From positions 544,001 to 608,000 of the forward strand of contig JBBRLQ010000001.1 in NCBI GenBank assembly GCA_038231275.1: DNA of 64,000 nucleotides. The letters run 5' to 3'. Of the stretch, positions 1-64,000 are shown in pieces. Each line of letters opens with the position of its first letter. The first letter of the stretch is position 1. The notes under the pieces were generated by a model. That model saw only the letters and a list, made by a program, of their open reading frames with translations, had not been told where the DNA came from and did not search any database. The stretch comes from Polyangiales bacterium. GTDB taxonomy: Bacteria; Myxococcota_A; Polyangia; Polyangiales; Polyangiaceae. A program made the position numbers and the translations under genes.

Positions 1-1
1 C

Positions 2-2605
2 CGTGTCGTGCTTCGCCTCACGCGCCTTGCCGAGCCAAAAATTCGCGCGCGTGTACGCGACCGGAAGCTCGAGGCCCATGCAGCTTCCCGCCGCGCGCTC
101 GAGCATCGTGACCGCCTCGTCCGTCCTTCCCGCGAGCAAATAGGTGCGACCGACCGCCGCCGTCGCCAGCGTCTTGGGCGTGTAGGCAGGGATCGTCCCG
201 CTGCCGAACGCGGCGATCGCGTCGGTCGCGTCGGCCGGCGTCTCGACGAGGGCGGCGCGTCCGTGCATCCATACGTAGCCATGTGCTTCGGGCACGAGGC
301 GCTTCTTCCACCCTTCGATCCACGTGTCCCGCTGCGCGCGGAGCTCTTCTGCCGTGATCTTTCCGGTCGCGCGCAGCGTGCGAAGCAGAAGAGGTTGGAG
401 ATCGTTGGCGAGCGCGAAGTCTTCGGCGAACGGCTCGGGCAGCCACGCCTCACGGCGCTTGCCGTACTGCGCGGCGTACGCGGAGGCCTCGGTCATCTGG
501 CCCGACTCGGTCAGGGCGTCGAGGATCGCGCGCGCGTGGAACTGGTGATCGGTCTCCGCCTGCGCGCTCGCTACGAGCTTCTCCATCGCCCGCGCGTTCC
601 GCAGCGCGTCGGTGAAGTCCCCTCGCACGAACGCGAGCAGCACCTTGTCGTAGAGCGTGCTCTTCGCGCGCTCGGACTCTGGTTCGACCGACTCCTTTTG
701 TCGGAGCGCCTCGTCCACCGACTCGACGGAGCGACCGCGCGCGTGAAGCGCCGCAGCGACGGCGAAGCGCCCGAGCGGATCTCTCCCGTCGACCGCGGTC
801 CATTGCTTGGCGTCCACCTCGACCGCCTCGCACCGGCCCTCGCCCTCGTTGAGGCAGATGCGGTTCCACAAGCAGCTCGTCGCCGCGTGCGACACCTCGA
901 GGCACTTGTCGAGCGCCGCGCGCGCCTTCGGAAGATCGCCGCGGTACGCGTTACCCTGCCCGAGCTGCCACCACGCGCGCGCGAAGCCGGGATCGATCTC
1001 GACGGCCTTTTGGAGCGACGGCAAGTCCTCCGCGATGAACTTCTCCGCGGTGGCGAGGCCCAGGTGGTAGTAGAGCTCCGCGTCGTTCGGGTACTTGTCC
1101 ACGACCTGCTGCAAACGCCGCGTCCGTTCGCCCATGTCGGCGTCTCGTTCGGCGATGAACGGCTCGAGCGCCCACAAAAACGCCTGATCGCGCGCCGTCA
1201 GCGATGAGCGCAGGCCCACCGCGCGGTTGTACGCGGCGCGCCCTTCGGTCGGCGACGCCTGGAACATGATGTGCGCGAGGCGCAGGTGCGCGGCCGCGAG
1301 GCTCGGATCGAGATCGACCGCCCGCTGGAACCGCGCGTCCACGCCGCCGACGCCGTCGCGGTACGCCTGCATCGCCGAACGATAGGCCGCCAGCGCGTCT
1401 CGGTTGGAGGTCGGCGGGTCCGGAAGATCGGTCATGGCGGTCGGCGCCGCGACCGCCACAGGGAGGTTCTGCACCGGCGGCGGCGGCTTTGGCGGGCGTG
1501 ACCACGCGGCGACACCTGCCGCGATCGCCGCGACCATCGCCACACCCGCGATCCCGACTCCTACGCGGCTCTTCGTCGCCGCCGTTGTCGGTGCGCCTGC
1601 GTCGAGCTTCGGCGAGCTCACCTCCGGCGCCGGCGTCGGGCTCGACGTGACCATCTCGGTCTCTTGCGCGGGCGGGAGCGGCAACGTCGGCTGCTGGCTC
1701 GTGACGGTTACGTCGCTCGAGGAGCCCGAGGCCAGCGGCTCGAGCATGCGCACGATCTCGTCCATCGACGAAAATCGCGCCTCCGCCGTCTTGGCGAGAG
1801 CGCGCCGCACGGTCCGCTCGACGGTCTCCGGCAAGCCCGACGTATCCATCGCCTCCGGCTCGCGTGTCAGCAGATCCGCGAGCGCCGCGAGCGAGTCGTC
1901 GCTGCGGCGCCACGGAGATTTTCCGCACAAAATCTCGTACGCGAGGACGCCCCACGCGAACTGATCCGAGCGCCCGTCCAGCGGATCGCCGCGCATCTGC
2001 TCGGGCGACATGTACCGCGGCGTCCCGATGACCACGCCCTTGCCGGTCAACGCCTCGAGACCCATCTGCTGTGTGGCGCCCTCCGGATCGACCGGCGCGT
2101 CCGGTCGCCGCGCGATGCCGAAGTCGAGCACCTTCACGACGCCGTCGTCGCGCACCATCACGTTCTCGGGCTTGATGTCGCGGTGCACGAGGCCGCGCTT
2201 ATGTGCCGCCGCCAGCGCTCGCGCGACGTCGACGAGCCAGCGCAGGCGCTTCTCCCACGGCACCGGCGGCATCGCGGAGAGCGCGCGCAGCGACTGCCCT
2301 TCGATGAGCTCCATCGCGATGTAGGGCACACCCTCGACCTCGCCCACGTCGAAAATGGACACGGCGTTCGGGTGGTCGAGCGCCGCCGCCGCGCGCGCCT
2401 CTCGGAGCATCCGCGCCGCGCCCTCCGACGAATTCCCCGCGCTCGCCCCGCTCCGCGGTGCCTCCCCGTCGCGCTGGCTCAGCACCTTCCGCGCGACGCG
2501 CCGGTGCAGCCTCGGATCGTACGCGCGGTACACCTTCCCCATGCCGCCCTCGCCGAGGAGCGCTTCGATCGAGTACCGGTCGAAGTTGTCACCGGGCGAG
2601 AGCAC
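2..2605 (-). CDS. Ser/Thr protein kinase with C-terminal TPR-like region (3' end runs off the window)
   Basis: Not in the ORF track. Manual translation from GTG 2605 gives MLSPGDNFDRYSIEALLGEGGMGKVYRA...LVHRDIKPENV...VKVLDFGI; the same frame reads FWLGKAREAKHDT at the window edge. Confidence 0.92.
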   Translation of the reverse strand, partial: MLSPGDNFDRYSIEALLGEGGMGKVYRAYDPRLHRRVARKVLSQRDGEAPRSGASAGNSSEGAARMLREARAAAALDHPNAVSIFDVGEVEGVPYIAMELIEGQSLRALSAMPPVPWEKRLRWLVDVARALAAAHKRGLVHRDIKPENVMVRDDGVVKVLDFGIARRPDAPVDPEGATQQMGLEALTGKGVVIGTPRYMSPEQMRGDPLDGRSDQFAWGVLAYEILCGKSPWRRSDDSLAALADLLTREPEAMDTSGLPETVERTVRRALAKTAEARFSSMDEIVRMLEPLASGSSSDVTVTSQQPTLPLPPAQETEMVTSSPTPAPEVSSPKLDAGAPTTAATKSRVGVGIAGVAMVAAIAAGVAAWSRPPKPPPPVQNLPVAVAAPTAMTDLPDPPTSNRDALAAYRSAMQAYRDGVGGVDARFQRAVDLDPSLAAAHLRLAHIMFQASPTEGRAAYNRAVGLRSSLTARDQAFLWALEPFIAERDADMGERTRRLQQVVDKYPNDAELYYHLGLATAEKFIAEDLPSLQKAVEIDPGFARAWWQLGQGNAYRGDLPKARAALDKCLEVSHAATSCLWNRICLNEGEGRCEAVEVDAKQWTAVDGRDPLGRFAVAAALHARGRSVESVDEALRQKESVEPESERAKSTLYDKVLLAFVRGDFTDALRNARAMEKLVASAQAETDHQFHARAILDALTESGQMTEASAYAAQYGKRREAWLPEPFAEDFALANDLQPLLLRTLRATGKITAEELRAQRDTWIEGWKKRLVPEAHGYVWMHGRAALVETPADATDAIAAFGSGTIPAYTPKTLATAAVGRTYLLAGRTDEAVTMLERAAGSCMGLELPVAYTRANFWLGKAREAKHDT

Positions 2606-2641
2606 AGCCTCAAGGGTATCCGCGCGGGCCCCTCGCGGCAG

Positions 2642-3676
2642 CTATTTCACGGCGGTCGGCACGCACACCTGATCCGATGCGATCACGGAGTAGGTGGCCT
2701 CCGGCGGGTACGCGTAGCCGAAGACCTCGCACATCTCGTTGTCGCCGATGCCGTAGGTGATGGTCTTGTCGAACGTGTTGTTCCACGTGCACGCGAACGT
2801 CACGCCGGTGCCCTGCCCGCCTTGCGAGAGATCGAGCGCGGGCGCGAACTGCACGACCACGCCTTTCTCGGGATCGTAGCCCTTGGACGAGATGAAATCG
2901 GCGCCGTCGCTCGGCCCACCGACCACGGTGGCCTCGAGCTTCGTCCCGAGCTTGTGCATGTGCGGCAGCGCCGAGACGAGGTTCATCGCCTTCGGGAAAT
3001 TGCACGGCGCGCTCTTGGCGGTGAACGTGGACTTCGGCGGGATGGAGAACTCTTTGTAGACCCAGACGAACGGCGCGATCTCGTGGCTGATCTTCGCCTC
3101 GTCGATCGTGAACCACTCGTACGTCGGCGCGACGGTCACCGGATGATCGGTCGCGTTCAGGTAGTGCATGCGCGCGACGATCTCGAAGCCGTCTTTGATG
3201 CGGAAGCCCATCCCCGGCGGGAAGCTCTGCCACTCCTCGCCCGACAGCTGCGTCGACGACGCGAAGAGGACCGCGCCGCCGTTCACGATGTCGATGCCCT
3301 CACCGCCGAAGGTCGCGGTCGTGTCGGCCGGGCACTCGCGCGTGCCGCTGCCGGTCTTCGGGCGCGTCGTGATGTTGCCGTGGTGCATGCCCGGGCCGAC
3401 CTTGATGTGCCCGCCGCCGACGATCTTCGACGGGCCGCTCGCCGCGAGATCGAAGAGCCAGCACGGGGTCTTCTCCTCGCCCGGCTGCAGCGTCACTTCG
3501 GGCAGCTGCGCCGAGAACGAGCCGACCTGGTTCTGCGGAGGTTGCTTCGTCGGAGGCAGGCCTTGCCCATACGTCCCGGGCGCCGCGTCGGCCGCGGTGC
3601 TGCCGGACTTGGCCCCGCCGCACGCGGCCACTGCCGCAATCGTCACGAAAAGAAGCGTCCACGCTGCTGCACGCAT
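2642..3676 (-). CDS. Lipoprotein with PHM/DBH-like (copper type II monooxygenase) domains
   Basis: Lipobox VAAC; motifs GMHHGNI, RMHYLN, PHMHKLG and NEMCEVF match the CuH/CuM ligand pattern. Confidence 0.75.
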   Translation of the reverse strand: MRAAAWTLLFVTIAAVAACGGAKSGSTAADAAPGTYGQGLPPTKQPPQNQVGSFSAQLPEVTLQPGEEKTPCWLFDLAASGPSKIVGGGHIKVGPGMHHGNITTRPKTGSGTRECPADTTATFGGEGIDIVNGGAVLFASSTQLSGEEWQSFPPGMGFRIKDGFEIVARMHYLNATDHPVTVAPTYEWFTIDEAKISHEIAPFVWVYKEFSIPPKSTFTAKSAPCNFPKAMNLVSALPHMHKLGTKLEATVVGGPSDGADFISSKGYDPEKGVVVQFAPALDLSQGGQGTGVTFACTWNNTFDKTITYGIGDNEMCEVFGYAYPPEATYSVIASDQVCVPTAVK

Positions 3677-3768
3677 TTCGTTTCCTCCGCAAACACAGAA
3701 TTATTTTGCGTGCGAACCTTATGCGCGCGAAATCATTGCCGGTCAAGACGCGCCAGGAGACGCGAGGG

Positions 3769-5625
3769 CTACTTCAGGCCCAGCTTCAGGCGATCGATGA
3801 TCGTCTTCATCGCCGGGCGATAGCCGTACAGCGGATCATCGGGCGCGGTCGGCGTGGTGTGGATCGGGCAGAGCGAGGCGACGACCGCCTGATCGCCGAG
3901 GGCGTGCGCCACCTCGAGCTCGCGCACCGGCGGGTAGGCTTTGCCGCGCAGCTGGATCGTCGCCCGCTTCGCGTCGCACACCGGCGAGGGCTTCGTCGCG
4001 CAGTCGCACCCGCGCTGGCCCGACGTGCAGTCGCGCGGCGTCGCGAGGGGGAAGGTGCATGCATACTGCAAGTCACCGTTCGACGTGTCCCACTCGCGCC
4101 CGTGGATCGGATCGGCGTCGTTGGGCGAGCCGACTTTTGGGAGCCCCGCGCGCGGCGTGATCGACTCGAGCATGTGCGGATCGATGTCGCGGAAGTCGTA
4201 CGCTGCCGGATCGCGCCCGAGGAGGCGCAGCCAGTCCGACGGCGCCAGCCGGCTCGCCTCCGGGCTCGTCGGATCGAAATGGAGGAGCGGGTTCGGCACG
4301 CCGCCGATGACCGCGAAGTACACGAGATCGAGCGCGCGCGGTCCGCGCCCCAGGTTGCAGAGCTCCCCCTTCGCGTCGCTCGGCAGGCTCTTGGCGAAGA
4401 GCGGATTGGTGCAGTTCTTGGTGCCGACGTACGCGCTCGCGTTCTTGGGGTGCTCGCCCTCGCGGTTCGGCACCGTGGGGCTCGTCAGCGCGTCGACGTA
4501 GCGCTGAACGGGGAACTGCGGGTCGACGCCGAAGCGCTGCTTCATGTGGAAAAAGCGCACGTTCGACGACTCTTCGCCGGACACGTAGTAGCCGCCGTTC
4601 ACGAGGCACTTTGGATCGGTATGCGCGCCGGTGAGGAGGCACGACGTGCACGCGGGATCGTTCGGGCTGGCGGTGCACGGCGTCGTCGGGTGCGGCGGAT
4701 GGCCGTCGGGTGAGTCGGGAAACTGAACGGCCTCGTACATCCACGCCCGCTGCTCGATCGCCATCGGGTCGACCGTCGAGTCGTTCTCGTCGGTGAGGAG
4801 CACGATCGCGACGAGCGAGTCGGGACGGAGAAAATCGTGGCGCTGCTGCAAGATGATCGAGTCCACGCCGACGAGCGCCGCCTTCTGCCCGGAGACGACG
4901 ATGTCGTCGTAGGGATCGGGCTGGATCAAGAAGCGGTACCAGCTCTCGAGCTGCGCCTCGAAGCCGCACCCGAACTCGTGCACGCCGGCGACCAGATCCT
5001 GAAAGTCCGCCTCGAAGCGCGCGGGATCGGTGATCGGCGTGACCGCGGGCGGCGCGCCGTTCTTGCCGCTCGGCGGGAACCACGCGAGAAAATTCGAAGG
5101 CGCCATGTCGCCGATCGGGTGCTCGTCGGCGCCGCCGCGCATGATGAGGTGGCCCTTGTCGTCGTTGTGGGCGTCGAGGTTGGGGTTGGTCGGGTTCGCG
5201 TCGATCCCGCAGTTGTCGCTGCCGCGTCCGCCGAGCGACGACGTGACGATGCCGACATGGAGATCGTGCACCGCCGGGAACTCGAGGACGCCTTTCGCGC
5301 ACACGCCGCCCACCGACTTGCCGAGCACCGTGTTTGCATCGGCGGCGTCGACGCAGCGCGGGTTCACGAGGCGATCCACGAGGTCGGGGACCGCCTCTTT
5401 GAGGAGCACCTGCTTGTCGGCCATCGACGCCGAGTTGTCGATCATGAAGAGGAGGTCGATCTTGTCGGCCGGCGACAGGTGGCGCGAAATGACACCAGCG
5501 TCCCCACCATCCGTGACGTCGGCGCCCTGGTCCACGAGAAGTCCCGTCCTCGCCCCGCACGCGCCGCCCGCCAGCGGAACGCAAAAAATCGCGGCAAAGG
5601 CGGCAAAGAGGGACATCCTGCGCAT
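3769..5625 (-). CDS. Myxobacterial VWA-domain lipoprotein (CglB-like)
   Basis: Likely start MRRMSLFAAF at 5625, lipobox GGAC, MIDAS-type KIDLLFMIDNSASM, Cys-rich. The longer 5' extension in the track is antisense to other genes. Confidence 0.8.
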   Translation of the reverse strand: MRRMSLFAAFAAIFCVPLAGGACGARTGLLVDQGADVTDGGDAGVISRHLSPADKIDLLFMIDNSASMADKQVLLKEAVPDLVDRLVNPRCVDAADANTVLGKSVGGVCAKGVLEFPAVHDLHVGIVTSSLGGRGSDNCGIDANPTNPNLDAHNDDKGHLIMRGGADEHPIGDMAPSNFLAWFPPSGKNGAPPAVTPITDPARFEADFQDLVAGVHEFGCGFEAQLESWYRFLIQPDPYDDIVVSGQKAALVGVDSIILQQRHDFLRPDSLVAIVLLTDENDSTVDPMAIEQRAWMYEAVQFPDSPDGHPPHPTTPCTASPNDPACTSCLLTGAHTDPKCLVNGGYYVSGEESSNVRFFHMKQRFGVDPQFPVQRYVDALTSPTVPNREGEHPKNASAYVGTKNCTNPLFAKSLPSDAKGELCNLGRGPRALDLVYFAVIGGVPNPLLHFDPTSPEASRLAPSDWLRLLGRDPAAYDFRDIDPHMLESITPRAGLPKVGSPNDADPIHGREWDTSNGDLQYACTFPLATPRDCTSGQRGCDCATKPSPVCDAKRATIQLRGKAYPPVRELEVAHALGDQAVVASLCPIHTTPTAPDDPLYGYRPAMKTIIDRLKLGLK

Positions 5626-5725
5626 CGTTTTCACGGCTCCGCGTGCGGGCAGCGTTGGATCGTAGCGTTGCGCCAAAGCAAATGGCCAGCCACTACCAGG
5701 AGGCGGACGTAAAGAAAGCAGAGCG

Positions 5726-5741
5726 TGGCAAAGGTTGTGCA
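5726..5741 (+). promoter_or_regulatory. Candidate sigma54 promoter
   Basis: TGGCAAAGGTTGTGCA fits GG-N10-GC, 37 bp before ATG 5779. Confidence 0.45.
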
Positions 5742-5778
5742 TTACACTCTCGCGGACGACGGGGGTTGGAGGACAACA

Positions 5779-6099
5779 ATGCGAGGGTATTGGGGCCGTT
5801 ACGAACTGTGCGAGCACGAGGCCGACGATCAGGACTGCGACGGCGCGTCTCTTCACTTCTCGCTCCTCGAAGTCGAGTACGAGCACATCCCGCAGGAGCC
5901 TGGGCAGGTTCGCGTCGTGGACCCGGAGATCGGCCCGGTAGACGCGATCGACGTCCGCGCCAGCGCCGACGACGCCCGCCGTCGCCTCGCGGACAACCTC
6001 CGCTACCTCGCGGTCGACCTCGAGAAACAGATGCGCGAGGTCGAGTACGCCTCGCGCCGCGTCCTCGAAGGTCCGCTCGAGCCGCTTCGTCTGCGCTAA
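5779..6099 (+). CDS. Hypothetical acidic protein (106 aa)
   Basis: GGAGG RBS before ATG 5779; high-GC3 codon usage; fills the gap between genes. Confidence 0.7.
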   Translation: MRGYWGRYELCEHEADDQDCDGASLHFSLLEVEYEHIPQEPGQVRVVDPEIGPVDAIDVRASADDARRRLADNLRYLAVDLEKQMREVEYASRRVLEGPLEPLRLR

Positions 6100-6126
6100 G
6101 CGAGAAGACCAGAGGAGAGGCCGACC

Positions 6127-7479
6127 ATGAGGCGTGCGGTCGTTGCGGTCGGGCTTGGGATGTGGGGCGCGGCGTGCACCTCTAGTCTCCCTGCGCAGCT
6201 CGTCACTGACGCGGGCACGCCGTCGACGGTCGACGCCGGCGCCGACGCGGACGCCGCAGCATGCGCGCCGCAGGCGTTCACCGACACGCTGCGCCCCAAG
6301 CGTGACGCGTGCACCTTCGCGGCGGGCGCCACGGCGGCGGACACGCTCGGCCTGACCGAAGACGCGCGAAAGGCGATCCCGATCAAGCACGTCATCGTGC
6401 TGATGAAGGAGAACCGCTCCTTCGATCACATCCTCGGCCAGCTCTCCAAGTCCGGCCAGGCCGACGCCGAGCCCGTGCCGGCGACCTGGGCCAGCGTCGA
6501 CAAGAACGGCGTGTCGGTCCCTCCTTCGCACGCCGCCACCACGTGCGCGAAGGCCGATCCGCCGCACCAGTGGACGAACATGCACGCCATGGTGAACGGC
6601 GGAAAGATGGACGGCTTCGTCACCAACGGGACCCTGTCCGATCCGCCGACGGACGGGCGCTTCACGATGGAGTTCTTGGACGCGACCGACATTCCTTTCT
6701 ACTACTGGCTCGCGAATACGTTCGCGGTCGCCGACCACCATTTTCCGTCCGTGCTCTCTGGAACGTGGGCGAACCGCGATTACCTCGTCGCGGCGACGTC
6801 GCACGGTACGAAGAACACGACGAGCGATCCGATGCTCAACGGCGTGCCGATCCTCTTCGACGCGCTCGAGCAGGCCGGCGTCACGTGGGAGGTGTACACC
6901 GACGATCTCGCGCCGCTCGAGTTCTCGGTGGCGTGGGGGAAGCGCAAGGTCTGGAAGCCGGTGCAGAAGCTCCTCGACGATCTCGCCGCCGGCACGCTGC
7001 CGTCCGTCGCGTTCGTCGACTCGACGAGCGATTTCACGCCGCCGGTGAGGGACGAGCATCCGCCGGCCGACGTGCAGGTCGGTGAGGCGTGGACGCGATC
7101 CATCTACGACGCGACCGTGAAGAGCCCGCTGTGGCCGACGACCGCGCTCTTCTACACGTACGACGAAGCGGGCGGCTTCGGCGATCACGTGCCGCCGCCC
7201 AAGAGCTGCGCGCCGAGCGCGGACCAGGCGGAGTTCACGGAGCTCGGCGTTCGCGTGCCGCTCGTCGTGGTGTCGCCGTTTGCGCGCCGTCACTTCGTCT
7301 CGCACGTCGTGCACGAGCACACGTCGATCCTCCGGTTCATCGAGGCGCTCTACGGACTGCCGGCGCTCACGGCGCGCGACGCGAACAGCGACGCGATGCT
7401 CGACATGTTCGATTTCGGCTGCGCGAGCACGGCGCCGCTCACCGATCCGCCGGTCGCCGGCACCGGGCGCTGCCCGTAG
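6127..7479 (+). CDS. Phospholipase C / phosphoesterase family lipoprotein
   Basis: IKHVIVLMKENRSFDH, TYDEAGGFGDHVPPP and GVRVPLVVVSPF motifs; lipobox GAAC. Confidence 0.92.
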   Translation: MRRAVVAVGLGMWGAACTSSLPAQLVTDAGTPSTVDAGADADAAACAPQAFTDTLRPKRDACTFAAGATAADTLGLTEDARKAIPIKHVIVLMKENRSFDHILGQLSKSGQADAEPVPATWASVDKNGVSVPPSHAATTCAKADPPHQWTNMHAMVNGGKMDGFVTNGTLSDPPTDGRFTMEFLDATDIPFYYWLANTFAVADHHFPSVLSGTWANRDYLVAATSHGTKNTTSDPMLNGVPILFDALEQAGVTWEVYTDDLAPLEFSVAWGKRKVWKPVQKLLDDLAAGTLPSVAFVDSTSDFTPPVRDEHPPADVQVGEAWTRSIYDATVKSPLWPTTALFYTYDEAGGFGDHVPPPKSCAPSADQAEFTELGVRVPLVVVSPFARRHFVSHVVHEHTSILRFIEALYGLPALTARDANSDAMLDMFDFGCASTAPLTDPPVAGTGRCP

Positions 7480-7635
7480 CGCCGTAGCCCCACGAGCCTC
7501 CGCCTGCATGTGCGAGGGAAACCGCATATCTCAAACCCCCTTGTTTTCGAGCTGATCGCCGAGATCGGCAACATTCGGCGGAACTATTCCCCGGCGTCCC
7601 TGTCCTATCCGCTCGAGAGGACGGGACAGGGAAAA

Positions 7636-9648
7636 ATGAACAAGCCGGCGCTCACGTTTTGCATCTATCAGGGGTCTACTTTGGTTCGTCGTGAGACGGT
7701 CCGTCAGGACATCGTCAAGATCGGCAAGGACCCCAAGAGCCACCTGCGCGTCGACTGCGACGTCGCGGCGCGGATGCACGCGGTCCTCGAGGTGAACGGC
7801 ACCGGCGACCTCACGCTGATCGATCTCGGCAACGAGCCGGGCACGCAGGTGAACGGTCAGCGCATCAACAAGTGCCACCTCCGCGTCGGCGACAAGGTGC
7901 AGATCGGCAGCTCGACGTTCGTCCTCGAGTCGGTCACCGACGCGCCGGCCACGAGCGACGTGCAGGTCCCCGCCTCGGCCGCGCCGCAAGCGGCTGCGAG
8001 CCCCGCGCCCCTTTTCAACGCGCCGCTCTTCGCGCCGCTGGCCCCCCAAAACCCGTTCCTCGCGCCGATGGTCCACGTCGCCGCGTCTCCGGTCCTCGCC
8101 GTCGAGCAGCTCGAGGGGGACGAAGGCTACGCGATGATCAAGAGCGGCCCGTCGCCGCACGCCGAGGAGGTCGAGCTCACGCACGTGTCGGCCATCGAGG
8201 TCATGATCAAGTGGGACACCAACGTCCTCCATGTCGCGCACCTCTCGCCGATCCGCTCCTTCTTCGTGGGCGAGCGCGACGTGAAGGGCCAGGCCTGTGA
8301 CTTCCTCCTCCCCGCCGACGTCCTCGGCGCGGCGCGTACTCCGGTCGTCGTCGAGCGCGCGGGTGGCGCGTGGCTCGTCGTGCCCCGCGGCGCGACCGGC
8401 ACCATCGCAATGCCGAATGAGGCGAGCGTCCCGGTGGCCGACATGATCGCCACTGGCCGCGCGCGTCCGTCGCTCGAGGTGAGCGGCGCGCACGAGGTCG
8501 AGCTCCTCCCCGGCACGCGCGCCAAGATCACGCTGCCGAACAGCGAGATCTCGTTCGACGTGAACGCAGTCAACGCCGGCAAGAAGGTCGCCGCCGGCTT
8601 CCTCGCGTCGATGGAAGCGAGCGCGTACCGCCACGTCGGGCTCTCGCTCTTCGCGCACCTCGGCATCGTCGCGTCGCTCGCCTTCTTCATGCCGCGCATG
8701 AGCGCCGACGACGCGGAGGGCATCGACCGCGAGTACATGTCGCACATGCTCCACGCCGCCGACGCGAACGCGCTCGTCGAGCAGGAGAAGCTCGACGAGC
8801 AGAAGACCGCCGACGATCTGGCGAGCGGCGGCGAGGGCAAGCGCGCGGAAAAGGAAGAGGGCCAGATGGGCAAGGACACCGCCCAGCCCGCGAACAAGCA
8901 CTGGTCGCTCGCCGGCCCCGCCGACACGAAGGACCCGAAGCTCGCGCGCGAGAAGGCGCTCCGTGAGGCGGCCGACTGGGGAATGATTGGTCTCCTCGCG
9001 ATGGATCGCGGCGCCGTCAACGCGCCGACCGCGGCGTGGGGCGACGACACGGCCATCGGCAAGGACGCGGCGAACCACCTCGGCCAGATGTGGGGCGCGG
9101 AAGCGGGTGACGCGTGGGGCCTCGGCGGCCTCGGCCTCTCCGGAGCCGGCGAGGGCGGCGGCGGCATCTACAAGGGCATCGGCCTCGACAAGATCGGCAC
9201 GCTCGGCCACGGCGGCGGCTGCATCGAGATGCCCGGCAAGCCCTGCGGCATCGGCTTCGGCCCCGGCGGCGAGGGCATCGGCCACGGCAGCAAGCTCCCG
9301 CGCGATCACACGCCCAAGGCGCTCCCGATTCGCGAGAGCAAGGTCGAGGTCAACGGCCGCCTCCCGCCCGAGGTCATCCAGCGCATCGTGCGCCAGAACT
9401 TCGGCCGCTTCCGCAACTGCTACGAGTCGAGCCTTCGTACGAACCCGAGCCTCACCGGCCGCGTCGCCGTGAAATTCGTGATCGGCCGTGACGGCAGCGT
9501 GATGATGGCGAGCGACGGCGGCTCGGACCTCCCGGATCAGGGCGTCGTGCAGTGCGTGACGCGCGGCTTCCAGAACCTGTCGTTCCCGTCCCCCGAGGGC
9601 GGCGTCGTCACCGTCGTCTACCCGCTCGTCTTCAGCCCCGCGGGCTGA
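7636..9648 (+). CDS. FHA + TM + AgmX/PglI (TonB-like) C-terminal domain protein, GltG-like gliding-motility paralog
   Basis: N-terminal FHA (KIGK...RMHA...DLG...GTQVNG), a TM helix, a Gly-rich linker and C-terminal GRLPPEVIQRIVRQNFGRFRNCYE...FPSPEGG. Confidence 0.85.
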   Translation: MNKPALTFCIYQGSTLVRRETVRQDIVKIGKDPKSHLRVDCDVAARMHAVLEVNGTGDLTLIDLGNEPGTQVNGQRINKCHLRVGDKVQIGSSTFVLESVTDAPATSDVQVPASAAPQAAASPAPLFNAPLFAPLAPQNPFLAPMVHVAASPVLAVEQLEGDEGYAMIKSGPSPHAEEVELTHVSAIEVMIKWDTNVLHVAHLSPIRSFFVGERDVKGQACDFLLPADVLGAARTPVVVERAGGAWLVVPRGATGTIAMPNEASVPVADMIATGRARPSLEVSGAHEVELLPGTRAKITLPNSEISFDVNAVNAGKKVAAGFLASMEASAYRHVGLSLFAHLGIVASLAFFMPRMSADDAEGIDREYMSHMLHAADANALVEQEKLDEQKTADDLASGGEGKRAEKEEGQMGKDTAQPANKHWSLAGPADTKDPKLAREKALREAADWGMIGLLAMDRGAVNAPTAAWGDDTAIGKDAANHLGQMWGAEAGDAWGLGGLGLSGAGEGGGGIYKGIGLDKIGTLGHGGGCIEMPGKPCGIGFGPGGEGIGHGSKLPRDHTPKALPIRESKVEVNGRLPPEVIQRIVRQNFGRFRNCYESSLRTNPSLTGRVAVKFVIGRDGSVMMASDGGSDLPDQGVVQCVTRGFQNLSFPSPEGGVVTVVYPLVFSPAG

Positions 9649-9737
9649 GGTCGGCTCCCGCGAGACCTGCCGCGACCTGCGGCGTGGACAATCGGCCCTC
9701 CCGGCGTCATCCTTGGCGTCCGCGGAGGGCCGTCGCC

Positions 9738-10169
9738 ATGTCTCAGCAAGGAAGCCGCTTCAAGTCGTTCGAGGAGTTCTGGCCGTACTACGTCAAGGAG
9801 CACAGCAAGAAGTCGACGCGCGTGCTGCACTTCATCGGCACGACCGCGGCGATGGCCTGCGTCGCCGGCGGCCTCCTCACGAAGCGACGCTGGCTCCTCG
9901 CCGTCGCGCCGTTCGCGGGCTACGGCCCCGCGTGGGTCAGCCACTTCTTCATCGAAAAGAACCGCCCCGCCACGTTCACGTACCCGCTCTGGAGCCTCAA
10001 GGCGGATCTCGTCATGTGGAGCAAGATGGCGATGGGGAAGATGGACGCCGAGGTCCAGCGCGTCCTCGCCGCGGACGAGGCCGTGAAGGACGCGTCCGAG
10101 AAGGGCGAGCGTGAGGCGCGTGAGGATGGCCCGGTTCGCGTCGACGCCCCGTCCGGCACGGTGAACTGA
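9738..10169 (+). CDS. DUF962/Mpo1-like membrane protein
   Basis: FEEFWPYYVKEH...LHFIGT...AWVSHFFIEKNRPATF. Confidence 0.88.
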   Translation: MSQQGSRFKSFEEFWPYYVKEHSKKSTRVLHFIGTTAAMACVAGGLLTKRRWLLAVAPFAGYGPAWVSHFFIEKNRPATFTYPLWSLKADLVMWSKMAMGKMDAEVQRVLAADEAVKDASEKGEREAREDGPVRVDAPSGTVN

Positions 10170-10239
10170 AGGACGGCGACGGGGTCGGGCGCGCCGTCGG
10201 CGAGGCGCAGTAACCGGCTGGAAGTTCGACACGATCGGC

Positions 10240-11022
10240 TCAGGGGCAGCTCGCCTTGCACACGCCGTCGACGCACATCGTGCCGGCGCAGCACGCGGAG
10301 TAATCGGTCGTGCAGGTGCCGCACGCGGAGACCGAGATGCCGCGCGACGCGAAGTCGATGCACGTACCGGTCGTCTCACCGCTGCACGCGCACGGTTCGC
10401 CGCCGTCGCCTGCCTGACAGCGCCGCGCCGACGCGCACACGCGCCCGTTTCCGCAATCCGCGGATGCGCTGCAGGTCACGGGCGGCGCGGAGGGAACGGT
10501 GCACGCGTCGCCCTTCACGCAGACGTTTCCGCAGACGTCGCCCGAGCAGCACGCGCCGCTGGGGCACGCGTGGCAGATCCCTTCGCGCGTGCACACGCCG
10601 CAGAGGACCACGCCGGTCGCGCATCCGACGGCGGTGTTGGTGGTCGCAGAGGGGCACGCGTCGCCGGTGCAGCACGGCGTGTCGATCGGAACGCACGCCG
10701 CGCCGCAGTGATGTTGGCCCGCAGGGCAGTCGAGGCTCCCCGTCGTGCCGGCGCCGCCGCAACAGAACGCGCTCGCCGCGCCGCCTGCGACGCACGCGCG
10801 CGCCGCGCGGAGGAAGCACCCGAAGGTGCCCTCGCAGTACGAGCTCGTCACGCCGGTCCCGTCGTCGCAGCAAACGGTCCCTGCGGGGCGACATCCGTTG
10901 CCGCACGGAGCCTGGCCGACGTCGCATCCGACGGCTTGGCGCGTGTTCGCGGGAGCCGTCCCCTTCGAGGCGCATGCGACCACGACGAGGGCGACGGCCG
11001 CGATGACTGAGGCGCCGCGCAT
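10240..11022 (-). CDS. Cys-rich lipoprotein
   Basis: MRGASVIAAVALVVVAC lipobox followed by dense Cys repeats. Confidence 0.75.
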   Translation of the reverse strand: MRGASVIAAVALVVVACASKGTAPANTRQAVGCDVGQAPCGNGCRPAGTVCCDDGTGVTSSYCEGTFGCFLRAARACVAGGAASAFCCGGAGTTGSLDCPAGQHHCGAACVPIDTPCCTGDACPSATTNTAVGCATGVVLCGVCTREGICHACPSGACCSGDVCGNVCVKGDACTVPSAPPVTCSASADCGNGRVCASARRCQAGDGGEPCACSGETTGTCIDFASRGISVSACGTCTTDYSACCAGTMCVDGVCKASCP

Positions 11023-11158
11023 CCTCTTGAATTTAGCCAGATCCTGCGCGAACCGCCACGCCGTCGCGCACGAAATGGCACGCTCTTCACGACACCGATG
11101 TCGCGTTTCCCCGGCGCATGGATCGGCGCTACCCTGGATTCGCCAGAGAATTCGGGCG

Positions 11159-11174
11159 CGGCACACCTCCTGCG
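11159..11174 (+). promoter_or_regulatory. Candidate sigma54 promoter
   Basis: CGGCACACCTCCTGCG fits GG-N10-GC upstream of ATG 11221. Confidence 0.35.
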
Positions 11175-11220
11175 TAGGGGCATGCACAACGTGACTCGAT
11201 TCGAGGAGAAGGTTTTCATC

Positions 11221-12318
11221 ATGAACGGGCTCGGCAAAGCTCTCGCACTGGTCCTCCCGCTCGCGGCCGTCTGGACCGGCTGCATCACCCACCACGCCGA
11301 TCCGCCGATCACCGATCCCGCCGCGCTCACTCCGCCCGCCGCGGGCAGCGGCTTTCAGATCAAGACCGACAGCTTCGAGATCGCGGCCGGCGTCGAGGAG
11401 CAGGATTGTTACTTCTTCAAGGTCGGCGACGTCGCCGCCGCCGCGGGGATGCCCGCCGGTCAGCCGGTGAATTTGCACCGCGTGCAGATCGTTCAGAAGG
11501 AGGGCAGCCACCACATGAACATCTTCCGCGTGCGGAGCATCAAGGGCCTCGACCCGACGAAGGGCACCGTGCGCGGGCATGACACGACGAGCGAGTGCTT
11601 CAAGAGCCCGAACTGGAGCGACTGGCCGCTCGTCGCGAACACGCAGCAGAAGGGCGACATCGACTGGACGTATCCGGACGGCGTCGCCAACGTGCTCCAG
11701 GCCGACGAGTGGCTGATGCTCCAGACCCACTACGTGAACGCGACCACGCAGAAGGTGCCCGACAACAAGGGCGCCGTCTCCGTGAACTTCTACGCGCTCC
11801 CGCAGAACGAGGTGAAGTACGAGCTCGGCACGGTCTTCGCGAGCAAGCAGTCCATCCGCATCTGCTCGAAGAACCCGACGCCGACGTTCGAAGGCAGCTG
11901 CCAGATCAAGAGCGCGTCGCCGGTCACCGTCATCGGCGCGAACGGCCACTTCCACGGCCGCGGCAAGGAGTTCGCGATCTACTCGTGGGACGGGAAATCG
12001 ACGACGACGCCCGCCGAGTCGCAGCGCTTCTACACGTCGCAGCAGTGGGACGATCCGCCGATGCTTCGCTCGCCGTCGCTGACCGCGGACCTGCCGGCGA
12101 ACGGCGGCATCTGGTACTCGTGCTCGTACCAGTGGGCGCCGCCGGAGCCGTCCGCGGGCGGCTGCGACGCGCTGAACGCGTACGACGCGACCAAATACCA
12201 GACGCCCGCCGATCAGCAGGACTGCTGCTACACGTTCGGCCCGATCGTCGAGAAGAACGAGCACTGCAACGCGTTCGTCTACTACTACCCGAAGCAGGAC
12301 AACATCGCCTGCAACTAG
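11221..12318 (+). CDS. Lipoprotein with PHM-like copper monooxygenase domains (EHC in place of EMC)
   Basis: Lipobox WTGC; SHHMNIF, LQTHYVN, NGHFHGRG and NEHCNAFVYYY motifs; GAGGAG upstream. Confidence 0.75.
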   Translation: MNGLGKALALVLPLAAVWTGCITHHADPPITDPAALTPPAAGSGFQIKTDSFEIAAGVEEQDCYFFKVGDVAAAAGMPAGQPVNLHRVQIVQKEGSHHMNIFRVRSIKGLDPTKGTVRGHDTTSECFKSPNWSDWPLVANTQQKGDIDWTYPDGVANVLQADEWLMLQTHYVNATTQKVPDNKGAVSVNFYALPQNEVKYELGTVFASKQSIRICSKNPTPTFEGSCQIKSASPVTVIGANGHFHGRGKEFAIYSWDGKSTTTPAESQRFYTSQQWDDPPMLRSPSLTADLPANGGIWYSCSYQWAPPEPSAGGCDALNAYDATKYQTPADQQDCCYTFGPIVEKNEHCNAFVYYYPKQDNIACN

Positions 12319-12326
12319 GTCCGCCC

Positions 12327-13010
12327 GTGCTTCGCGCTTTCTTACCCGCCATCCCGCTCGTCCTCGTGTTCTCCGTGTCGGCGTGCAGCCCGAGCAGCGC
12401 GGGGCCGGGGAAGAGCGACGCCGCGCCCGAAGGCGGCAGCTGCGGCGTCGCGTTCCTCGGCGATCCGACGAAGGACATCGAGTTCGAGTTTCGCGCGCTT
12501 CACGCCGACGGGACCGACGCGCCGCTGGCCGATCAGGGAGATCTCGCGCTCATCTTTCCGCCGCAGGGCGGGCGCGTGGCGTTCGTCGGAGTGCGCGCGA
12601 CGAACCTCGATCCGTGCGGCGTGCAGCTCACCGGCGCGCTGCGTGACGAGCCGACGCAGCAGGTGCGCGTCGACGCGCGCACGGTGAACCTCCTGTCCTC
12701 CGGCGACGGGTGGGGCACGAGCGCGCCACCGTCGCAGACCATCTCCGCCGCGCGCGACACGTACTCGAACGTACCGCTCTGCCCGAATCAGTGGGCGTCG
12801 ACCGACGTGTTCGACCATGAATTTCAACTCGAGGTCACCTTGAAGGATCGCGGAAAGCGCACGATGACGAAATCGATCAAGGTCACGCCGCGCTGCGCGG
12901 AGCCGGGGCGCACGGTCGAGTGCCGTTGCATCTGCAAAGTCGGCTACGTGCTGGGCGAGGCGTGCGGCGTCGAGGACGGGGGCGTCGACGACGCGGCGGG
13001 GGGCGGATGA
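12327..13010 (+). CDS. Hypothetical lipoprotein
   Basis: GTG start 8 bp after the previous stop; lipobox VSAC; its stop overlaps the next ATG (ATGA). Confidence 0.75.
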   Translation: MLRAFLPAIPLVLVFSVSACSPSSAGPGKSDAAPEGGSCGVAFLGDPTKDIEFEFRALHADGTDAPLADQGDLALIFPPQGGRVAFVGVRATNLDPCGVQLTGALRDEPTQQVRVDARTVNLLSSGDGWGTSAPPSQTISAARDTYSNVPLCPNQWASTDVFDHEFQLEVTLKDRGKRTMTKSIKVTPRCAEPGRTVECRCICKVGYVLGEACGVEDGGVDDAAGGG

Positions 13011-14086
13011 ACCGCACGATCACGTTCGTTGCCGGCGCGGCCTTCGCGCTCGCTTTGTCGGCGTGCCCGGGCGGGACCAACCCCGTCACGATCAACGACG
13101 CCGGGCCCGACGCGCAAGTCGACGCCGGCCCGCGCGAGTGGAAGGTAGTGCTGCAGAAGCTCGACGGCGCGCTCCTCAGCATTTGGGGATCGAGCGCCAC
13201 GGACGTGTACGCCGTTGGTGGCCCGCACGGCAACGCCGGCTTCAATGCGCTCGTGATGCACTTCGACGGCGCGACGTGGAAGCGCCTCGACGCCGCAAAC
13301 ACCGACACGTACTGGTGGGTCTACGGCATCGGGCCGAAGGATGTGTGGATGACCGGCGAAAATGGCCGGATCTCCCACTGGGACGGCGCAGCGTTCAAGC
13401 ATTACGCCTCGGGAACGACGGCGACGATCTTCGGCGTGTGGGCGGCGTCGGCGACCGAAGCGTGGGCGGTCGGCGGCACACCCGGCGCGACCGGCAGCGA
13501 TCCGAACGATCTGCTCCTTCACTTCGATGGCACGACCTGGTCGCCGTCGCCGCTCCCGAAGAAGCTCGGTCGCACGTATTTCAAAGTATGGGGCACCGGG
13601 CCCGACGACGTGTTCGTCGTGGGCGAGGCGGGGACGATCTGGCACCGCACCGGCGGCGCGTGGACGCTCATGAGCGAGCCTCCCGTCGCGCACGGCACGC
13701 TCCTCACCGTGCACGGCTGCGCGCCGAACGACGTGTACGCGGTCGGCTCGCGCGACGTCCTCCACTACGACGGCGCCGCGTGGAAGCCCGAGCCCGTCAC
13801 GCTCTTGAACGACGTGAACGGCGTGTCGTGCGGCGCGCGCAACGGCGCCGGCGAGGTGCTCATCGTCGGCAGCGGCGGCTTGCGCCAGCGTCGCGAAGAA
13901 GCCGCGTGGCAAGACGACTTCGGCGCGCCGCCGTACAAGGATTTGCACGGGGCATGGGTCGATCCGAAAGGTGGCCTCTGGGCGGTCGGTGGCGATTTCG
14001 TCGCGCAGCCGCAGCCCAACGTCACGCGCGACGGCGTGATCGCGCACTACGGCGACACGGACGTGCCCACGACGATCACGCCATAA
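13007..14086 (+). CDS. Beta-propeller repeat lipoprotein
   Basis: Lipobox LSAC; repeated (I/V)WG..(DV/EA)(Y/W/F)AVG...HFDG..W blades. Confidence 0.8.
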   Translation: MNRTITFVAGAAFALALSACPGGTNPVTINDAGPDAQVDAGPREWKVVLQKLDGALLSIWGSSATDVYAVGGPHGNAGFNALVMHFDGATWKRLDAANTDTYWWVYGIGPKDVWMTGENGRISHWDGAAFKHYASGTTATIFGVWAASATEAWAVGGTPGATGSDPNDLLLHFDGTTWSPSPLPKKLGRTYFKVWGTGPDDVFVVGEAGTIWHRTGGAWTLMSEPPVAHGTLLTVHGCAPNDVYAVGSRDVLHYDGAAWKPEPVTLLNDVNGVSCGARNGAGEVLIVGSGGLRQRREEAAWQDDFGAPPYKDLHGAWVDPKGGLWAVGGDFVAQPQPNVTRDGVIAHYGDTDVPTTITP

Positions 14087-14136
14087 ACCGCCCGCGCGGC
14101 GCGAAATTGACGGCGAAAAGGCGCTATTCTGAGCTC

Positions 14137-14874
14137 GTGGCGCGCGTCCTTCAGCACATCGTCGAAGATCCGCGCCCATGCTCTTACCTGTCCGAGGTGA
14201 AGGCGAGCCTCGAGGTTCGCGTGCTCGTGGACGTCGTGCCCCAGGAGCTCGAAGCGCTGCTCGAGCGCGGGTGGCGTCGCTTCGGCGCCGTCTACTTTCG
14301 CCCCGCCTGCTCGCCGTGCGGCGAGTGCGTCACGCTGCGCATCGTCGTCGCCGACTTCGCACCGAGCAAGAGTCAGCGCCGCGCGGCGAAGGCGACCGCG
14401 CATCTCCGCCGTGTCGTCGGCAAACCGGTCGTCGACCCCAAGCGCCTCGCGCTCTACGAGAAGTGGCACTCGAATCGCGAATCGTCGCGCGGCTGGGAGC
14501 CGAGCGAGATCGACGCCGAGCGCTACAAGAACGACTTCGCATTCCCGCACCCCTGCGCGCGCGAGGTCACGTTTTACGACGACGACGCGAAGAAGCTCGT
14601 CGGCGTCGGCCTCGTCGACGAGACGCCGCGCGCCTTCTCGGCGGCGTATTTTTATTACGATCCGGAGTACGCGAAGATATCGCTCGGCACCGCGAACGTG
14701 CTCGGCCTCGTCGACGACGCGAAGCGCAAGGGCAAGCCGCACGTCTACCTCGGCTACCGCGTCCGCGGGTGCGCGTCGCTGGCGTACAAGGAGTCGTTCG
14801 GCCCCCACGAGCTGCTCGTTGGCCGGCCGGAGCTGAGCGAGCGCCCCGAGTGGCGACCTGCGGAGGGGACCTAG
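14137..14874 (+). CDS. ate: Arginyl/leucyl-tRNA--protein transferase (ATE1-like, Bpt)
   Basis: PCSYL, GWRRFGAVYFRPACSPCGEC, SLGTANVL and VYLGYRV motifs. Confidence 0.88.
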   Translation: MARVLQHIVEDPRPCSYLSEVKASLEVRVLVDVVPQELEALLERGWRRFGAVYFRPACSPCGECVTLRIVVADFAPSKSQRRAAKATAHLRRVVGKPVVDPKRLALYEKWHSNRESSRGWEPSEIDAERYKNDFAFPHPCAREVTFYDDDAKKLVGVGLVDETPRAFSAAYFYYDPEYAKISLGTANVLGLVDDAKRKGKPHVYLGYRVRGCASLAYKESFGPHELLVGRPELSERPEWRPAEGT

Positions 14875-15044
14875 TCGTGGTGAAGAAAGCCGTGCGCGCG
14901 CTGTCGGCGACGGTGTGGCGGTCGTGCTGAAAGCGCATCCACGCCCCACGCGGCAACGCGCCGCTGCGCCGATCGAGGCGCACTTTCGGCTGCGGAGGGG
15001 GAAGGCCTAGAAGGTGCACCCCGCAACGCTGGACCTATCAATCC

Positions 15045-15905
15045 TTGCGAGACCCACGACGAAGCTGCGCGCTCCTCCTGGGCCTCCTTTGTCCGGCGTG
15101 TTCCTTTCCCGACGTTCGCTACGCGATCGAGGACGGAGGGTCTCTTGACTCCTCCGTCGATGCGCCGCCCGAGGCCGCGGATGTCGACGCCGCCGCCGAC
15201 GCTGACGCGGCCCCGGCCATCGACGCATCAGAGGGCGACGCGGCGGACACCGGACCCGATGCGCTGGACGCGGAGGCCGGAGTGCCCGGTCCTTCGCTGG
15301 GGCAGGCGGCGAAATTCGCGGTTCTCGCCGGCACGACGGTGACGAACACCGGGCCGAGCTCCATCGTCGGAGACCTCGGCGTCGCCCCGGGCACCGCGGT
15401 CACAGGCATCACGCCGGCGATGGTCGTGGGGGCCATTCACGCGGGTGACGCCGCCGCCCTCGCGGCCCAGCAGGATTTGACGGGCGCGAACAACGCCCTG
15501 CGACGCGACGCGTGCACGACCGATCTGACCGGCAGCGATCTCGGCGGTCGCACGCTGACCTCGGGCGTGTACTGTTTTCCGACGTCGGACGCGAAGCTCA
15601 CGGGGACGCTCGTCCTCGACGCCAAGGGCGACGCGCGCGCGGTTTTCATTTTTCAGATGGCGCTGGCGTTCTCGACGACGGCGACCTCGCGCGTGCAGCT
15701 CGTCGGCGGTGCGGTTGCGTGCAACGTCTTCTGGCAGGTCGGCAGCTCCGCGACGATCGGCGGCGCGAGCACGTTCGCCGGAAACATCCTGGCGACCACG
15801 AGCATCACCCTCGGCGCAGGCGTCCTCGTGGACGGGCGAGCCCTCGCGCTGAACGGCGCGGTGACGATGGACACCAGCACCGTCTCCCTAATGGCCTGTC
15901 CCTAG
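15045..15905 (+). CDS. DUF3494 ice-binding-like lipoprotein
   Basis: FAVLAGTTVTNTG, DLGGRTLTSGVY, VFIFQ and NVFWQVGSSATIG...FAGNILA...GRALA motifs; N-terminal lipobox and acidic linker. Confidence 0.88.
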   Translation: MRDPRRSCALLLGLLCPACSFPDVRYAIEDGGSLDSSVDAPPEAADVDAAADADAAPAIDASEGDAADTGPDALDAEAGVPGPSLGQAAKFAVLAGTTVTNTGPSSIVGDLGVAPGTAVTGITPAMVVGAIHAGDAAALAAQQDLTGANNALRRDACTTDLTGSDLGGRTLTSGVYCFPTSDAKLTGTLVLDAKGDARAVFIFQMALAFSTTATSRVQLVGGAVACNVFWQVGSSATIGGASTFAGNILATTSITLGAGVLVDGRALALNGAVTMDTSTVSLMACP

Positions 15906-15974
15906 CTGCCCCAGCAGCGCGGCGGCGTGCGGAGGAGGCGTAGTCGGGTAGACTGGCGGGAGCGAAGCTCACCA

Positions 15975-16055
15975 GCACGGGTGGCGAAATGGCAGACGCA
16001 GCGGATTTAGGTTCCGCCGCCGAAAGGCGTGGGGGTTCAAGTCCCCCCCCGTGCA
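15975..16055 (+). tRNA. tRNA-Leu (TAG), CCA not encoded
   Basis: Acceptor GCACGGG/CCCGTGC, anticodon arm GCGGA-TTTAGGT-TCCGC, long variable arm, T-loop GGTTCAAGTCC. Confidence 0.95.
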
Positions 16056-16181
16056 CTTTTGAGGGGTTGGCGCTGAAACCTGCGCCGTCGCCTCACCGTT
16101 TGCCGCCGCGGTTGCCGCCGCGAACACGGCGGCAGCGTTGACGGCGGCCAGCTCCGGGACGATCCCGGCGAAGTCGGAGAA

Positions 16182-16299
16182 TGAAGAACGGTTGCAGGAC
16201 TCGCGAGGTCATGGACCGTCGGCCGTATTGACGATGTCGCCGCGGGAGACGATGTCGCCGCGGAGGGATGCTGACGCCGTCACGATCGCGTCCACGATT
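16182..16299 (+). repeat. Degenerate direct repeat, copy 1 (contains an internal 16-bp tandem duplication GACGATGTCGCCGCGG)
   Basis: Shares TGAAGAAnGGTTGCAGG(a)CTCGCGAGGTCAT...ATGTCGCCGCGGAGGG...TCACGATCG..TCCACGATT with 17478-17554. Confidence 0.75.
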
Positions 16300-16301
16300 A
16301 C

Positions 16302-17375
16302 TCAACCTGCAGCGTAACCATTCTGAACGTACGGCGTCCCATCCGGCTCGCGCGGCGTCCAGCGAAGGCGCAGCTCGCCGGTGCCAGCGCGAAGGGGAGT
16401 CAGGCCCAGCTGCAGCGCGATCTTCGGCTCCACGCCCTCCATCGTGAGGAAGGGCCCGTAGTCCTTCCACACCGGAGCGCTCGCGGCGGGCACTCCCCCG
16501 AGCGTGGCCACGAACCAGCGTGCGCTACCCTCCGTTCGCGTCGTGAGCTCCGCGGTGACCCCCTGTGCCGACACGCTTCTTGCCAGCGTCACGAGCTTGG
16601 TGTCGAGCGCGCCGCCGCGGATCGCCACCTCCAGCGCGCCCGAGGCGCCTCCGATGCTCTCGACCATCGCGTCGTACTCTCCCGGACCGGCCGCGAGGTG
16701 CAGGCGGATCGTCTGCTGGTCGTGTGCGATTTCGTTTCCGAGTCGCGAACCCAGCGCGCGGAGGACGGGACGCCCGGCGATCGGCTGCCGCGACACGGGA
16801 GGCGGCTGCATGAAGCGGAGGCGCTGCACCCCCGGCGCATTCGGGTCGATGTTATCCGGATACAGGCTCCGTTCGTGCAGTCCGACGAGCGCGCCGAGCT
16901 CGACGAGCGCGGCCTCCGGGTCCAGCCCCTCGCCGCGCGCCCGCGTGAAGAGGCGCTTCACGTCGCGCCATCCGAAGTTGCCGACGCACAACGAGTCCCA
17001 GCGACGAGGCTGACCGGCGACTTCCCGCGCCGCGCGATCGATGGCGGCGCCATCACGGTCGCTGCAGAAAATATCGACCTCGGCGCCGTCGTTGTAGAGG
17101 CGCGCGTCCAGTACGTCACTGTCGAAAATGGAAGTGACGAGGACCCGCGTCCTCAACGCAGACGACAGGCTGATCGCGGCATCCCAGATGGGGATGGGAC
17201 TGTAGATGGAGGCCCAGCCCTTCGAGCCCTTGTCCGCCGCAACGATGACGTCGTGGTCCGCCGGTGCGCCTGCTTCGGCCTCGCGGTACCCGCGGGCGAG
17301 CGCGAGCTCTCGAAGCGCGCGGGTAACCTTGGCGACGGTGCTTCGCGCGTGGACGTGCCGGAATTTCGACCCCAT
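16302..17375 (-). CDS. Hypothetical protein (357 aa)
   Basis: Likely start MGSKFRHVH at 17375; globular-looking sequence; no family recognised. Confidence 0.7.
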   Translation of the reverse strand: MGSKFRHVHARSTVAKVTRALRELALARGYREAEAGAPADHDVIVAADKGSKGWASIYSPIPIWDAAISLSSALRTRVLVTSIFDSDVLDARLYNDGAEVDIFCSDRDGAAIDRAAREVAGQPRRWDSLCVGNFGWRDVKRLFTRARGEGLDPEAALVELGALVGLHERSLYPDNIDPNAPGVQRLRFMQPPPVSRQPIAGRPVLRALGSRLGNEIAHDQQTIRLHLAAGPGEYDAMVESIGGASGALEVAIRGGALDTKLVTLARSVSAQGVTAELTTRTEGSARWFVATLGGVPAASAPVWKDYGPFLTMEGVEPKIALQLGLTPLRAGTGELRLRWTPREPDGTPYVQNGYAAG

Positions 17376-17477
17376 GGTGCGCGAGCGTAGCGCGAAGCGA
17401 CGCGCCTCCGTACGTGAGCCGACCCTGCTGACCGACGCCGGCGTGACGTAACGGCACAGATCCTCCGCACCGCCTTT

Positions 17478-17554
17478 TGAAGAATGGTTGCAGGCTCGCG
17501 AGGTCATCATGTCGCCGCGGAGGGCCGCGGACGCAATCACGATCGTCCACGATT
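17478..17554 (+). repeat. Degenerate direct repeat, copy 2
   Basis: Shares three colinear blocks with 16182-16299. Confidence 0.75.
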
Positions 17555-17722
17555 GACGGAAGGCTGCTCCGGCACGCGACGCTGATCTTCTCGGTCGCCA
17601 CCGTTCGTACTCCGAGTGGGAATCATGGGGAGCCCATGCCACGGCGCCGCGTCGCGCGGTTCGGCACGCGCGGAAAATTACCCTCCCGGCCGACGTCGAC
17701 CGTGACGCGAGCGCGCCGCGTA

Positions 17723-17762
17723 GGGCACGGAGATTGCGTAAAGGGTTTGGCACGGGCGCCGC
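17723..17762 (+). promoter_or_regulatory. Two tandem candidate sigma54 promoters
   Basis: GGGCACGGAGATTGC (17723-17737) and TGGCACGGGCGCCGC (17748-17762), both GG-N10-GC, upstream of 17832. Confidence 0.4.
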
Positions 17763-17831
17763 GGCCGATCTCTCGGAGCGCGCGTCGTCGTCCAACCCGG
17801 ACACCCCGTCCGAGAAAGAATAAGGCTCCTC

Positions 17832-18533
17832 ATGGTCAGCGCCCGACTCCTCTTCGTTGCAGCATCCGCGTTCGCGATCCAACTGGCGGCGTGCGGCGGC
17901 AACAGCGATGGCACCAGCCTCACGAGGGGGAGCTCCTCTTCGTCGGGCGGGTCTTCGTCGGGCGGGTCTTCGTCGGGCGGGACCTCCTCGGGATCGGTGC
18001 CGCCGAGCACGCAAAGCGACGGCGGCGGCGTCGCGCCGAGCAGCGACGCGGGATCGACCGCCGACACGGCGCCGACGACCGACCTCTGCACGCCGTACAT
18101 CGGCAAGTGGCTGGCGACGATCGATCCGGGCGCCGTTGCGACGGGGACGGATACCGACCCTCTGGGCGGAAGCATTCCGTTCAGCGGCACCATCGACTTC
18201 ACGTTCGTGCACGACGACGCGGATCTCCCGAACATCCTCGATTTCTCGGGTACCTCGACGATCAAGGCCGCCGGTCAGACGATTACGCAGCCCATCGTGC
18301 CGGCAAAGTCGCCCACGGGCGATCCCAAGGACAGCACGTGCGAAGCGGGCGTTCTGCACTTCCTCGGAGAGGCGAACGTCTCGGGCATCGGCGTCGTCCT
18401 CTTCACGGTGGAAGGGCACCTCGACACGTCAGTGACACCGACCGTCGGGCTGGGGACCTTCACGATGAACACGAAGGACGACAACGGCGCCGCGCTCTCG
18501 GGCAAGGGCACCCTCCACATGGTGCGCCAGTAA
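17832..18533 (+). CDS. Hypothetical lipoprotein with Ser/Gly linker
   Basis: Lipobox LAAC; the SSSGG linker is encoded by a 15-bp tandem repeat TCTTCGTCGGGCGGG. Confidence 0.8.
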   Translation: MVSARLLFVAASAFAIQLAACGGNSDGTSLTRGSSSSSGGSSSGGSSSGGTSSGSVPPSTQSDGGGVAPSSDAGSTADTAPTTDLCTPYIGKWLATIDPGAVATGTDTDPLGGSIPFSGTIDFTFVHDDADLPNILDFSGTSTIKAAGQTITQPIVPAKSPTGDPKDSTCEAGVLHFLGEANVSGIGVVLFTVEGHLDTSVTPTVGLGTFTMNTKDDNGAALSGKGTLHMVRQ

Positions 18534-18593
18534 CGCACGCCGCGGCGGGGGCCCATGGCCCTCGTAAGAAAAATTCGCTGTGACTCGCCGACG

Positions 18594-18640
18594 CGCGCCG
18601 ACGCTCTCCGCGCAGGTGGGGCGTCGGCGCGTTCGTTTTG
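18594..18640 (+). terminator. Rho-independent terminator
   Basis: CGCGCCGACGCTC...GGGCGTCGGCGCG stem followed by TTCGTTTTG. Confidence 0.55.
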
Positions 18641-18812
18641 TGATGCGGCGGTCGCGATCGCGTGCGGGGGGATCCACCACTGTGATCCGTCCGACCAGGG
18701 TCGACGATTGCGATGGGTGACGCGGCGTCGGCGCGTGCGATTGGAAAATTCGTCGTGCGCCGCTCGCACGTGTTGACGCCCGTAGCTCCGTGGGCTCCAT
18801 TGCGCCGCGAAG

Positions 18813-19139
18813 ATGCAGACACCGATCGCCTCCGTCGTCCTCTCCAGCGCGCCGTCCGACAAGGGCCTCGACCTGAGCGAAGAGGACGTGGCGTCCTGGA
18901 TCGCCTTCGCGCGCGAGTGCATCGGCGAGCTTTTTCCGGAGGTCATCGTCACGACGAAGCCGACCGCGGGCACCGAGATCGTCTGCGCGGACCCCTCCTG
19001 GCGCGACGAGCTGCGCGAGCGCGTCAGCGACGCGTGGCACGCGTGGTGTCTCGGCGAGCGGGTCGCCGCAAAGGGGAACGCAGACGCAGACGGGGTGGCG
19101 CGGGACGAGACCGACGCGGTCGTCCGCGCCGCGGGCTGA
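18813..19139 (+). CDS. Hypothetical protein (108 aa)
   Basis: High-GC3 ORF with protein-like composition. Confidence 0.55.
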   Translation: MQTPIASVVLSSAPSDKGLDLSEEDVASWIAFARECIGELFPEVIVTTKPTAGTEIVCADPSWRDELRERVSDAWHAWCLGERVAAKGNADADGVARDETDAVVRAAG

Positions 19140-19147
19140 CGACGCAG

Positions 19148-19579
19148 TCACGACGACGACGAGCCTGGCCCTCGAGGACTCCGCCGAAGCACCGACGCGA
19201 CGAATGAACCGTACGTGACGGCGGCGACTAGGAGTCCGATCGCACCGCCCGCCACCGTCGCGAGCACGCTCCCTGCTCCCAACGATCCAAGCTCCACTCC
19301 GATCCCAACCGCGAGCGCGGTGCCGAGCGCCACACTGATCCATCGCGCCACGCGATGAAAGAGCGCGACGCCGAGGAGCACGAACGTGACCACCGCCGCC
19401 GCGATCGCTGCCCACGGCGGCGCGCCCGCCAGCCACGCCATCACCAGCCCTGCGATGGCCACCCCGAGGTTGAGAATCATCGCGAGCTCCATTCCGGACT
19501 CGGACAGCGGCGCGTCCGGCGCGGACTCGGCTGCGAGATGAAGGCGGAACGCGAGGCGCTGGAGGGGAGAACGAAACAC
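19148..19579 (-). CDS. Small multi-pass membrane protein (start may be 19492)
   Basis: About four hydrophobic segments. Confidence 0.6.
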   Translation of the reverse strand: MFRSPLQRLAFRLHLAAESAPDAPLSESGMELAMILNLGVAIAGLVMAWLAGAPPWAAIAAAVVTFVLLGVALFHRVARWISVALGTALAVGIGVELGSLGAGSVLATVAGGAIGLLVAAVTYGSFVASVLRRSPRGPGSSSS

Positions 19580-19593
19580 CGCCCCAGTCTATG

Positions 19594-20277
19594 TCACGTG
19601 TCCCCGAGCACGAACCACAGCATCGCGTGCGCGGTCACCGGCGCGACGAGGGAGCGATCGGGGCCGCGGCCGCGCGCGATGCCGAACGCGAGGCCGAGGG
19701 CCGCCTTCATCGTGAAGCCAACGAAGCTGAAGTCGCGGTGCGACGCCGCGAAGACGATCGACGTGATGGCGAGCGCGCCGCAGAAACCGAGCTTCGCCTC
19801 GAGCGCGGGCTGCATGTAGCCGCGGTAAATCGACTCCTCCGTCGACGCCGCGCAGATGCCGACGAGGACGAAGTCGAGGCGTGTACGGAGGCCGCCTTGG
19901 AATGGCGCAAGCAGCGCCTCACCGAGGTGCATGCCCATCCCGACGAGGACCACGAGGATGATCGCCCAAAGTGCGAAGAATGCCACCAGACCGCGGCCGA
20001 CGTCGCGAGCACCGTCGAACCGCCAGCCGATCGCGCGCGGAGTGGTGCGGCCGACGGCGAAGAGGCCGAGCCCCAACACGACGCTCCACATCGCGACGAT
20101 CATCAAGACGCCGATCATGAGCTGCGCGTTCGAGCCGCTGAACCCGCGATCGCCCGGCGTAACGATGTGACGTCCGATCACCGAGAGGACGACGTACGTA
20201 CAAAGCAGGTGCCACGGCACGAGGAGGAGCGCGTGGACGATGCGCGACGTGCTGCCGAGCGGGAAGCGGGCCATCAC
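19594..20277 (-). CDS. CPBP/Abi (CAAX protease-like) intramembrane protease
   Basis: EESIYRGY, FAASH and AHAM motifs; multi-TM. Confidence 0.85.
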   Translation of the reverse strand: MMARFPLGSTSRIVHALLLVPWHLLCTYVVLSVIGRHIVTPGDRGFSGSNAQLMIGVLMIVAMWSVVLGLGLFAVGRTTPRAIGWRFDGARDVGRGLVAFFALWAIILVVLVGMGMHLGEALLAPFQGGLRTRLDFVLVGICAASTEESIYRGYMQPALEAKLGFCGALAITSIVFAASHRDFSFVGFTMKAALGLAFGIARGRGPDRSLVAPVTAHAMLWFVLGDT

Positions 20278-20347
20278 CGAGGTGTACGACGCTCCGCGCG
20301 GCCCGTCCTTGGGAAGCGAAGTTCGCGGTCAGCGCGGCGTGACGCGA

Positions 20348-20566
20348 TCAGCCGAGGAGCGCGAGGATCTCGTCCTCGCTCGTCGGGAAGCGGTTCGATT
20401 GCAGCTTCGAGAAGACGAGCCGCTCGTCACGGAAGACCTCGAACGATCCCCGATCGCCGGGCACGAGCTCGGCGGCGACGCCCTTGTCGGACTTGATCTT
20501 GGCCGCCAACCTGGCAGCCCGGGGCAAGTACCCTCAGGCGGAGCAGTATTCGATGCGAATCTTCAT
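20348..20566 (-). CDS. Rdx/SelW-family selenoprotein (CxxU), 72 aa
   Basis: ATG 20566: MKIRIEYCSA-[TGA 20536-20534]-GYLPRAARLAAKIKSDKGVAAELVPGDRGSFEVFRDERLVFSKLQSNRFPTSEDEILALLG*. Rdx motifs (IEYCxxU, GxFEV, FSK...RFP) continue past the TGA. Confidence 0.9.
20501..20519 (-). promoter_or_regulatory. Bacterial SECIS-like hairpin
   Basis: GGCUGCCA-GGU-UGGCGGCC begins at nt 15 after the UGA; apical GG(U) lies 23-25 nt after the UGA. Confidence 0.7.
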
Positions 20567-20666
20567 CTCCCTAACGCTTAGTGCTCGGCGCGCCGGTTCG
20601 CAAGCGCCGGCCGGTTAGGAGCCTCCTAGTCAGCGCGCCCCACACGCGCTACACACTGGCCGCGCC

Positions 20667-21629
20667 ATGGTGGACGACGCGCTCCTGACCGCGAATCTCG
20701 GCAACACGCTCGACGCCACGGATTTGCCGGCGCTCGGCGCAAAATACGAGGGCAAGGTCCGGGACAACTACACGACCAAGGACGGCCGGCGCTTCATCGT
20801 CGTGACCGATCGCATCAGCGCGTTCGATCGCGTCCTCGGCACGATCCCGTTCAAGGGGCAGGTCTTGAACCGCCTCGCCGCGTGGTGGTTTGAGGAGACG
20901 AAGGTCGTGGCGCCGAACCACCTCCTTCGCACGCCCGATCCCAACGTGCTCGAGTGCGTCGAGTGCACGCCGATCCTGGCCGAGATGGTGGTGCGCGCGT
21001 ACGTGACGGGCTCCACGTCGACGAGCATCTGGACGCACTACGAGGGCGGCGCCCGCGTCTTTTGCGGGCACCGCTTGCCGGACGGCCTGAAGAAGAACCA
21101 AAAGCTCCCCGCGCCGATCCTCACGCCGGCGACCAAGGCGCCGAAGGGCGAGCACGACATCTCCGGCTCGCGCGAAGAGATCCTCGCGACCGGCAACGTC
21201 ACCGCCGCCGACTTCGACGCGGCCGCGGCCATCGCGATGCGCCTGTTCGACGCCGGCCAGAAGATTTGCAGCGCGCGCGGGCTCATCCTCGTCGACACCA
21301 AGTACGAGATGGGCAAGACCAAGGACGGAAGGGTCGTCGTCATCGACGAGATCCACACGCCCGACTCGTCGCGCTTCTGGATGGCGGACTCCTACACGGC
21401 CCGCTTCGAGCGGGCCGAAGATCCCGAGCCGCTCGACAAGGACTACGTGCGGCGTCATTTCACCAAGCTCGGCTACCGCGGAGACGGGGCGCCGCCGCCC
21501 TTGCCCGATGACGTGCGCGTGGGCGCGGCGAAGCGGTACATCGAAGCGTTCGAGAAGATCACCGGCACCACGTTCACGCCCGACACCGCGCCGCCGATCG
21601 CGCGGATCGCCCGGAATTTAGGCCTCTAG
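20667..21629 (+). CDS. purC: SAICAR synthetase
   Basis: [26 protein letters not shown] and [13 protein letters not shown] motifs. Confidence 0.96.
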
Positions 21630-21638
21630 GAGCACCCC

Positions 21639-21884
21639 ATGAAAGCCACCGTCCTCGTTCGCCTCAAGCCCGAAGTCCTCGACCCGCAGGGAGACGCGGT
21701 GCGCCGCGCGCTCGGCAAGCTCGGGTTCGAAGGCGTGAAGGGCGTGCGCGTCGGCAAGCTGATCGAGATCGAGCTGCCGGACTCGGCGGGCGCCGTGAAG
21801 GGGGAGCTCGAGAAGCGCCTCGCGAAGATGGCGGATGAGATGCTCGCGAATCCGGTCGTCGAGGACTTCGAGATTCGCCTCTAG
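21639..21884 (+). CDS. purS: FGAM synthase subunit PurS
   Basis: LKPEVLDPQG...VRVGK...LANPVVEDF; AGGAG RBS. Confidence 0.96.
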   Translation: MKATVLVRLKPEVLDPQGDAVRRALGKLGFEGVKGVRVGKLIEIELPDSAGAVKGELEKRLAKMADEMLANPVVEDFEIRL

Positions 21885-21906
21885 CCACCTCCCGTAAGCG
21901 TGCAGT

Positions 21907-23121
21907 CTACATGCTCATCGGCGTGGGCATGAAGAGCAGGCCGAAGATGAGGAGCGTGACGATCGCGATCGCCGCGCGCCCGACGCCGAGCGGAGCCGCA
22001 CCGGTCGGCGGGTGATCCAGGAGCGGGCTCGGGCGGAGCGCTCCGCTGCGGCGCTCCATCACGAGGAGCATCCCGAGGCCCACGAACCAGGCAATCCAGA
22101 GGAGCGCGCTGAAGTGCTCGCGGCCGTAGCTGGCGAGAAGGATGAGGCCCAGCGTCGCGATGGCGCGGGTGCGGGTGCCGAGCTCGTTGTCGTCGGTGCG
22201 ATCCGAGCGCTGCTTTCCCAGCGCGCCGAGGATGGCGAGCATCTCGAACCAGACGAGCCAGAAGACCGAGTTGCCGATGTGGGTCCCGAGGCGGTAGATG
22301 CCGAGGCCTGCGCGGAGATCGCGCAGCATGTAGCCGCCGAGGCTGACGAAGAAGAACGCGAGCATCGCGCGATGCACGACGCGCGCGAAGCGATCCTGCC
22401 GCGTGCCGAAGAGCGCGTACGCGACGTGACCGCCGTCGAGCTGGCCGACGGGGACCAGGTTGATCATCGTGACGAACATGCCGGCCCACGCGGCGAAGGC
22501 GACCGGGTGGAGCATGAGCGTCATCCCCTCCGGCGGCGAGGTCACAGCGAGGTGATCGAGGACGCGGAGGGCGATCGACTCGCCGAGCTCGACCGAGCCC
22601 TTCTCGCCGAGGGTCGAGACCGAAACGAGCGTCGAGTGCGCGGCGCCCCAGAAATACATTGGGATCGCGAAGCAGAGGCCCGCGAGCGGTCCCGACGCGC
22701 CGATGTCGAGGAGCGCCGCGCGCGTGGGGATGCTGCCGCGCATGCGGATGACGGCGCCCATCGTCCCGAACGGCGAGAGCATCGGGATGGGGATGAAATA
22801 GGGGAGCGACGCGTCGACCTTGTGGATGCGCGCGGTGATGAAGTGCCCGAGCTCGTGCGCGACCAGGATGGTGAGGAGCGCGCCGGCGAACTGGAGGCCG
22901 TGCACTACCGCCTCGGGGACCAAGAACGCGCGCAAGATGCCGAGCCGGCCCGGCGCGCTGATCGCGGATTGTGCGGCGTTGTCGCTGAGCACCGCGGTGG
23001 AGAAGACGCTCGCGACCGTGACGAGGAAGAGGACGAGGTTGGTGCGCCACTCGACCGGCGGCAGCTCGCCCGAGGGCGGCGGCGCGCTGGAGTGGCGCTC
23101 AGGAGGGGGAACGGAGGGCAT
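21907..23121 (-). CDS. Site-2 protease (peptidase M50)
   Basis: HELGH, GPLAG and NLVPVGQLDGGH motifs; multi-TM; start overlaps the upstream stop region. Confidence 0.9.
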   Translation of the reverse strand: MPSVPPPERHSSAPPPSGELPPVEWRTNLVLFLVTVASVFSTAVLSDNAAQSAISAPGRLGILRAFLVPEAVVHGLQFAGALLTILVAHELGHFITARIHKVDASLPYFIPIPMLSPFGTMGAVIRMRGSIPTRAALLDIGASGPLAGLCFAIPMYFWGAAHSTLVSVSTLGEKGSVELGESIALRVLDHLAVTSPPEGMTLMLHPVAFAAWAGMFVTMINLVPVGQLDGGHVAYALFGTRQDRFARVVHRAMLAFFFVSLGGYMLRDLRAGLGIYRLGTHIGNSVFWLVWFEMLAILGALGKQRSDRTDDNELGTRTRAIATLGLILLASYGREHFSALLWIAWFVGLGMLLVMERRSGALRPSPLLDHPPTGAAPLGVGRAAIAIVTLLIFGLLFMPTPMSM

Positions 23122-23734
23122 CGCGCAGGGTCTCGGCGAGGCGCGCGAGCTGCGGGGTAAGCCGCGCGTCGAGCGTGCCGAGATCGGTGTGGAGGACAAG
23201 GGAGCCGCGCGAGAGATCGTCGCGAGGAACGATCTCGACGGCGCCCGCGGGCACGCCGAGCGTCGCGATCAAGGTCTCGAGCGTCGCGGCGTCGGACGGG
23301 TGGGCTTCGATGCGTGCTCGCCGTGCGCCGCGCGCTTCGGCGAGGGCTTGCCGCGCGAGCATCGCGACCACCGCCGGATCGCGCTCGAGCGCGGCGCCCA
23401 CCATGCGCTCGGCGAGGAGTGCCGCGAGCTCGACGGCGCGACCGAGATCGCGCTCCGTGCGCGCCTCCTCCGCAGCGTGAAGGGTCAGGTAGAGCGCGGC
23501 CACCTTCGCGTGCTCGGCGGCGCGCGCGTCAGCGGTCGCGCGCTCGACCGCATCGACGAGCACCGATTTCGCGCGGGCCTCCGCGTCCGCGAGGATCGCG
23601 CGTGCCCGTGCACGCGCGTCGAGATCTTCCCGCGCGATGCGCCTCCCGGCGTAGCCAGGATCGACGCGCGGGGTCGCGGGCACGCCGGTCGTTCCGCTGC
23701 CTCGGACCACACGCCCGCGAAGGGTCACGCTCAC
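23099..23734 (-). CDS. FliH/SctL (YscL/HrpE) family protein
   Basis: N-terminal coiled coil (ARAILADAEARA), AERMVG, RIEAHPSD and DDLSRGSLVLHTDLGTLDARLTPQL motifs; GTGA overlap with upstream gene. Confidence 0.8.
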   Translation of the reverse strand: MSVTLRGRVVRGSGTTGVPATPRVDPGYAGRRIAREDLDARARARAILADAEARAKSVLVDAVERATADARAAEHAKVAALYLTLHAAEEARTERDLGRAVELAALLAERMVGAALERDPAVVAMLARQALAEARGARRARIEAHPSDAATLETLIATLGVPAGAVEIVPRDDLSRGSLVLHTDLGTLDARLTPQLARLAETLRDALRSPS

Positions 23735-23949
23735 GCGTCGCCCTCCAGATCGACCGCGGCGATCTCGCGCGCGATCGGGCCGAGACCGAGCGCCATCGCC
23801 TGTGCGCGCTGCGTCTTGCTCGCGCTCTTCATGAGGCCGGCCAGTCTCGTCGCCTCCGGATCGCGCACCGAAGACACGCACGCGAGCGCGTCCTCGGGAT
23901 CAACGCCGAGCGCGGCGCTCATCGCGACGAACGAGGTCTCCCAACTCAC
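23731..23949 (-). CDS. Small hypothetical protein (72 aa)
   Basis: GTG 23949 overlaps the MBL stop and its TGA overlaps the SctL start, so it is coupled at both ends. Confidence 0.7.
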   Translation of the reverse strand: MSWETSFVAMSAALGVDPEDALACVSSVRDPEATRLAGLMKSASKTQRAQAMALGLGPIAREIAAVDLEGDA

Positions 23950-24854
23950 GACGTCGAGACTACCACGTAGCGGTCGTCGTCCTTCCGCGCCTCGCCGTCT
24001 CGGATGAGCTTCACGAGGTGCGCCTCGAGCGAGAGCGCCGCGAACGGCCACATCATGACCGGCGTGTCGGCGTACGCGACGGGAACGAGGTCTCCGAGCG
24101 TCGCTCCGGTCTTTGGAGCCGCACGCAGCGCCGCGCGCACCTTCTCTTCACGCATCAGGCGATGCTGCACGTATTTGTCGAAGAGCGCGCTCGGGTCCGT
24201 AATCGGATCGCCGTGCGCCGGAAGCGCGACCGTCCCCTTCAGCGCGGACAGACGGCGGAGCTGCGCGAGGTACTCGAGCATGTCGCCTTCGCCGGGAGCG
24301 ATCAGGATCGTCCCGACGCTCGCCACCATGTCACCAACCACGAGCGCGCCGCTCTCCTCGTCGTGCAGGCACAAGTGCCCCGGCGCGTGCCCTGGCGTGA
24401 AGAGGACGCGCCATTTCTCCACGCGCGGCCCCTCGAGGACGATCTCGTCGCCGTCGTCGAGCAGGCGCGCGAACGGCACCTCGGGCACACGCTCCGCCGT
24501 CTTCGCGTGCCCCCACACCGGCAGCGCGAGCTCGCGCGAGAGGACGCCGATCCCTCCCACGTGATCGGGGTGATGGTGCGTCGCAAAGATCGCGAGCGGC
24601 TTTCGTCCCGCGCCTTCGAGCGCGCGCGCCCAGGCCAACCATTCGCGCTGCTCGTCGGCGTACGGCGTCGCCGGCTCGACGAGGAGCACCTCGCGCCCGC
24701 CCAGCGCGTAGCTGTTCGTGTGCGTCGCGGGAGGAAGGGTCGGGGTTCGCGCGTCGAAGATCGACACCGTGGCGGATGGTCCTCCCTGCCCCGCGTGTGC
24801 GTGACCGAGCTTCAGCTCGCGCGGTCTAAGCGGTGCGGCGGTGCTCGCGGTCAC
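23946..24854 (-). CDS. MBL-fold metallo-hydrolase (LACTB2-like)
   Basis: THHHPDHVGG, TPGHAPGH, VGD and PAHG motifs; C-terminal winged-helix-like segment. Confidence 0.9.
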   Translation of the reverse strand: MTASTAAPLRPRELKLGHAHAGQGGPSATVSIFDARTPTLPPATHTNSYALGGREVLLVEPATPYADEQREWLAWARALEGAGRKPLAIFATHHHPDHVGGIGVLSRELALPVWGHAKTAERVPEVPFARLLDDGDEIVLEGPRVEKWRVLFTPGHAPGHLCLHDEESGALVVGDMVASVGTILIAPGEGDMLEYLAQLRRLSALKGTVALPAHGDPITDPSALFDKYVQHRLMREEKVRAALRAAPKTGATLGDLVPVAYADTPVMMWPFAALSLEAHLVKLIRDGEARKDDDRYVVVSTS

Positions 24855-24943
24855 GGTGGAAATAGAACTAGCACCTGCGAATGCGCCTTGCGCGCCCCGG
24901 TGCCCGCGTTGCAGGATGCAGCGATTTTTCTCTTGGAGGAACG

Positions 24944-26416
24944 ATGAACAAGCTTCTTTGCGGTGCGCTCGCAGTCTCTTCGCTCGTCGGCGTGGTCGTC
25001 GCGTGCAACGGCAACGACGGCGCGGTGGGCGCGGCGGGTCCGGCGGGCAACAACGCGACCGGTACCGGCGGCAACGGTGCGAACGGCACCGACGGCGTCA
25101 ACGGCGTCAACGGCGAGGGCGGCGCCGCGGTGGTCGTCTCCGCGCTCGCGAAGCATGGCCTCGACATCTCCCCCGTCGCGCCCAACCTCGTCGGCCTCAC
25201 GGGCGACCAGATCGAGCAGATCGGTCAGGGCAGCTACCTCGTCAACGCCGTCGCCGACTGCGCGGGATGCCACAACGATCCCGCCGGGACCGCGCCCGGC
25301 AATTTCCTCGCCGGCGGCAACGTGTTCCCCGTTGGCGCAGGCACCTTCGTCACGTCGCGCAACCTCACGTCGGACAAGACGACGGGCATGAAGCTCACCG
25401 AGGCGCAGTTCATCGAGGTCTTCCGCACCGGCAAAGACTTCGCGATCCCCGCCGACGCCGGCGCTGCAGAGGCGCTCCTCGTCATGCCGTGGGAGTCGTT
25501 CCGTTGGATGTCGACCGGCGACATCAAGGCGATTTACGCCTACCTCAAGGCGATCCCGGCCGCGGTGCCGACGCTGCCGATCAAAGACAACAAGGGGGTC
25601 TCTCCGCAGCCCGTCCCCTACACCGGTCAGTACGCCGACGGACAGATCGCGCGCACGCTTCCGCCGGAGGACGACGGGCAAGGCGGCGCCGTCCCGGATC
25701 CCGGGAGCGTTCTCCGCGGGCTCGCCGTCGACGCGATCGACAACACCAAGGCAATCCAGGCGCCGCCGCCCGGCGAGGTCGGTCAGTACGGCCGCGGCGC
25801 GTACCTCGTCAACGCCGTCGCCGATTGCAGCGGCTGCCACACCAACCCCGAGCGCGTGAGCGGCAAGGTCAACGTCGCGCAGTACATGACGGGCGGCCGC
25901 GTCTTCCCGACGCCCGGGCCTTTGCAGCCGCTGCTCAAGACCGCGCGCGTCATGTCGGCGAACCTCCTCGGCCCGAACGGCTTCTTCGTCACCGCCGATC
26001 TGCCCATTTTTCTCGCGTCGATCACGCAAGGCGTCCACGCCGACGATCCCCCTCCGCAGGCTCCGCTCGGCTTCCCGATGCCCGCGCGCGTCTTCCGGAA
26101 CATGACGATCGGCGATCTCGAGGCCGTCTACACGTACATGCGCCAGGTCGCCACCGCGGTCCCGGGCGGACGAACGGACAAGCAAATCCGCCCAACCGCG
26201 CTCTACTGCGCGTCCGACGCGGATTGCGGCGGCGTGGCCGGCGCATGCGATCTGCCGAACAAGGAGTGCACGCAGAAGACGTGCGGCAGCAACGCCGACT
26301 GCCCCGTGTGCCAGACCTGCACGGGCTCCGGCGGCACGAAGTGTGAGGCACAGCACGACGCCGCCGGCGACGCGGGGCCGCCGGCGCTCTCGATCTGCAT
26401 CGCCGCCGGACTCTGA
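24944..26416 (+). CDS. Diheme c-type cytochrome lipoprotein
   Basis: GGAGG RBS, lipobox VVAC, two GxYLVNAVADCxGCH repeats (CAGCH, CSGCH), Gly-rich linker, Cys-rich tail. Confidence 0.85.
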   Translation: MNKLLCGALAVSSLVGVVVACNGNDGAVGAAGPAGNNATGTGGNGANGTDGVNGVNGEGGAAVVVSALAKHGLDISPVAPNLVGLTGDQIEQIGQGSYLVNAVADCAGCHNDPAGTAPGNFLAGGNVFPVGAGTFVTSRNLTSDKTTGMKLTEAQFIEVFRTGKDFAIPADAGAAEALLVMPWESFRWMSTGDIKAIYAYLKAIPAAVPTLPIKDNKGVSPQPVPYTGQYADGQIARTLPPEDDGQGGAVPDPGSVLRGLAVDAIDNTKAIQAPPPGEVGQYGRGAYLVNAVADCSGCHTNPERVSGKVNVAQYMTGGRVFPTPGPLQPLLKTARVMSANLLGPNGFFVTADLPIFLASITQGVHADDPPPQAPLGFPMPARVFRNMTIGDLEAVYTYMRQVATAVPGGRTDKQIRPTALYCASDADCGGVAGACDLPNKECTQKTCGSNADCPVCQTCTGSGGTKCEAQHDAAGDAGPPALSICIAAGL

Positions 26417-26455
26417 TTCGGACTCGGACCGCTTCGTTCGGCGCGGTGGAGGTTC

Positions 26456-26486
26456 AAGGGCTGACCGGAAAAGCCGCTCAGCCCTT
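26456..26486. terminator. Hairpin between convergent genes
   Basis: AAGGGCTGA...TCAGCCCTT inverted repeat followed by TCCTT. Confidence 0.55.
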
Positions 26487-26526
26487 TCCTTCAGGAGTCG
26501 TTTCGCTCCGCTGCGCTTCGCTCCAC

Positions 26527-27711
26527 TCAGCGCTCGACGACGAGGGCCAGTGCTTCACCGCCGCCGATGCACAAGGTCGCGAGGCCGCGCTTCTTGTTCT
26601 GATCCTTCATCGCGTAGAGGAGGGTCGTCAGGATGCGCGCGCCGCTCGCGCCGATCGGATGACCGAGCGCCACCGCGCCGCCGCGCACGTTCACGCGGCC
26701 GAGATCGATGCCCGCGAGCTGCGCGCACACCATGCTGACGACCGCGAAGGCCTCGTTGATTTCATAGAGGTCCACGTCGCCCGGCTTGATGCCGAGGCGC
26801 GCGCACACCGCGTCGATCGCCTTGGCCGGCGCCGTCGTGAACCACTCGGGGGCCTGCGCGGCGCCCGCGTAGCCGGTGATGCGGCCGAGGACATCGAGCT
26901 TGTGCTCCTTCACGGCCTTCTCGCTCGCGAGGACGAGCGCGCTCGCGCCGTCGTTGATCGACGCGGCGTTCGCGGCGGTGATCGTCCCGTCCTTGCCGAA
27001 CGCGGGGCGGAGGCCGGCCATCTTCGTGGGGTCGCCCTTGCTGGGGCCCTCGTCGAGCTTCACCTGGATCGGGTCGCCCTTCTTTTGCGCGACGGCGACG
27101 GGCGTGATCTCCGCGTCGAACATCCCTTCCTTCTGCGCGGCGAGGGCGCGACGGAAGCTCTCCTTCGCGTACTCGTCCTGCGCCTCGCGCGAGACCTTGT
27201 ACTCGGCGGCGCACTTGTCGCCGCACGTGCCCATGTGGACGTTGCCGTACGGATCCCAGAGGCCGTCGTGGATCATCCCGTCGATGACCGTCGCGTTGCC
27301 CATGCGGTAACCCTGGCGCGCGCGGTCGAGGTAGTAGGGCGCGTTCGACATCGACTCCATGCCGCCCGCGACGACGATCTCCGCGTCGCCGAGCGCGATC
27401 GTCTTCGCGCCGAAGATGACGGCCTGGAGGCCCGAGCCGCAGACCTTGCTCACGGTCGTCGCCGGCGTCTTGTCGGGAATTCCGGCGCCCTTCATGGCCT
27501 GGCGGGCGGGGGCCTGGCCGAGGCCGGCCGAAAGCACGTTGCCCATGAAGACCTCGCCGATGAGGTCGGGGGACACCTTCGCGCGCTCGACGGCGGACCG
27601 GATCGCGGTCGCGCCGAGCTGAGGCGCGGTGAGGCTCGACAGGACGCCCTGGAAGGCGCCGACCGGCGTACGGGTCGCGGAAACGATGTAGACGGGCGGA
27701 AAGCTGGCCAT
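26527..27711 (-). CDS. Acetyl-CoA acetyltransferase (thiolase)
   Basis: VSKVCGSG, EINEAF, GGAVALGHPIGASG and LCIGGG motifs. Confidence 0.96.
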   Translation of the reverse strand: MASFPPVYIVSATRTPVGAFQGVLSSLTAPQLGATAIRSAVERAKVSPDLIGEVFMGNVLSAGLGQAPARQAMKGAGIPDKTPATTVSKVCGSGLQAVIFGAKTIALGDAEIVVAGGMESMSNAPYYLDRARQGYRMGNATVIDGMIHDGLWDPYGNVHMGTCGDKCAAEYKVSREAQDEYAKESFRRALAAQKEGMFDAEITPVAVAQKKGDPIQVKLDEGPSKGDPTKMAGLRPAFGKDGTITAANAASINDGASALVLASEKAVKEHKLDVLGRITGYAGAAQAPEWFTTAPAKAIDAVCARLGIKPGDVDLYEINEAFAVVSMVCAQLAGIDLGRVNVRGGAVALGHPIGASGARILTTLLYAMKDQNKKRGLATLCIGGGEALALVVER

Positions 27712-27900
27712 TTCTGAGCTCCGGGTGGGATTCGAGGGAGGGCCTGGCGACATGACCAGCGCGGCCTCCGGGAGGCGACCTTATACCGCCGAAACATGGG
27801 TCGCGCGACCGCGCTTGCCTAGTCCATGCCTCTTCGCTAGGTTGCCCGCCCCGCATCCCACGCGACACCCACGACTCCAGAAAGAGCGCGAGAAGAGAAC

Positions 27901-28329
27901 ATGGCCGCCAAGAAGTCCGCCGCCGCCGCCGCCCCCAAGACGGGCGCCGCCGACGCGAAGAAGAAGCCCGCGAAGAAATCCGCCGCCACTTTTACCGGCG
28001 AGAGCAAGCTCGCGAAGTTCCTCACCACCCAGAAGCTCGACCCGCGCCGCGTGCTCGCGGCCTCGCACTCGCTCGAGTCGCTCCGTCACGAGGACCGCAC
28101 CATCAAGCTCGCCCGCCGCCGCGCGCGGGTTGGCGAAGACGCAGAGAAGAAGGCGGAGGCGCTCAAGTCGAAGCCCCGCTCCGGTCGCGCGGTGACGCAT
28201 CGCGCCATGACTGCGGCGATGACCGGCGGCAAGCTCCCCGGCCCGACCAAGACGCGCATTCTTCGCGCGGTGAACCACCTCCTCGAGACGAAGAAGCAGG
28301 ACAAGGTCGAGCTGAAGGCGCTCTTCTAG
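27901..28329 (+). CDS. Small highly basic Lys/Ala-rich protein
   Basis: MAAKKSAAAAAPK...KKKPAKK N-terminal tail; strongly biased codons. Confidence 0.8.
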   Translation: MAAKKSAAAAAPKTGAADAKKKPAKKSAATFTGESKLAKFLTTQKLDPRRVLAASHSLESLRHEDRTIKLARRRARVGEDAEKKAEALKSKPRSGRAVTHRAMTAAMTGGKLPGPTKTRILRAVNHLLETKKQDKVELKALF

Positions 28330-28533
28330 AGGCCGCCGTCGTCGAGCTTACGCATGAAATGACCGGTTTTTTCGGTCTCGCGCCGGGGGGGCGTGAATGC
28401 TCGGTCGTTCCGTCGCATCCTATATTCCGTGGCCACTGCTGCGCTCTTTCCTCATCCGTTCCCGACCGCGTTCCCGGGAGGTTCGGGGTCCGTGGCGTCG
28501 TCGTACTCGGGCCACGGTCGCGCGGGGGCTTCC

Positions 28534-29160
28534 ATGACTGAGGAGGACTCCCTCGTCGCGACGGCCGCCGCCGGCGACAAGGCTGCTTTCCGTGCACTCT
28601 ACACGCGTCACCGCGCCGACGTCGCGCGCCTCGTCTACCGAATGCTCGGCGCGCGGAGCGATCTCGACGACGTCATCCAGGAGGTCTTCTTCCAGGTCTA
28701 CAAGAGCCTGAAGGACTTCCGCGGCAAATCGAAGTTCTCGACCTGGCTCCACCGCGTGACCGTCAACGTCGTCCTCATGCACCGCCGCGCCGCGAAGAGC
28801 CGGCCGGTGTACGCGGAGGAGACGGCGCAGGACCTGACGCCGGACGACGACGCGGTCTTGCCGGACGAGGACGCCGATCGCCGCGCCCGCGTCCGTGCCT
28901 TCGCGCGTGTGCTCGCGCGTCTCGCCGACAAGAAGCGCGTCGTCTTCGTCCTGCACGAGCTCGAGGGCATGGCCCCGAGCGAGATCGCGGACGTCGTCGG
29001 CGCGCCGGTCCTCACCGTTCGCACGCGCCTCTTCTACGCGCGCCGCGAGATCGAGGAGATGCTTCGCGACGAGCCTTCGCTCGCGCCGCTTCGTGCTCGC
29101 TTCGCAAAACCCGGTGAGGCCGTGGCGCGCCGAGAGACCCCCGAGGAGGGCGAGGCATGA
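28534..29160 (+). CDS. ECF sigma factor
   Basis: DDVIQEVF, FSTWLHRVTVN and EIADVVG...TVRTRLFYAR motifs. Confidence 0.93.
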   Translation: MTEEDSLVATAAAGDKAAFRALYTRHRADVARLVYRMLGARSDLDDVIQEVFFQVYKSLKDFRGKSKFSTWLHRVTVNVVLMHRRAAKSRPVYAEETAQDLTPDDDAVLPDEDADRRARVRAFARVLARLADKKRVVFVLHELEGMAPSEIADVVGAPVLTVRTRLFYARREIEEMLRDEPSLAPLRARFAKPGEAVARRETPEEGEA

Positions 29161-30401
29161 GCGACGACAAGCTGGATCGCGCGATCAAGGCGGCCCGGAA
29201 GGATCTCGCGCCCAAGCGGGAGCCGGACTGGGACGCGATCGACGAGAAGCTCTTCGCGCGGATCGACGCCGATGCCTCCTCCGAGGAGAGCGCACGCGCC
29301 GCGCGCCTCGGCGCCGGATCGCACGGGCGCGGGTGGAGCATCGTCGCGGGTGGGCTGGCCCTCGCGGCGGCCGTCGCCGTATACGCAGGTCACAAGCCGG
29401 GCGGCGCGCCGCTCGATCGCGCGTCGGCTGCCGCTGCGCCGGTCACGGCGAGCGCCCTCGTGCGCGCTGGCGGCGCCGCAGGATCGGACGTTCTCATCGC
29501 GGGGGCGCCTGCCGCTGCGGGCGCGACCCTTCACGCCGGTGAGGTCCTCGAGACGCACGGCGCGAGCGCGCTCCTCGAGCGTGAGGGGCCAGCTCCGGAC
29601 GGCGCGCTGCTCGTCGCGTGGAGCGTCGAAGAAAACTCGCGCGTCGCCGTCGTGAAGGCGGTCGGGGCGCTCGTCGTGTCGCTCGAGCGCGGCGCCGTCG
29701 AGGCGCAGGTCACGCCGGTCGCGAGCGGCGAAGCGTTCGCGGTCGACGTTCCTGGCGCGGCCGGATCGATCACGCGCGTGGCCGTCCACGGGACGCACCT
29801 CCGCGTCTCGCGCGTCGAGGCCGCCGGTCACGTGAAGCTCGTGGTGGATTTGTCGGAGGGCGTCGTCTCGATCGGCGCGCCGCCGCGCTCGGGGTCGACG
29901 TACGGCGCGCTCGTGACGGCGCCTGCGCACGTCGAGCTCGACACGGCCGATCCGACCTCCCTCGTCGTCAGCCACCTCCCCGAGGACGTGCGCCTCCCGG
30001 TCGATCTCGCGTCGGCGGGCACTGGCGGCGCGGTTGCCGCCGGCTCTCCCGCGAGCCCCACCGCAGCCACGGCGACGCCTCCGCGCAATGCTCCCGCCGT
30101 CGCGCAGGTCGCGCCGCGTCCGGTCCCCGCTGCCCCGCGCCCGCCGGCCGCCGATCCGAACGCCGAGGCCACGGTCGCTGCCGCGGTGAAGGCCTGCATG
30201 ACCGGCCGCACGAAGGCCGACGGCGAGGTCACCGTCACCGTCAGCTCCAGCCTCGAGGTCCGCCTGAGCGAGGACGGCGTCGTTGATCTCGCGCGCTTCA
30301 GCCCGCCGCTCCCGCCCGACGTCCAGCTCTGCGCCGCGAACGCGATCTACAAGACGCGCTTCCCGCGGTCGGGCACCGTGACGATCGACCTGAAATTCTA
30401 G
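29157..30401 (+). CDS. FecR-like anti-sigma factor
   Basis: ATGA overlap with the ECF gene; one TM; LERGAV...VAVHGT FecR-like strand motifs. Confidence 0.75.
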   Translation: MSDDKLDRAIKAARKDLAPKREPDWDAIDEKLFARIDADASSEESARAARLGAGSHGRGWSIVAGGLALAAAVAVYAGHKPGGAPLDRASAAAAPVTASALVRAGGAAGSDVLIAGAPAAAGATLHAGEVLETHGASALLEREGPAPDGALLVAWSVEENSRVAVVKAVGALVVSLERGAVEAQVTPVASGEAFAVDVPGAAGSITRVAVHGTHLRVSRVEAAGHVKLVVDLSEGVVSIGAPPRSGSTYGALVTAPAHVELDTADPTSLVVSHLPEDVRLPVDLASAGTGGAVAAGSPASPTAATATPPRNAPAVAQVAPRPVPAAPRPPAADPNAEATVAAAVKACMTGRTKADGEVTVTVSSSLEVRLSEDGVVDLARFSPPLPPDVQLCAANAIYKTRFPRSGTVTIDLKF

Positions 30402-30460
30402 GTCCCCACGTCGGCGATCTCGTTTGACCCGCAGCAGACCGGCGTCCACACTCGCCGTCG

Positions 30461-30853
30461 ATGGACCTGCAACAAGCGAAGGCCTCTGGGAAGAAGTGGC
30501 TCATCCGCGTCGTGATCGGCGGTGTGCTGCTGACCGTGCTCGGCTTCACGCTCTACACCCTGTCGGCGCTCAACTACTCCTACTCGAAGGGAGAGCGCGT
30601 CGGCTTCGTTCAGAAGCTCTCGAAGCGCGGCTGGGTCTGCAACACGAACGAGGGAGAGCTCGCGATGGTAAACCTCGCCGGCCAACCCGCGGAGATTTTC
30701 CTCTTCTCGGTCCCCGACGACAAGATCGCCAAGCAGATCGAGTCCTTCGCCGGCCACCGGCTCGAGCTCCAGTACGAAGAGCACCGCGGCGTGCCGTCGA
30801 GCTGCTTCGGAGACACGAAGTACTTCATCGTCGGCGTGAAGAAGGTCGATTAG
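30461..30853 (+). CDS. Conserved membrane-anchored hypothetical protein
   Basis: N-terminal TM; YSKGERVGFVQKLSKRGWVCxTxEGEL. Confidence 0.8.
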   Translation: MDLQQAKASGKKWLIRVVIGGVLLTVLGFTLYTLSALNYSYSKGERVGFVQKLSKRGWVCNTNEGELAMVNLAGQPAEIFLFSVPDDKIAKQIESFAGHRLELQYEEHRGVPSSCFGDTKYFIVGVKKVD

Positions 30854-30867
30854 CTCAGCCGCCTAGC

Positions 30868-31185
30868 CTAGGCGGCCGGCTCGGCGTTCTTCACGATCTC
30901 CGTGATCGCGTGCGTTTCGCGGGCGCCGAGGAGGCCGAATTGGACGCCCATGCCGTCGGGGCGCTTCCAGCGGACGACGCCGGGGAGGCGTAGCTCTTTG
31001 CCGCCGCTCGCAAGCGTGACGTAGACGACGACCTCCGCGCCGAACGGCACGGGCACCTCGGTCTGGACGAACATGCCGCCGACAGAGATGTCCTTCGCGA
31101 GGCCTTTGCCGCGACCCTCCACGTTCTTCTGCACGAACTCGAGGGGTTGCTCCAAAGGAGCGCGCGTGAATCGACGGAATTCCAC
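30868..31185 (-). CDS. Single-domain PilZ protein
   Basis: RRFTR (RxxxR) and DISVGG (DxSxxG) c-di-GMP motifs; GMGVQF. Confidence 0.88.
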   Translation of the reverse strand: MEFRRFTRAPLEQPLEFVQKNVEGRGKGLAKDISVGGMFVQTEVPVPFGAEVVVYVTLASGGKELRLPGVVRWKRPDGMGVQFGLLGARETHAITEIVKNAEPAA

Positions 31186-31226
31186 GGGGGTGACCTCTTG
31201 GGAAAGGACGATGCTACCATCGCCGC

Positions 31227-32207
31227 GTGCCGGAGGAACGCCCACAGAGCACCGAGCAGATCCGAATCGGAGGGGGCGGCGGCGGGCGGGCGTTGGCCCT
31301 CATCCCGGTCCTCGTGGCGGTCCTGGCGTTCGCGCTGATGATCCCGCGGGCGGCGGGGCCCGAGGCGATCCCGCTCCCTCTGGTCGATGGTCGCGTGATC
31401 GCGCGTGCGGCCGACGGCGATCGCACCCTCGCGGCGAAGGCGCAGAGCGAGCCGCTGTCGGGCGTCGTGCGCGCGCTCGGCTCGGCGATCCGCGACTTCA
31501 ACACGAAGCAGGCAGAGGACGCCGACGAGCTCGCCCTCACCGCGCAGCGCGCCGCCCTCGACGCCGCGCTTCCCGCCGCCATCGCCGACGGGGTCGACAA
31601 GATCGTCGCCCTCCGCGCGGTGCAGGTCGAAGGCTTCCTCGCCGAGGTGCGCCGCTTCGAGCAGACCGGCAAGGAGAGCGAAGAGCTTCGAGCGCTCGGC
31701 GGGGGCTTCATTCGTCGCTTGCGCTTCTCGGGGTGGTGCGACGCCAAGAACCGCGTGCTCCTCGACGAGACGGAGCGTCGCGTGGCGTTCAAGGCCGCGT
31801 GGAACGGCGTCGTGCGCCTCGACGGCCACCCGTCCCTCGCCCTATCGCTCGACGAAATACGTGTACTTTACACGCTCTACCTCCGCCTGCCGCACGCCGC
31901 CGAATCGGTGCGCGATCAGATCGCGTCGTCGCGGCGCGCCAACCCCGACGAGAAGACGTGCGCGGAGCTCGCGATGCGAGAGCGCTTCGCGACCGAGACG
32001 TGGCGGCTCGAGAAGATCAAGAAGCTCTCCCTGGTCGATCCGACGTACCCCGCGCAGTACGCGATCGGCGTCGCAGAGTTTCGTCGCGGTCACTTTGCCG
32101 CTTCCTCCGCCGCGTTTCGTACCTGGATCGAGATCCACCCCGACGGACCGTGGAGCCTCCGCGCACGCAACCACCTGAAAGCCGCGATCGAGCTCGGCGG
32201 CTACTGA
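31227..32207 (+). CDS. Membrane-anchored helical/TPR-like hypothetical protein
   Basis: N-terminal TM; C-terminal TPR-like YAIGVAEFRRG...HPDGPW. Confidence 0.7.
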   Translation: MPEERPQSTEQIRIGGGGGGRALALIPVLVAVLAFALMIPRAAGPEAIPLPLVDGRVIARAADGDRTLAAKAQSEPLSGVVRALGSAIRDFNTKQAEDADELALTAQRAALDAALPAAIADGVDKIVALRAVQVEGFLAEVRRFEQTGKESEELRALGGGFIRRLRFSGWCDAKNRVLLDETERRVAFKAAWNGVVRLDGHPSLALSLDEIRVLYTLYLRLPHAAESVRDQIASSRRANPDEKTCAELAMRERFATETWRLEKIKKLSLVDPTYPAQYAIGVAEFRRGHFAASSAAFRTWIEIHPDGPWSLRARNHLKAAIELGGY

Positions 32208-32223
32208 AGAAGCGCGGCTCGAT

Positions 32224-32619
32224 TCAGTTCGAGCAGCCGAGGAACGAGACGTAGCAGCACGCGTGGGGCTCGCCGCGCCGGGCGTCGCGGGTCTCGCGTG
32301 GGCTGAACGCGGCGCGTGGACTGCCGAGCTCGGTGAGGCAGCGCTCGAAGGGCGGGGGATAGGCGACCGGCACGGCGGTGTCTTCCTCGGGGCGGCACGT
32401 GACCTCGCGCCGGCAGCCTCGCGCGCGCTCGGCGACGGGCTCGGTGGGGAGCGGTCGGAACGTGACGCGCACGGCGAGCGCGTCGCCGTCGTCGGGGGAG
32501 GCGTCGGGGATCGCAGGCGCGCGGCTCATGGGGACCGTCACGTAGGTCGCGCTGGCGCTGCATCCGCACACGGCCACGGCGAGCGCCGCGCGGCGAAACG
32601 ACCGAAAATGCAGGCGCAT
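32224..32619 (-). CDS. Hypothetical lipoprotein
   Basis: ALAVAVCGC lipobox-like; Cys-containing C-terminus. Confidence 0.6.
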   Translation of the reverse strand: MRLHFRSFRRAALAVAVCGCSASATYVTVPMSRAPAIPDASPDDGDALAVRVTFRPLPTEPVAERARGCRREVTCRPEEDTAVPVAYPPPFERCLTELGSPRAAFSPRETRDARRGEPHACCYVSFLGCSN

Positions 32620-32693
32620 CGCGCCAAGTTTACATTTCTTTGCACGACACCGGCCGCTCGTTTTCAGGTCCAAGCGCAAGGTGGAATAGACTC

Positions 32694-33383
32694 ATGCTCG
32701 ACATGCGCGCCCTCCTGGTCGATGACGATCGCGATCTCGCGCGTCTGCTCCAAGATTACCTCGGCCCTCACGGCGTCGAGCTCGAGCACGTCGAGACCGG
32801 CGCCATCGCCCTCGACCGGCTCGATTCACGCGCGTACGACGTCGTCCTCCTCGACGTGATGCTCCCCGGCGCCGACGGTTTCGAGGTGTGCCGCCGCATC
32901 CGCAGGAAGCACGAGGTGCCCATCGTGATGCTCACCGCGCGTGGGGAGGACACCGATCGCATCGTCGGGCTCGAGCTCGGCGCCGACGACTACGTGCCCA
33001 AGCCCTTCAACCCTCGCGAGCTCCTCGCGCGGGTCCGCGCCGTCATGCGCCGCGCGCGCCCCGGCGCGGTCAGCGAGCGCCTGGCCGTCGGCGATTTGGA
33101 CATCGACGTGCCCGCCCACAAAGTCTCGCTCTCCGGCAAAGAGGTCACGCTCACCTCGTTCGAGTTCCGGCTCCTCGTCGCGCTCGCGCGCCGCGCCGGC
33201 GAGACCGTGCCGCGCGAAGAGCTCGCCAGCGCGCTCAAGGGCGGCGCGTACGATCCGACCGTCGACCGCTCGCTCGACGTCCACGTGAGCCATCTCCGCC
33301 AGAAGCTCGAGGACGACGCGCGCGAGCCCAAACGAATCCGCACGGTGCGCGGCGTCGGGTACGCGCTGGTCCGGCCGTCGTGA
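32694..33383 (+). CDS. OmpR-family response regulator
   Basis: LVDDD, LLDVMLP, GADDYVPKPF and RTVRGVGY motifs. Confidence 0.95.
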   Translation: MLDMRALLVDDDRDLARLLQDYLGPHGVELEHVETGAIALDRLDSRAYDVVLLDVMLPGADGFEVCRRIRRKHEVPIVMLTARGEDTDRIVGLELGADDYVPKPFNPRELLARVRAVMRRARPGAVSERLAVGDLDIDVPAHKVSLSGKEVTLTSFEFRLLVALARRAGETVPREELASALKGGAYDPTVDRSLDVHVSHLRQKLEDDAREPKRIRTVRGVGYALVRPS

Positions 33384-34705
33384 AACGGCGCGGCCGCCAC
33401 GGTCAGCGGCCGAGGCTGCGGCGGCTCAAGACGCGCCTCTTCTTGTGGTTCCTCGGGGCGATCGTGATGGCGATCGCGTCGAGCGCGGCCGTCGTCTACC
33501 TCACGCGGCCCGAGCAGACCGAGGGTCCGGTGAAGATCGTCTCGCGCACCGTCGCCGCGCGCCTCTCCCGCGACTGGAACGATCCGCGCGCATGCGACGC
33601 ATACGTCTCGCACCTGCGCGACGGGACGGGGCTCGATCTCAAGCTCGTGCGCGATCCGTCGACGTTGCCCCCGTTCATCAAGAAGCACCGCGGTCAGGGC
33701 GGCCCGGTCGTCTTCACGCACGACGGCCGCGGATTCATCCCGGTCGCGCGCGAAGGGACCTTGGTCGGCGCCGTCGAGTTCGACACCGGCATGCCGGCCG
33801 GGCCGCATCTCTGGCGCCTCGGCGCGGTGCTCGTCGTCGCGCTCATCGTCTTGGCGCTGGCGGCCGTGCGGGTGTCGCGGCAGTTCGCGCGTCCTCTCGA
33901 GCAAGTCGCGAGCGCCGCGGAGCGCTTTGGCGCAGGAGAGCTCTCGGCGCGCGCCGCCGTCGGGGACAAGCCGCGCCGCTGGGTCGCGAGCGAGGTCGCG
34001 GAGGTCGCCAGCGCGTTCGATCGCATGGCCGAGCGCATCGAAGGAGTCGTCCGCGATCAGCGCGAGCTCCTCGCCGCGATCAGCCACGAGCTCCGCTCCC
34101 CCCTCGGCCGCGCGCGCGTCGCGCTCGAAATCGCGCGCGAGAGCGCCGATCCGGAGAAACCCCTCGGCGACGTGGAGCGCCAGCTGGGCGAGGTCGACGC
34201 GATCCTCGGCGATCTCCTCGCCTCCGCGCGCGCCGGGCTCAGCGATCTCCGCGCCGAGAAGACGCGCCTCTTGCCGTGGCTCCGCGCGCGCGTGGTCGCC
34301 GAGCCGACGCCGCCGGCGATCGAGATCCTCGCTTCGGAAGAGGCGGAGGACGTCGAGCTCTCCCTCGATCCGGCGCTCATGGGCCGGGCCCTCCACAACC
34401 TCATCGCCAACGCCAAGAACCACGGCCACCCCGAGGCCGAGCCGATCGAGCTCCACGTCGAGCTCGACGACGCCAAGATCTCCCTGATCGTCCGCGATCG
34501 CGGGCCTGGGTTTTCATCCGACATGATCGACCGCGCCTTCGAGCCCTTCGTCCGGGGAGATGCGGCACGAAGTCCCGGCCGCGGCACCGGCTTGGGCCTC
34601 GCCCTCGTTCGGCGCATCGCCGAAGCCCACAAGGGCCGGGCCTTCGCGCGCAACGCGGTCGAAGGGAGCGGCGCCGAGGTCGGAATCGAGCTTCCGCTTC
34701 GCTGA
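33380..34705 (+). CDS. HAMP sensor histidine kinase
   Basis: GTGA overlap; two TMs, HAMP, ISHELRSPL, NLIANA, DRGPG and GTGLGL motifs. Confidence 0.93.
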   Translation: MKRRGRHGQRPRLRRLKTRLFLWFLGAIVMAIASSAAVVYLTRPEQTEGPVKIVSRTVAARLSRDWNDPRACDAYVSHLRDGTGLDLKLVRDPSTLPPFIKKHRGQGGPVVFTHDGRGFIPVAREGTLVGAVEFDTGMPAGPHLWRLGAVLVVALIVLALAAVRVSRQFARPLEQVASAAERFGAGELSARAAVGDKPRRWVASEVAEVASAFDRMAERIEGVVRDQRELLAAISHELRSPLGRARVALEIARESADPEKPLGDVERQLGEVDAILGDLLASARAGLSDLRAEKTRLLPWLRARVVAEPTPPAIEILASEEAEDVELSLDPALMGRALHNLIANAKNHGHPEAEPIELHVELDDAKISLIVRDRGPGFSSDMIDRAFEPFVRGDAARSPGRGTGLGLALVRRIAEAHKGRAFARNAVEGSGAEVGIELPLR

Positions 34706-34732
34706 AGGTGCTAGCGTTTCGCCCTAGGGGCG

Positions 34733-35362
34733 ATGCGCGGTTTTCTGCGATTCATGCTGTGGACGTTGGGCATCCTGGGCGTCATTGGCCTGGTCCTGTA
34801 CCTGCTCGTCTTCGACGCGTGGATCGTGCCTGGCGACGATCCCGTCGCGTCGGTCGCCATCGAGCCGACGCTACACCCCGGGGATCACCTCCTCCTCACG
34901 CGCGGCTCCGACGTGAGGCCCGGCCACCTCGTGCGGTGCATCGATCCCGACGCGCCCGGTCGCTTCGTCGTCGGTCGCGTCGTCGCGAAGGGCGGGGACA
35001 CGGTGGCGGTCGACGAGATCGTCGTCATCAACGGCAAGCGCAACCCGTCGCCCCACGCGTGCGTCGAGTCGAAGCGCAGCATGCGTCACCCGGTGACGGG
35101 GGAGGACATCGTCCTCGACTGCGGCGTGGAGGACACCGACGGCAACGAGCACGAGGCACTCCGCTACAACCTCCACCCCGAGGCGACGCTCAAGACGAAG
35201 GTCGAGACCGACAAGATCTTCCTCGTCAGCGACAACCGCCACATCCACCTCGATTCGCGCGACTTCGGCCAGATCTCTGCGACGAGCTGCCAACACATCG
35301 TCTACCGCCCGTGGGGAGAGACGTATTTCGACGCCCGCAAGCGCTTCACGTTCCTCTGGTAG
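34733..35362 (+). CDS. Signal peptidase I (S26) homolog lacking catalytic Ser/Lys
   Basis: TM, AIEPTLHPGD (box B), VVGRVVAKGGDTV (box D) and SDNRHIHLDSRDFG (box E). Confidence 0.8.
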   Translation: MRGFLRFMLWTLGILGVIGLVLYLLVFDAWIVPGDDPVASVAIEPTLHPGDHLLLTRGSDVRPGHLVRCIDPDAPGRFVVGRVVAKGGDTVAVDEIVVINGKRNPSPHACVESKRSMRHPVTGEDIVLDCGVEDTDGNEHEALRYNLHPEATLKTKVETDKIFLVSDNRHIHLDSRDFGQISATSCQHIVYRPWGETYFDARKRFTFLW

Positions 35363-35412
35363 AGTGGCCTTTTCGTGAGTCCTTTAGTAGGCTTCGCCTG
35401 GGCCTGACCTAG

Positions 35413-36504
35413 ATGGCGTCGATCGAAATCGGCATCGTTTGCGCGACTTGCGACACGTACAGCGTGATCGGCGCGCCGACGTGCGAGATTTGCAAGAACG
35501 AGCTCGCGCTGTTTCGCGCGGTGCCGGCCCCCGCGCCGATCGTGCCGGTGCTTGCCGGGCCGCCCTCGTCGGGGGGTCCTCAGTCGGTCCGTCGCCCCGG
35601 CGAGCCTTCCCTGTTCGACGATCCGCTCAGGCCTCGGAAACGACCCACCCCCGGCGGCCAGCGCGCGGTCACCGGTGGCATCGATGCACGCAGTACCGGA
35701 CCAACGTCCGTGGAGGACCTCATGGAGCAAGCGAAGAACTTCATCTGCCGGTCGTGCTCGACGCCCGTGCCCATGGGCCACAAATTCTGCGGCCGCTGCG
35801 GCGCCGCCGTCCCGCCGGAGATCCTGAACGCCCGGACGCAGTTTTTCGGTCAGCTCCAGGCGCCCGGCAAGGCGAAGCTGATCCTGATCCGCGGCGAGGG
35901 CGTCGAGGGGCTCAGCTACCAGCTGAACGCCGAGCAGCACGTCGTCGGGCGCAACGGGCAACTCGTCTTTCCCGACGATCCGTTCGTCTCGCCGAAGCAT
36001 GCGAACCTCTTCTACCGAAACGGCAAGCTCGTCGTGCGCGACGAGGGCTCGCTGAACGGCGTCTTCCTCCGCGTGCGCGGCACCATCGACGTCGCCGTGA
36101 ACGACGCGTTCCTTGCGGGCGAGCAGCTGTTCCGTATCGACGCGACGCCCAAAGCGAGCGACGGCCCGGCGCCCGACGGCACGTACTTCTACTCGTCGCC
36201 CAAGCACCAGAGCCCGTTCCGCATCACGCAAATCCTGCAGGGCGGCTCGCCAGGGATGACCGTGTGCGCGCGCGCGAGCGGCCTTCAGATCGGCCGCGAG
36301 GGCGGGGACCTGAACTTTCCGAGCGATCTCTACATGAGCGCCTCGCACTGCAAGATCGAGGACGTGGGCGGCAAGATCTCGCTCACCGACTTGAACAGCC
36401 GCAACGGCACGTACATTCGCCTCAAGGCGGAGCGCGAGCTCGCTCACGGCGACTACCTCTTCATCGGCCGGAAGCTCCTGCGGGTCGAGATCACCGCGGC
36501 CTAG
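35413..36504 (+). CDS. Zinc-ribbon + two FHA domain protein
   Basis: Four CxxC motifs; GR...SPKHA...NGVF and GR...SASH...NGTY. Confidence 0.88.
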   Translation: MASIEIGIVCATCDTYSVIGAPTCEICKNELALFRAVPAPAPIVPVLAGPPSSGGPQSVRRPGEPSLFDDPLRPRKRPTPGGQRAVTGGIDARSTGPTSVEDLMEQAKNFICRSCSTPVPMGHKFCGRCGAAVPPEILNARTQFFGQLQAPGKAKLILIRGEGVEGLSYQLNAEQHVVGRNGQLVFPDDPFVSPKHANLFYRNGKLVVRDEGSLNGVFLRVRGTIDVAVNDAFLAGEQLFRIDATPKASDGPAPDGTYFYSSPKHQSPFRITQILQGGSPGMTVCARASGLQIGREGGDLNFPSDLYMSASHCKIEDVGGKISLTDLNSRNGTYIRLKAERELAHGDYLFIGRKLLRVEITAA

Positions 36505-36508
36505 AAAA

Positions 36509-37138
36509 TCAGCGCTTCTTCGCGATGTCGCCCACCGGCGGCGCGGACGTGAGGCCGAGCGCGTGCTTCGCCACGGCGGCGACCGCCTTGAGGACCGTGC
36601 TCGGCAGCGTGTCGATCAGCGCCTCGAGATCGATCGGACCCTCGCTCGCCGGCAAGAGCTCCGAGAAGATGACCGCGAAGCGATCGTATTTGCGCATGAG
36701 CGTGTTCAAGCGATCACGGAGGGCGTCGGCCTCGGGGCCCTGCGCGTCGCCGAGCATCTCGAGCGCGCGGCGCGAGAGCTGACGCTTGTCCGCGACGACG
36801 CGGCGGAGGCGCGTGAGGTACGCGCCGATGATCACGTCCGGGTATTTGCCGCGTAACGCGAAGGAGTCGTAGCGCGCGCCGCTCTCGCGACGGCGCTCGA
36901 CGATGCCGGCCGCCTCGAGCCCGCGGAGGTTCGCGAAGATGTTGCTCTTGGAGCGGCCGAGCTCGGCGGACAGCTCGTCCATCGACCGCGGCTCGTCGGA
37001 GAGGTAGAGCGCGGCGACGACCTGACCGCCGAGACGCGTGATGCCAGGAAAGCTGTCGGCGATCTCCGCCCCGACCCCTTCGAGGAGCTCACGGCGCGCG
37101 GCCGCGACGGGTTCCGTCGGTTTCTGGTCCCTGGTCAT
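36509..37138 (-). CDS. GbsR/MarR-family transcriptional regulator
   Basis: [38 protein letters not shown] wHTH. Confidence 0.85.
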
Positions 37139-37307
37139 TTCGGACAGCCACCGATGCACTATCACGGGTGGGGCGGCGGAAGAACGACTATGGCCCTTCG
37201 CGTGGAGGTGAGCGGAATCGGCGCGGCGCTGCGCAGCGTTTGCTCTCCCGCACGCGGTAGGACGCTGGATCTCGGGCAAAATAGCCCGGACCACTCTTTG
37301 CTAAGCC

Positions 37308-38129
37308 ATGAGCATGAGCGTTTTCATGCGCGGCGCAGCGGCGTCGATGTGCGGCCTGCTTCTTTTCGCGTGCACGATCAAGAATACGGACACCAACGGC
37401 GGGACGGGCGGCACCGGTCAAGGAGACGCGGGCCCCGGGACCGGCGGCGATGGAGGGGCGGCGGGCGCGAGCAAGAGTCGCAACTGCCAAGCCGTCGTCC
37501 AGTGCGCCATCGCCTGCGCGGACGCGGACTCGGCGTGCCGGAACGCGTGCCTCGCGAGCGGGACCGACGATGGCCAGGCGAAGGCGATCGCTTTGTCGAA
37601 TTGCCTCGGGGCCAACAGCTGCGCCGACTCGGCGTGCGTCCAGTCGAAATGCGCGACCGAGCTGAACGCGTGCCTCGTGACGCCGGCCCCCACCGGCGGG
37701 CAACCCATCACGGGCGCGCCGCCGCCTGGCTCGGTACCCTCGGACTTCGTCGGCACGTGGAAACGAACGACGTACACCGGCGCCGACGACTTCACGTTCA
37801 ACGCCGACGGCACCGCGAGTCGAAAACAAATCGAGGTGAGCTCCTTCGCCGGGTGCTCCAACACGGTGGCGTTCGAGTACGCGGGCACGGTCGTGTTCAC
37901 GCCCGCGCACGACGGCTTCACCTTTTACATCACCACCGCAACGAACACGTCGAGCGCGTGCGGCCAGTCGTCCAGCTCCGCGGGAACGACGGGCGCATTC
38001 GACTTCACCATCGAGCCGATCCCGGCGTTGGGACCCGGCAAGGATTGGTTTTTCAACGTCCAGGGTTGCCCGGTCACGGCGGAAGTGGACAAGCGCATTC
38101 AGTGCGGAGGCGAGTACGATCTGAAGTAA
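37308..38129 (+). CDS. Cys-rich lipoprotein
   Basis: Lipobox LFAC, Gly linker, CxxxxxCxxxC helical Cys domain. Confidence 0.78.
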
Positions 38130-38146
38130 CGAGAGAGAGACCGCCC

Positions 38147-40147
38147 ATGAATCGACTGGCCAAGGAAGCCTCCCCGTACCTCGTCCAGCACGCGAACAAT
38201 CCCGTCGATTGGTACCCGTGGGGCCCTGAGGCGCTCGAGCGGTCGCGGCGGGAGGACAAGCCGATCCTCCTCTCGATCGGCTACTCGGCCTGCCACTGGT
38301 GCCACGTCATGGAGCGCGAGAGCTTCGAGGACGAGGCGACGGCGAAGCTCATGAACGAGCTTTACGTCTCCATCAAGGTCGATCGCGAGGAGCGCCCCGA
38401 TCTCGATCAAATCTACCAGCTCGTCGTGCAGATCATGGGACGCAGCGGCGGGTGGCCGCTCACCGTGTTCCTCACGCCGGCGCAGAAGCCCTTCTTCGCC
38501 GGGACGTACTATCCGCCCGAAGAGCGCTACGGCATGCCGAGCTTCCAGAAGGTGCTCCGCGCGGTCGCCGATGCGTACCAGGTCAAGCGCGGCGACGTGA
38601 CCGCGCAGGCCGACGAGATCGCCGAGGCGATCGCGAAGGTGTCGCGCGTGGACGACACGCCGGGCTTTCGCATGGGCCCCGAGGTCCTCGAGCGCGCGGT
38701 CTTCACGCTGGGCCGAAGGTTCGACGACACGAACGGCGGCTTCGGTACGCGCCCGAAATTTCCGAACACGATGCCGCTCGAGGCGCTGCTGCGGCGCGGC
38801 GCGCTCGATGGCGACGCGGCATCGCTCGCGCGCGTGGTGATGGCGCTCGACGGCATGCGGGCGGGCGGCGTCTACGATCAGCTCGGCGGCGGTTTTCACC
38901 GCTACTCGACCGACGAGAAGTGGCTCGTCCCGCACTTCGAGAAGATGCTCTACGACAACGCGCTCCTCCTCCGCCTCAACGTCGACGCGTGGCGCGCGAC
39001 GAAAGAAGAGCGCTTCGCGGCGACCGCGCGCGAGATCGTCGCGTACGTCGCGCGCGAGATGACGTCTCCGGACGGCGGACTTTACGCGACGCAAGACGCC
39101 GACAGCGAAGGCGAGGAAGGGAAGTTCTTCGTCTGGACGCCGGCGGACATCGACGGCCTTCTCGACGCCGACGAGTACCGCGCGGCGCGCGAGGCGTTCG
39201 GGATTACGGACCACGGCAATTTCGAGGAGGGCGGCGCGACCGTGCTCTCGCTCGTGCACGGCGCGGGCGACGCGGAGACTGCGGCGCTCGCGCGCGCGAA
39301 GGCGAAAATGCTCGCGGCGCGCGAGAAGAGGATCAAGCCGTTCCGCGACGAGAAGATCCTCGCGAGCTGGAACGGGCTCATGATCAAGTCGCTCGTCGAC
39401 GCAGGGGCGGCGCTGGGCGATCCGGAGGCGATCGCGATGGCGCGGCGCGCGTTCGACTTCGTGACGCGCGCGCTCGTGAGGGACGGTCGCGTGCTGCGCC
39501 TCGTGAAGGACGGAGTCACGCGCGGGCCGGGATTTCTCGACGACTATTCGTTCGTGGCCGACGCCGCGCTGGAGCTGTACGAAGTGACCGGCGACGCGTC
39601 CTACGTGGCGATCGCGCGTGCCCTCGCCGACGCGATGCTCGCGCATTTCTGGGACGAGGCGTCGGGCGCGTTCTACTTCACGCCGTCCGACGGCGAGACG
39701 CTGATTCATCGCGCACAAGACCCCTACGATCACGCGATCCCGAGCGGCGCCGCGATCGCGCTCCAGGTAATGGCCCGCGTCGGCGCGATGGTCGACGAGA
39801 AGTACCTCCGCGTCGCCGAGCGCGGCACCGAGCGCCTGGCCCCTGCGGCGATGGAAAATCCATTCGGGATGGCGCAGACCCTCATGAACGTCGACCGGCT
39901 CGTGCGTGGCACGATCGACGTCGTGCTCGTAGGTGCGATCGACGATCCGGCGACGCGCGCGCTGGCGAAGGTCGCGTTCGAGGCCTACGTGCCGAACCGC
40001 GTCGTCGCGTGGAGCGAAGGGGCGCCGCTCCTCGCGGCCGACAAGCCGAAGAAAGAGCGACCGGTCGCCTACGTGTGCAAAGGTCGCGCGTGCTCTGCGC
40101 CGGTCGACACGGCCGAAGCCCTTCGTGCGCTCCTCGCCGCGCGCTGA
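38147..40147 (+). CDS. yyaL: YyaL/SSP411 thioredoxin-domain + six-hairpin glycosidase-like protein
   Basis: [36 protein letters not shown] and [11 protein letters not shown] motifs. Confidence 0.95.
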
Positions 40148-40162
40148 TCCGACGCGCGCAGA

Positions 40163-41539
40163 TCAGCCGCGGCGCGCGGTGCGATTCTGGCGATAGTGCG
40201 AGCCGCCGCCGCGATGGCCGCCGCCGGTCCGCTGCGGCGCGGCAGGGGCGGCGAGATCGGCCTCGGCGCGCAGGCGCTCGATGACCTCGGTGCTCTTGCC
40301 GCGCGCGATGAGATCGATCTCGAGGGCTTCGATCGCCGGCGCCGCGAGATCGGTCTTCAGGAACCGCCCGGCGCGCCCCACCGCGAGGCGCGGGAGGATC
40401 GCCACGATGCGCCGCAGACCGTCGGCGATGCGCCTCGGCATGGCGATGCGCTCGATGATCGGCTCGAGGAACTCGTACGCGGCGGCGACCGGATCGCCCG
40501 CGCCGAGCATCGACTCGGCGAGCGGCTCGTGGAGGAGCGCCGTGAAGAGCACGCCGTCGTCGAGCGGGCCGCCGCGCTGCTTGGTCTTGCGATCGATCGC
40601 GTCCATGCGTCGGAAGAAGCGCGCGCCGCCGCCCTCGGTCGCGTCGTCGTCGTCGAGGTAGGCGGCGAGCTCGGGCAGGAGCACCGCCATCGCGCCGATT
40701 TCCCACATGAGCCACATCGAGCGATGGGCTGCGCCGCCGCGCATGAGGCGCAAGATCTCCTCGAACAGGCGAGGCCTCGCCGCGCGCGCGAGCTCTCCGC
40801 GCTGGCCGACCATCGCGTCGTACACGTCCGGCTCGATGCCGAGATCGAGGCGCCCCGCGAACTTGATCGCGCGGAGGATGCGCACCGGATCCTCGCGGAA
40901 GCGGACGATCGGATCGCCGATCGTGTGGATGGTGCGCCCCTTGATGTGCGCCATGCCGCCGCACCAGTCGAGGATCTGGCGGCGATCGAGATCGTAAAAG
41001 AGCGCGTTGATCGTAAAATCTCGGCGCAGCGCGTCCTCGTGCGCCTCGCCGAAGACGTTGTCGTTGCGGATGAGGATGTCCTCGTCGATCGCTTCGCCGT
41101 CGTCTTCGGGGGCCTCGGTCTGGGGGTTGCGGCGGAAGGTCGCGACCTCCACCACCTTGCCGCCTTGAAAGAGGATGTGCGCGAGGCGGAAGCGCCGGCC
41201 GATGACGCGGCAGTTGCGGAAGAGGCCCCTCACATCGTCCGGTCGCGCGCTCGTCGCGATGTCGAAGTCCTTCGGCTTGCTGCCGAGGAGGAGATCGCGG
41301 ACGCAGCCGCCGACGAGGTAGGCTTGAAAGCCCGCGCGCTCGAGGCGCCTTACGACCTTCGCGGCGTCGGGATCGATGCCCGATTCCTCGAGCGCGACGT
41401 CGTGCCGCACGAGGGTGGTGCCGGCGTGTCGCTCGGCGATCACCTTGGCAGGGTCGGCGACGGCGGCGGCTAGGGTGTTCGCGTCGTCCTCGACGCGGAA
41501 CGAGGGGAGATCAGGTAGCTCAGGAGGGGGACGGCGCAT
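40163..41539 (-). CDS. pcnB: Poly(A) polymerase I
   Basis: GGCVRD...KDFD and RRDFTINA motifs plus the PAP-specific VIGRRFRLAHI signature. Confidence 0.9.
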   Translation of the reverse strand: MRRPPPELPDLPSFRVEDDANTLAAAVADPAKVIAERHAGTTLVRHDVALEESGIDPDAAKVVRRLERAGFQAYLVGGCVRDLLLGSKPKDFDIATSARPDDVRGLFRNCRVIGRRFRLAHILFQGGKVVEVATFRRNPQTEAPEDDGEAIDEDILIRNDNVFGEAHEDALRRDFTINALFYDLDRRQILDWCGGMAHIKGRTIHTIGDPIVRFREDPVRILRAIKFAGRLDLGIEPDVYDAMVGQRGELARAARPRLFEEILRLMRGGAAHRSMWLMWEIGAMAVLLPELAAYLDDDDATEGGGARFFRRMDAIDRKTKQRGGPLDDGVLFTALLHEPLAESMLGAGDPVAAAYEFLEPIIERIAMPRRIADGLRRIVAILPRLAVGRAGRFLKTDLAAPAIEALEIDLIARGKSTEVIERLRAEADLAAPAAPQRTGGGHRGGGSHYRQNRTARRG

Positions 41540-41731
41540 GTAAGGTGGCGAATTCGGCCAGGATTTGGCCCTCTCAACACCTGAGAGCTCGCCTCGCTTT
41601 TCTTCGGTCTTCACTGTACCAGCCGGGGGGCTACGCCGCAATCCATCAAAAAGAGCCCATCACGCGGCGAGGACGAAGAAGCGCGCAGGGAGCGCCAAAG
41701 TGCCCGGGTCGAGGCGTGGTATCCTTTTCGG

Positions 41732-42925
41732 TTGATGGCGCTCGAGCCGGCGCGACTTCAGGACTTCCAGGTGAATCAGTCGATCGGCGCCGGCTCTACG
41801 GCGAAGGTCTTCGACGCGGTGCACCTTGCGACCGGCAAACAGGTCGCGCTGAAGACGCTCGAGCAAGAGGCGGAGCAATCGGCGGAGCTGCGTGAGCGGC
41901 TCGCGCGCGAGGCGTTCATCCTCGCGGGCGTCGAGAGCAAGCACGTCGGGCGAATCCTCGGCTTCGGGTACGACAACGACATGCCGTTCCTCGTCTTGGA
42001 GCGGCTCCACGGCGAGACGCTCGACGCGCTCATCAAACGCGAGGGGCAGCTGAAGACGCGCGAGATCGTCCACTGGGTGGAGCAGCTCCTCGTCGGCGTC
42101 CGCGACTGCCACTCCGCCGGCATCGTGCACCGCGACATCAAGCCATCCAACGTCTTCCTCCAGCAGGAGGCCAGCGGCGCGCGCATCGTGAAGCTCATCG
42201 ATTTCGGCGTCGCGCGCCTCCGCGAGCTCGCGCAGGTCGGCATCGGCCTCACGCAGACCAACCACCTCCTCGGGAGCATGGGCTACATGGCGCCCGAGCA
42301 GTTCCTGGACCCCAAGAACGCCGGGCCTCCCGCGGATCTCTACGCGGTCGGCGTCGTCGTCTTCCGCGTGATCGCCGGGCGCTTGCCGTTCGTGCACCGC
42401 TCGCTCGAGGCGGTCATTCGCATGAAGTGCGAGGGAGATCCGCCGGCACTCTCGTCGATGCCCAACGTCGTCTCGATCTCCGCGCTCGATCAGTTCTGCA
42501 CGCGCGCGCTGGCCCGCGAACCGTCCATGCGCTTCCAGAGCGCGCGCGAGATGCTCGACGAGTGGTGGAACGTCGTCTCGTACATCGACGAGGAGGCGCC
42601 GCTCACGCTCGACTCGAACGCGCTCGACGTCGTCTTCGAGGACGAGCCCGATCCGGACCCCCTCAACCGGACCTGGTCGGAGGTCCTCACCGCGTCGCAT
42701 CCCGGCGCGGCGACGCAGCGCGAGCCGAACCTCGAGGCGTCGCTCGTCGCGTCGAGCATGCAGACGGTGCCCGATACGATGCGCCCGCCGATGGCTACGC
42801 TCGTCGACGACGCGCAAGGCCCGCCGACCGAAGGCAACACGACCCCCGGTACGAGCAACATCAAGCGCCTCCTCGAGGAGGAGCTCGCGCTGCAGCAAAA
42901 GCCGCCGACCAAGCCGGGCGCCTGA
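41732..42925 (+). CDS. Ser/Thr protein kinase
   Basis: VALK, VHRDIKPSN, DFG and YMAPE motifs; acidic disordered tail. Confidence 0.93.
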   Translation: MMALEPARLQDFQVNQSIGAGSTAKVFDAVHLATGKQVALKTLEQEAEQSAELRERLAREAFILAGVESKHVGRILGFGYDNDMPFLVLERLHGETLDALIKREGQLKTREIVHWVEQLLVGVRDCHSAGIVHRDIKPSNVFLQQEASGARIVKLIDFGVARLRELAQVGIGLTQTNHLLGSMGYMAPEQFLDPKNAGPPADLYAVGVVVFRVIAGRLPFVHRSLEAVIRMKCEGDPPALSSMPNVVSISALDQFCTRALAREPSMRFQSAREMLDEWWNVVSYIDEEAPLTLDSNALDVVFEDEPDPDPLNRTWSEVLTASHPGAATQREPNLEASLVASSMQTVPDTMRPPMATLVDDAQGPPTEGNTTPGTSNIKRLLEEELALQQKPPTKPGA

Positions 42926-43064
42926 ACGGATCCGTCGAAAATCAAGCCCGTTCGTGCAGTCGCGCTCGCTTCGCGGTTTGTTACACGAATCGTGCCGTAG
43001 CCGTTGACGTCCATGGCCGTGTGATTAGCTTGGGCCACGAAGCCAGAAGGACGGAGTCAGAGCT

Positions 43065-45008
<1,944 letters not shown>

Positions 45009-45042
45009 CCGCGCGTCCGCGGCAACGCGGCGACGAGCCAAA

Positions 45043-45076
45043 GACGGGGTGGAGCAGCTGCTTCACCCCGTTTTTT
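45043..45076 (+). terminator. Rho-independent terminator
   Basis: ACGGGGTGGAGCAG/CTGCTTCACCCCGT stem followed by a T run. Confidence 0.85.
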
Positions 45077-45080
45077 CATT

Positions 45081-46787
45081 TCAGGGCGTCGCCAAATACT
45101 GCTGCTCGTACCGCGCCATCAGCGTCGTCTGCTGATCGAACATGGAGAGATCCGCCATCATCTTCTGACTCCAGTAGACGCTGATCGTCGACACATCCAT
45201 CGCGCTGATCTTGAACGCCTTGTCCAGCATCGCGCTGATGTCTTTGCCCTGTTTCGTCCACGCCTGCATCGCCCCGCTGATCTCGCAGTACCTGTCGAAG
45301 CTCACCGGCTCCGCGCCCGCCGCGGGCCCCGCGAGGCCCATCTGCCCCTGCGCCATCACGTCCGCCGACGCCTGACCCGCCGCCGCGAACTGCCCCTGCT
45401 GCCCGCTCATGAACGCCTTGCTGTACTCCGTCGCGATCGCGCCCGTCGTGTCGCGCGACATCCGATCGAGCCAGCCCTTCTGCACGCGCTCCCACTTGGC
45501 CTGATCCATCTGGTGCTGCGCGAGCATCTTCTGGAACTCCTCCGGCGCGATCCCGCTCCCCTGCTTCACCTGCAGCTGTCCGTACACCGCGATCGAAACC
45601 CCCTCGACCGGATCGAGCAACCCGCCCGCCGCCGCGCCCGCCACGGCGAGCTTCTGGTTCTCGTTCATCGCGCGCATGCCGGCCGTGTTCAAGACCGCCT
45701 GCCCCTCCGCCGTCGACATGAACTGGCTGAAATGCCGCGTGAACGTGCGCTCGACGAGCTGCCAGTGCAGCTCCTCTTTGTACCCGAGCTGCTTCAGGAT
45801 CGCCGCGTGCTTCTCCGGCTCGCGCTCCGACCACTCGAGAAGCAGCTGATGCACCCAGTAGTTCTCCACGAATTTCGGATCGCGCGGATCGAGCGGCCCC
45901 CACTCGTCGACGTTCTCGAGGTGCTTCGGCACCTCCTGCTTCGCCGCCATCGTCTGCACGCCGTGCGCCGCTCGCCACACGTCATTCACGTTCATCTGCT
46001 GATAGAAGTGCGCCATCCGCGACTCGACGAGCGTCTTGACGTCTTCGGGCGTGCCGCCTTCGTTCTTCACGCGCTCCTCGGCGTACGCCTTCCAGTACGC
46101 GAGCTCGAGCTGCTCCCACTGCTTCAGCCGCTCGATCGGCTCCTCCGGCCACGGCCGCCCCGCCGCGTCCTCGCCCTCGCGAATGTCCTCCCACTGCGCG
46201 CGGAACTTCGCCGTGTCGAGCTTCTTCCCCATCGTCGCGTGCTCGGCAAAGGTGTGCGGCATCCCCCCGAAGTACGTCGCGACGACCGCGTCCGGCAGCG
46301 CCTGGTTCACGGTGTGGCACGCGGGGCAGCCGATCGACTCGCTCTTGTGCGGCGTCGTCCGCCGAAGCGGCCCACCGCACCGGCTGCACGGCAGCGGCTT
46401 GCTCATGCCTTGCTGCGCGGCGGGCCACATCGCGCGGTACTGCTCGACGCGCCAGTGGTTCTCGAAGCGCATCCACGACTCCTCGGCCCACAGCTCCCAA
46501 TAGCGCAGCGCCCGCTTCATCTCGAAGTGCCCCGGCTCCGCCGGCCCGAGCGTGCACAGGTGATCGAAGTGCGGCCGAAACGCGTCGTTCGCCTGCTTGC
46601 GCATCGCCTTCACCTGCTGCTCGACGGCGACGAGCGCGTTGCCCAGCGGCGTCGGGTTCGTCGGGTTCTGCGCGATCATCTGCTGGCACCCGCCCGCCGC
46701 TTGCTGGAGGAGCCCGCCCAGCTGGCCGCCGGTCTGCTGGAGGAGTTGGTTGTATTGTGCAACGACGTTCTGCTGCGCGGGGTGCAT
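45081..46787 (-). CDS. Hypothetical protein with Zn-finger and C-terminal DUF6620-like repeats
   Basis: CSRC...CPAC; two related helical C-terminal units (DPVEGVSIAVYGQL / EPVSFDRYCEI). The DUF label is from memory. Confidence 0.75.
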   Translation of the reverse strand: MHPAQQNVVAQYNQLLQQTGGQLGGLLQQAAGGCQQMIAQNPTNPTPLGNALVAVEQQVKAMRKQANDAFRPHFDHLCTLGPAEPGHFEMKRALRYWELWAEESWMRFENHWRVEQYRAMWPAAQQGMSKPLPCSRCGGPLRRTTPHKSESIGCPACHTVNQALPDAVVATYFGGMPHTFAEHATMGKKLDTAKFRAQWEDIREGEDAAGRPWPEEPIERLKQWEQLELAYWKAYAEERVKNEGGTPEDVKTLVESRMAHFYQQMNVNDVWRAAHGVQTMAAKQEVPKHLENVDEWGPLDPRDPKFVENYWVHQLLLEWSEREPEKHAAILKQLGYKEELHWQLVERTFTRHFSQFMSTAEGQAVLNTAGMRAMNENQKLAVAGAAAGGLLDPVEGVSIAVYGQLQVKQGSGIAPEEFQKMLAQHQMDQAKWERVQKGWLDRMSRDTTGAIATEYSKAFMSGQQGQFAAAGQASADVMAQGQMGLAGPAAGAEPVSFDRYCEISGAMQAWTKQGKDISAMLDKAFKISAMDVSTISVYWSQKMMADLSMFDQQTTLMARYEQQYLATP

Positions 46788-46802
46788 GCGGCTCTCGTGG
46801 GA

Positions 46803-47423
46803 TCAGGTGGTGGGCTTCAACGCGCCGGCGATCGGCCGCCGGCAATACTTGCACATGAAATCGAGCGGCTGCTCTTGCGGACCGCCGCAATGGACGCACG
46901 TGAGCGAGGCGACCTGCTTGTAGCTCTGGTTCGCCCACGGAACTTCTTTCGAGGTCTGCTGCGCGTTCGCGAAGATCGACCCGAGCGAAGGCCCTGCCGC
47001 GACCGGCGGCGCCGGACCGAGCCCCGCCGTCGCGACGGGCGCCGCCGGCAGCGGCGCGAGCCCGATCGCGAGCTCGTACCGCGGCGTCTCCACCGCGACG
47101 AGCGCCGTGAGCCGTTGCTCGAGCGGCCACGACGGCATCGGCTGCTCGACGCTCGCATCCTGCCGCATCCGCGCGAGCTCCCCGCCTGCCCACGCGCAAA
47201 GCCCCTCGAGCACCGCGCGCACCTCGCCCGGAAGCGCTCCGCGCGCCATCCGAAGATTCCGCACCGAAGCCCCGCGCTCGTCATGCCCGAACGCCGCGAC
47301 GCGATAATGCGCGAGCACCCCGTCCCACGCCGGCCCGCCCCCCGGCGGCGACGACGCAGCGGTCTGGAGCACGTACTGCACGTGACTCTCGAGCGACGCA
47401 GCGAGTGACTCGACGGGATGCAT
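46803..47423 (-). CDS. Hypothetical protein with C-terminal zinc ribbon
   Basis: CVHCGGP...CKYC; 15 bp from the next gene. Confidence 0.75.
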   Translation of the reverse strand: MHPVESLAASLESHVQYVLQTAASSPPGGGPAWDGVLAHYRVAAFGHDERGASVRNLRMARGALPGEVRAVLEGLCAWAGGELARMRQDASVEQPMPSWPLEQRLTALVAVETPRYELAIGLAPLPAAPVATAGLGPAPPVAAGPSLGSIFANAQQTSKEVPWANQSYKQVASLTCVHCGGPQEQPLDFMCKYCRRPIAGALKPTT

Positions 47424-47445
47424 CGGTGGCCCGCGAGGGTAGCAG

Positions 47446-47811
47446 CTACCCCACCATCGCGGGACCAGGCATCGCCGCGGCGAGGAGCGCCAAGGCGACC
47501 CACCCCAGCGCCGCGACGACGCCGAAAATCAAGCAGACCACCGCGCCGGGCGTGGTGCGTCGTCGAACCGAACGCACGCCGAACCCCACCGTCGCGAGCG
47601 CCGCGAAGCCAATGGCGAGAAACACGACGTGGCCCGCGCCCTCGAGCTGCGCGCGCCGCGCAGTGAGCGCGTCGATGGCCGACAGCACTCCGCCGGTGTG
47701 GGCATAGCCGTCGATCACGGCGTCGATCCGCATCGCGATCGCGACCTGCGTTGCGACGAGAAGGAGCAGCACCGCCGCTGCCCCCGCGTGTGCAGAGACC
47801 TTCACGCTCAC
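47446..47811 (-). CDS. Small membrane protein
   Basis: Three hydrophobic segments; start uncertain. Confidence 0.55.
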   Translation of the reverse strand: MSVKVSAHAGAAAVLLLLVATQVAIAMRIDAVIDGYAHTGGVLSAIDALTARRAQLEGAGHVVFLAIGFAALATVGFGVRSVRRRTTPGAVVCLIFGVVAALGWVALALLAAAMPGPAMVG

Positions 47812-47941
47812 GCCGACGTTTCTCCCACGAGACCGCCCTCCGCGCCTCTTCCACGCCGCCCCAGACCTTGCATGTCGCCCGACCACCCCGACTTTACGCG
47901 CGGTTCGCCCTGGTGTACGAACGCCGTGAAATTTCGCGACT

Positions 47942-48018
47942 GCGCCACTAGCTCAGCTGGATAGAGCATCGGCCTCCGGAGCCGAGGGTCAGAGGTTCGA
48001 ATCCTCTGTGGCGCGCCA
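47942..48018 (+). tRNA. tRNA-Arg (CCG)
   Basis: GCGCCAC/GTGGCGC acceptor, TCGGC-CTCCGGA-GCCGA anticodon arm, GGTTCGAATCC, encoded CCA. Confidence 0.96.
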
Positions 48019-48153
48019 CCACGATCGATCGAAGCCTCGCCATCAAGCGTGGCGCTTTGCCTTGAGGTTGAAGCGTCTCGACCACCGTGACCCGCGAGAA
48101 ACGTCGCGCCGCGGGGGAATGAAGGGGACGCCTCGCCCGTAGAGGCGTCCGGG

Positions 48154-49026
48154 ATGGACGCGGACCAACGGCTCATCGCGCGCTTCGCCGCCGTCTTCGC
48201 GGCCCTCGGCTGTGCCGGCGCCGCGCTCCTCGCGCAGTCGCTGGAGGTAGGATGCTTCGAGCACGACGGGCCGCTCGGCCCCGCGCTAAGCCTCCTCGTG
48301 CCGCTCGGGATGGCGGCCGTCGGCGCCACGCTCGGCGCGATCGCGCCGCGCGTCGCCGGGATCGCGTGGGGCCTGGCGAGCGCGTGTGTTCTGCTCGCAG
48401 GCGGCCTCCTCGTGGGCGGGCTCGTCGGCTTCGCGTACTGGCCGCCCGACGGGATCCTCATCGGCGCGCGCGACGGCATGGGCTTCGCGGCCGCGTCGAT
48501 CGGGCCGCTGGTGCCGTTCCTCGCCGTGGCGCGCCGCGCGACCGGCGTGCGCGCTCGATCGGTAGCGGACCGATCGAGCCTCGTCGTCGTGTGGTCCGCC
48601 GCGAGCGCAGCCGCAGCCGCCGCGAGTGTGCTCGCCCTGCCGCGCTGGCACCATTTCCCGGTCTGCGTCGCGCCGCGAGGCGTTCCGATCGTTGCAAGCG
48701 TGGTCGTGGGCGTGGCGCTCGCCGCGGTCGTCGCGACCGCCGTCGCCGCGTGGAGGCTCCTCCGCCGCGCGCGGGCGGCGTGCGCGACAGTCTGCGAGGG
48801 CAGCGCCGCGGCGCGTCCGCACGAGCGCGTGGACCTCGGCGTAGGGGAGGGCCGCTCGTTCGCGACGAGCCAGCGCTCGGCCTACCGCGACGCCGCACAG
48901 GTCGACCTGCTCGTCGTCGGCGACCGCGAGGCGTCGCTCCGGGTTCTCGAGGGGAACGCACGCCGGGCGGCGGCGTGTGCGGCACTCGTCCTCGCCGCCG
49001 TCGCCGCCCTCGCTGCGCTCTACTGA
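48154..49026 (+). CDS. Multi-pass membrane hypothetical protein
   Basis: Several hydrophobic helices; ERVDLGVGE...AYR segment. Confidence 0.7.
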   Translation: MDADQRLIARFAAVFAALGCAGAALLAQSLEVGCFEHDGPLGPALSLLVPLGMAAVGATLGAIAPRVAGIAWGLASACVLLAGGLLVGGLVGFAYWPPDGILIGARDGMGFAAASIGPLVPFLAVARRATGVRARSVADRSSLVVVWSAASAAAAAASVLALPRWHHFPVCVAPRGVPIVASVVVGVALAAVVATAVAAWRLLRRARAACATVCEGSAAARPHERVDLGVGEGRSFATSQRSAYRDAAQVDLLVVGDREASLRVLEGNARRAAACAALVLAAVAALAALY

Positions 49027-49043
49027 GCCCGGCGAGGCACGCG

Positions 49044-49169
49044 CTATCCCCCTGATCGTCTGGCCGGCGTGCCACGGTCGAGCGACATGCGTGGTCGGTC
49101 CTCGTTGTAGAACTGCGCATGCCCTCGAACGCATCGGACGAGGTGCGGCTCGCTGAGCACGAGGAGGTG
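49044..49169 (-). pseudogene. Transposase/integrase-core (rve) C-terminal remnant
   Basis: Translates as HLLVLSEPHLVRCVRGHAQFYNEDRPRMSLDRGTP, resembling the HL..L..Y..YYN..RPH.SL...P end of DDE integrase-core transposases. Confidence 0.6.
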
Positions 49170-49230
49170 GCCCGTTCGAAAGACGGCAACGAAGAACCAC
49201 CAGAGGTTCTACGCGGCTGCTTAGAAGAGG

Positions 49231-50031
49231 TCATTCGCCAAGGAGTGCGTACTGTCGCGCGGCTCCGAGCGCGGCGAGCGTGTAGCCGGCGATGAACCCC
49301 ACGGTCTCCAGCGGGTCCAGCCAGGACATGCCTGCGAGATCGAAGTACGCGAACAGAATGTCCGCGGCGGCGAGGCTGACGAAGCCCGCCAGGATCGATC
49401 CCCACACCCTCCACACTCGCCCGCCCTGGAAACGAAACGTCAGGCGGACCAGCACTGTCGTCGGCACGAGGACGACGAAATCGAGGACGGGATAGGCGAG
49501 CGTCACGAGGGACTCGCCCGCGGCGTGATGCGTGTTCGCAACCGGCGAGAGCACGCGGAAGCCGATCACCGCGAAGACCACGGCGGCGACCAACCCGATG
49601 AGGAGCGGCTCCAACGGGCGTCCCAGCGGGAGCCCCGACGTCATGTACACCCGCACGAACGACACGAGCCCCAAGACGAGGAGCGCGTAGCCCGCCAGGA
49701 AGAACCCGTCTCCCGGCGACGGCACGGGCAACGCGACGCCGAGTACGTGTGGGTAGACGCCGAGGAGCGCTTCGCCGAGGGCGAAACAGGCGAGCCAGCC
49801 GCTGAGAAGTGTCCACGCGGGGCGCGCACGGTTGCCCGGCTCGAGCCGACGTGCCGCGCCGATCGCATACACCGCGCCGGTGACGAGCGGTCCCAACATG
49901 GCGAAGAAGCCGATGAGCTTGATGGCGTGGGACGCCGACGCATCGGTGTAGAGGAACGCTCCCGGCCAGAAGACCCCCGGAACGTGCAGCATGCACGCGA
50001 CGACGGCGAAGATCACGAGCAGGCGTCTCAC
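49231..50031 (-). CDS. Stand-alone multi-TM sensor-like membrane protein
   Basis: About eight TMs; AW...GE...PSPGDGFFLAGY...LAYPVLD...AADILF pattern. Confidence 0.75.
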   Translation of the reverse strand: MRRLLVIFAVVACMLHVPGVFWPGAFLYTDASASHAIKLIGFFAMLGPLVTGAVYAIGAARRLEPGNRARPAWTLLSGWLACFALGEALLGVYPHVLGVALPVPSPGDGFFLAGYALLVLGLVSFVRVYMTSGLPLGRPLEPLLIGLVAAVVFAVIGFRVLSPVANTHHAAGESLVTLAYPVLDFVVLVPTTVLVRLTFRFQGGRVWRVWGSILAGFVSLAAADILFAYFDLAGMSWLDPLETVGFIAGYTLAALGAARQYALLGE

Positions 50032-50294
50032 GGCTTTCCTCCGTCCGGCAACACTCGCGCACGGATGCGCGCGATGGTCTGCTCGGTGTTGCGCTTTCCC
50101 ACGAACACGCGAAGGCCCGGTTCGAGCGCAGCGAGCACGCGATCGATGTCCGGGCCTTCGATGAACGGGCCCATGAGCCCGAGCTTCTCGAGGTGCATCC
50201 GGCCGGCGGCGCTGGCCAGGCTCTCGCCGATGTCGGGAGCGAGCTCCACGACGATCGCGGAGATGAGCACCTCCCGACGTGCGCCTGGCGTCAC
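50028..50294 (-). CDS. Small hypothetical protein (start uncertain)
   Basis: Its stop overlaps the GTG of the downstream membrane gene. Confidence 0.55.
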   Translation of the reverse strand: MTPGARREVLISAIVVELAPDIGESLASAAGRMHLEKLGLMGPFIEGPDIDRVLAALEPGLRVFVGKRNTEQTIARIRARVLPDGGKP

Positions 50295-50452
50295 CCGACC
50301 ACGGTATACGAAGTCAGTGACGAGGTGCCCCCGACCGGGACGTACTTTCGTCCGCGCGCTCGCAGTCTCCCGGCCAACCTGCCCGGGACCGCCCATCCCC
50401 GTGCGCCCTTTCGCAAGGGCTTTCCGGTACGCTTTGCTCTCGGGAGGAAGAA

Positions 50453-53400
50453 GTGGCCGACATCGGAGCTATGGCGGACGAACTCGAGGCCTTACGGCGT
50501 GAAGTAGAGCGCCTTCGGGTCCTCAGCCAGAACGAGCGTGGTCTGTTGGACGCGGTCATCAACCACAGCCCGCACGGAATCATCGTCTCCGATGCCAAGG
50601 GGCAGCTCACTCTCCACAACAAGGCGGCGGAACGAATCTGGGCCGGGAGCGCGACTGCGACGAATGTCGAGGGCTGGGGTAAGTACAGGGCATTCCACCC
50701 CGATGGTCGTCCCTTTGACCCAGACGATTGGTCCATGGCGCGATGTCTATCAACGGGGGAGACGACATTCGCAAGAGAAACCCACTTCCAGCGCTTCGAT
50801 GACTCCCATGGAATCTTGCTCGGAAGTGCCGCACCAATCTACGACTCTCAGGGAACCCTCACGGGTGCCCTGTCCGTCTTCGCGGACATCACAGAGTTGG
50901 TTCACACTCGAAAACAAGCCGAGGACCTTGCACGCCGTCTCCGTGAACAAGAGGCGCTAGGGTCCGACATCGAACGTCGTCAAGCATCTATTCTAGAAGC
51001 AGCAATAGATTGCATTGTTCTCATCGACGAGAATGGCAGCATCCTCGACTTCAATCCGGCCGCGGAGGTGACCTTTCGACGAAGCCGGAAAGATGTTCTC
51101 GGGAAAGAGATGGCGGCCATCCTCATACCGGAAAGATATCGCGAGCAACATCGCATTGGCCTGAAACGATATGTCAAGACACGAAAGGGCACCGTAATTG
51201 GCAAGAGACTGGAGCTGTCCGCAATTCGATCGGATGGATCCGAGTTCCCTGCGGAGCTTTCAATCACTTCGATAGCCCTTGGTGGAGCCATCGCCTTCAC
51301 CGGCTACCTACGTGACATCACCGAACGCCGAAAGGCTGAGGAGGAGCGGGCGGACCTCCTTGCACGCGAACAAGTTGCGCGCATCTCACTTGCCACCACC
51401 CTGAATAGCATTGGCGATGCGGTAATCGCTACCGATGCAACAGGACTCGTGACCTTCATGAATCCGGTGGCGGAATCGCTCACCGGCTGGCCGCTGCACG
51501 ACGCCACAGGACAGCCTCTGCGAACGGTGTTTCGGATCATCAACGAACGGACACGACGAGACGTCGAGAGCCCCGCCGATAAGGTCATCCGGGACGGTGT
51601 CGTCGTCGGGCTGGCGAGTCACACGGTCCTACTCGCCAGGAATGGGAACCAGATCATCATCGAGGACAGTGGCGCCCCCATCCGCGACGAGAAGGGCGTC
51701 CTGACGGGCGTGGTTCTCGTTTTCAGAGATGTCACCTCGAAGAGGAAGGAAGAAAGCCGCAGGGAGTTCTTGACCGATGCGACTCCAGCGCTCGCAGCAT
51801 CGCTGGATGTTCGGAAGACGCTCGCGAGCCTCGCTCGGTCGGCAGTCCCTGCGCTCGCCGACTGGTGTGCCATCGACATGATGGGTGACGACCCATCGAA
51901 GTTTCAGCAAATCGCGGTTGCTCACGTAGATCCGGCAAAAGTGCATATGGCGGAGGAGTTGGGGACGAGGTACCCACCCGATCCGAATGCCAAGACGGGG
52001 GCGCCAAACGTCCTTCGCACGGGCAAACCCGAGCTTTATGAAGAGATCCCCGAGGAGCTGCTGATAGAAGGGGCGGTGGACGCCGAACACCTCCGAATCA
52101 TTCGCGAGCTTCATCTCAGGTCCGCAATGATTGTGCCCTTGATTGCACGGGGCCGTGTTCTGGGCGCAATGACGTTCGTTTTTGCCGAGTCGGACCGTCG
52201 ATACACGCCTGATGACCTTCAGTTTGCCGAGGACTTCGCCCGCAGGGCAGCGATTGCGGTGGACAACGCTCGCCTCTACGAGTCGGAGCAGAATGCTCGA
52301 CGAAACGCCGACCTGGCAAATCGGGCGAAGGATGACTTTCTCGCAACCGTTTCGCACGAACTCAGGACGCCGCTGAACGCGATGCTCGGGTGGACCCGCA
52401 TGCTTCGCACGGGTGACCTCCCCAAAGAAAAGTATGACCGGGCGCTCGAAACAATCGAACGGAATGCGGTCACTCAGGCACAGCTCATCGAAGACCTTCT
52501 CGATGTCTCGCGCATCACCAGCGGCAAGCTGCGTCTCGACGTACAATCTGCCGAATTGGTCGATATCGTAGAACAGGCGGTAGACGCCCAGCGACTGGCG
52601 AGTGAGGCCAAAGCCATCCGTGTCGTGTCCGCCCTCGACCACCATACGGGGCCGATCATGGGCGACCCCCATCGGTTGCAGCAAGTGGTTTGGAACCTCT
52701 TGAGCAACGCCATCAAGTTCACACCGAAAGGTGGACGAATTCACATTGCACTAGAGCGAGTCGATTCGAATCTGCGCCTCACCGTGACGGACACTGGAAC
52801 CGGCATCAATCCGGAGTTCTTGCCGCATGTGTTCGAGCGGTTCAAACAGGCGGATGGCGCCACCACTCGTGCGCATGGTGGACTGGGGCTGGGTCTTGCG
52901 ATAGCGCGGCACATCGTTGAGCTGCACGGCGGCAGTATCCACGTGGACAGCAAGGGTGAGGGAAAAGGTTCCACCTTCACGGTTGTCCTCCCCATATCTC
53001 CCGTTCGTCAGGAAGCGCGGATAACATCCTCGCGCCTAGCAAGCGTCGCAGGCGGACTGGCCTTCGAGATTCGCCCTGAATTGAAGAACCTGAAAGTCTT
53101 GGTTGTCGATGACGAGGAGGACGCCAGAGGTCTCGTCGCTGCTGTGCTCGAACGATGCAGCGCAGTTGTTACGACCGCCGATAGTGTTGCCGATGCGCTG
53201 GAGAAGCTCAGTACGCAAAAGCCTGACATTCTCATCTCGGACATCGGCATGCCCGGTCAGGATGGGTATGATCTCATTCGTCAGGTTCGCGCGCTCACCA
53301 AGGACGAGGGCGGCAACATACCGGCCGCAGCACTCACGGCATATGCCCGCGCCGACGACCGGCGAAAAGCGCTGGATGCGGGATACATGATGCATGTCCC

Positions 53401-53470
53401 GAAGCCGGTCGAACCGGCGGAGCTAGTCGCGGTCATCGCGAATCTCACCCGGTTTGCAGTGCGGCGGTAG
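50453..53470 (+). CDS. PAS-PAS-PAS-GAF hybrid histidine kinase with receiver domain
   Basis: Three PAS/PAC segments, GAF, SHELRTPLNA, NLLSNAIKFT, GLGLGL and REC (VVDD...DIGMP...KP). Confidence 0.95.
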   Translation: MADIGAMADELEALRREVERLRVLSQNERGLLDAVINHSPHGIIVSDAKGQLTLHNKAAERIWAGSATATNVEGWGKYRAFHPDGRPFDPDDWSMARCLSTGETTFARETHFQRFDDSHGILLGSAAPIYDSQGTLTGALSVFADITELVHTRKQAEDLARRLREQEALGSDIERRQASILEAAIDCIVLIDENGSILDFNPAAEVTFRRSRKDVLGKEMAAILIPERYREQHRIGLKRYVKTRKGTVIGKRLELSAIRSDGSEFPAELSITSIALGGAIAFTGYLRDITERRKAEEERADLLAREQVARISLATTLNSIGDAVIATDATGLVTFMNPVAESLTGWPLHDATGQPLRTVFRIINERTRRDVESPADKVIRDGVVVGLASHTVLLARNGNQIIIEDSGAPIRDEKGVLTGVVLVFRDVTSKRKEESRREFLTDATPALAASLDVRKTLASLARSAVPALADWCAIDMMGDDPSKFQQIAVAHVDPAKVHMAEELGTRYPPDPNAKTGAPNVLRTGKPELYEEIPEELLIEGAVDAEHLRIIRELHLRSAMIVPLIARGRVLGAMTFVFAESDRRYTPDDLQFAEDFARRAAIAVDNARLYESEQNARRNADLANRAKDDFLATVSHELRTPLNAMLGWTRMLRTGDLPKEKYDRALETIERNAVTQAQLIEDLLDVSRITSGKLRLDVQSAELVDIVEQAVDAQRLASEAKAIRVVSALDHHTGPIMGDPHRLQQVVWNLLSNAIKFTPKGGRIHIALERVDSNLRLTVTDTGTGINPEFLPHVFERFKQADGATTRAHGGLGLGLAIARHIVELHGGSIHVDSKGEGKGSTFTVVLPISPVRQEARITSSRLASVAGGLAFEIRPELKNLKVLVVDDEEDARGLVAAVLERCSAVVTTADSVADALEKLSTQKPDILISDIGMPGQDGYDLIRQVRALTKDEGGNIPAAALTAYARADDRRKALDAGYMMHVPKPVEPAELVAVIANLTRFAVRR

Positions 53471-53513
53471 GCACGCCCGTCTCTGAAGCCGCGGGCATGA
53501 AGCGGCGGCCTCT

Positions 53514-53539
53514 CATTTGCGCCACGCGTCGTGCAAAAA
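53514..53539. promoter_or_regulatory. Palindromic putative activator site, copy 1
   Basis: CATTTGCG-N10-TGCAAAAA, similar to 56665-56690. Confidence 0.55.
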
Positions 53540-53656
53540 TGCCGGCGCAGCAACTGCGCGAGCTCTGGGAAGCGTTGTGCTGGCGCCTGTCGCGTTCGCC
53601 CTCCGCGGAAGCTGAATTGCGCTGGTTTCTCAGCTCGCCCGGAGCCTGGCAACGCT

Positions 53657-53672
53657 TGGCGCGCGCCTTGCT
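53657..53672 (+). promoter_or_regulatory. sigma54 promoter
   Basis: TGGCGCGCGCCTTGCT is near consensus TGGCACG-N4-TTGCW and lies 44 bp before ATG 53717. Confidence 0.75.
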
Positions 53673-53716
53673 TTTGGAGTGGTTCAGTCAACGTCAACCA
53701 CACGAAGGGTCATCCC

Positions 53717-53980
53717 ATGTCCATCATCGCCTGGATCGTTCTCGGCCTCATCTCGGGTTTCATCGCCAGCAAGATCGTCAACAAGACCGGCGAAGGCACG
53801 CTGATCGACATCGTGCTCGGTGTCGTCGGAGCCGTCGTTGGAGGGTTCCTCTTCAACATGATCGGCGCCACCGGCGTCGACGGCTTCAACATCTGGAGCA
53901 TGTTCGTGGCGGTGGTCGGCGCAGTCGTCGTCCTCGTCATCAAGCACGCCCTCATGGGCCGCGGCCGCGTGCACGCCTGA
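53717..53980 (+). CDS. GlsB/YeaQ/YmgE (transglycosylase-associated) stress membrane protein
   Basis: MSIIAWIVLGLISGFIASKIV...DIVLGVVGAVVGGFLF...VAVVGAVVVL. Confidence 0.92.
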   Translation: MSIIAWIVLGLISGFIASKIVNKTGEGTLIDIVLGVVGAVVGGFLFNMIGATGVDGFNIWSMFVAVVGAVVVLVIKHALMGRGRVHA

Positions 53981-54006
53981 CGTCGCCGACGCGCAGCGGC
54001 TCGAAG

Positions 54007-54043
54007 TGACCCGGTAGGGAGCGTCCTGCTTCCTACCGGGTCA
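54007..54043. terminator. Inverted-repeat terminator between convergent units
   Basis: TGACCCGGTAGGGAGC...GCTTCCTACCGGGTCA followed by TTTGCTTT. Confidence 0.8.
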
Positions 54044-54226
54044 TTTGCTTTAGGCTCGAGCTCGACGGCGTCTAGAGTTGGGCCGTGCCGAAGGCTCCGA
54101 GTCTGTCACCCGCGGACAAGCGCCTTGGGTCGAGGTCGAAGACAACCCCCGCGGGTACCACGCGCAGGTGGTCCACGCGGCGTCCGAGGTTCACGAGCCG
54201 CTCCCGGTTACACAAGCAGTGCCGAC

Positions 54227-55465
54227 TTACTTGGCGGCAGCCCCGGAGCTCACCATGTCTTTCGCGTTGCCGGCGGCTTTCTCGGCGAGCTCGCCCACGC
54301 GATGGCTCATGTCGCCGGCGGCCTCCTCGGCGCGCCGAAACAGCTTGTCGCGCGCGTCGCCCATGAGAAGATCTTCGCCGTGGGTGCGGGGTAGCGAATA
54401 TCCAATCACCGCGCCGACCGCGACCGCAGCCGCGCCGAGCGCGAGAGGGTTCTCGTGAAGCGTCGTCGTGAACCCCTGTTCCAGGCGCCGCGCTTGCGAC
54501 TGGGCGCCGCGTGCGACGTAGGACGCGGCGTCACTCGCGTTGTGTGCAAGGCTCGCCGAAGCGTCGCGCGCTCCGTGAACGAGTGCCGTGGCCGTATCGG
54601 ACGTTTGGGAAGCGAGGCGACCTGCGAGATCAGTCGCTCCGTGAACGACATTACCGGCCGCGTCCGTCGCAGAATGAACGGCAGTCCCAACCGCGTCCGA
54701 AGCCTGGTTCAGCGTGCTGCCCGCCGCGTCCGTTGCGCGATGAAGGATGTTCCCCACGTTGTCGACCATGTGACCTGCCGCTTGTCCGGCACCACGGAAT
54801 GCGACCTTGATCCCGTTCGATGAGCTGGTGTCGGCGCCCGCTCCGCCTGCGCGCGCTCGTTTGGCGGAGCTTCGGTTCATGAAGAGCCACGCGATGCCGA
54901 TTCCGGCGAGCGCCGCGGGGATGGGATTGTTGCGAACCGTATCGACCAGCGTTTCACGGGTGTCGTTCATGGTGTCTCCGATTGTAGTGGCCAGGTTTTC
55001 GACCCTGCCCAAGGTGGCGGCGCGAATGGCGGTCTTCGCGTCAGTGACGGCTTCTCTGACCTCGCTCTTGACGCTGTCCTTCGCGTCGGCGAGCCCTCTG
55101 CGAATCTTTTCTTCCGTGCGATCGAGCTCCTCGGCGATGTCCTTTTTCACGGTGTCGTGAACATCGGCGAGCCCCTTCCTCAACTTGGACTCTGCTACTT
55201 CCATCTCCGCGTGGAGAAAGCCCTTGGCCTCGAGTAACTCCTCTTTGACCAAGGTTTTGGCTTCGGCCAAGTGCTCTCGCACGACCTCGCGGACCTTCTC
55301 CTCGACGTGGTGAAGCTCGCCGCGAATTTCTGCAGGGCTCAAGCGCGTTTCGAGCGCGGCAAGAGTTCCCGTCAGCTCGGCACGTGTCTTCTCGATCCCC
55401 TGCACGAGCCGAGTGGTTTCCGAATTTTGCTCCGCGCCATCTTTCGGCTTCTCAGTTGCGCTCAT
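54227..55465 (-). CDS. DUF3618-domain / LEA-like stress protein
   Basis: IEKTRAELTGTLAALETRLSP, NPIPAALAGIGIAWL and NPLALGAAAVAVG...LMG motifs. Confidence 0.85.
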   Translation of the reverse strand: MSATEKPKDGAEQNSETTRLVQGIEKTRAELTGTLAALETRLSPAEIRGELHHVEEKVREVVREHLAEAKTLVKEELLEAKGFLHAEMEVAESKLRKGLADVHDTVKKDIAEELDRTEEKIRRGLADAKDSVKSEVREAVTDAKTAIRAATLGRVENLATTIGDTMNDTRETLVDTVRNNPIPAALAGIGIAWLFMNRSSAKRARAGGAGADTSSSNGIKVAFRGAGQAAGHMVDNVGNILHRATDAAGSTLNQASDAVGTAVHSATDAAGNVVHGATDLAGRLASQTSDTATALVHGARDASASLAHNASDAASYVARGAQSQARRLEQGFTTTLHENPLALGAAAVAVGAVIGYSLPRTHGEDLLMGDARDKLFRRAEEAAGDMSHRVGELAEKAAGNAKDMVSSGAAAK

Positions 55466-55856
55466 CGAGCTTCTCCTTTACCCACGCGCCGTCGTCCTTG
55501 AGCGTGTTCAGTGTTTGCCGGGGCACCAGATCAAGATTCCGGAGTGTGCCCAATCCCTTCGCGAGCATCATCGCGCCCGTGAGCGTCGCGAGCGCCCCGA
55601 CGATGACCGCGGAGAGCCATGTCGGCACGACGGCAGCCAAGCCAAACACCAGCGCGACGGCGAGGACGAGTACTCCCGCATGAAGCACAGCCCCACCGAG
55701 GCCAACCATCCCGACGGCTCGCCCCGCGTGGGTGGCCTTCTGCGCCATCTCGGTCGTGACCAGACGGACCTCTTGCCGCATCAGCGACGCCGTCGAATTG
55801 GCGAGCGTTCCAAGCAGGTCGCCCACGGTCGGCTCGCTCTTCTCCGCGAGCATCAC
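55452..55856 (-). CDS. Phage-holin-like (YqjE/DUF1469) membrane protein
   Basis: LMRQEVRLVTTEM, two TMs and PRQTLNTLKDD; overlaps both neighbours. Confidence 0.88.
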   Translation of the reverse strand: MMLAEKSEPTVGDLLGTLANSTASLMRQEVRLVTTEMAQKATHAGRAVGMVGLGGAVLHAGVLVLAVALVFGLAAVVPTWLSAVIVGALATLTGAMMLAKGLGTLRNLDLVPRQTLNTLKDDGAWVKEKLDERN

Positions 55857-56548
55857 GACGCTCCGGGGCTCTTCTTCGACCGCTCCCCGTTGCCGCCGCC
55901 GTTCTCGCTCTTGAACGGCGCAGCGCCTGCGGCGGACGACGCGTTCTTTAAGCTCTGCGACGTGTGGTCACCAAGAGGGCGCGACTGGACGTCGCGGCGG
56001 TTCCCATCCGCGCTTTGTACATTCTTCGAAGCCTTGCGCGGCTCGCTCTCCCGGGCCCCGCCGCTGGTGCGTGGCGATTCCGGATGCGAGCTCTTCAGAA
56101 AGCGACCGCCGATCAGTCCAACGACGAGCGCGCCGCCCAAGAAGAGAGCCGGCTCCCGACGTGCGAACTGCTTCACGTCGCCGACGAGCTGGGAAAGGGA
56201 TCGGTCCTTCAAATAGGAAGAAGCCGCATCCACTTTCTGCGCGGCTTGGTCGAGGTACGCGGGGAGCGCGCCATCGTCGTCCAGACGCATCTGGTCACCG
56301 GTCTTGCGAAGCGCATCCGCGACGCTGCCGAGCCCGTCTGCGGCCTTCGACTTTCCGAGCGTGATCTGCGATTCAGCTGCTTTCTTGGTCTGCCCGGCGA
56401 CGTCCTCGGCCAGATGCTTCGCGCCCGCTGTGAAATCGTGCGCGCCCGTGACGACGGCGGTCTTCAGCGCCTTCGCCGCGGCGTCTCCTTCTTTCGGGGA
56501 GGACAGTTCAGGTGTTTTGGTTCCGCTTGTCGAGGTCTCGATGGCCAT
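55853..56548 (-). CDS. General-stress hydrophilic protein (ElaB/YqjD-like tail)
   Basis: DVKQFARREPALFLGGALVVGL; GGAG-like RBS upstream. Confidence 0.8.
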   Translation of the reverse strand: MAIETSTSGTKTPELSSPKEGDAAAKALKTAVVTGAHDFTAGAKHLAEDVAGQTKKAAESQITLGKSKAADGLGSVADALRKTGDQMRLDDDGALPAYLDQAAQKVDAASSYLKDRSLSQLVGDVKQFARREPALFLGGALVVGLIGGRFLKSSHPESPRTSGGARESEPRKASKNVQSADGNRRDVQSRPLGDHTSQSLKNASSAAGAAPFKSENGGGNGERSKKSPGAS

Positions 56549-56598
56549 GTTCGTTCCTGCTCCTTGGACCGGGTTTCCACTCCGCGGTCGGCCCTCTT

Positions 56599-56614
56599 TG
56601 CGCAGATTGTGCCA
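56599..56614 (-). promoter_or_regulatory. Candidate sigma54 promoter
   Basis: Minus strand TGGCACAATCTGCGCA (GG-N10-GC), 50 bp before ATG 56548. Confidence 0.6.
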
Positions 56615-56664
56615 GCGGCCACGCTCCTAAATTTTGTGCGCTCGGTATCGCGCAGCGCGCGCTG

Positions 56665-56690
56665 CATTTGCGTCATCCGAGGCGCAAATG
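56665..56690. promoter_or_regulatory. Palindromic putative activator site, copy 2
   Basis: Perfect CATTTGCG-N10-CGCAAATG. Confidence 0.6.
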
Positions 56691-56744
56691 AAGGCAGCGC
56701 GGTCCGTTCGATCGACAACGCGATTCGCAACCACCTCGAGTGGA

Positions 56745-57054
56745 TCAGGCGACGAGCTTCGCGAGCACCGCGCCGTACACCCAGTGGGCGATCACCATCG
56801 ACGCAGGTCGTCCCGAGCGATCATTTTTCGGAGACCGCATGATCCCGAGCGCCGGAACCCATCCCGCATAGCTCAGCGCCACCACATGGGCGATCCCAAC
56901 CTGGTGTCCGCGTCCCGGTGAGCCCCACCTTCTGAGCTACGAGCATCACGACCGACATCGCGGCGGTGGCAGCGACGCCGGCGGCCAAGCCGCGCGCGCC
57001 ACCTTCGGCTGCCAGTTGGAGAGCGGTGGGCCTAGTCGGCGATTCGAGCCTCAT
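56745..57054 (-). pseudogene. Frameshifted, probably internally deleted DUF6789/DUF1440-like membrane gene
   Basis: The N-terminal GLAAGVAATAAMSVVML and C-terminal LSYAGWVPALGIM...DRSGRPASMVIAHWVYGAVL parts are in different frames; the span of 310 bp is not a multiple of 3. Confidence 0.7.
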
Positions 57055-57121
57055 CCTGCGCTCAAGGGAGCAAACGGCGGGTCTGCAAGCGGCCGCCCCG
57101 CGGAGCTGCCTCGTCATTAGG

Positions 57122-57137
57122 TGGCCCGACCTTTGCT
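57122..57137 (+). promoter_or_regulatory. sigma54 promoter
   Basis: TGGCCCGACCTTTGCT upstream of ATG 57200. Confidence 0.65.
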
Positions 57138-57199
57138 GATGACGCGAGTTCTGCTTCGGAACGGTCAATCTGGAAAATGAAGGATCAAGGAGAAGGACG

Positions 57200-57388
57200 A
57201 TGAAGGTGTTCGTTGCAAGTCTCAGCGTGCTCGCGGCCATGATGGTGGGGTGGGGCTGCGGGGGCGGTACCCAGCAGACGACCGATCGCGCAGGCCAGGA
57301 CATCAAGGACGGGGCGAAGACGACGGCGCACGACGTCGAGACGGTGGGCGCAGGCCATGGGGACGCTGGATCGCTGAACTCGCACTGA
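57200..57388 (+). CDS. Small lipoprotein, entericidin-like
   Basis: AGGAGAAGGA RBS, signal peptide ending WGC, AGQDIKDGAK. Confidence 0.7.
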   Translation: MKVFVASLSVLAAMMVGWGCGGGTQQTTDRAGQDIKDGAKTTAHDVETVGAGHGDAGSLNSH

Positions 57389-57406
57389 GACGAGTTCTCC
57401 GACACA

Positions 57407-57571
57407 TCACGCCATGCGTACGACGCCGTCGGGACGTCCGGCGGCGTCGAGAATGCGCGCGAGGTAGGGCGCGGTCCGGCTTTCGTGTGCGCGCGCGATC
57501 GCCGCAGGGTGGCCGAATGCCACGACGCGCCCGCCTTCCTCGCCGGCGCCCGGGCCGATGTCGATCACGTG
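57407..57571 (-). pseudogene. UvrA-family ATPase C-terminal remnant
   Basis: HVIDIGPGAGEEGGRVVAFGHPAAIARAHESRTAPYLARIL; no upstream part. Confidence 0.8.
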
Positions 57572-58107
57572 GTACCGCCCGCGTCGACACGCGTGCCACG
57601 CGGCGGAGGCGCGGCCGTAGGGAGTAGCCGCATGATCTCGTCGAGCCGCTCGCTACGGATGCCCACCCAGCACGGGAAGATCGGCGCGCGCTCGCGCGGC
57701 ATGAGGCGAAGCTCGCGCACGCCCTTCTCGTCCACCTCGGTCGGCGGCAGCAGCGCGAAGCAGGGGTAGCCGTACTCGAGATCACTCGGCGGCTCGCCGC
57801 GACGGTACCCGACGTAGCGCACGACGCACGCCTCCGAGCCGAGCCCGTGCTGCGCCACGACGATGCGCCGATCCGTCACCCGCACCCGGCCGCGCTGGTA
57901 GACCATTGAGTTGATCAAGGCGCGCTGGAAGGGAAGGGCGGCGTAGCGGACCTCGAGCTCGAGGAGCGTCGTCTCCCCCTCGAGCGGCACCAGGCGATCG
58001 AGCATCGCCTTTCGGCCGTTTTTCACGCCGACCGCGATCACCGCGATCGCGACGACGGCGAACAGGCCGAGGAAGATCGGAAACGGGTTGTCCATCGCGG
58101 CGCTCAT
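57565..58107 (-). CDS. Membrane-anchored hypothetical protein
   Basis: N-terminal TM followed by a beta-rich domain. Confidence 0.7.
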   Translation of the reverse strand: MSAAMDNPFPIFLGLFAVVAIAVIAVGVKNGRKAMLDRLVPLEGETTLLELEVRYAALPFQRALINSMVYQRGRVRVTDRRIVVAQHGLGSEACVVRYVGYRRGEPPSDLEYGYPCFALLPPTEVDEKGVRELRLMPRERAPIFPCWVGIRSERLDEIMRLLPTAAPPPRGTRVDAGGTT

Positions 58108-58208
58108 CGTCTCATGGATCGAAGCGGCGGCACCGGCAGGGTCTGCCGCCGATGGCGGCGCGCCGAGACATGCGGCATCATCTCCGCCTGTACAAGAAGG
58201 AGGACGCG

Positions 58209-58499
58209 ATGGGGATAATGGGAGATCGCTACGAGGGGACCTTCGACGGGCACGCGATCGAGCTCGTTCGCAACAACCAGCACAAGACGCTGAACCTCGT
58301 CATCGACGGCGCGGTCGTCGCGTCCGAGCAACGGTGGGTGCCAAAGGAGCTCGAGCTCCACGCCGAGTTCGAGCACAAGGGCGCCAAGCACACGGTCGTA
58401 GCGCACCAGCATCTGAAGAAGATCCTCGGCCTGCCCATCGACACCGACGACAGCATCGAGATCGACGGTCGGCCCCTTCCGCTGAAGAAGACGAAGTGA
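58209..58499 (+). CDS. Hypothetical protein (96 aa)
   Basis: AGGAGG RBS; good codon bias. Confidence 0.75.
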   Translation: MGIMGDRYEGTFDGHAIELVRNNQHKTLNLVIDGAVVASEQRWVPKELELHAEFEHKGAKHTVVAHQHLKKILGLPIDTDDSIEIDGRPLPLKKTK

Positions 58500-58720
58500 C
58501 GCCGGGCGCGACCCTCGCCGGAGGTCTCGCGCTCCTCGCCGGCTGCTGGTTCCCGGGCGACCCGATGCGCAACGCGGACAAGAGGCCCGTGGAGTCGAGC
58601 CCCTGCCCTCCGAATCCGGCGGGGAAGGCGTGTGACCTCCATCGTGGGCGACGCTGCGCCGGGGGGAAGGACTGGGACTACGTGTGCGAAGGGGGGACCT
58701 GGCGGCAGGACGGGACGTGA
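58496..58720 (+). CDS. Small Cys-containing lipoprotein
   Basis: GTGA overlap; lipobox LAGC. Confidence 0.65.
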   Translation: MTPGATLAGGLALLAGCWFPGDPMRNADKRPVESSPCPPNPAGKACDLHRGRRCAGGKDWDYVCEGGTWRQDGT

Positions 58721-58768
58721 GTCTTGCGCGTGTGCGGCTGAGGTAAGGGCAGGTACCTGTTCGACGTC

Positions 58769-58987
58769 ATGGTTCGCGCCCCACGCAACCTCCCCGAGGA
58801 AGAGCGGCGCGAGCTGGCGTCCGCGGACGCCGTCGACATCATCGTCTCCTTCGTCACGATCCAGAAGCCGCCCATCACCTTGCCCGTCGTCGTCGCGGCG
58901 GTGTTCGTCCTGCTCGTCGTCATCCCCGCCGCGGTGTCGCTCCTCAGCAACAAGGGCGCCGTGTGCCTGAAGGACTGCGACTGGTAG
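58769..58987 (+). CDS. Small single-TM protein
   Basis: One strong hydrophobic helix; C-terminal CLKDC. Confidence 0.55.
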   Translation: MVRAPRNLPEEERRELASADAVDIIVSFVTIQKPPITLPVVVAAVFVLLVVIPAAVSLLSNKGAVCLKDCDW

Positions 58988-59194
58988 CGACGAGCTCGTC
59001 GAACGAGTGGGTCGCGCCTGCCGGCGACCGATGTCGGCCCCCGCCGAGGTGTCAGCCACTACGTTTGGATTTCACGGGCGCGTGGCGTTCTGGCGCTCCG
59101 AGCCGTTCTGCCACATCCCGCCGGGGAAAGACGCGAATGCTTTCGCGAGACGCGGTACGGCGATCGGCGGCCGGGCTCTTGCACTGCGACGTGC

Positions 59195-59788
59195 ATGACG
59201 TCCAAGCTCGTGCACCGCCGTCCGCTGATCTCCTGTCTGTTCCTCTCGCTTGGCCTCGCGGCCGCCGGCTCCGCGTGCAGCAGCAGCTCGGCGGCGCCTG
59301 CGATCGTGGTGAGCAACGGCGACAGTGGCGGCGTCGGCGGCAACGCGAGCCTCACCGGCGCGTTCGGCGCCGATGCCATTCGTCCAATCGTAGCCGCGTA
59401 TTGGATCGGACTGCCCGGCGATGCATCCGAGTCCGGCGGCGGCCCCTTTGTCTACCTCTTCTCCACCCCCGTCACGTGCAACGACCTGTCGAAGGGATCG
59501 GGCTGGGCACCGTCGCTTCCCGCGGACGCGCAAGCCATGGAGATGATCATCGGCGTTACGGCGTCAGGGGTCGCAGCGAATGCGTCACCGCACGCCGGCG
59601 CGAACCTCTCCGAGGTGAACTACTTCGGGCAGTCGAGCACGGAGGCACGCGCGACCGCGGGCAGCGTCACGCTCACGAAATACACCAAAGACGTGGCCGT
59701 CGACGGAACCGTCGACGTGACGTTCCCGACCGGTAGCGCGAAGGGGACCTTCCACGCCACGTGGTGCCCCGGCGGCCACGAGCGCTAG
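59195..59788 (+). CDS. Hypothetical lipoprotein
   Basis: Lipobox GSAC; C-terminal GTFHATWC beta-strand pattern. Confidence 0.78.
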   Translation: MTSKLVHRRPLISCLFLSLGLAAAGSACSSSSAAPAIVVSNGDSGGVGGNASLTGAFGADAIRPIVAAYWIGLPGDASESGGGPFVYLFSTPVTCNDLSKGSGWAPSLPADAQAMEMIIGVTASGVAANASPHAGANLSEVNYFGQSSTEARATAGSVTLTKYTKDVAVDGTVDVTFPTGSAKGTFHATWCPGGHER

Positions 59789-60306
59789 CGCGGCGCATCG
59801 TCGAGCGGCACGTCCGGCGGCAGCTCGTCCCCGAGCGCGCCGCGCGTCGCGACGCTACCCTCACTCAGCCCGTCTGAAACCAGAGCCTGGCCGCTCGAGG
59901 CGCGCGGCCGCCACATCGCCGTCCTTAATTAATCCGGAACGCGCTGTCCTGCGCGTCGCCGTCTCGGTAGTTCGTCCACACGATGTGGTACCGCGCGAGA
60001 GCGTCCGCGCCGAAAGAACGCAGGATCGTTGCTTCAACGGCGGATCGCCAGGCGGCATCTTCCTTCACTGAAACCTGTCGATGGACGGGCAACGCCGTGC
60101 GCGCCTCGTAGCCGAGCCCAACCTGCGCCTCGAGCCGGCGAACCATCTCCTCGCGCTGGGCGATTAGCTCTTCGAACTTGGCGGCCCAGCGACGCGGATG
60201 GCGAGTTCCCGTCGTGTCGCTCTCGCGTCCAACGCGACCCATGGGGCGTAAACGAGCGTGCGCGCGCGGAGTGCGAGCATCCCGTTTCAGCGCTGTCAGC
60301 GCAGCC

Positions 60307-60381
60307 CTACCTGAACCCGAGCCAGGAGAGTACAGCGAGGATGATGACAACCAGTCCGACGATATAGATGATCTTGTTCAT
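60307..60381 (-). CDS. 24-aa single-TM microprotein
   Basis: MNKIIYIVGLVVIILAVLSWLGFR*, with AGGAGA 4 nt before the ATG; below the ORF-track size cutoff. Confidence 0.75.
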   Translation of the reverse strand: MNKIIYIVGLVVIILAVLSWLGFR

Positions 60382-60557
60382 GAGTTCTCCTGGGAGCAAT
60401 CCGCACGCGGTGCGCTTCGGCCCCCGCCGATTCCTCTCTCTCCTCAGCAAGCCTCATGCCGGTCCTGACGCGTGCGGCCCAGGGCGGCGCGGACTCATGG
60501 TAAAGTGACAATCGACGAGGTGCGTCCTCGCGAGGACTCCGGGGAGGGCTTGGTCGC

Positions 60558-62705
60558 ATGCGTCAGAGTTGGTTCTCGTCTGTCGGAGCGGCCGTCGCGC
60601 TCGTCGTGGCCTGCAAGGCGTCATCGACCGGACCCGTGTCAGGGACGTTTCCGCTCGCGGTGGGACCGGCGGGCGGCACGGTGGAGGGACTGCCGGGCAC
60701 GGCGCTCGAGGGGGTGCGCCTCGAGATTCCGGCCGGCGCGCTCGATCGCACCGTCGTCCTCGACGCCTACCCTGCGACCGAGGACGTGCTTCTCGGCCCG
60801 ACCGCGTCGTTCGTCGGTCCGAAGGTTGCGCTGCTCCCCGACTCCGCCCATTTCTCTGCGCCGATCCGCCTGACCGTTCCCTTCGTGCCCGCCTCGGTCG
60901 AAGACTTCGAGCAAACCGCCGCCGACTGCCGCGTGTGGTTCGAGCGCGACGGGGTTTGGTCGCAGGTTGCACGCGTCGCCTCGACCCTCGCCACCGTGAC
61001 CGTAGAGGTCGACACGCTCGGCCACGCGGCGGCCGGGGTCGTGTTCGCGTCGAAGCCCGCGTCGGGGACCACGCCCGCGACGTGCGACAGCCCGACGGGC
61101 TTCTGCGTCGACCCGCTCGCGGGGCCGCTCGGCGCGGGCGCGCAGCCTTCCTCGCTGTCGTCGATCGTCGGCGGCCGCTTCGCGTACCACCGCGCCGATC
61201 CCGTGAAGGTGGACGCGTCCGGAGTCCGCACGCGCAGCTACGGCGTCGTCCAATACGACGTAGCCACGGGAAAGCCAGTGCTCGAGACGCCGAAGTTCGT
61301 GACGACGAGCGAGCCCGGCCGCGTGCTCTCCATCGCGAGCCGCGTCTCCGTGGCGCCCGACGGGACGTTCTGGTTCGCGGTTCCAGGGTACGGCGCAGTC
61401 CAGTATCTTCCGAAGAGCGCGGCAACGCAGGGGGTCGACGCGACCGGCGCGTTCGTACCGTCGCACGTGGCGGTCGCGCCCGACGGGCGACGGTTCCGCT
61501 TCGAGGTCACCGGCGGATTTGCCGGAAAGCCGGCTGCCTCGCTGGCGGTCACGACCGAGCTCGACGGAAAAGCGGACGCCCGCGTGGTGCTCGAGTCGTT
61601 CACGACGCTGGGATTTCTCGACGCCGTGCCCGTCGCCAGCGAAGACGCGCGGAAGGCCCTCGCGTACGTCGTGCCGCCCGCGCAAGGCTTGGCCATCGCG
61701 AAGGAGCTCGTGGCGAACACGCCGACGACCCCGCTGCCGCTTCCCCCCGAGGTCGCGAAGATCGACTTTGCGACGAACGCGCTCGACGAGCTCGCCGTGA
61801 GCGCCGACGGTGACCTGGTGGCGGTGTCGCTGGCGAAGCCCGACGCGCTCGGCGCGCGCGTGTACGTCCGCTCGCGCGACGGGAAGGTCTCCCGCAGCGT
61901 GAAGGGGTTACCGAACCTCGCGGGCATGGAGTTCGCGAGCGACAACGCGCTGTGGGCCTTCGGCGCGACCAACGCGGAGATTTACCGCATCGACCCGGGC
62001 TCGGGCGCCGTGCAAACCGTCGCGCTGACGACGGAGACGCCGGGCACGAAGGCCTACGCCGACCACATTCCGGTCGCTCTCCGCGGCGTCGGAGCCGGCG
62101 TGGTGCTCGTCGTCATCGGCTCATCCCCCTACGTGGTCGTCACCGTGCATCCGTCCGCGCCGAGCTGCACCGCGGCCGGCACGTGCAGCAGCCACGGGAG
62201 CTGCGCGGGCCCCGACACATGCGTGTGCAACGTCGGGTTCGCGGGCGCCAGCTGCAACCAGTGCGCGCTCGATTACTTCGGCTACCCGGCGTGCACCCAG
62301 TGCCTGGCCGCCACGACGTGCAACGGTCACGGGCTCTGCACCCCCAGCGGCGCGTGCGCGTGCAACTCGGAATTCGCCGGAGCGGGGTGCGCGCAGTGCG
62401 CGGCGAGCTTCTTCAACTACCCGACGTGCACGTTCTGCCAGGCGGCCGCGACCTGCAACGCCCACGGTACGTGCACTCTGCAAGGTTCCTGCGCCTGCAC
62501 TGCCGGATTTGCGAGCGCGGGATGCGATCAGTGCGCGACCAATTTCTTCAACTACCCGACGTGCACGTTCTGCCAGCCGGCCACGACGTGCAACGGCCAC
62601 GGCACGTGCAACCCGCAGGGTGGCTGCGCGTGCAACACGGGCTACGCCGGAGCGGCGTGCGACCAGTGCGCGGCAGGGTTCACCGGCTACCCCAACTGCG
62701 TGTAG
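60558..62705 (+). CDS. Lipoprotein with ZU5-like N-terminus, propeller-like middle and four EGF-like repeats
   Basis: Lipobox VVAC; GPAGG...LEIPAGAL; C-terminal CNGHGxC...CxC...GxxC repeats with a 135-bp period. Confidence 0.85.
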   Translation: MRQSWFSSVGAAVALVVACKASSTGPVSGTFPLAVGPAGGTVEGLPGTALEGVRLEIPAGALDRTVVLDAYPATEDVLLGPTASFVGPKVALLPDSAHFSAPIRLTVPFVPASVEDFEQTAADCRVWFERDGVWSQVARVASTLATVTVEVDTLGHAAAGVVFASKPASGTTPATCDSPTGFCVDPLAGPLGAGAQPSSLSSIVGGRFAYHRADPVKVDASGVRTRSYGVVQYDVATGKPVLETPKFVTTSEPGRVLSIASRVSVAPDGTFWFAVPGYGAVQYLPKSAATQGVDATGAFVPSHVAVAPDGRRFRFEVTGGFAGKPAASLAVTTELDGKADARVVLESFTTLGFLDAVPVASEDARKALAYVVPPAQGLAIAKELVANTPTTPLPLPPEVAKIDFATNALDELAVSADGDLVAVSLAKPDALGARVYVRSRDGKVSRSVKGLPNLAGMEFASDNALWAFGATNAEIYRIDPGSGAVQTVALTTETPGTKAYADHIPVALRGVGAGVVLVVIGSSPYVVVTVHPSAPSCTAAGTCSSHGSCAGPDTCVCNVGFAGASCNQCALDYFGYPACTQCLAATTCNGHGLCTPSGACACNSEFAGAGCAQCAASFFNYPTCTFCQAAATCNAHGTCTLQGSCACTAGFASAGCDQCATNFFNYPTCTFCQPATTCNGHGTCNPQGGCACNTGYAGAACDQCAAGFTGYPNCV

Positions 62706-62900
62706 CCCCGAACGGGACGCCCCCGGACCTCCGAGTGCTTTTGCCTAAGCAGCGGGCGGGTTCGTCGCGTTGTGCCCGACCGGCGGAACGCTGACGAACG
62801 CCGACCCGATGCACCTGCCTGCGTCGACCGACTAGACCCGCGTCCGGTTCGATCTCTCGAGTAGGTTCATGTCCCCGGTCGAGACTTCGAAACCGTTTCG

Positions 62901-63374
62901 CTAGCTCGGCCTGCACGTGGAGCAGGTCGGGTCCCAAAGCGCATCGACGTAGCCCGACGGCGCCTTCGACGTGCACCCGAGATCGCGGATGTTCATGTTG
63001 AGCGTCGTCATGTCATGCGTCGCCCGCGCGCTGTAGGGCGCGTTGCCGTACGAGGGATGCGCACTCAAGTAGGTCTCCACGCGGTTTCCGGTGTCGAGGC
63101 ATCGCGACCAAAACCAATACTTCCCTGTGGACACGTTCGGCGAGAGCACTGTGGGCTTCGTGCATCCCCACGCCGAGAGCTGCGCTTGAAACGCGTCAGT
63201 CATGTCGAACGTCGTCACGCAACAGGACTTGGACGGGTCGCAAGTACCGAGCGATTCCGCTACCTGAGATGCGCTCTGTTCTTCGGACTGCGGAGGTGAT
63301 CCACATCCCAGCCACAGCGCGCTCCCGATCACGGTCATTCCCAGAACCAACGACATCTCTCGCATGGCCATCAT
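62901..63374 (-). CDS. Hypothetical Cys-containing lipoprotein
   Basis: GGGAG RBS; signal peptide ending WLGC. Confidence 0.7.
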   Translation of the reverse strand: MMAMREMSLVLGMTVIGSALWLGCGSPPQSEEQSASQVAESLGTCDPSKSCCVTTFDMTDAFQAQLSAWGCTKPTVLSPNVSTGKYWFWSRCLDTGNRVETYLSAHPSYGNAPYSARATHDMTTLNMNIRDLGCTSKAPSGYVDALWDPTCSTCRPS

Positions 63375-63658
63375 TCTTGTTTTCTCCCTGAGGCGGACTG
63401 AAGGGTCCGAGAAAGCCGAACGGTTCGCCGCCGCCGACCTTAAGAGCATTCTTCTCTGGCCGTCGCCCAGCCGATGCCGACGCGCTTGTCTGACGTTGAG
63501 GCGCCGTCGAACGCGGCAGCCGCCGGAGTAGCAACGCCCACGGCGGTCCCGCCCGCGCTCTCTGGACCACCGCGACGCACGTCCCGCGACACGGGCGACT
63601 TCGCCTCGGCAGGCCCGGCGGCCTCGGTCGACGAGCCCGGCAGGGCTATGCTGTCGGG

Positions 63659-64000
63659 GTGGACGTTCGCGCCATCCGCTTTGCCCGCGAGAAATACGGC
63701 GTCCCGCTTGCGGTGGACGTGGCCGACGTCCGGGACCTGCCGGGCTTCATCCAGACGGACGAACCCCACGCGCTGTCGTTCTACGAGCTCATGTTCGTGA
63801 CCGGTGGCCGAGGGTCCTTGGATCTCGACGCGACGAGCGTGGAGGTCGCGCCCAGCGTGACCCTGGTGACGCGGCCGGGACAGGCGAGGCGCTGGCGCAT
63901 GCGCGCGCCGCTCCGGGCGATCGCGCTGTTCTTCGAGCGGGAGTTCGTCGACGGATTGTTCGACGACCCCTCGTTCCTCGACGAGCGCGGTATGGACGCG
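63659..64000 (+). CDS. AraC-family regulator, N-terminal cupin domain (partial)
   Basis: GTG 63659 is open to the window end: ...PHALSFYELMFVTGGRG...TRPGQARRW...LFFEREFV. Confidence 0.75.
   Translation, partial: MDVRAIRFAREKYGVPLAVDVADVRDLPGFIQTDEPHALSFYELMFVTGGRGSLDLDATSVEVAPSVTLVTRPGQARRWRMRAPLRAIALFFEREFVDGLFDDPSFLDERGMDA

Follow-up and report, generated by a model that had tools for sequence, protein, structure and literature searches.

A probable SelW-like selenoprotein gene with a bacterial-type SECIS hairpin, mis-called as a stub, in an uncultured Polyangiales bacterium

The Polyangiales bacterium represented by GenBank assembly GCA_038231275.1 very probably carries a genuine SelW-like selenoprotein gene with a bacterial-type SECIS hairpin, in an organism that possesses a full selenocysteine (Sec) pathway; we place the probability of this reading at roughly 95%, on the basis of sequence comparisons. 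The gene lies in a stretch of 64,000 nucleotides (contig JBBRLQ010000001.1, positions 544,001 to 608,000; hereafter the window, to which the coordinates refer), and the source assembly comprises 9.28 Mb in 164 contigs, with a completeness of 94% and a contamination of 3.3%. The predicted product is a 72-residue SelW-like (Rdx) protein of the thioredoxin fold with the active site C8-x-x-U11, in which residue 11 would be Sec decoded from an in-frame UGA codon. The features of the gene are as follows:

20348..20566, minus strand: predicted selenoprotein gene of the SelW-like (Rdx) family, with 72 codons followed by the stop codon TGA at 20350-20348.
20534..20545, minus strand: CxxU redox motif, codons 8-11 TGC TCC GCC TGA, with the putative Sec codon UGA at 20536-20534.
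20501..20519, minus strand: candidate SECIS hairpin, an 8-bp stem (20519-20512 with 20508-20501) and a GGU apical loop (20511-20509).

The ATG start codon occupies 20566-20564 on the minus strand, the in-frame TGA is codon 11, and in the read-through translation the frame stays open past codon 11 as far as the terminal TGA; the product begins M-K-I-R-I-E-Y-C-S-A-U-G-Y, which gives the motif C8-S-A-U11. The initial annotation had described a minus-strand frame with TGA at codon 11 that was missed by the open reading frame (ORF) track, and both points hold: the plain ORF list contains only a truncated 59-aa frame with a TTG start (20348..20527). In a collection of 5.8 billion proteins, all four matches are likewise stubs, 52-60 aa long and starting downstream of the UGA; JGI names one of them a 'selT/selW/selH-like putative selenoprotein'. 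The gene is called short by gene finders because the internal UGA is read as a stop, and the main value of the present finding lies in annotation, the gene having been mis-called as a 59-residue stub without the active site, as have its relatives in the database. It is the only Rdx-family match in the genome of the source organism, the selenoproteome of which gains one entry. Immediately upstream, a GGGAG run (window 20567-20575) abuts the ATG without a spacer; a normally spaced Shine-Dalgarno sequence is not apparent ahead of the gene, and the three closest orthologues differ in this region and have no normally spaced Shine-Dalgarno sequence in common.

The read-through protein is a member of the Rdx/SelW family with a thioredoxin-like fold. 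It matches Pfam PF10262 (Rdx) at 60.8 bits (cut-off 22.6; E = 1.4e-16) over residues 2-64, in a match that runs across the UGA, and NCBIfam TIGR02174 (CXXU_selWTH) at 52.3 bits (cut-off 34.2). Its score against the equivalog model NF041051 (SelTWH_Campy) is 79.6 bits, below the cut-off of 88, which leaves the gene outside that narrower model. Sequence matches in the PDB include MIEN1 (2ljk; 4e-8), mouse SelW (2npb; 2e-3), and the bacterial SelW-related proteins 3dex and 2fa8. The AlphaFold2 model, for which a 33-row alignment of homologues served as input, has a pLDDT of 95.4 and a pTM of 0.82, and predicts the element order β-α-β-β-β-α: a strand at residues 3-8 (β1), a helix at 14-28 (α1), strands at 32-37, 42-46, and 49-53, a short helix at 54-57, and a helix at 64-71, with the CxxU motif between β1 and α1. 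The best Foldseek match of this model is SelW-related 2fa8 (TMq 0.89, rmsd 1.2 Å), and SelW-related proteins, MIEN1, and SelW make up the top 23 matches, with thioredoxins next. Profile and structure matches therefore agree on the Rdx/SelW membership that had been claimed from the sequence, and the alignment of homologues confirms that U11 stands at the second Cys position of the CxxC/CxxU motif. Judging by motif, fold, and family, the protein would most likely function as a small thiol-dependent oxidoreductase or antioxidant, and would most likely cycle between a selenol/thiol form and a C8-U11 selenenylsulfide.

In a scan that took one genome for each species, 25 loci were found; they carry the labels Planctomycetota, Myxococcota, Acidobacteriota, Chloroflexota, Gemmatimonadota, Proteobacteria, Verrucomicrobia, and Actinomycetota. 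TGA is found at codon 11 in 24 of these 25 loci (the exception, L021, has TGC), in a sample that is biased to one clade because the peptide MKIRIEYC was a search pattern; all 25 loci start with the same eight residues. A second search drew on 41 genomes, the source genome among them, from the same genus, family, and order, and gave matches at 13 places in 12 genomes. At ten of these places, among them those in both same-genus genomes (74-75% identity), the motif position is taken by a single in-frame TGA, and the other three, which are more distant, have Cys there. The same TGA codon is thereby kept in 33 other sequences across both searches. In the 33-row protein alignment, from which L025 (the frame of which ran to 103 codons) and L054 (start not determined) were left out, C8 and position 11 are invariant. 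Past the UGA, Y13, A17, G40, and K54 are also invariant, and P15, F42, S53, and P61 reach 90% conservation or more. Three same-genus orthologues have 72 codons each, with no indels, and dN/dS values of 0.34, 0.44, and 0.56 over codons 12-72, which point to purifying selection past the UGA; decay of the gene after the TGA is not seen in these orthologues.

Although gene callers predict exactly the truncated form, and the database matches consist of stubs alone, it is very improbable that the UGA is a true stop and that the gene yields a 59-residue protein from the TTG at 20527 or is a decaying pseudogene. The ten codons before the UGA, including that of C8, are conserved in 33 homologues and form strand β1 of a confidently predicted fold, and the Pfam match spans the UGA. 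In addition, the stop at this codon in the 33 other sequences is always TGA and no other, and the same-genus genomes contain no frameshifts, with dN/dS in the range 0.34-0.56. In the second search, a family-level relative (L056; G007:C9:14677-14835) was found to encode the motif S-Q-A-C, a single-thiol variant with Ser in place of Cys and Cys in place of Sec. One genome of the same order (G034) encodes two TGA-containing SelW-like genes (L050 and L058).

An assembly or sequencing error that turned TGC or TGT into TGA, in the gene for an ordinary CxxC protein, is less probable still. Such an error could be suspected from the closest named homologue, L021 (L021:3001-3210; 62% identity), from a MAG labelled Myxococcales, which has TGC and the motif CAPC, and from the Cys of the three more distant relatives; however, both same-genus genomes have TGA. 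A Logan contig of run X1 has no differences from the window across 20200-20800, although X1 may be the source sample and the contig is not independent for this reason. In another study, a 168-nt contig present in runs X2 and X3 spans 20513-20691, with two substitutions and an 11-nt intergenic deletion, none of them at the TGA, and a contig of run X4 covers 20485-20565 with eight differences, none of which is listed at 20534-20536. These X2, X3, and X4 contigs, all from that other study, thus cover the codon and differ from the window elsewhere, with no difference listed at the TGA.

The hairpin GGCUGCCA-GGU-UGGCGGCC occupies 20519-20501; 14 nt separate the UGA from the stem, and 22 nt separate it from the loop. 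The local 27-nt fold has a free energy of -14.5 kcal/mol. For the consensus bacterial SECIS element, the legend of Figure 2 in PMC13188914 specifies an apical loop of 3-9 nt in which the first base, the second, or both are G, a stem of 4-16 bp, and a UGA-loop distance of 16-37 nt with a minimum free energy of -7.5 kcal/mol or lower (PMC13188914). With a loop of 3 nt, a stem of 8 bp, a loop that starts with GG, a distance of 22 nt, and the free energy given above, the hairpin lies within all four constraints of the consensus model (bSECISearch). Both its presence, with the GGU loop, and its proposed identity as a bacterial SECIS with an apical G had been put forward in the initial annotation; the former is as described, and the latter is supported by the fit to the consensus model and by covariation.

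Covariation was used instead of stability because stability is uninformative in a genome with 69% GC: the 66-nt fold has z = -0.94 relative to shuffles, and its stability is equalled or exceeded by 40 of 200 shuffles. The alignment used for this purpose is ungapped and spans the TGA together with the preceding 9 nt and the following 57 nt in 34 sequences (the window, 24 database loci, and nine places from related genomes), with the Cys forms left out. Across the 8-bp stem, 85.3% of cells are paired, compared with 67.3 ± 1.7% in shuffles. As a caveat, four of the eight stem pairs arise automatically from the GCN alanine codons at residues 17, 18, 21, and 22. The covariation score is 0.527, vs. 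0.197 in shuffles, and none of 500 shuffles equals the observed value for pairing or covariation. When the 3′ partners are slid by 1-3 columns as a control, 27-52% of cells pair. Double-sided changes are found in five of the eight stem pairs (42 cells), and the column pairs 30-42 and 33-39, in which third codon positions face each other (wobble-wobble), are each paired in 32 of the 34 sequences. RNAalifold, run without a given structure, predicts the inner five pairs, and the first loop base is G in all 34 sequences. For the four Cys-type homologues (L021, L055, and L057 with CxxC; L056 with SxxC), the local folding energies are -7.8 to -9.4 kcal/mol, which falls within the span of the 34 Sec forms, -6.0 to -16.5 kcal/mol.

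Residues 18 and 21 of helix α1, where they are not Ala/Ala, change jointly, and their codons stay complementary (columns 31-32 with 40-41; window 20515-20514 with 20506-20505). Residue pairs with complementary codons include Ala/Ala, Thr/Val, Arg/Arg, and Ile/Met-type pairs, and the Thr/Val codon pair is present in L023, L028, and L029. The pairing of the RNA thus appears to constrain the choice of amino acids at these two residues. The 34-sequence alignment provides a clean illustration of RNA structure constraining coding sequence, a principle that is established for bacterial SECIS elements.

At the position of the SECIS, L021 has a hairpin of 7 bp with a GGUCU loop (-9.4 kcal/mol), and since this hairpin stands at the same place, it fits a recent change from Sec to Cys; L021 may therefore be a recent Sec-to-Cys conversion that retains a fossil SECIS. 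A broader and tentative proposal, which we consider rather doubtful, is that the short clade with MKIRIEYCxxU is an ancestrally Sec-containing SelW-like lineage, with the SECIS written so tightly into helix α1 that RNA pairing would dictate the amino-acid pairs at residues 18/21, and with L021 as the recent convert.

The organism encodes the complete Sec pathway. The genes selA (contig 13; 535.1 bits), selB (adjoining selA; 254.8 bits), and selD (contig 64; 382.8 bits) all score above curated cut-offs and have no internal stops. A tRNA-Sec gene (selC) lies ~1.3 kb from selA, with 66.3 bits against a gathering score of 47 and the anticodon TCA by ARAGORN. The SelB protein (625 aa) has an EF-Tu GTPase domain, a domain 2, a SelB β-barrel, and a C-terminal SelB-wing_3 winged helix; the SelA domain of SelA and the AIRS domains of SelD were also identified. 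The genes for tRNA-Sec, SelA, and SelB are clustered within 4 kb on the minus strand of contig 13 of the source genome (G000; ~6159-10057), and selD is on a separate contig of 15 kb. The GC contents of contigs 13 and 64, 0.683 and 0.692, agree with that of the genome, 0.692 ± 0.011. Among relatives, selA was found in all four examined that carry the TGA form, and a complete genome of one relative that lacks the gene gave no selA match, a comparison that illustrates but does not test the association, the five genomes having been chosen by presence or absence of the gene. The recoding of UGA to Sec in this organism, which had first been offered as an inference, is thus in keeping with positive searches for selA, selB, selC, and selD, all four of which are present and intact.

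Based on established bacterial Sec biology, UGA codon 11 would be decoded as Sec in the following way. SelA would make Sec-tRNA(Sec) from Ser-tRNA(Sec) using selenophosphate supplied by SelD. The hairpin, located 14 nt past the UGA within the sequence that encodes helix α1, would act as a bacterial SECIS, to which the C-terminal winged-helix domain of SelB would bind, bringing Sec-tRNA(Sec) to the ribosome.

Low-level misinsertion of Cys or Trp at Sec codons under selenium limitation is known in other systems. That the UGA is read here outside the Sec pathway, for instance with insertion of Trp, Gly, or Cys under an altered genetic code or by near-cognate suppression, is highly improbable: nothing specific favors it, and it is opposed by the complete Sec machinery, by the covarying SECIS-type hairpin after the UGA, by the location of the codon at the redox-active residue, where non-Sec homologues have Cys, and by the use of TGA as a stop, both at the end of this gene and as the commonest codon that closes long frames. 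TGA closes 3610 of 5741 open frames of at least 400 codons in the first 20 contigs (a crude count, with spurious frames included), and because it ends this gene and closes most long frames, it is not reassigned genome-wide. Insertion of Sec by way of the SECIS is by far the preferred reading of codon 11.

The gene is an additional member of a common selenoprotein family that has been known since 2004-2005, and nothing new is learned from it on Sec decoding or on the SelW family. The original reports of the SelW-like family and of bSECISearch are said to be those of Kryukov and Gladyshev in 2004 and of Zhang and Gladyshev in 2005, and the Rdx-family paper is reportedly that of Dikiy and colleagues in 2007; surveys of prokaryotic selenoproteomes by Zhang, Gladyshev, and colleagues reportedly catalogue bacterial SelW-like selenoproteins. 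As in those selenoproteins, the predicted protein is a small single domain with a near-N-terminal CxxU, and the SECIS lies right after the UGA and has an apical G. There is no substantive difference between them, except that the present copy is unannotated and comes from an uncultured sediment bacterium with a 9.3-Mb genome of 69% GC.

The solved SelW-related proteins 2fa8 (Agrobacterium), 3dex (Streptomyces), 2ojl (Bordetella), 2p0g (Vibrio), and 2obk and 2oka (Pseudomonas), all of which we take to carry CxxC, have the same fold as the window protein (TMq 0.82-0.89, rmsd 1.2-1.9 Å over ~73 columns; sequence E 3e-5 to 0.06). By their PDB titles and identities of 25-32%, they constitute a more distant branch of ~100 residues, whereas the window protein has 72 residues and would contain Sec. 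Mammalian SelW (2npb) and MIEN1 (2ljk) also have the Rdx thioredoxin-like fold (TMq 0.71-0.73), and their redox motif occupies the corresponding position.

The Sargasso Sea study describes SelW-like proteins as the most abundant selenoprotein family in those data, with 48 genes and the motif CXXU, and gives their function as unclear but presumed to be redox-related (PMC1088965). The same study describes the bacterial SECIS of this family as having a G in a small apical loop (PMC1088965). Another survey records the family in 10 bacterial genomes; among organisms that use Sec, Cys homologues were very few (PMC1794560). Eukaryotic SelW has a SECIS of another type, located in the 3′ untranslated region according to a figure legend (PMC1088965, Figure 7), whereas the candidate SECIS in the window is inside the coding region. 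As is proposed for the SelW-like family in bacteria as a whole, the protein would act as a thiol/selenol oxidoreductase.

The gene is flanked by two genes with Pfam matches:

20667-21629, plus strand: purC, SAICAR synthetase (PF01259, 212.9 bits), divergent, with 100 nt between the start codons.
19594-20277, minus strand: Rce1-like CPBP intramembrane protease gene (PF02517, 53.7 bits), 70 nt downstream.

The layout had been correctly described at the outset, with the gene divergent from purC and 70 nt upstream of a CPBP gene on the same strand; the accompanying suggestion of co-transcription with the CPBP gene finds no comparative support, as the three closest relatives have different downstream genes. 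By tblastn, purC adjoins the orthologue in both same-genus genomes (L047 and L048) as well, and the CPBP query was not found in the other 37 loci; the ORFs downstream of the orthologue differ among L047, L048, and L049. Linkage to the CPBP gene is unsupported because that gene is not conserved in relatives, and a functional pair of the two was considered and dropped, the CPBP gene not having been found downstream in L047, L048, or L049, or in the other loci searched. No promoter-like site was detected in 19400-20900, and no terminator-like site was detected on the minus strand of the 70-nt gap, the single such site in 19400-20900 being on the plus strand. A look through public sequencing runs listed no RNA run that contains the gene. 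Co-transcription with the CPBP gene is possible; the promoter of the selW-like gene itself probably lies in the 100-nt interval that it shares with purC.

Three further long ORFs are located nearby on the minus strand, at 16302-18419 (705 aa), 18429-19436 (335 aa), and 21881-23050 (389 aa). None of the three has a Pfam match at E ≤ 0.001, and at a genomic GC content of 69% some may be spurious. In the region between purC and the selW-like gene, 11 nt are absent at window position 20615 in contigs of three runs of another study, and this difference is an indel polymorphism in the shared 100-nt purC-selW promoter region.
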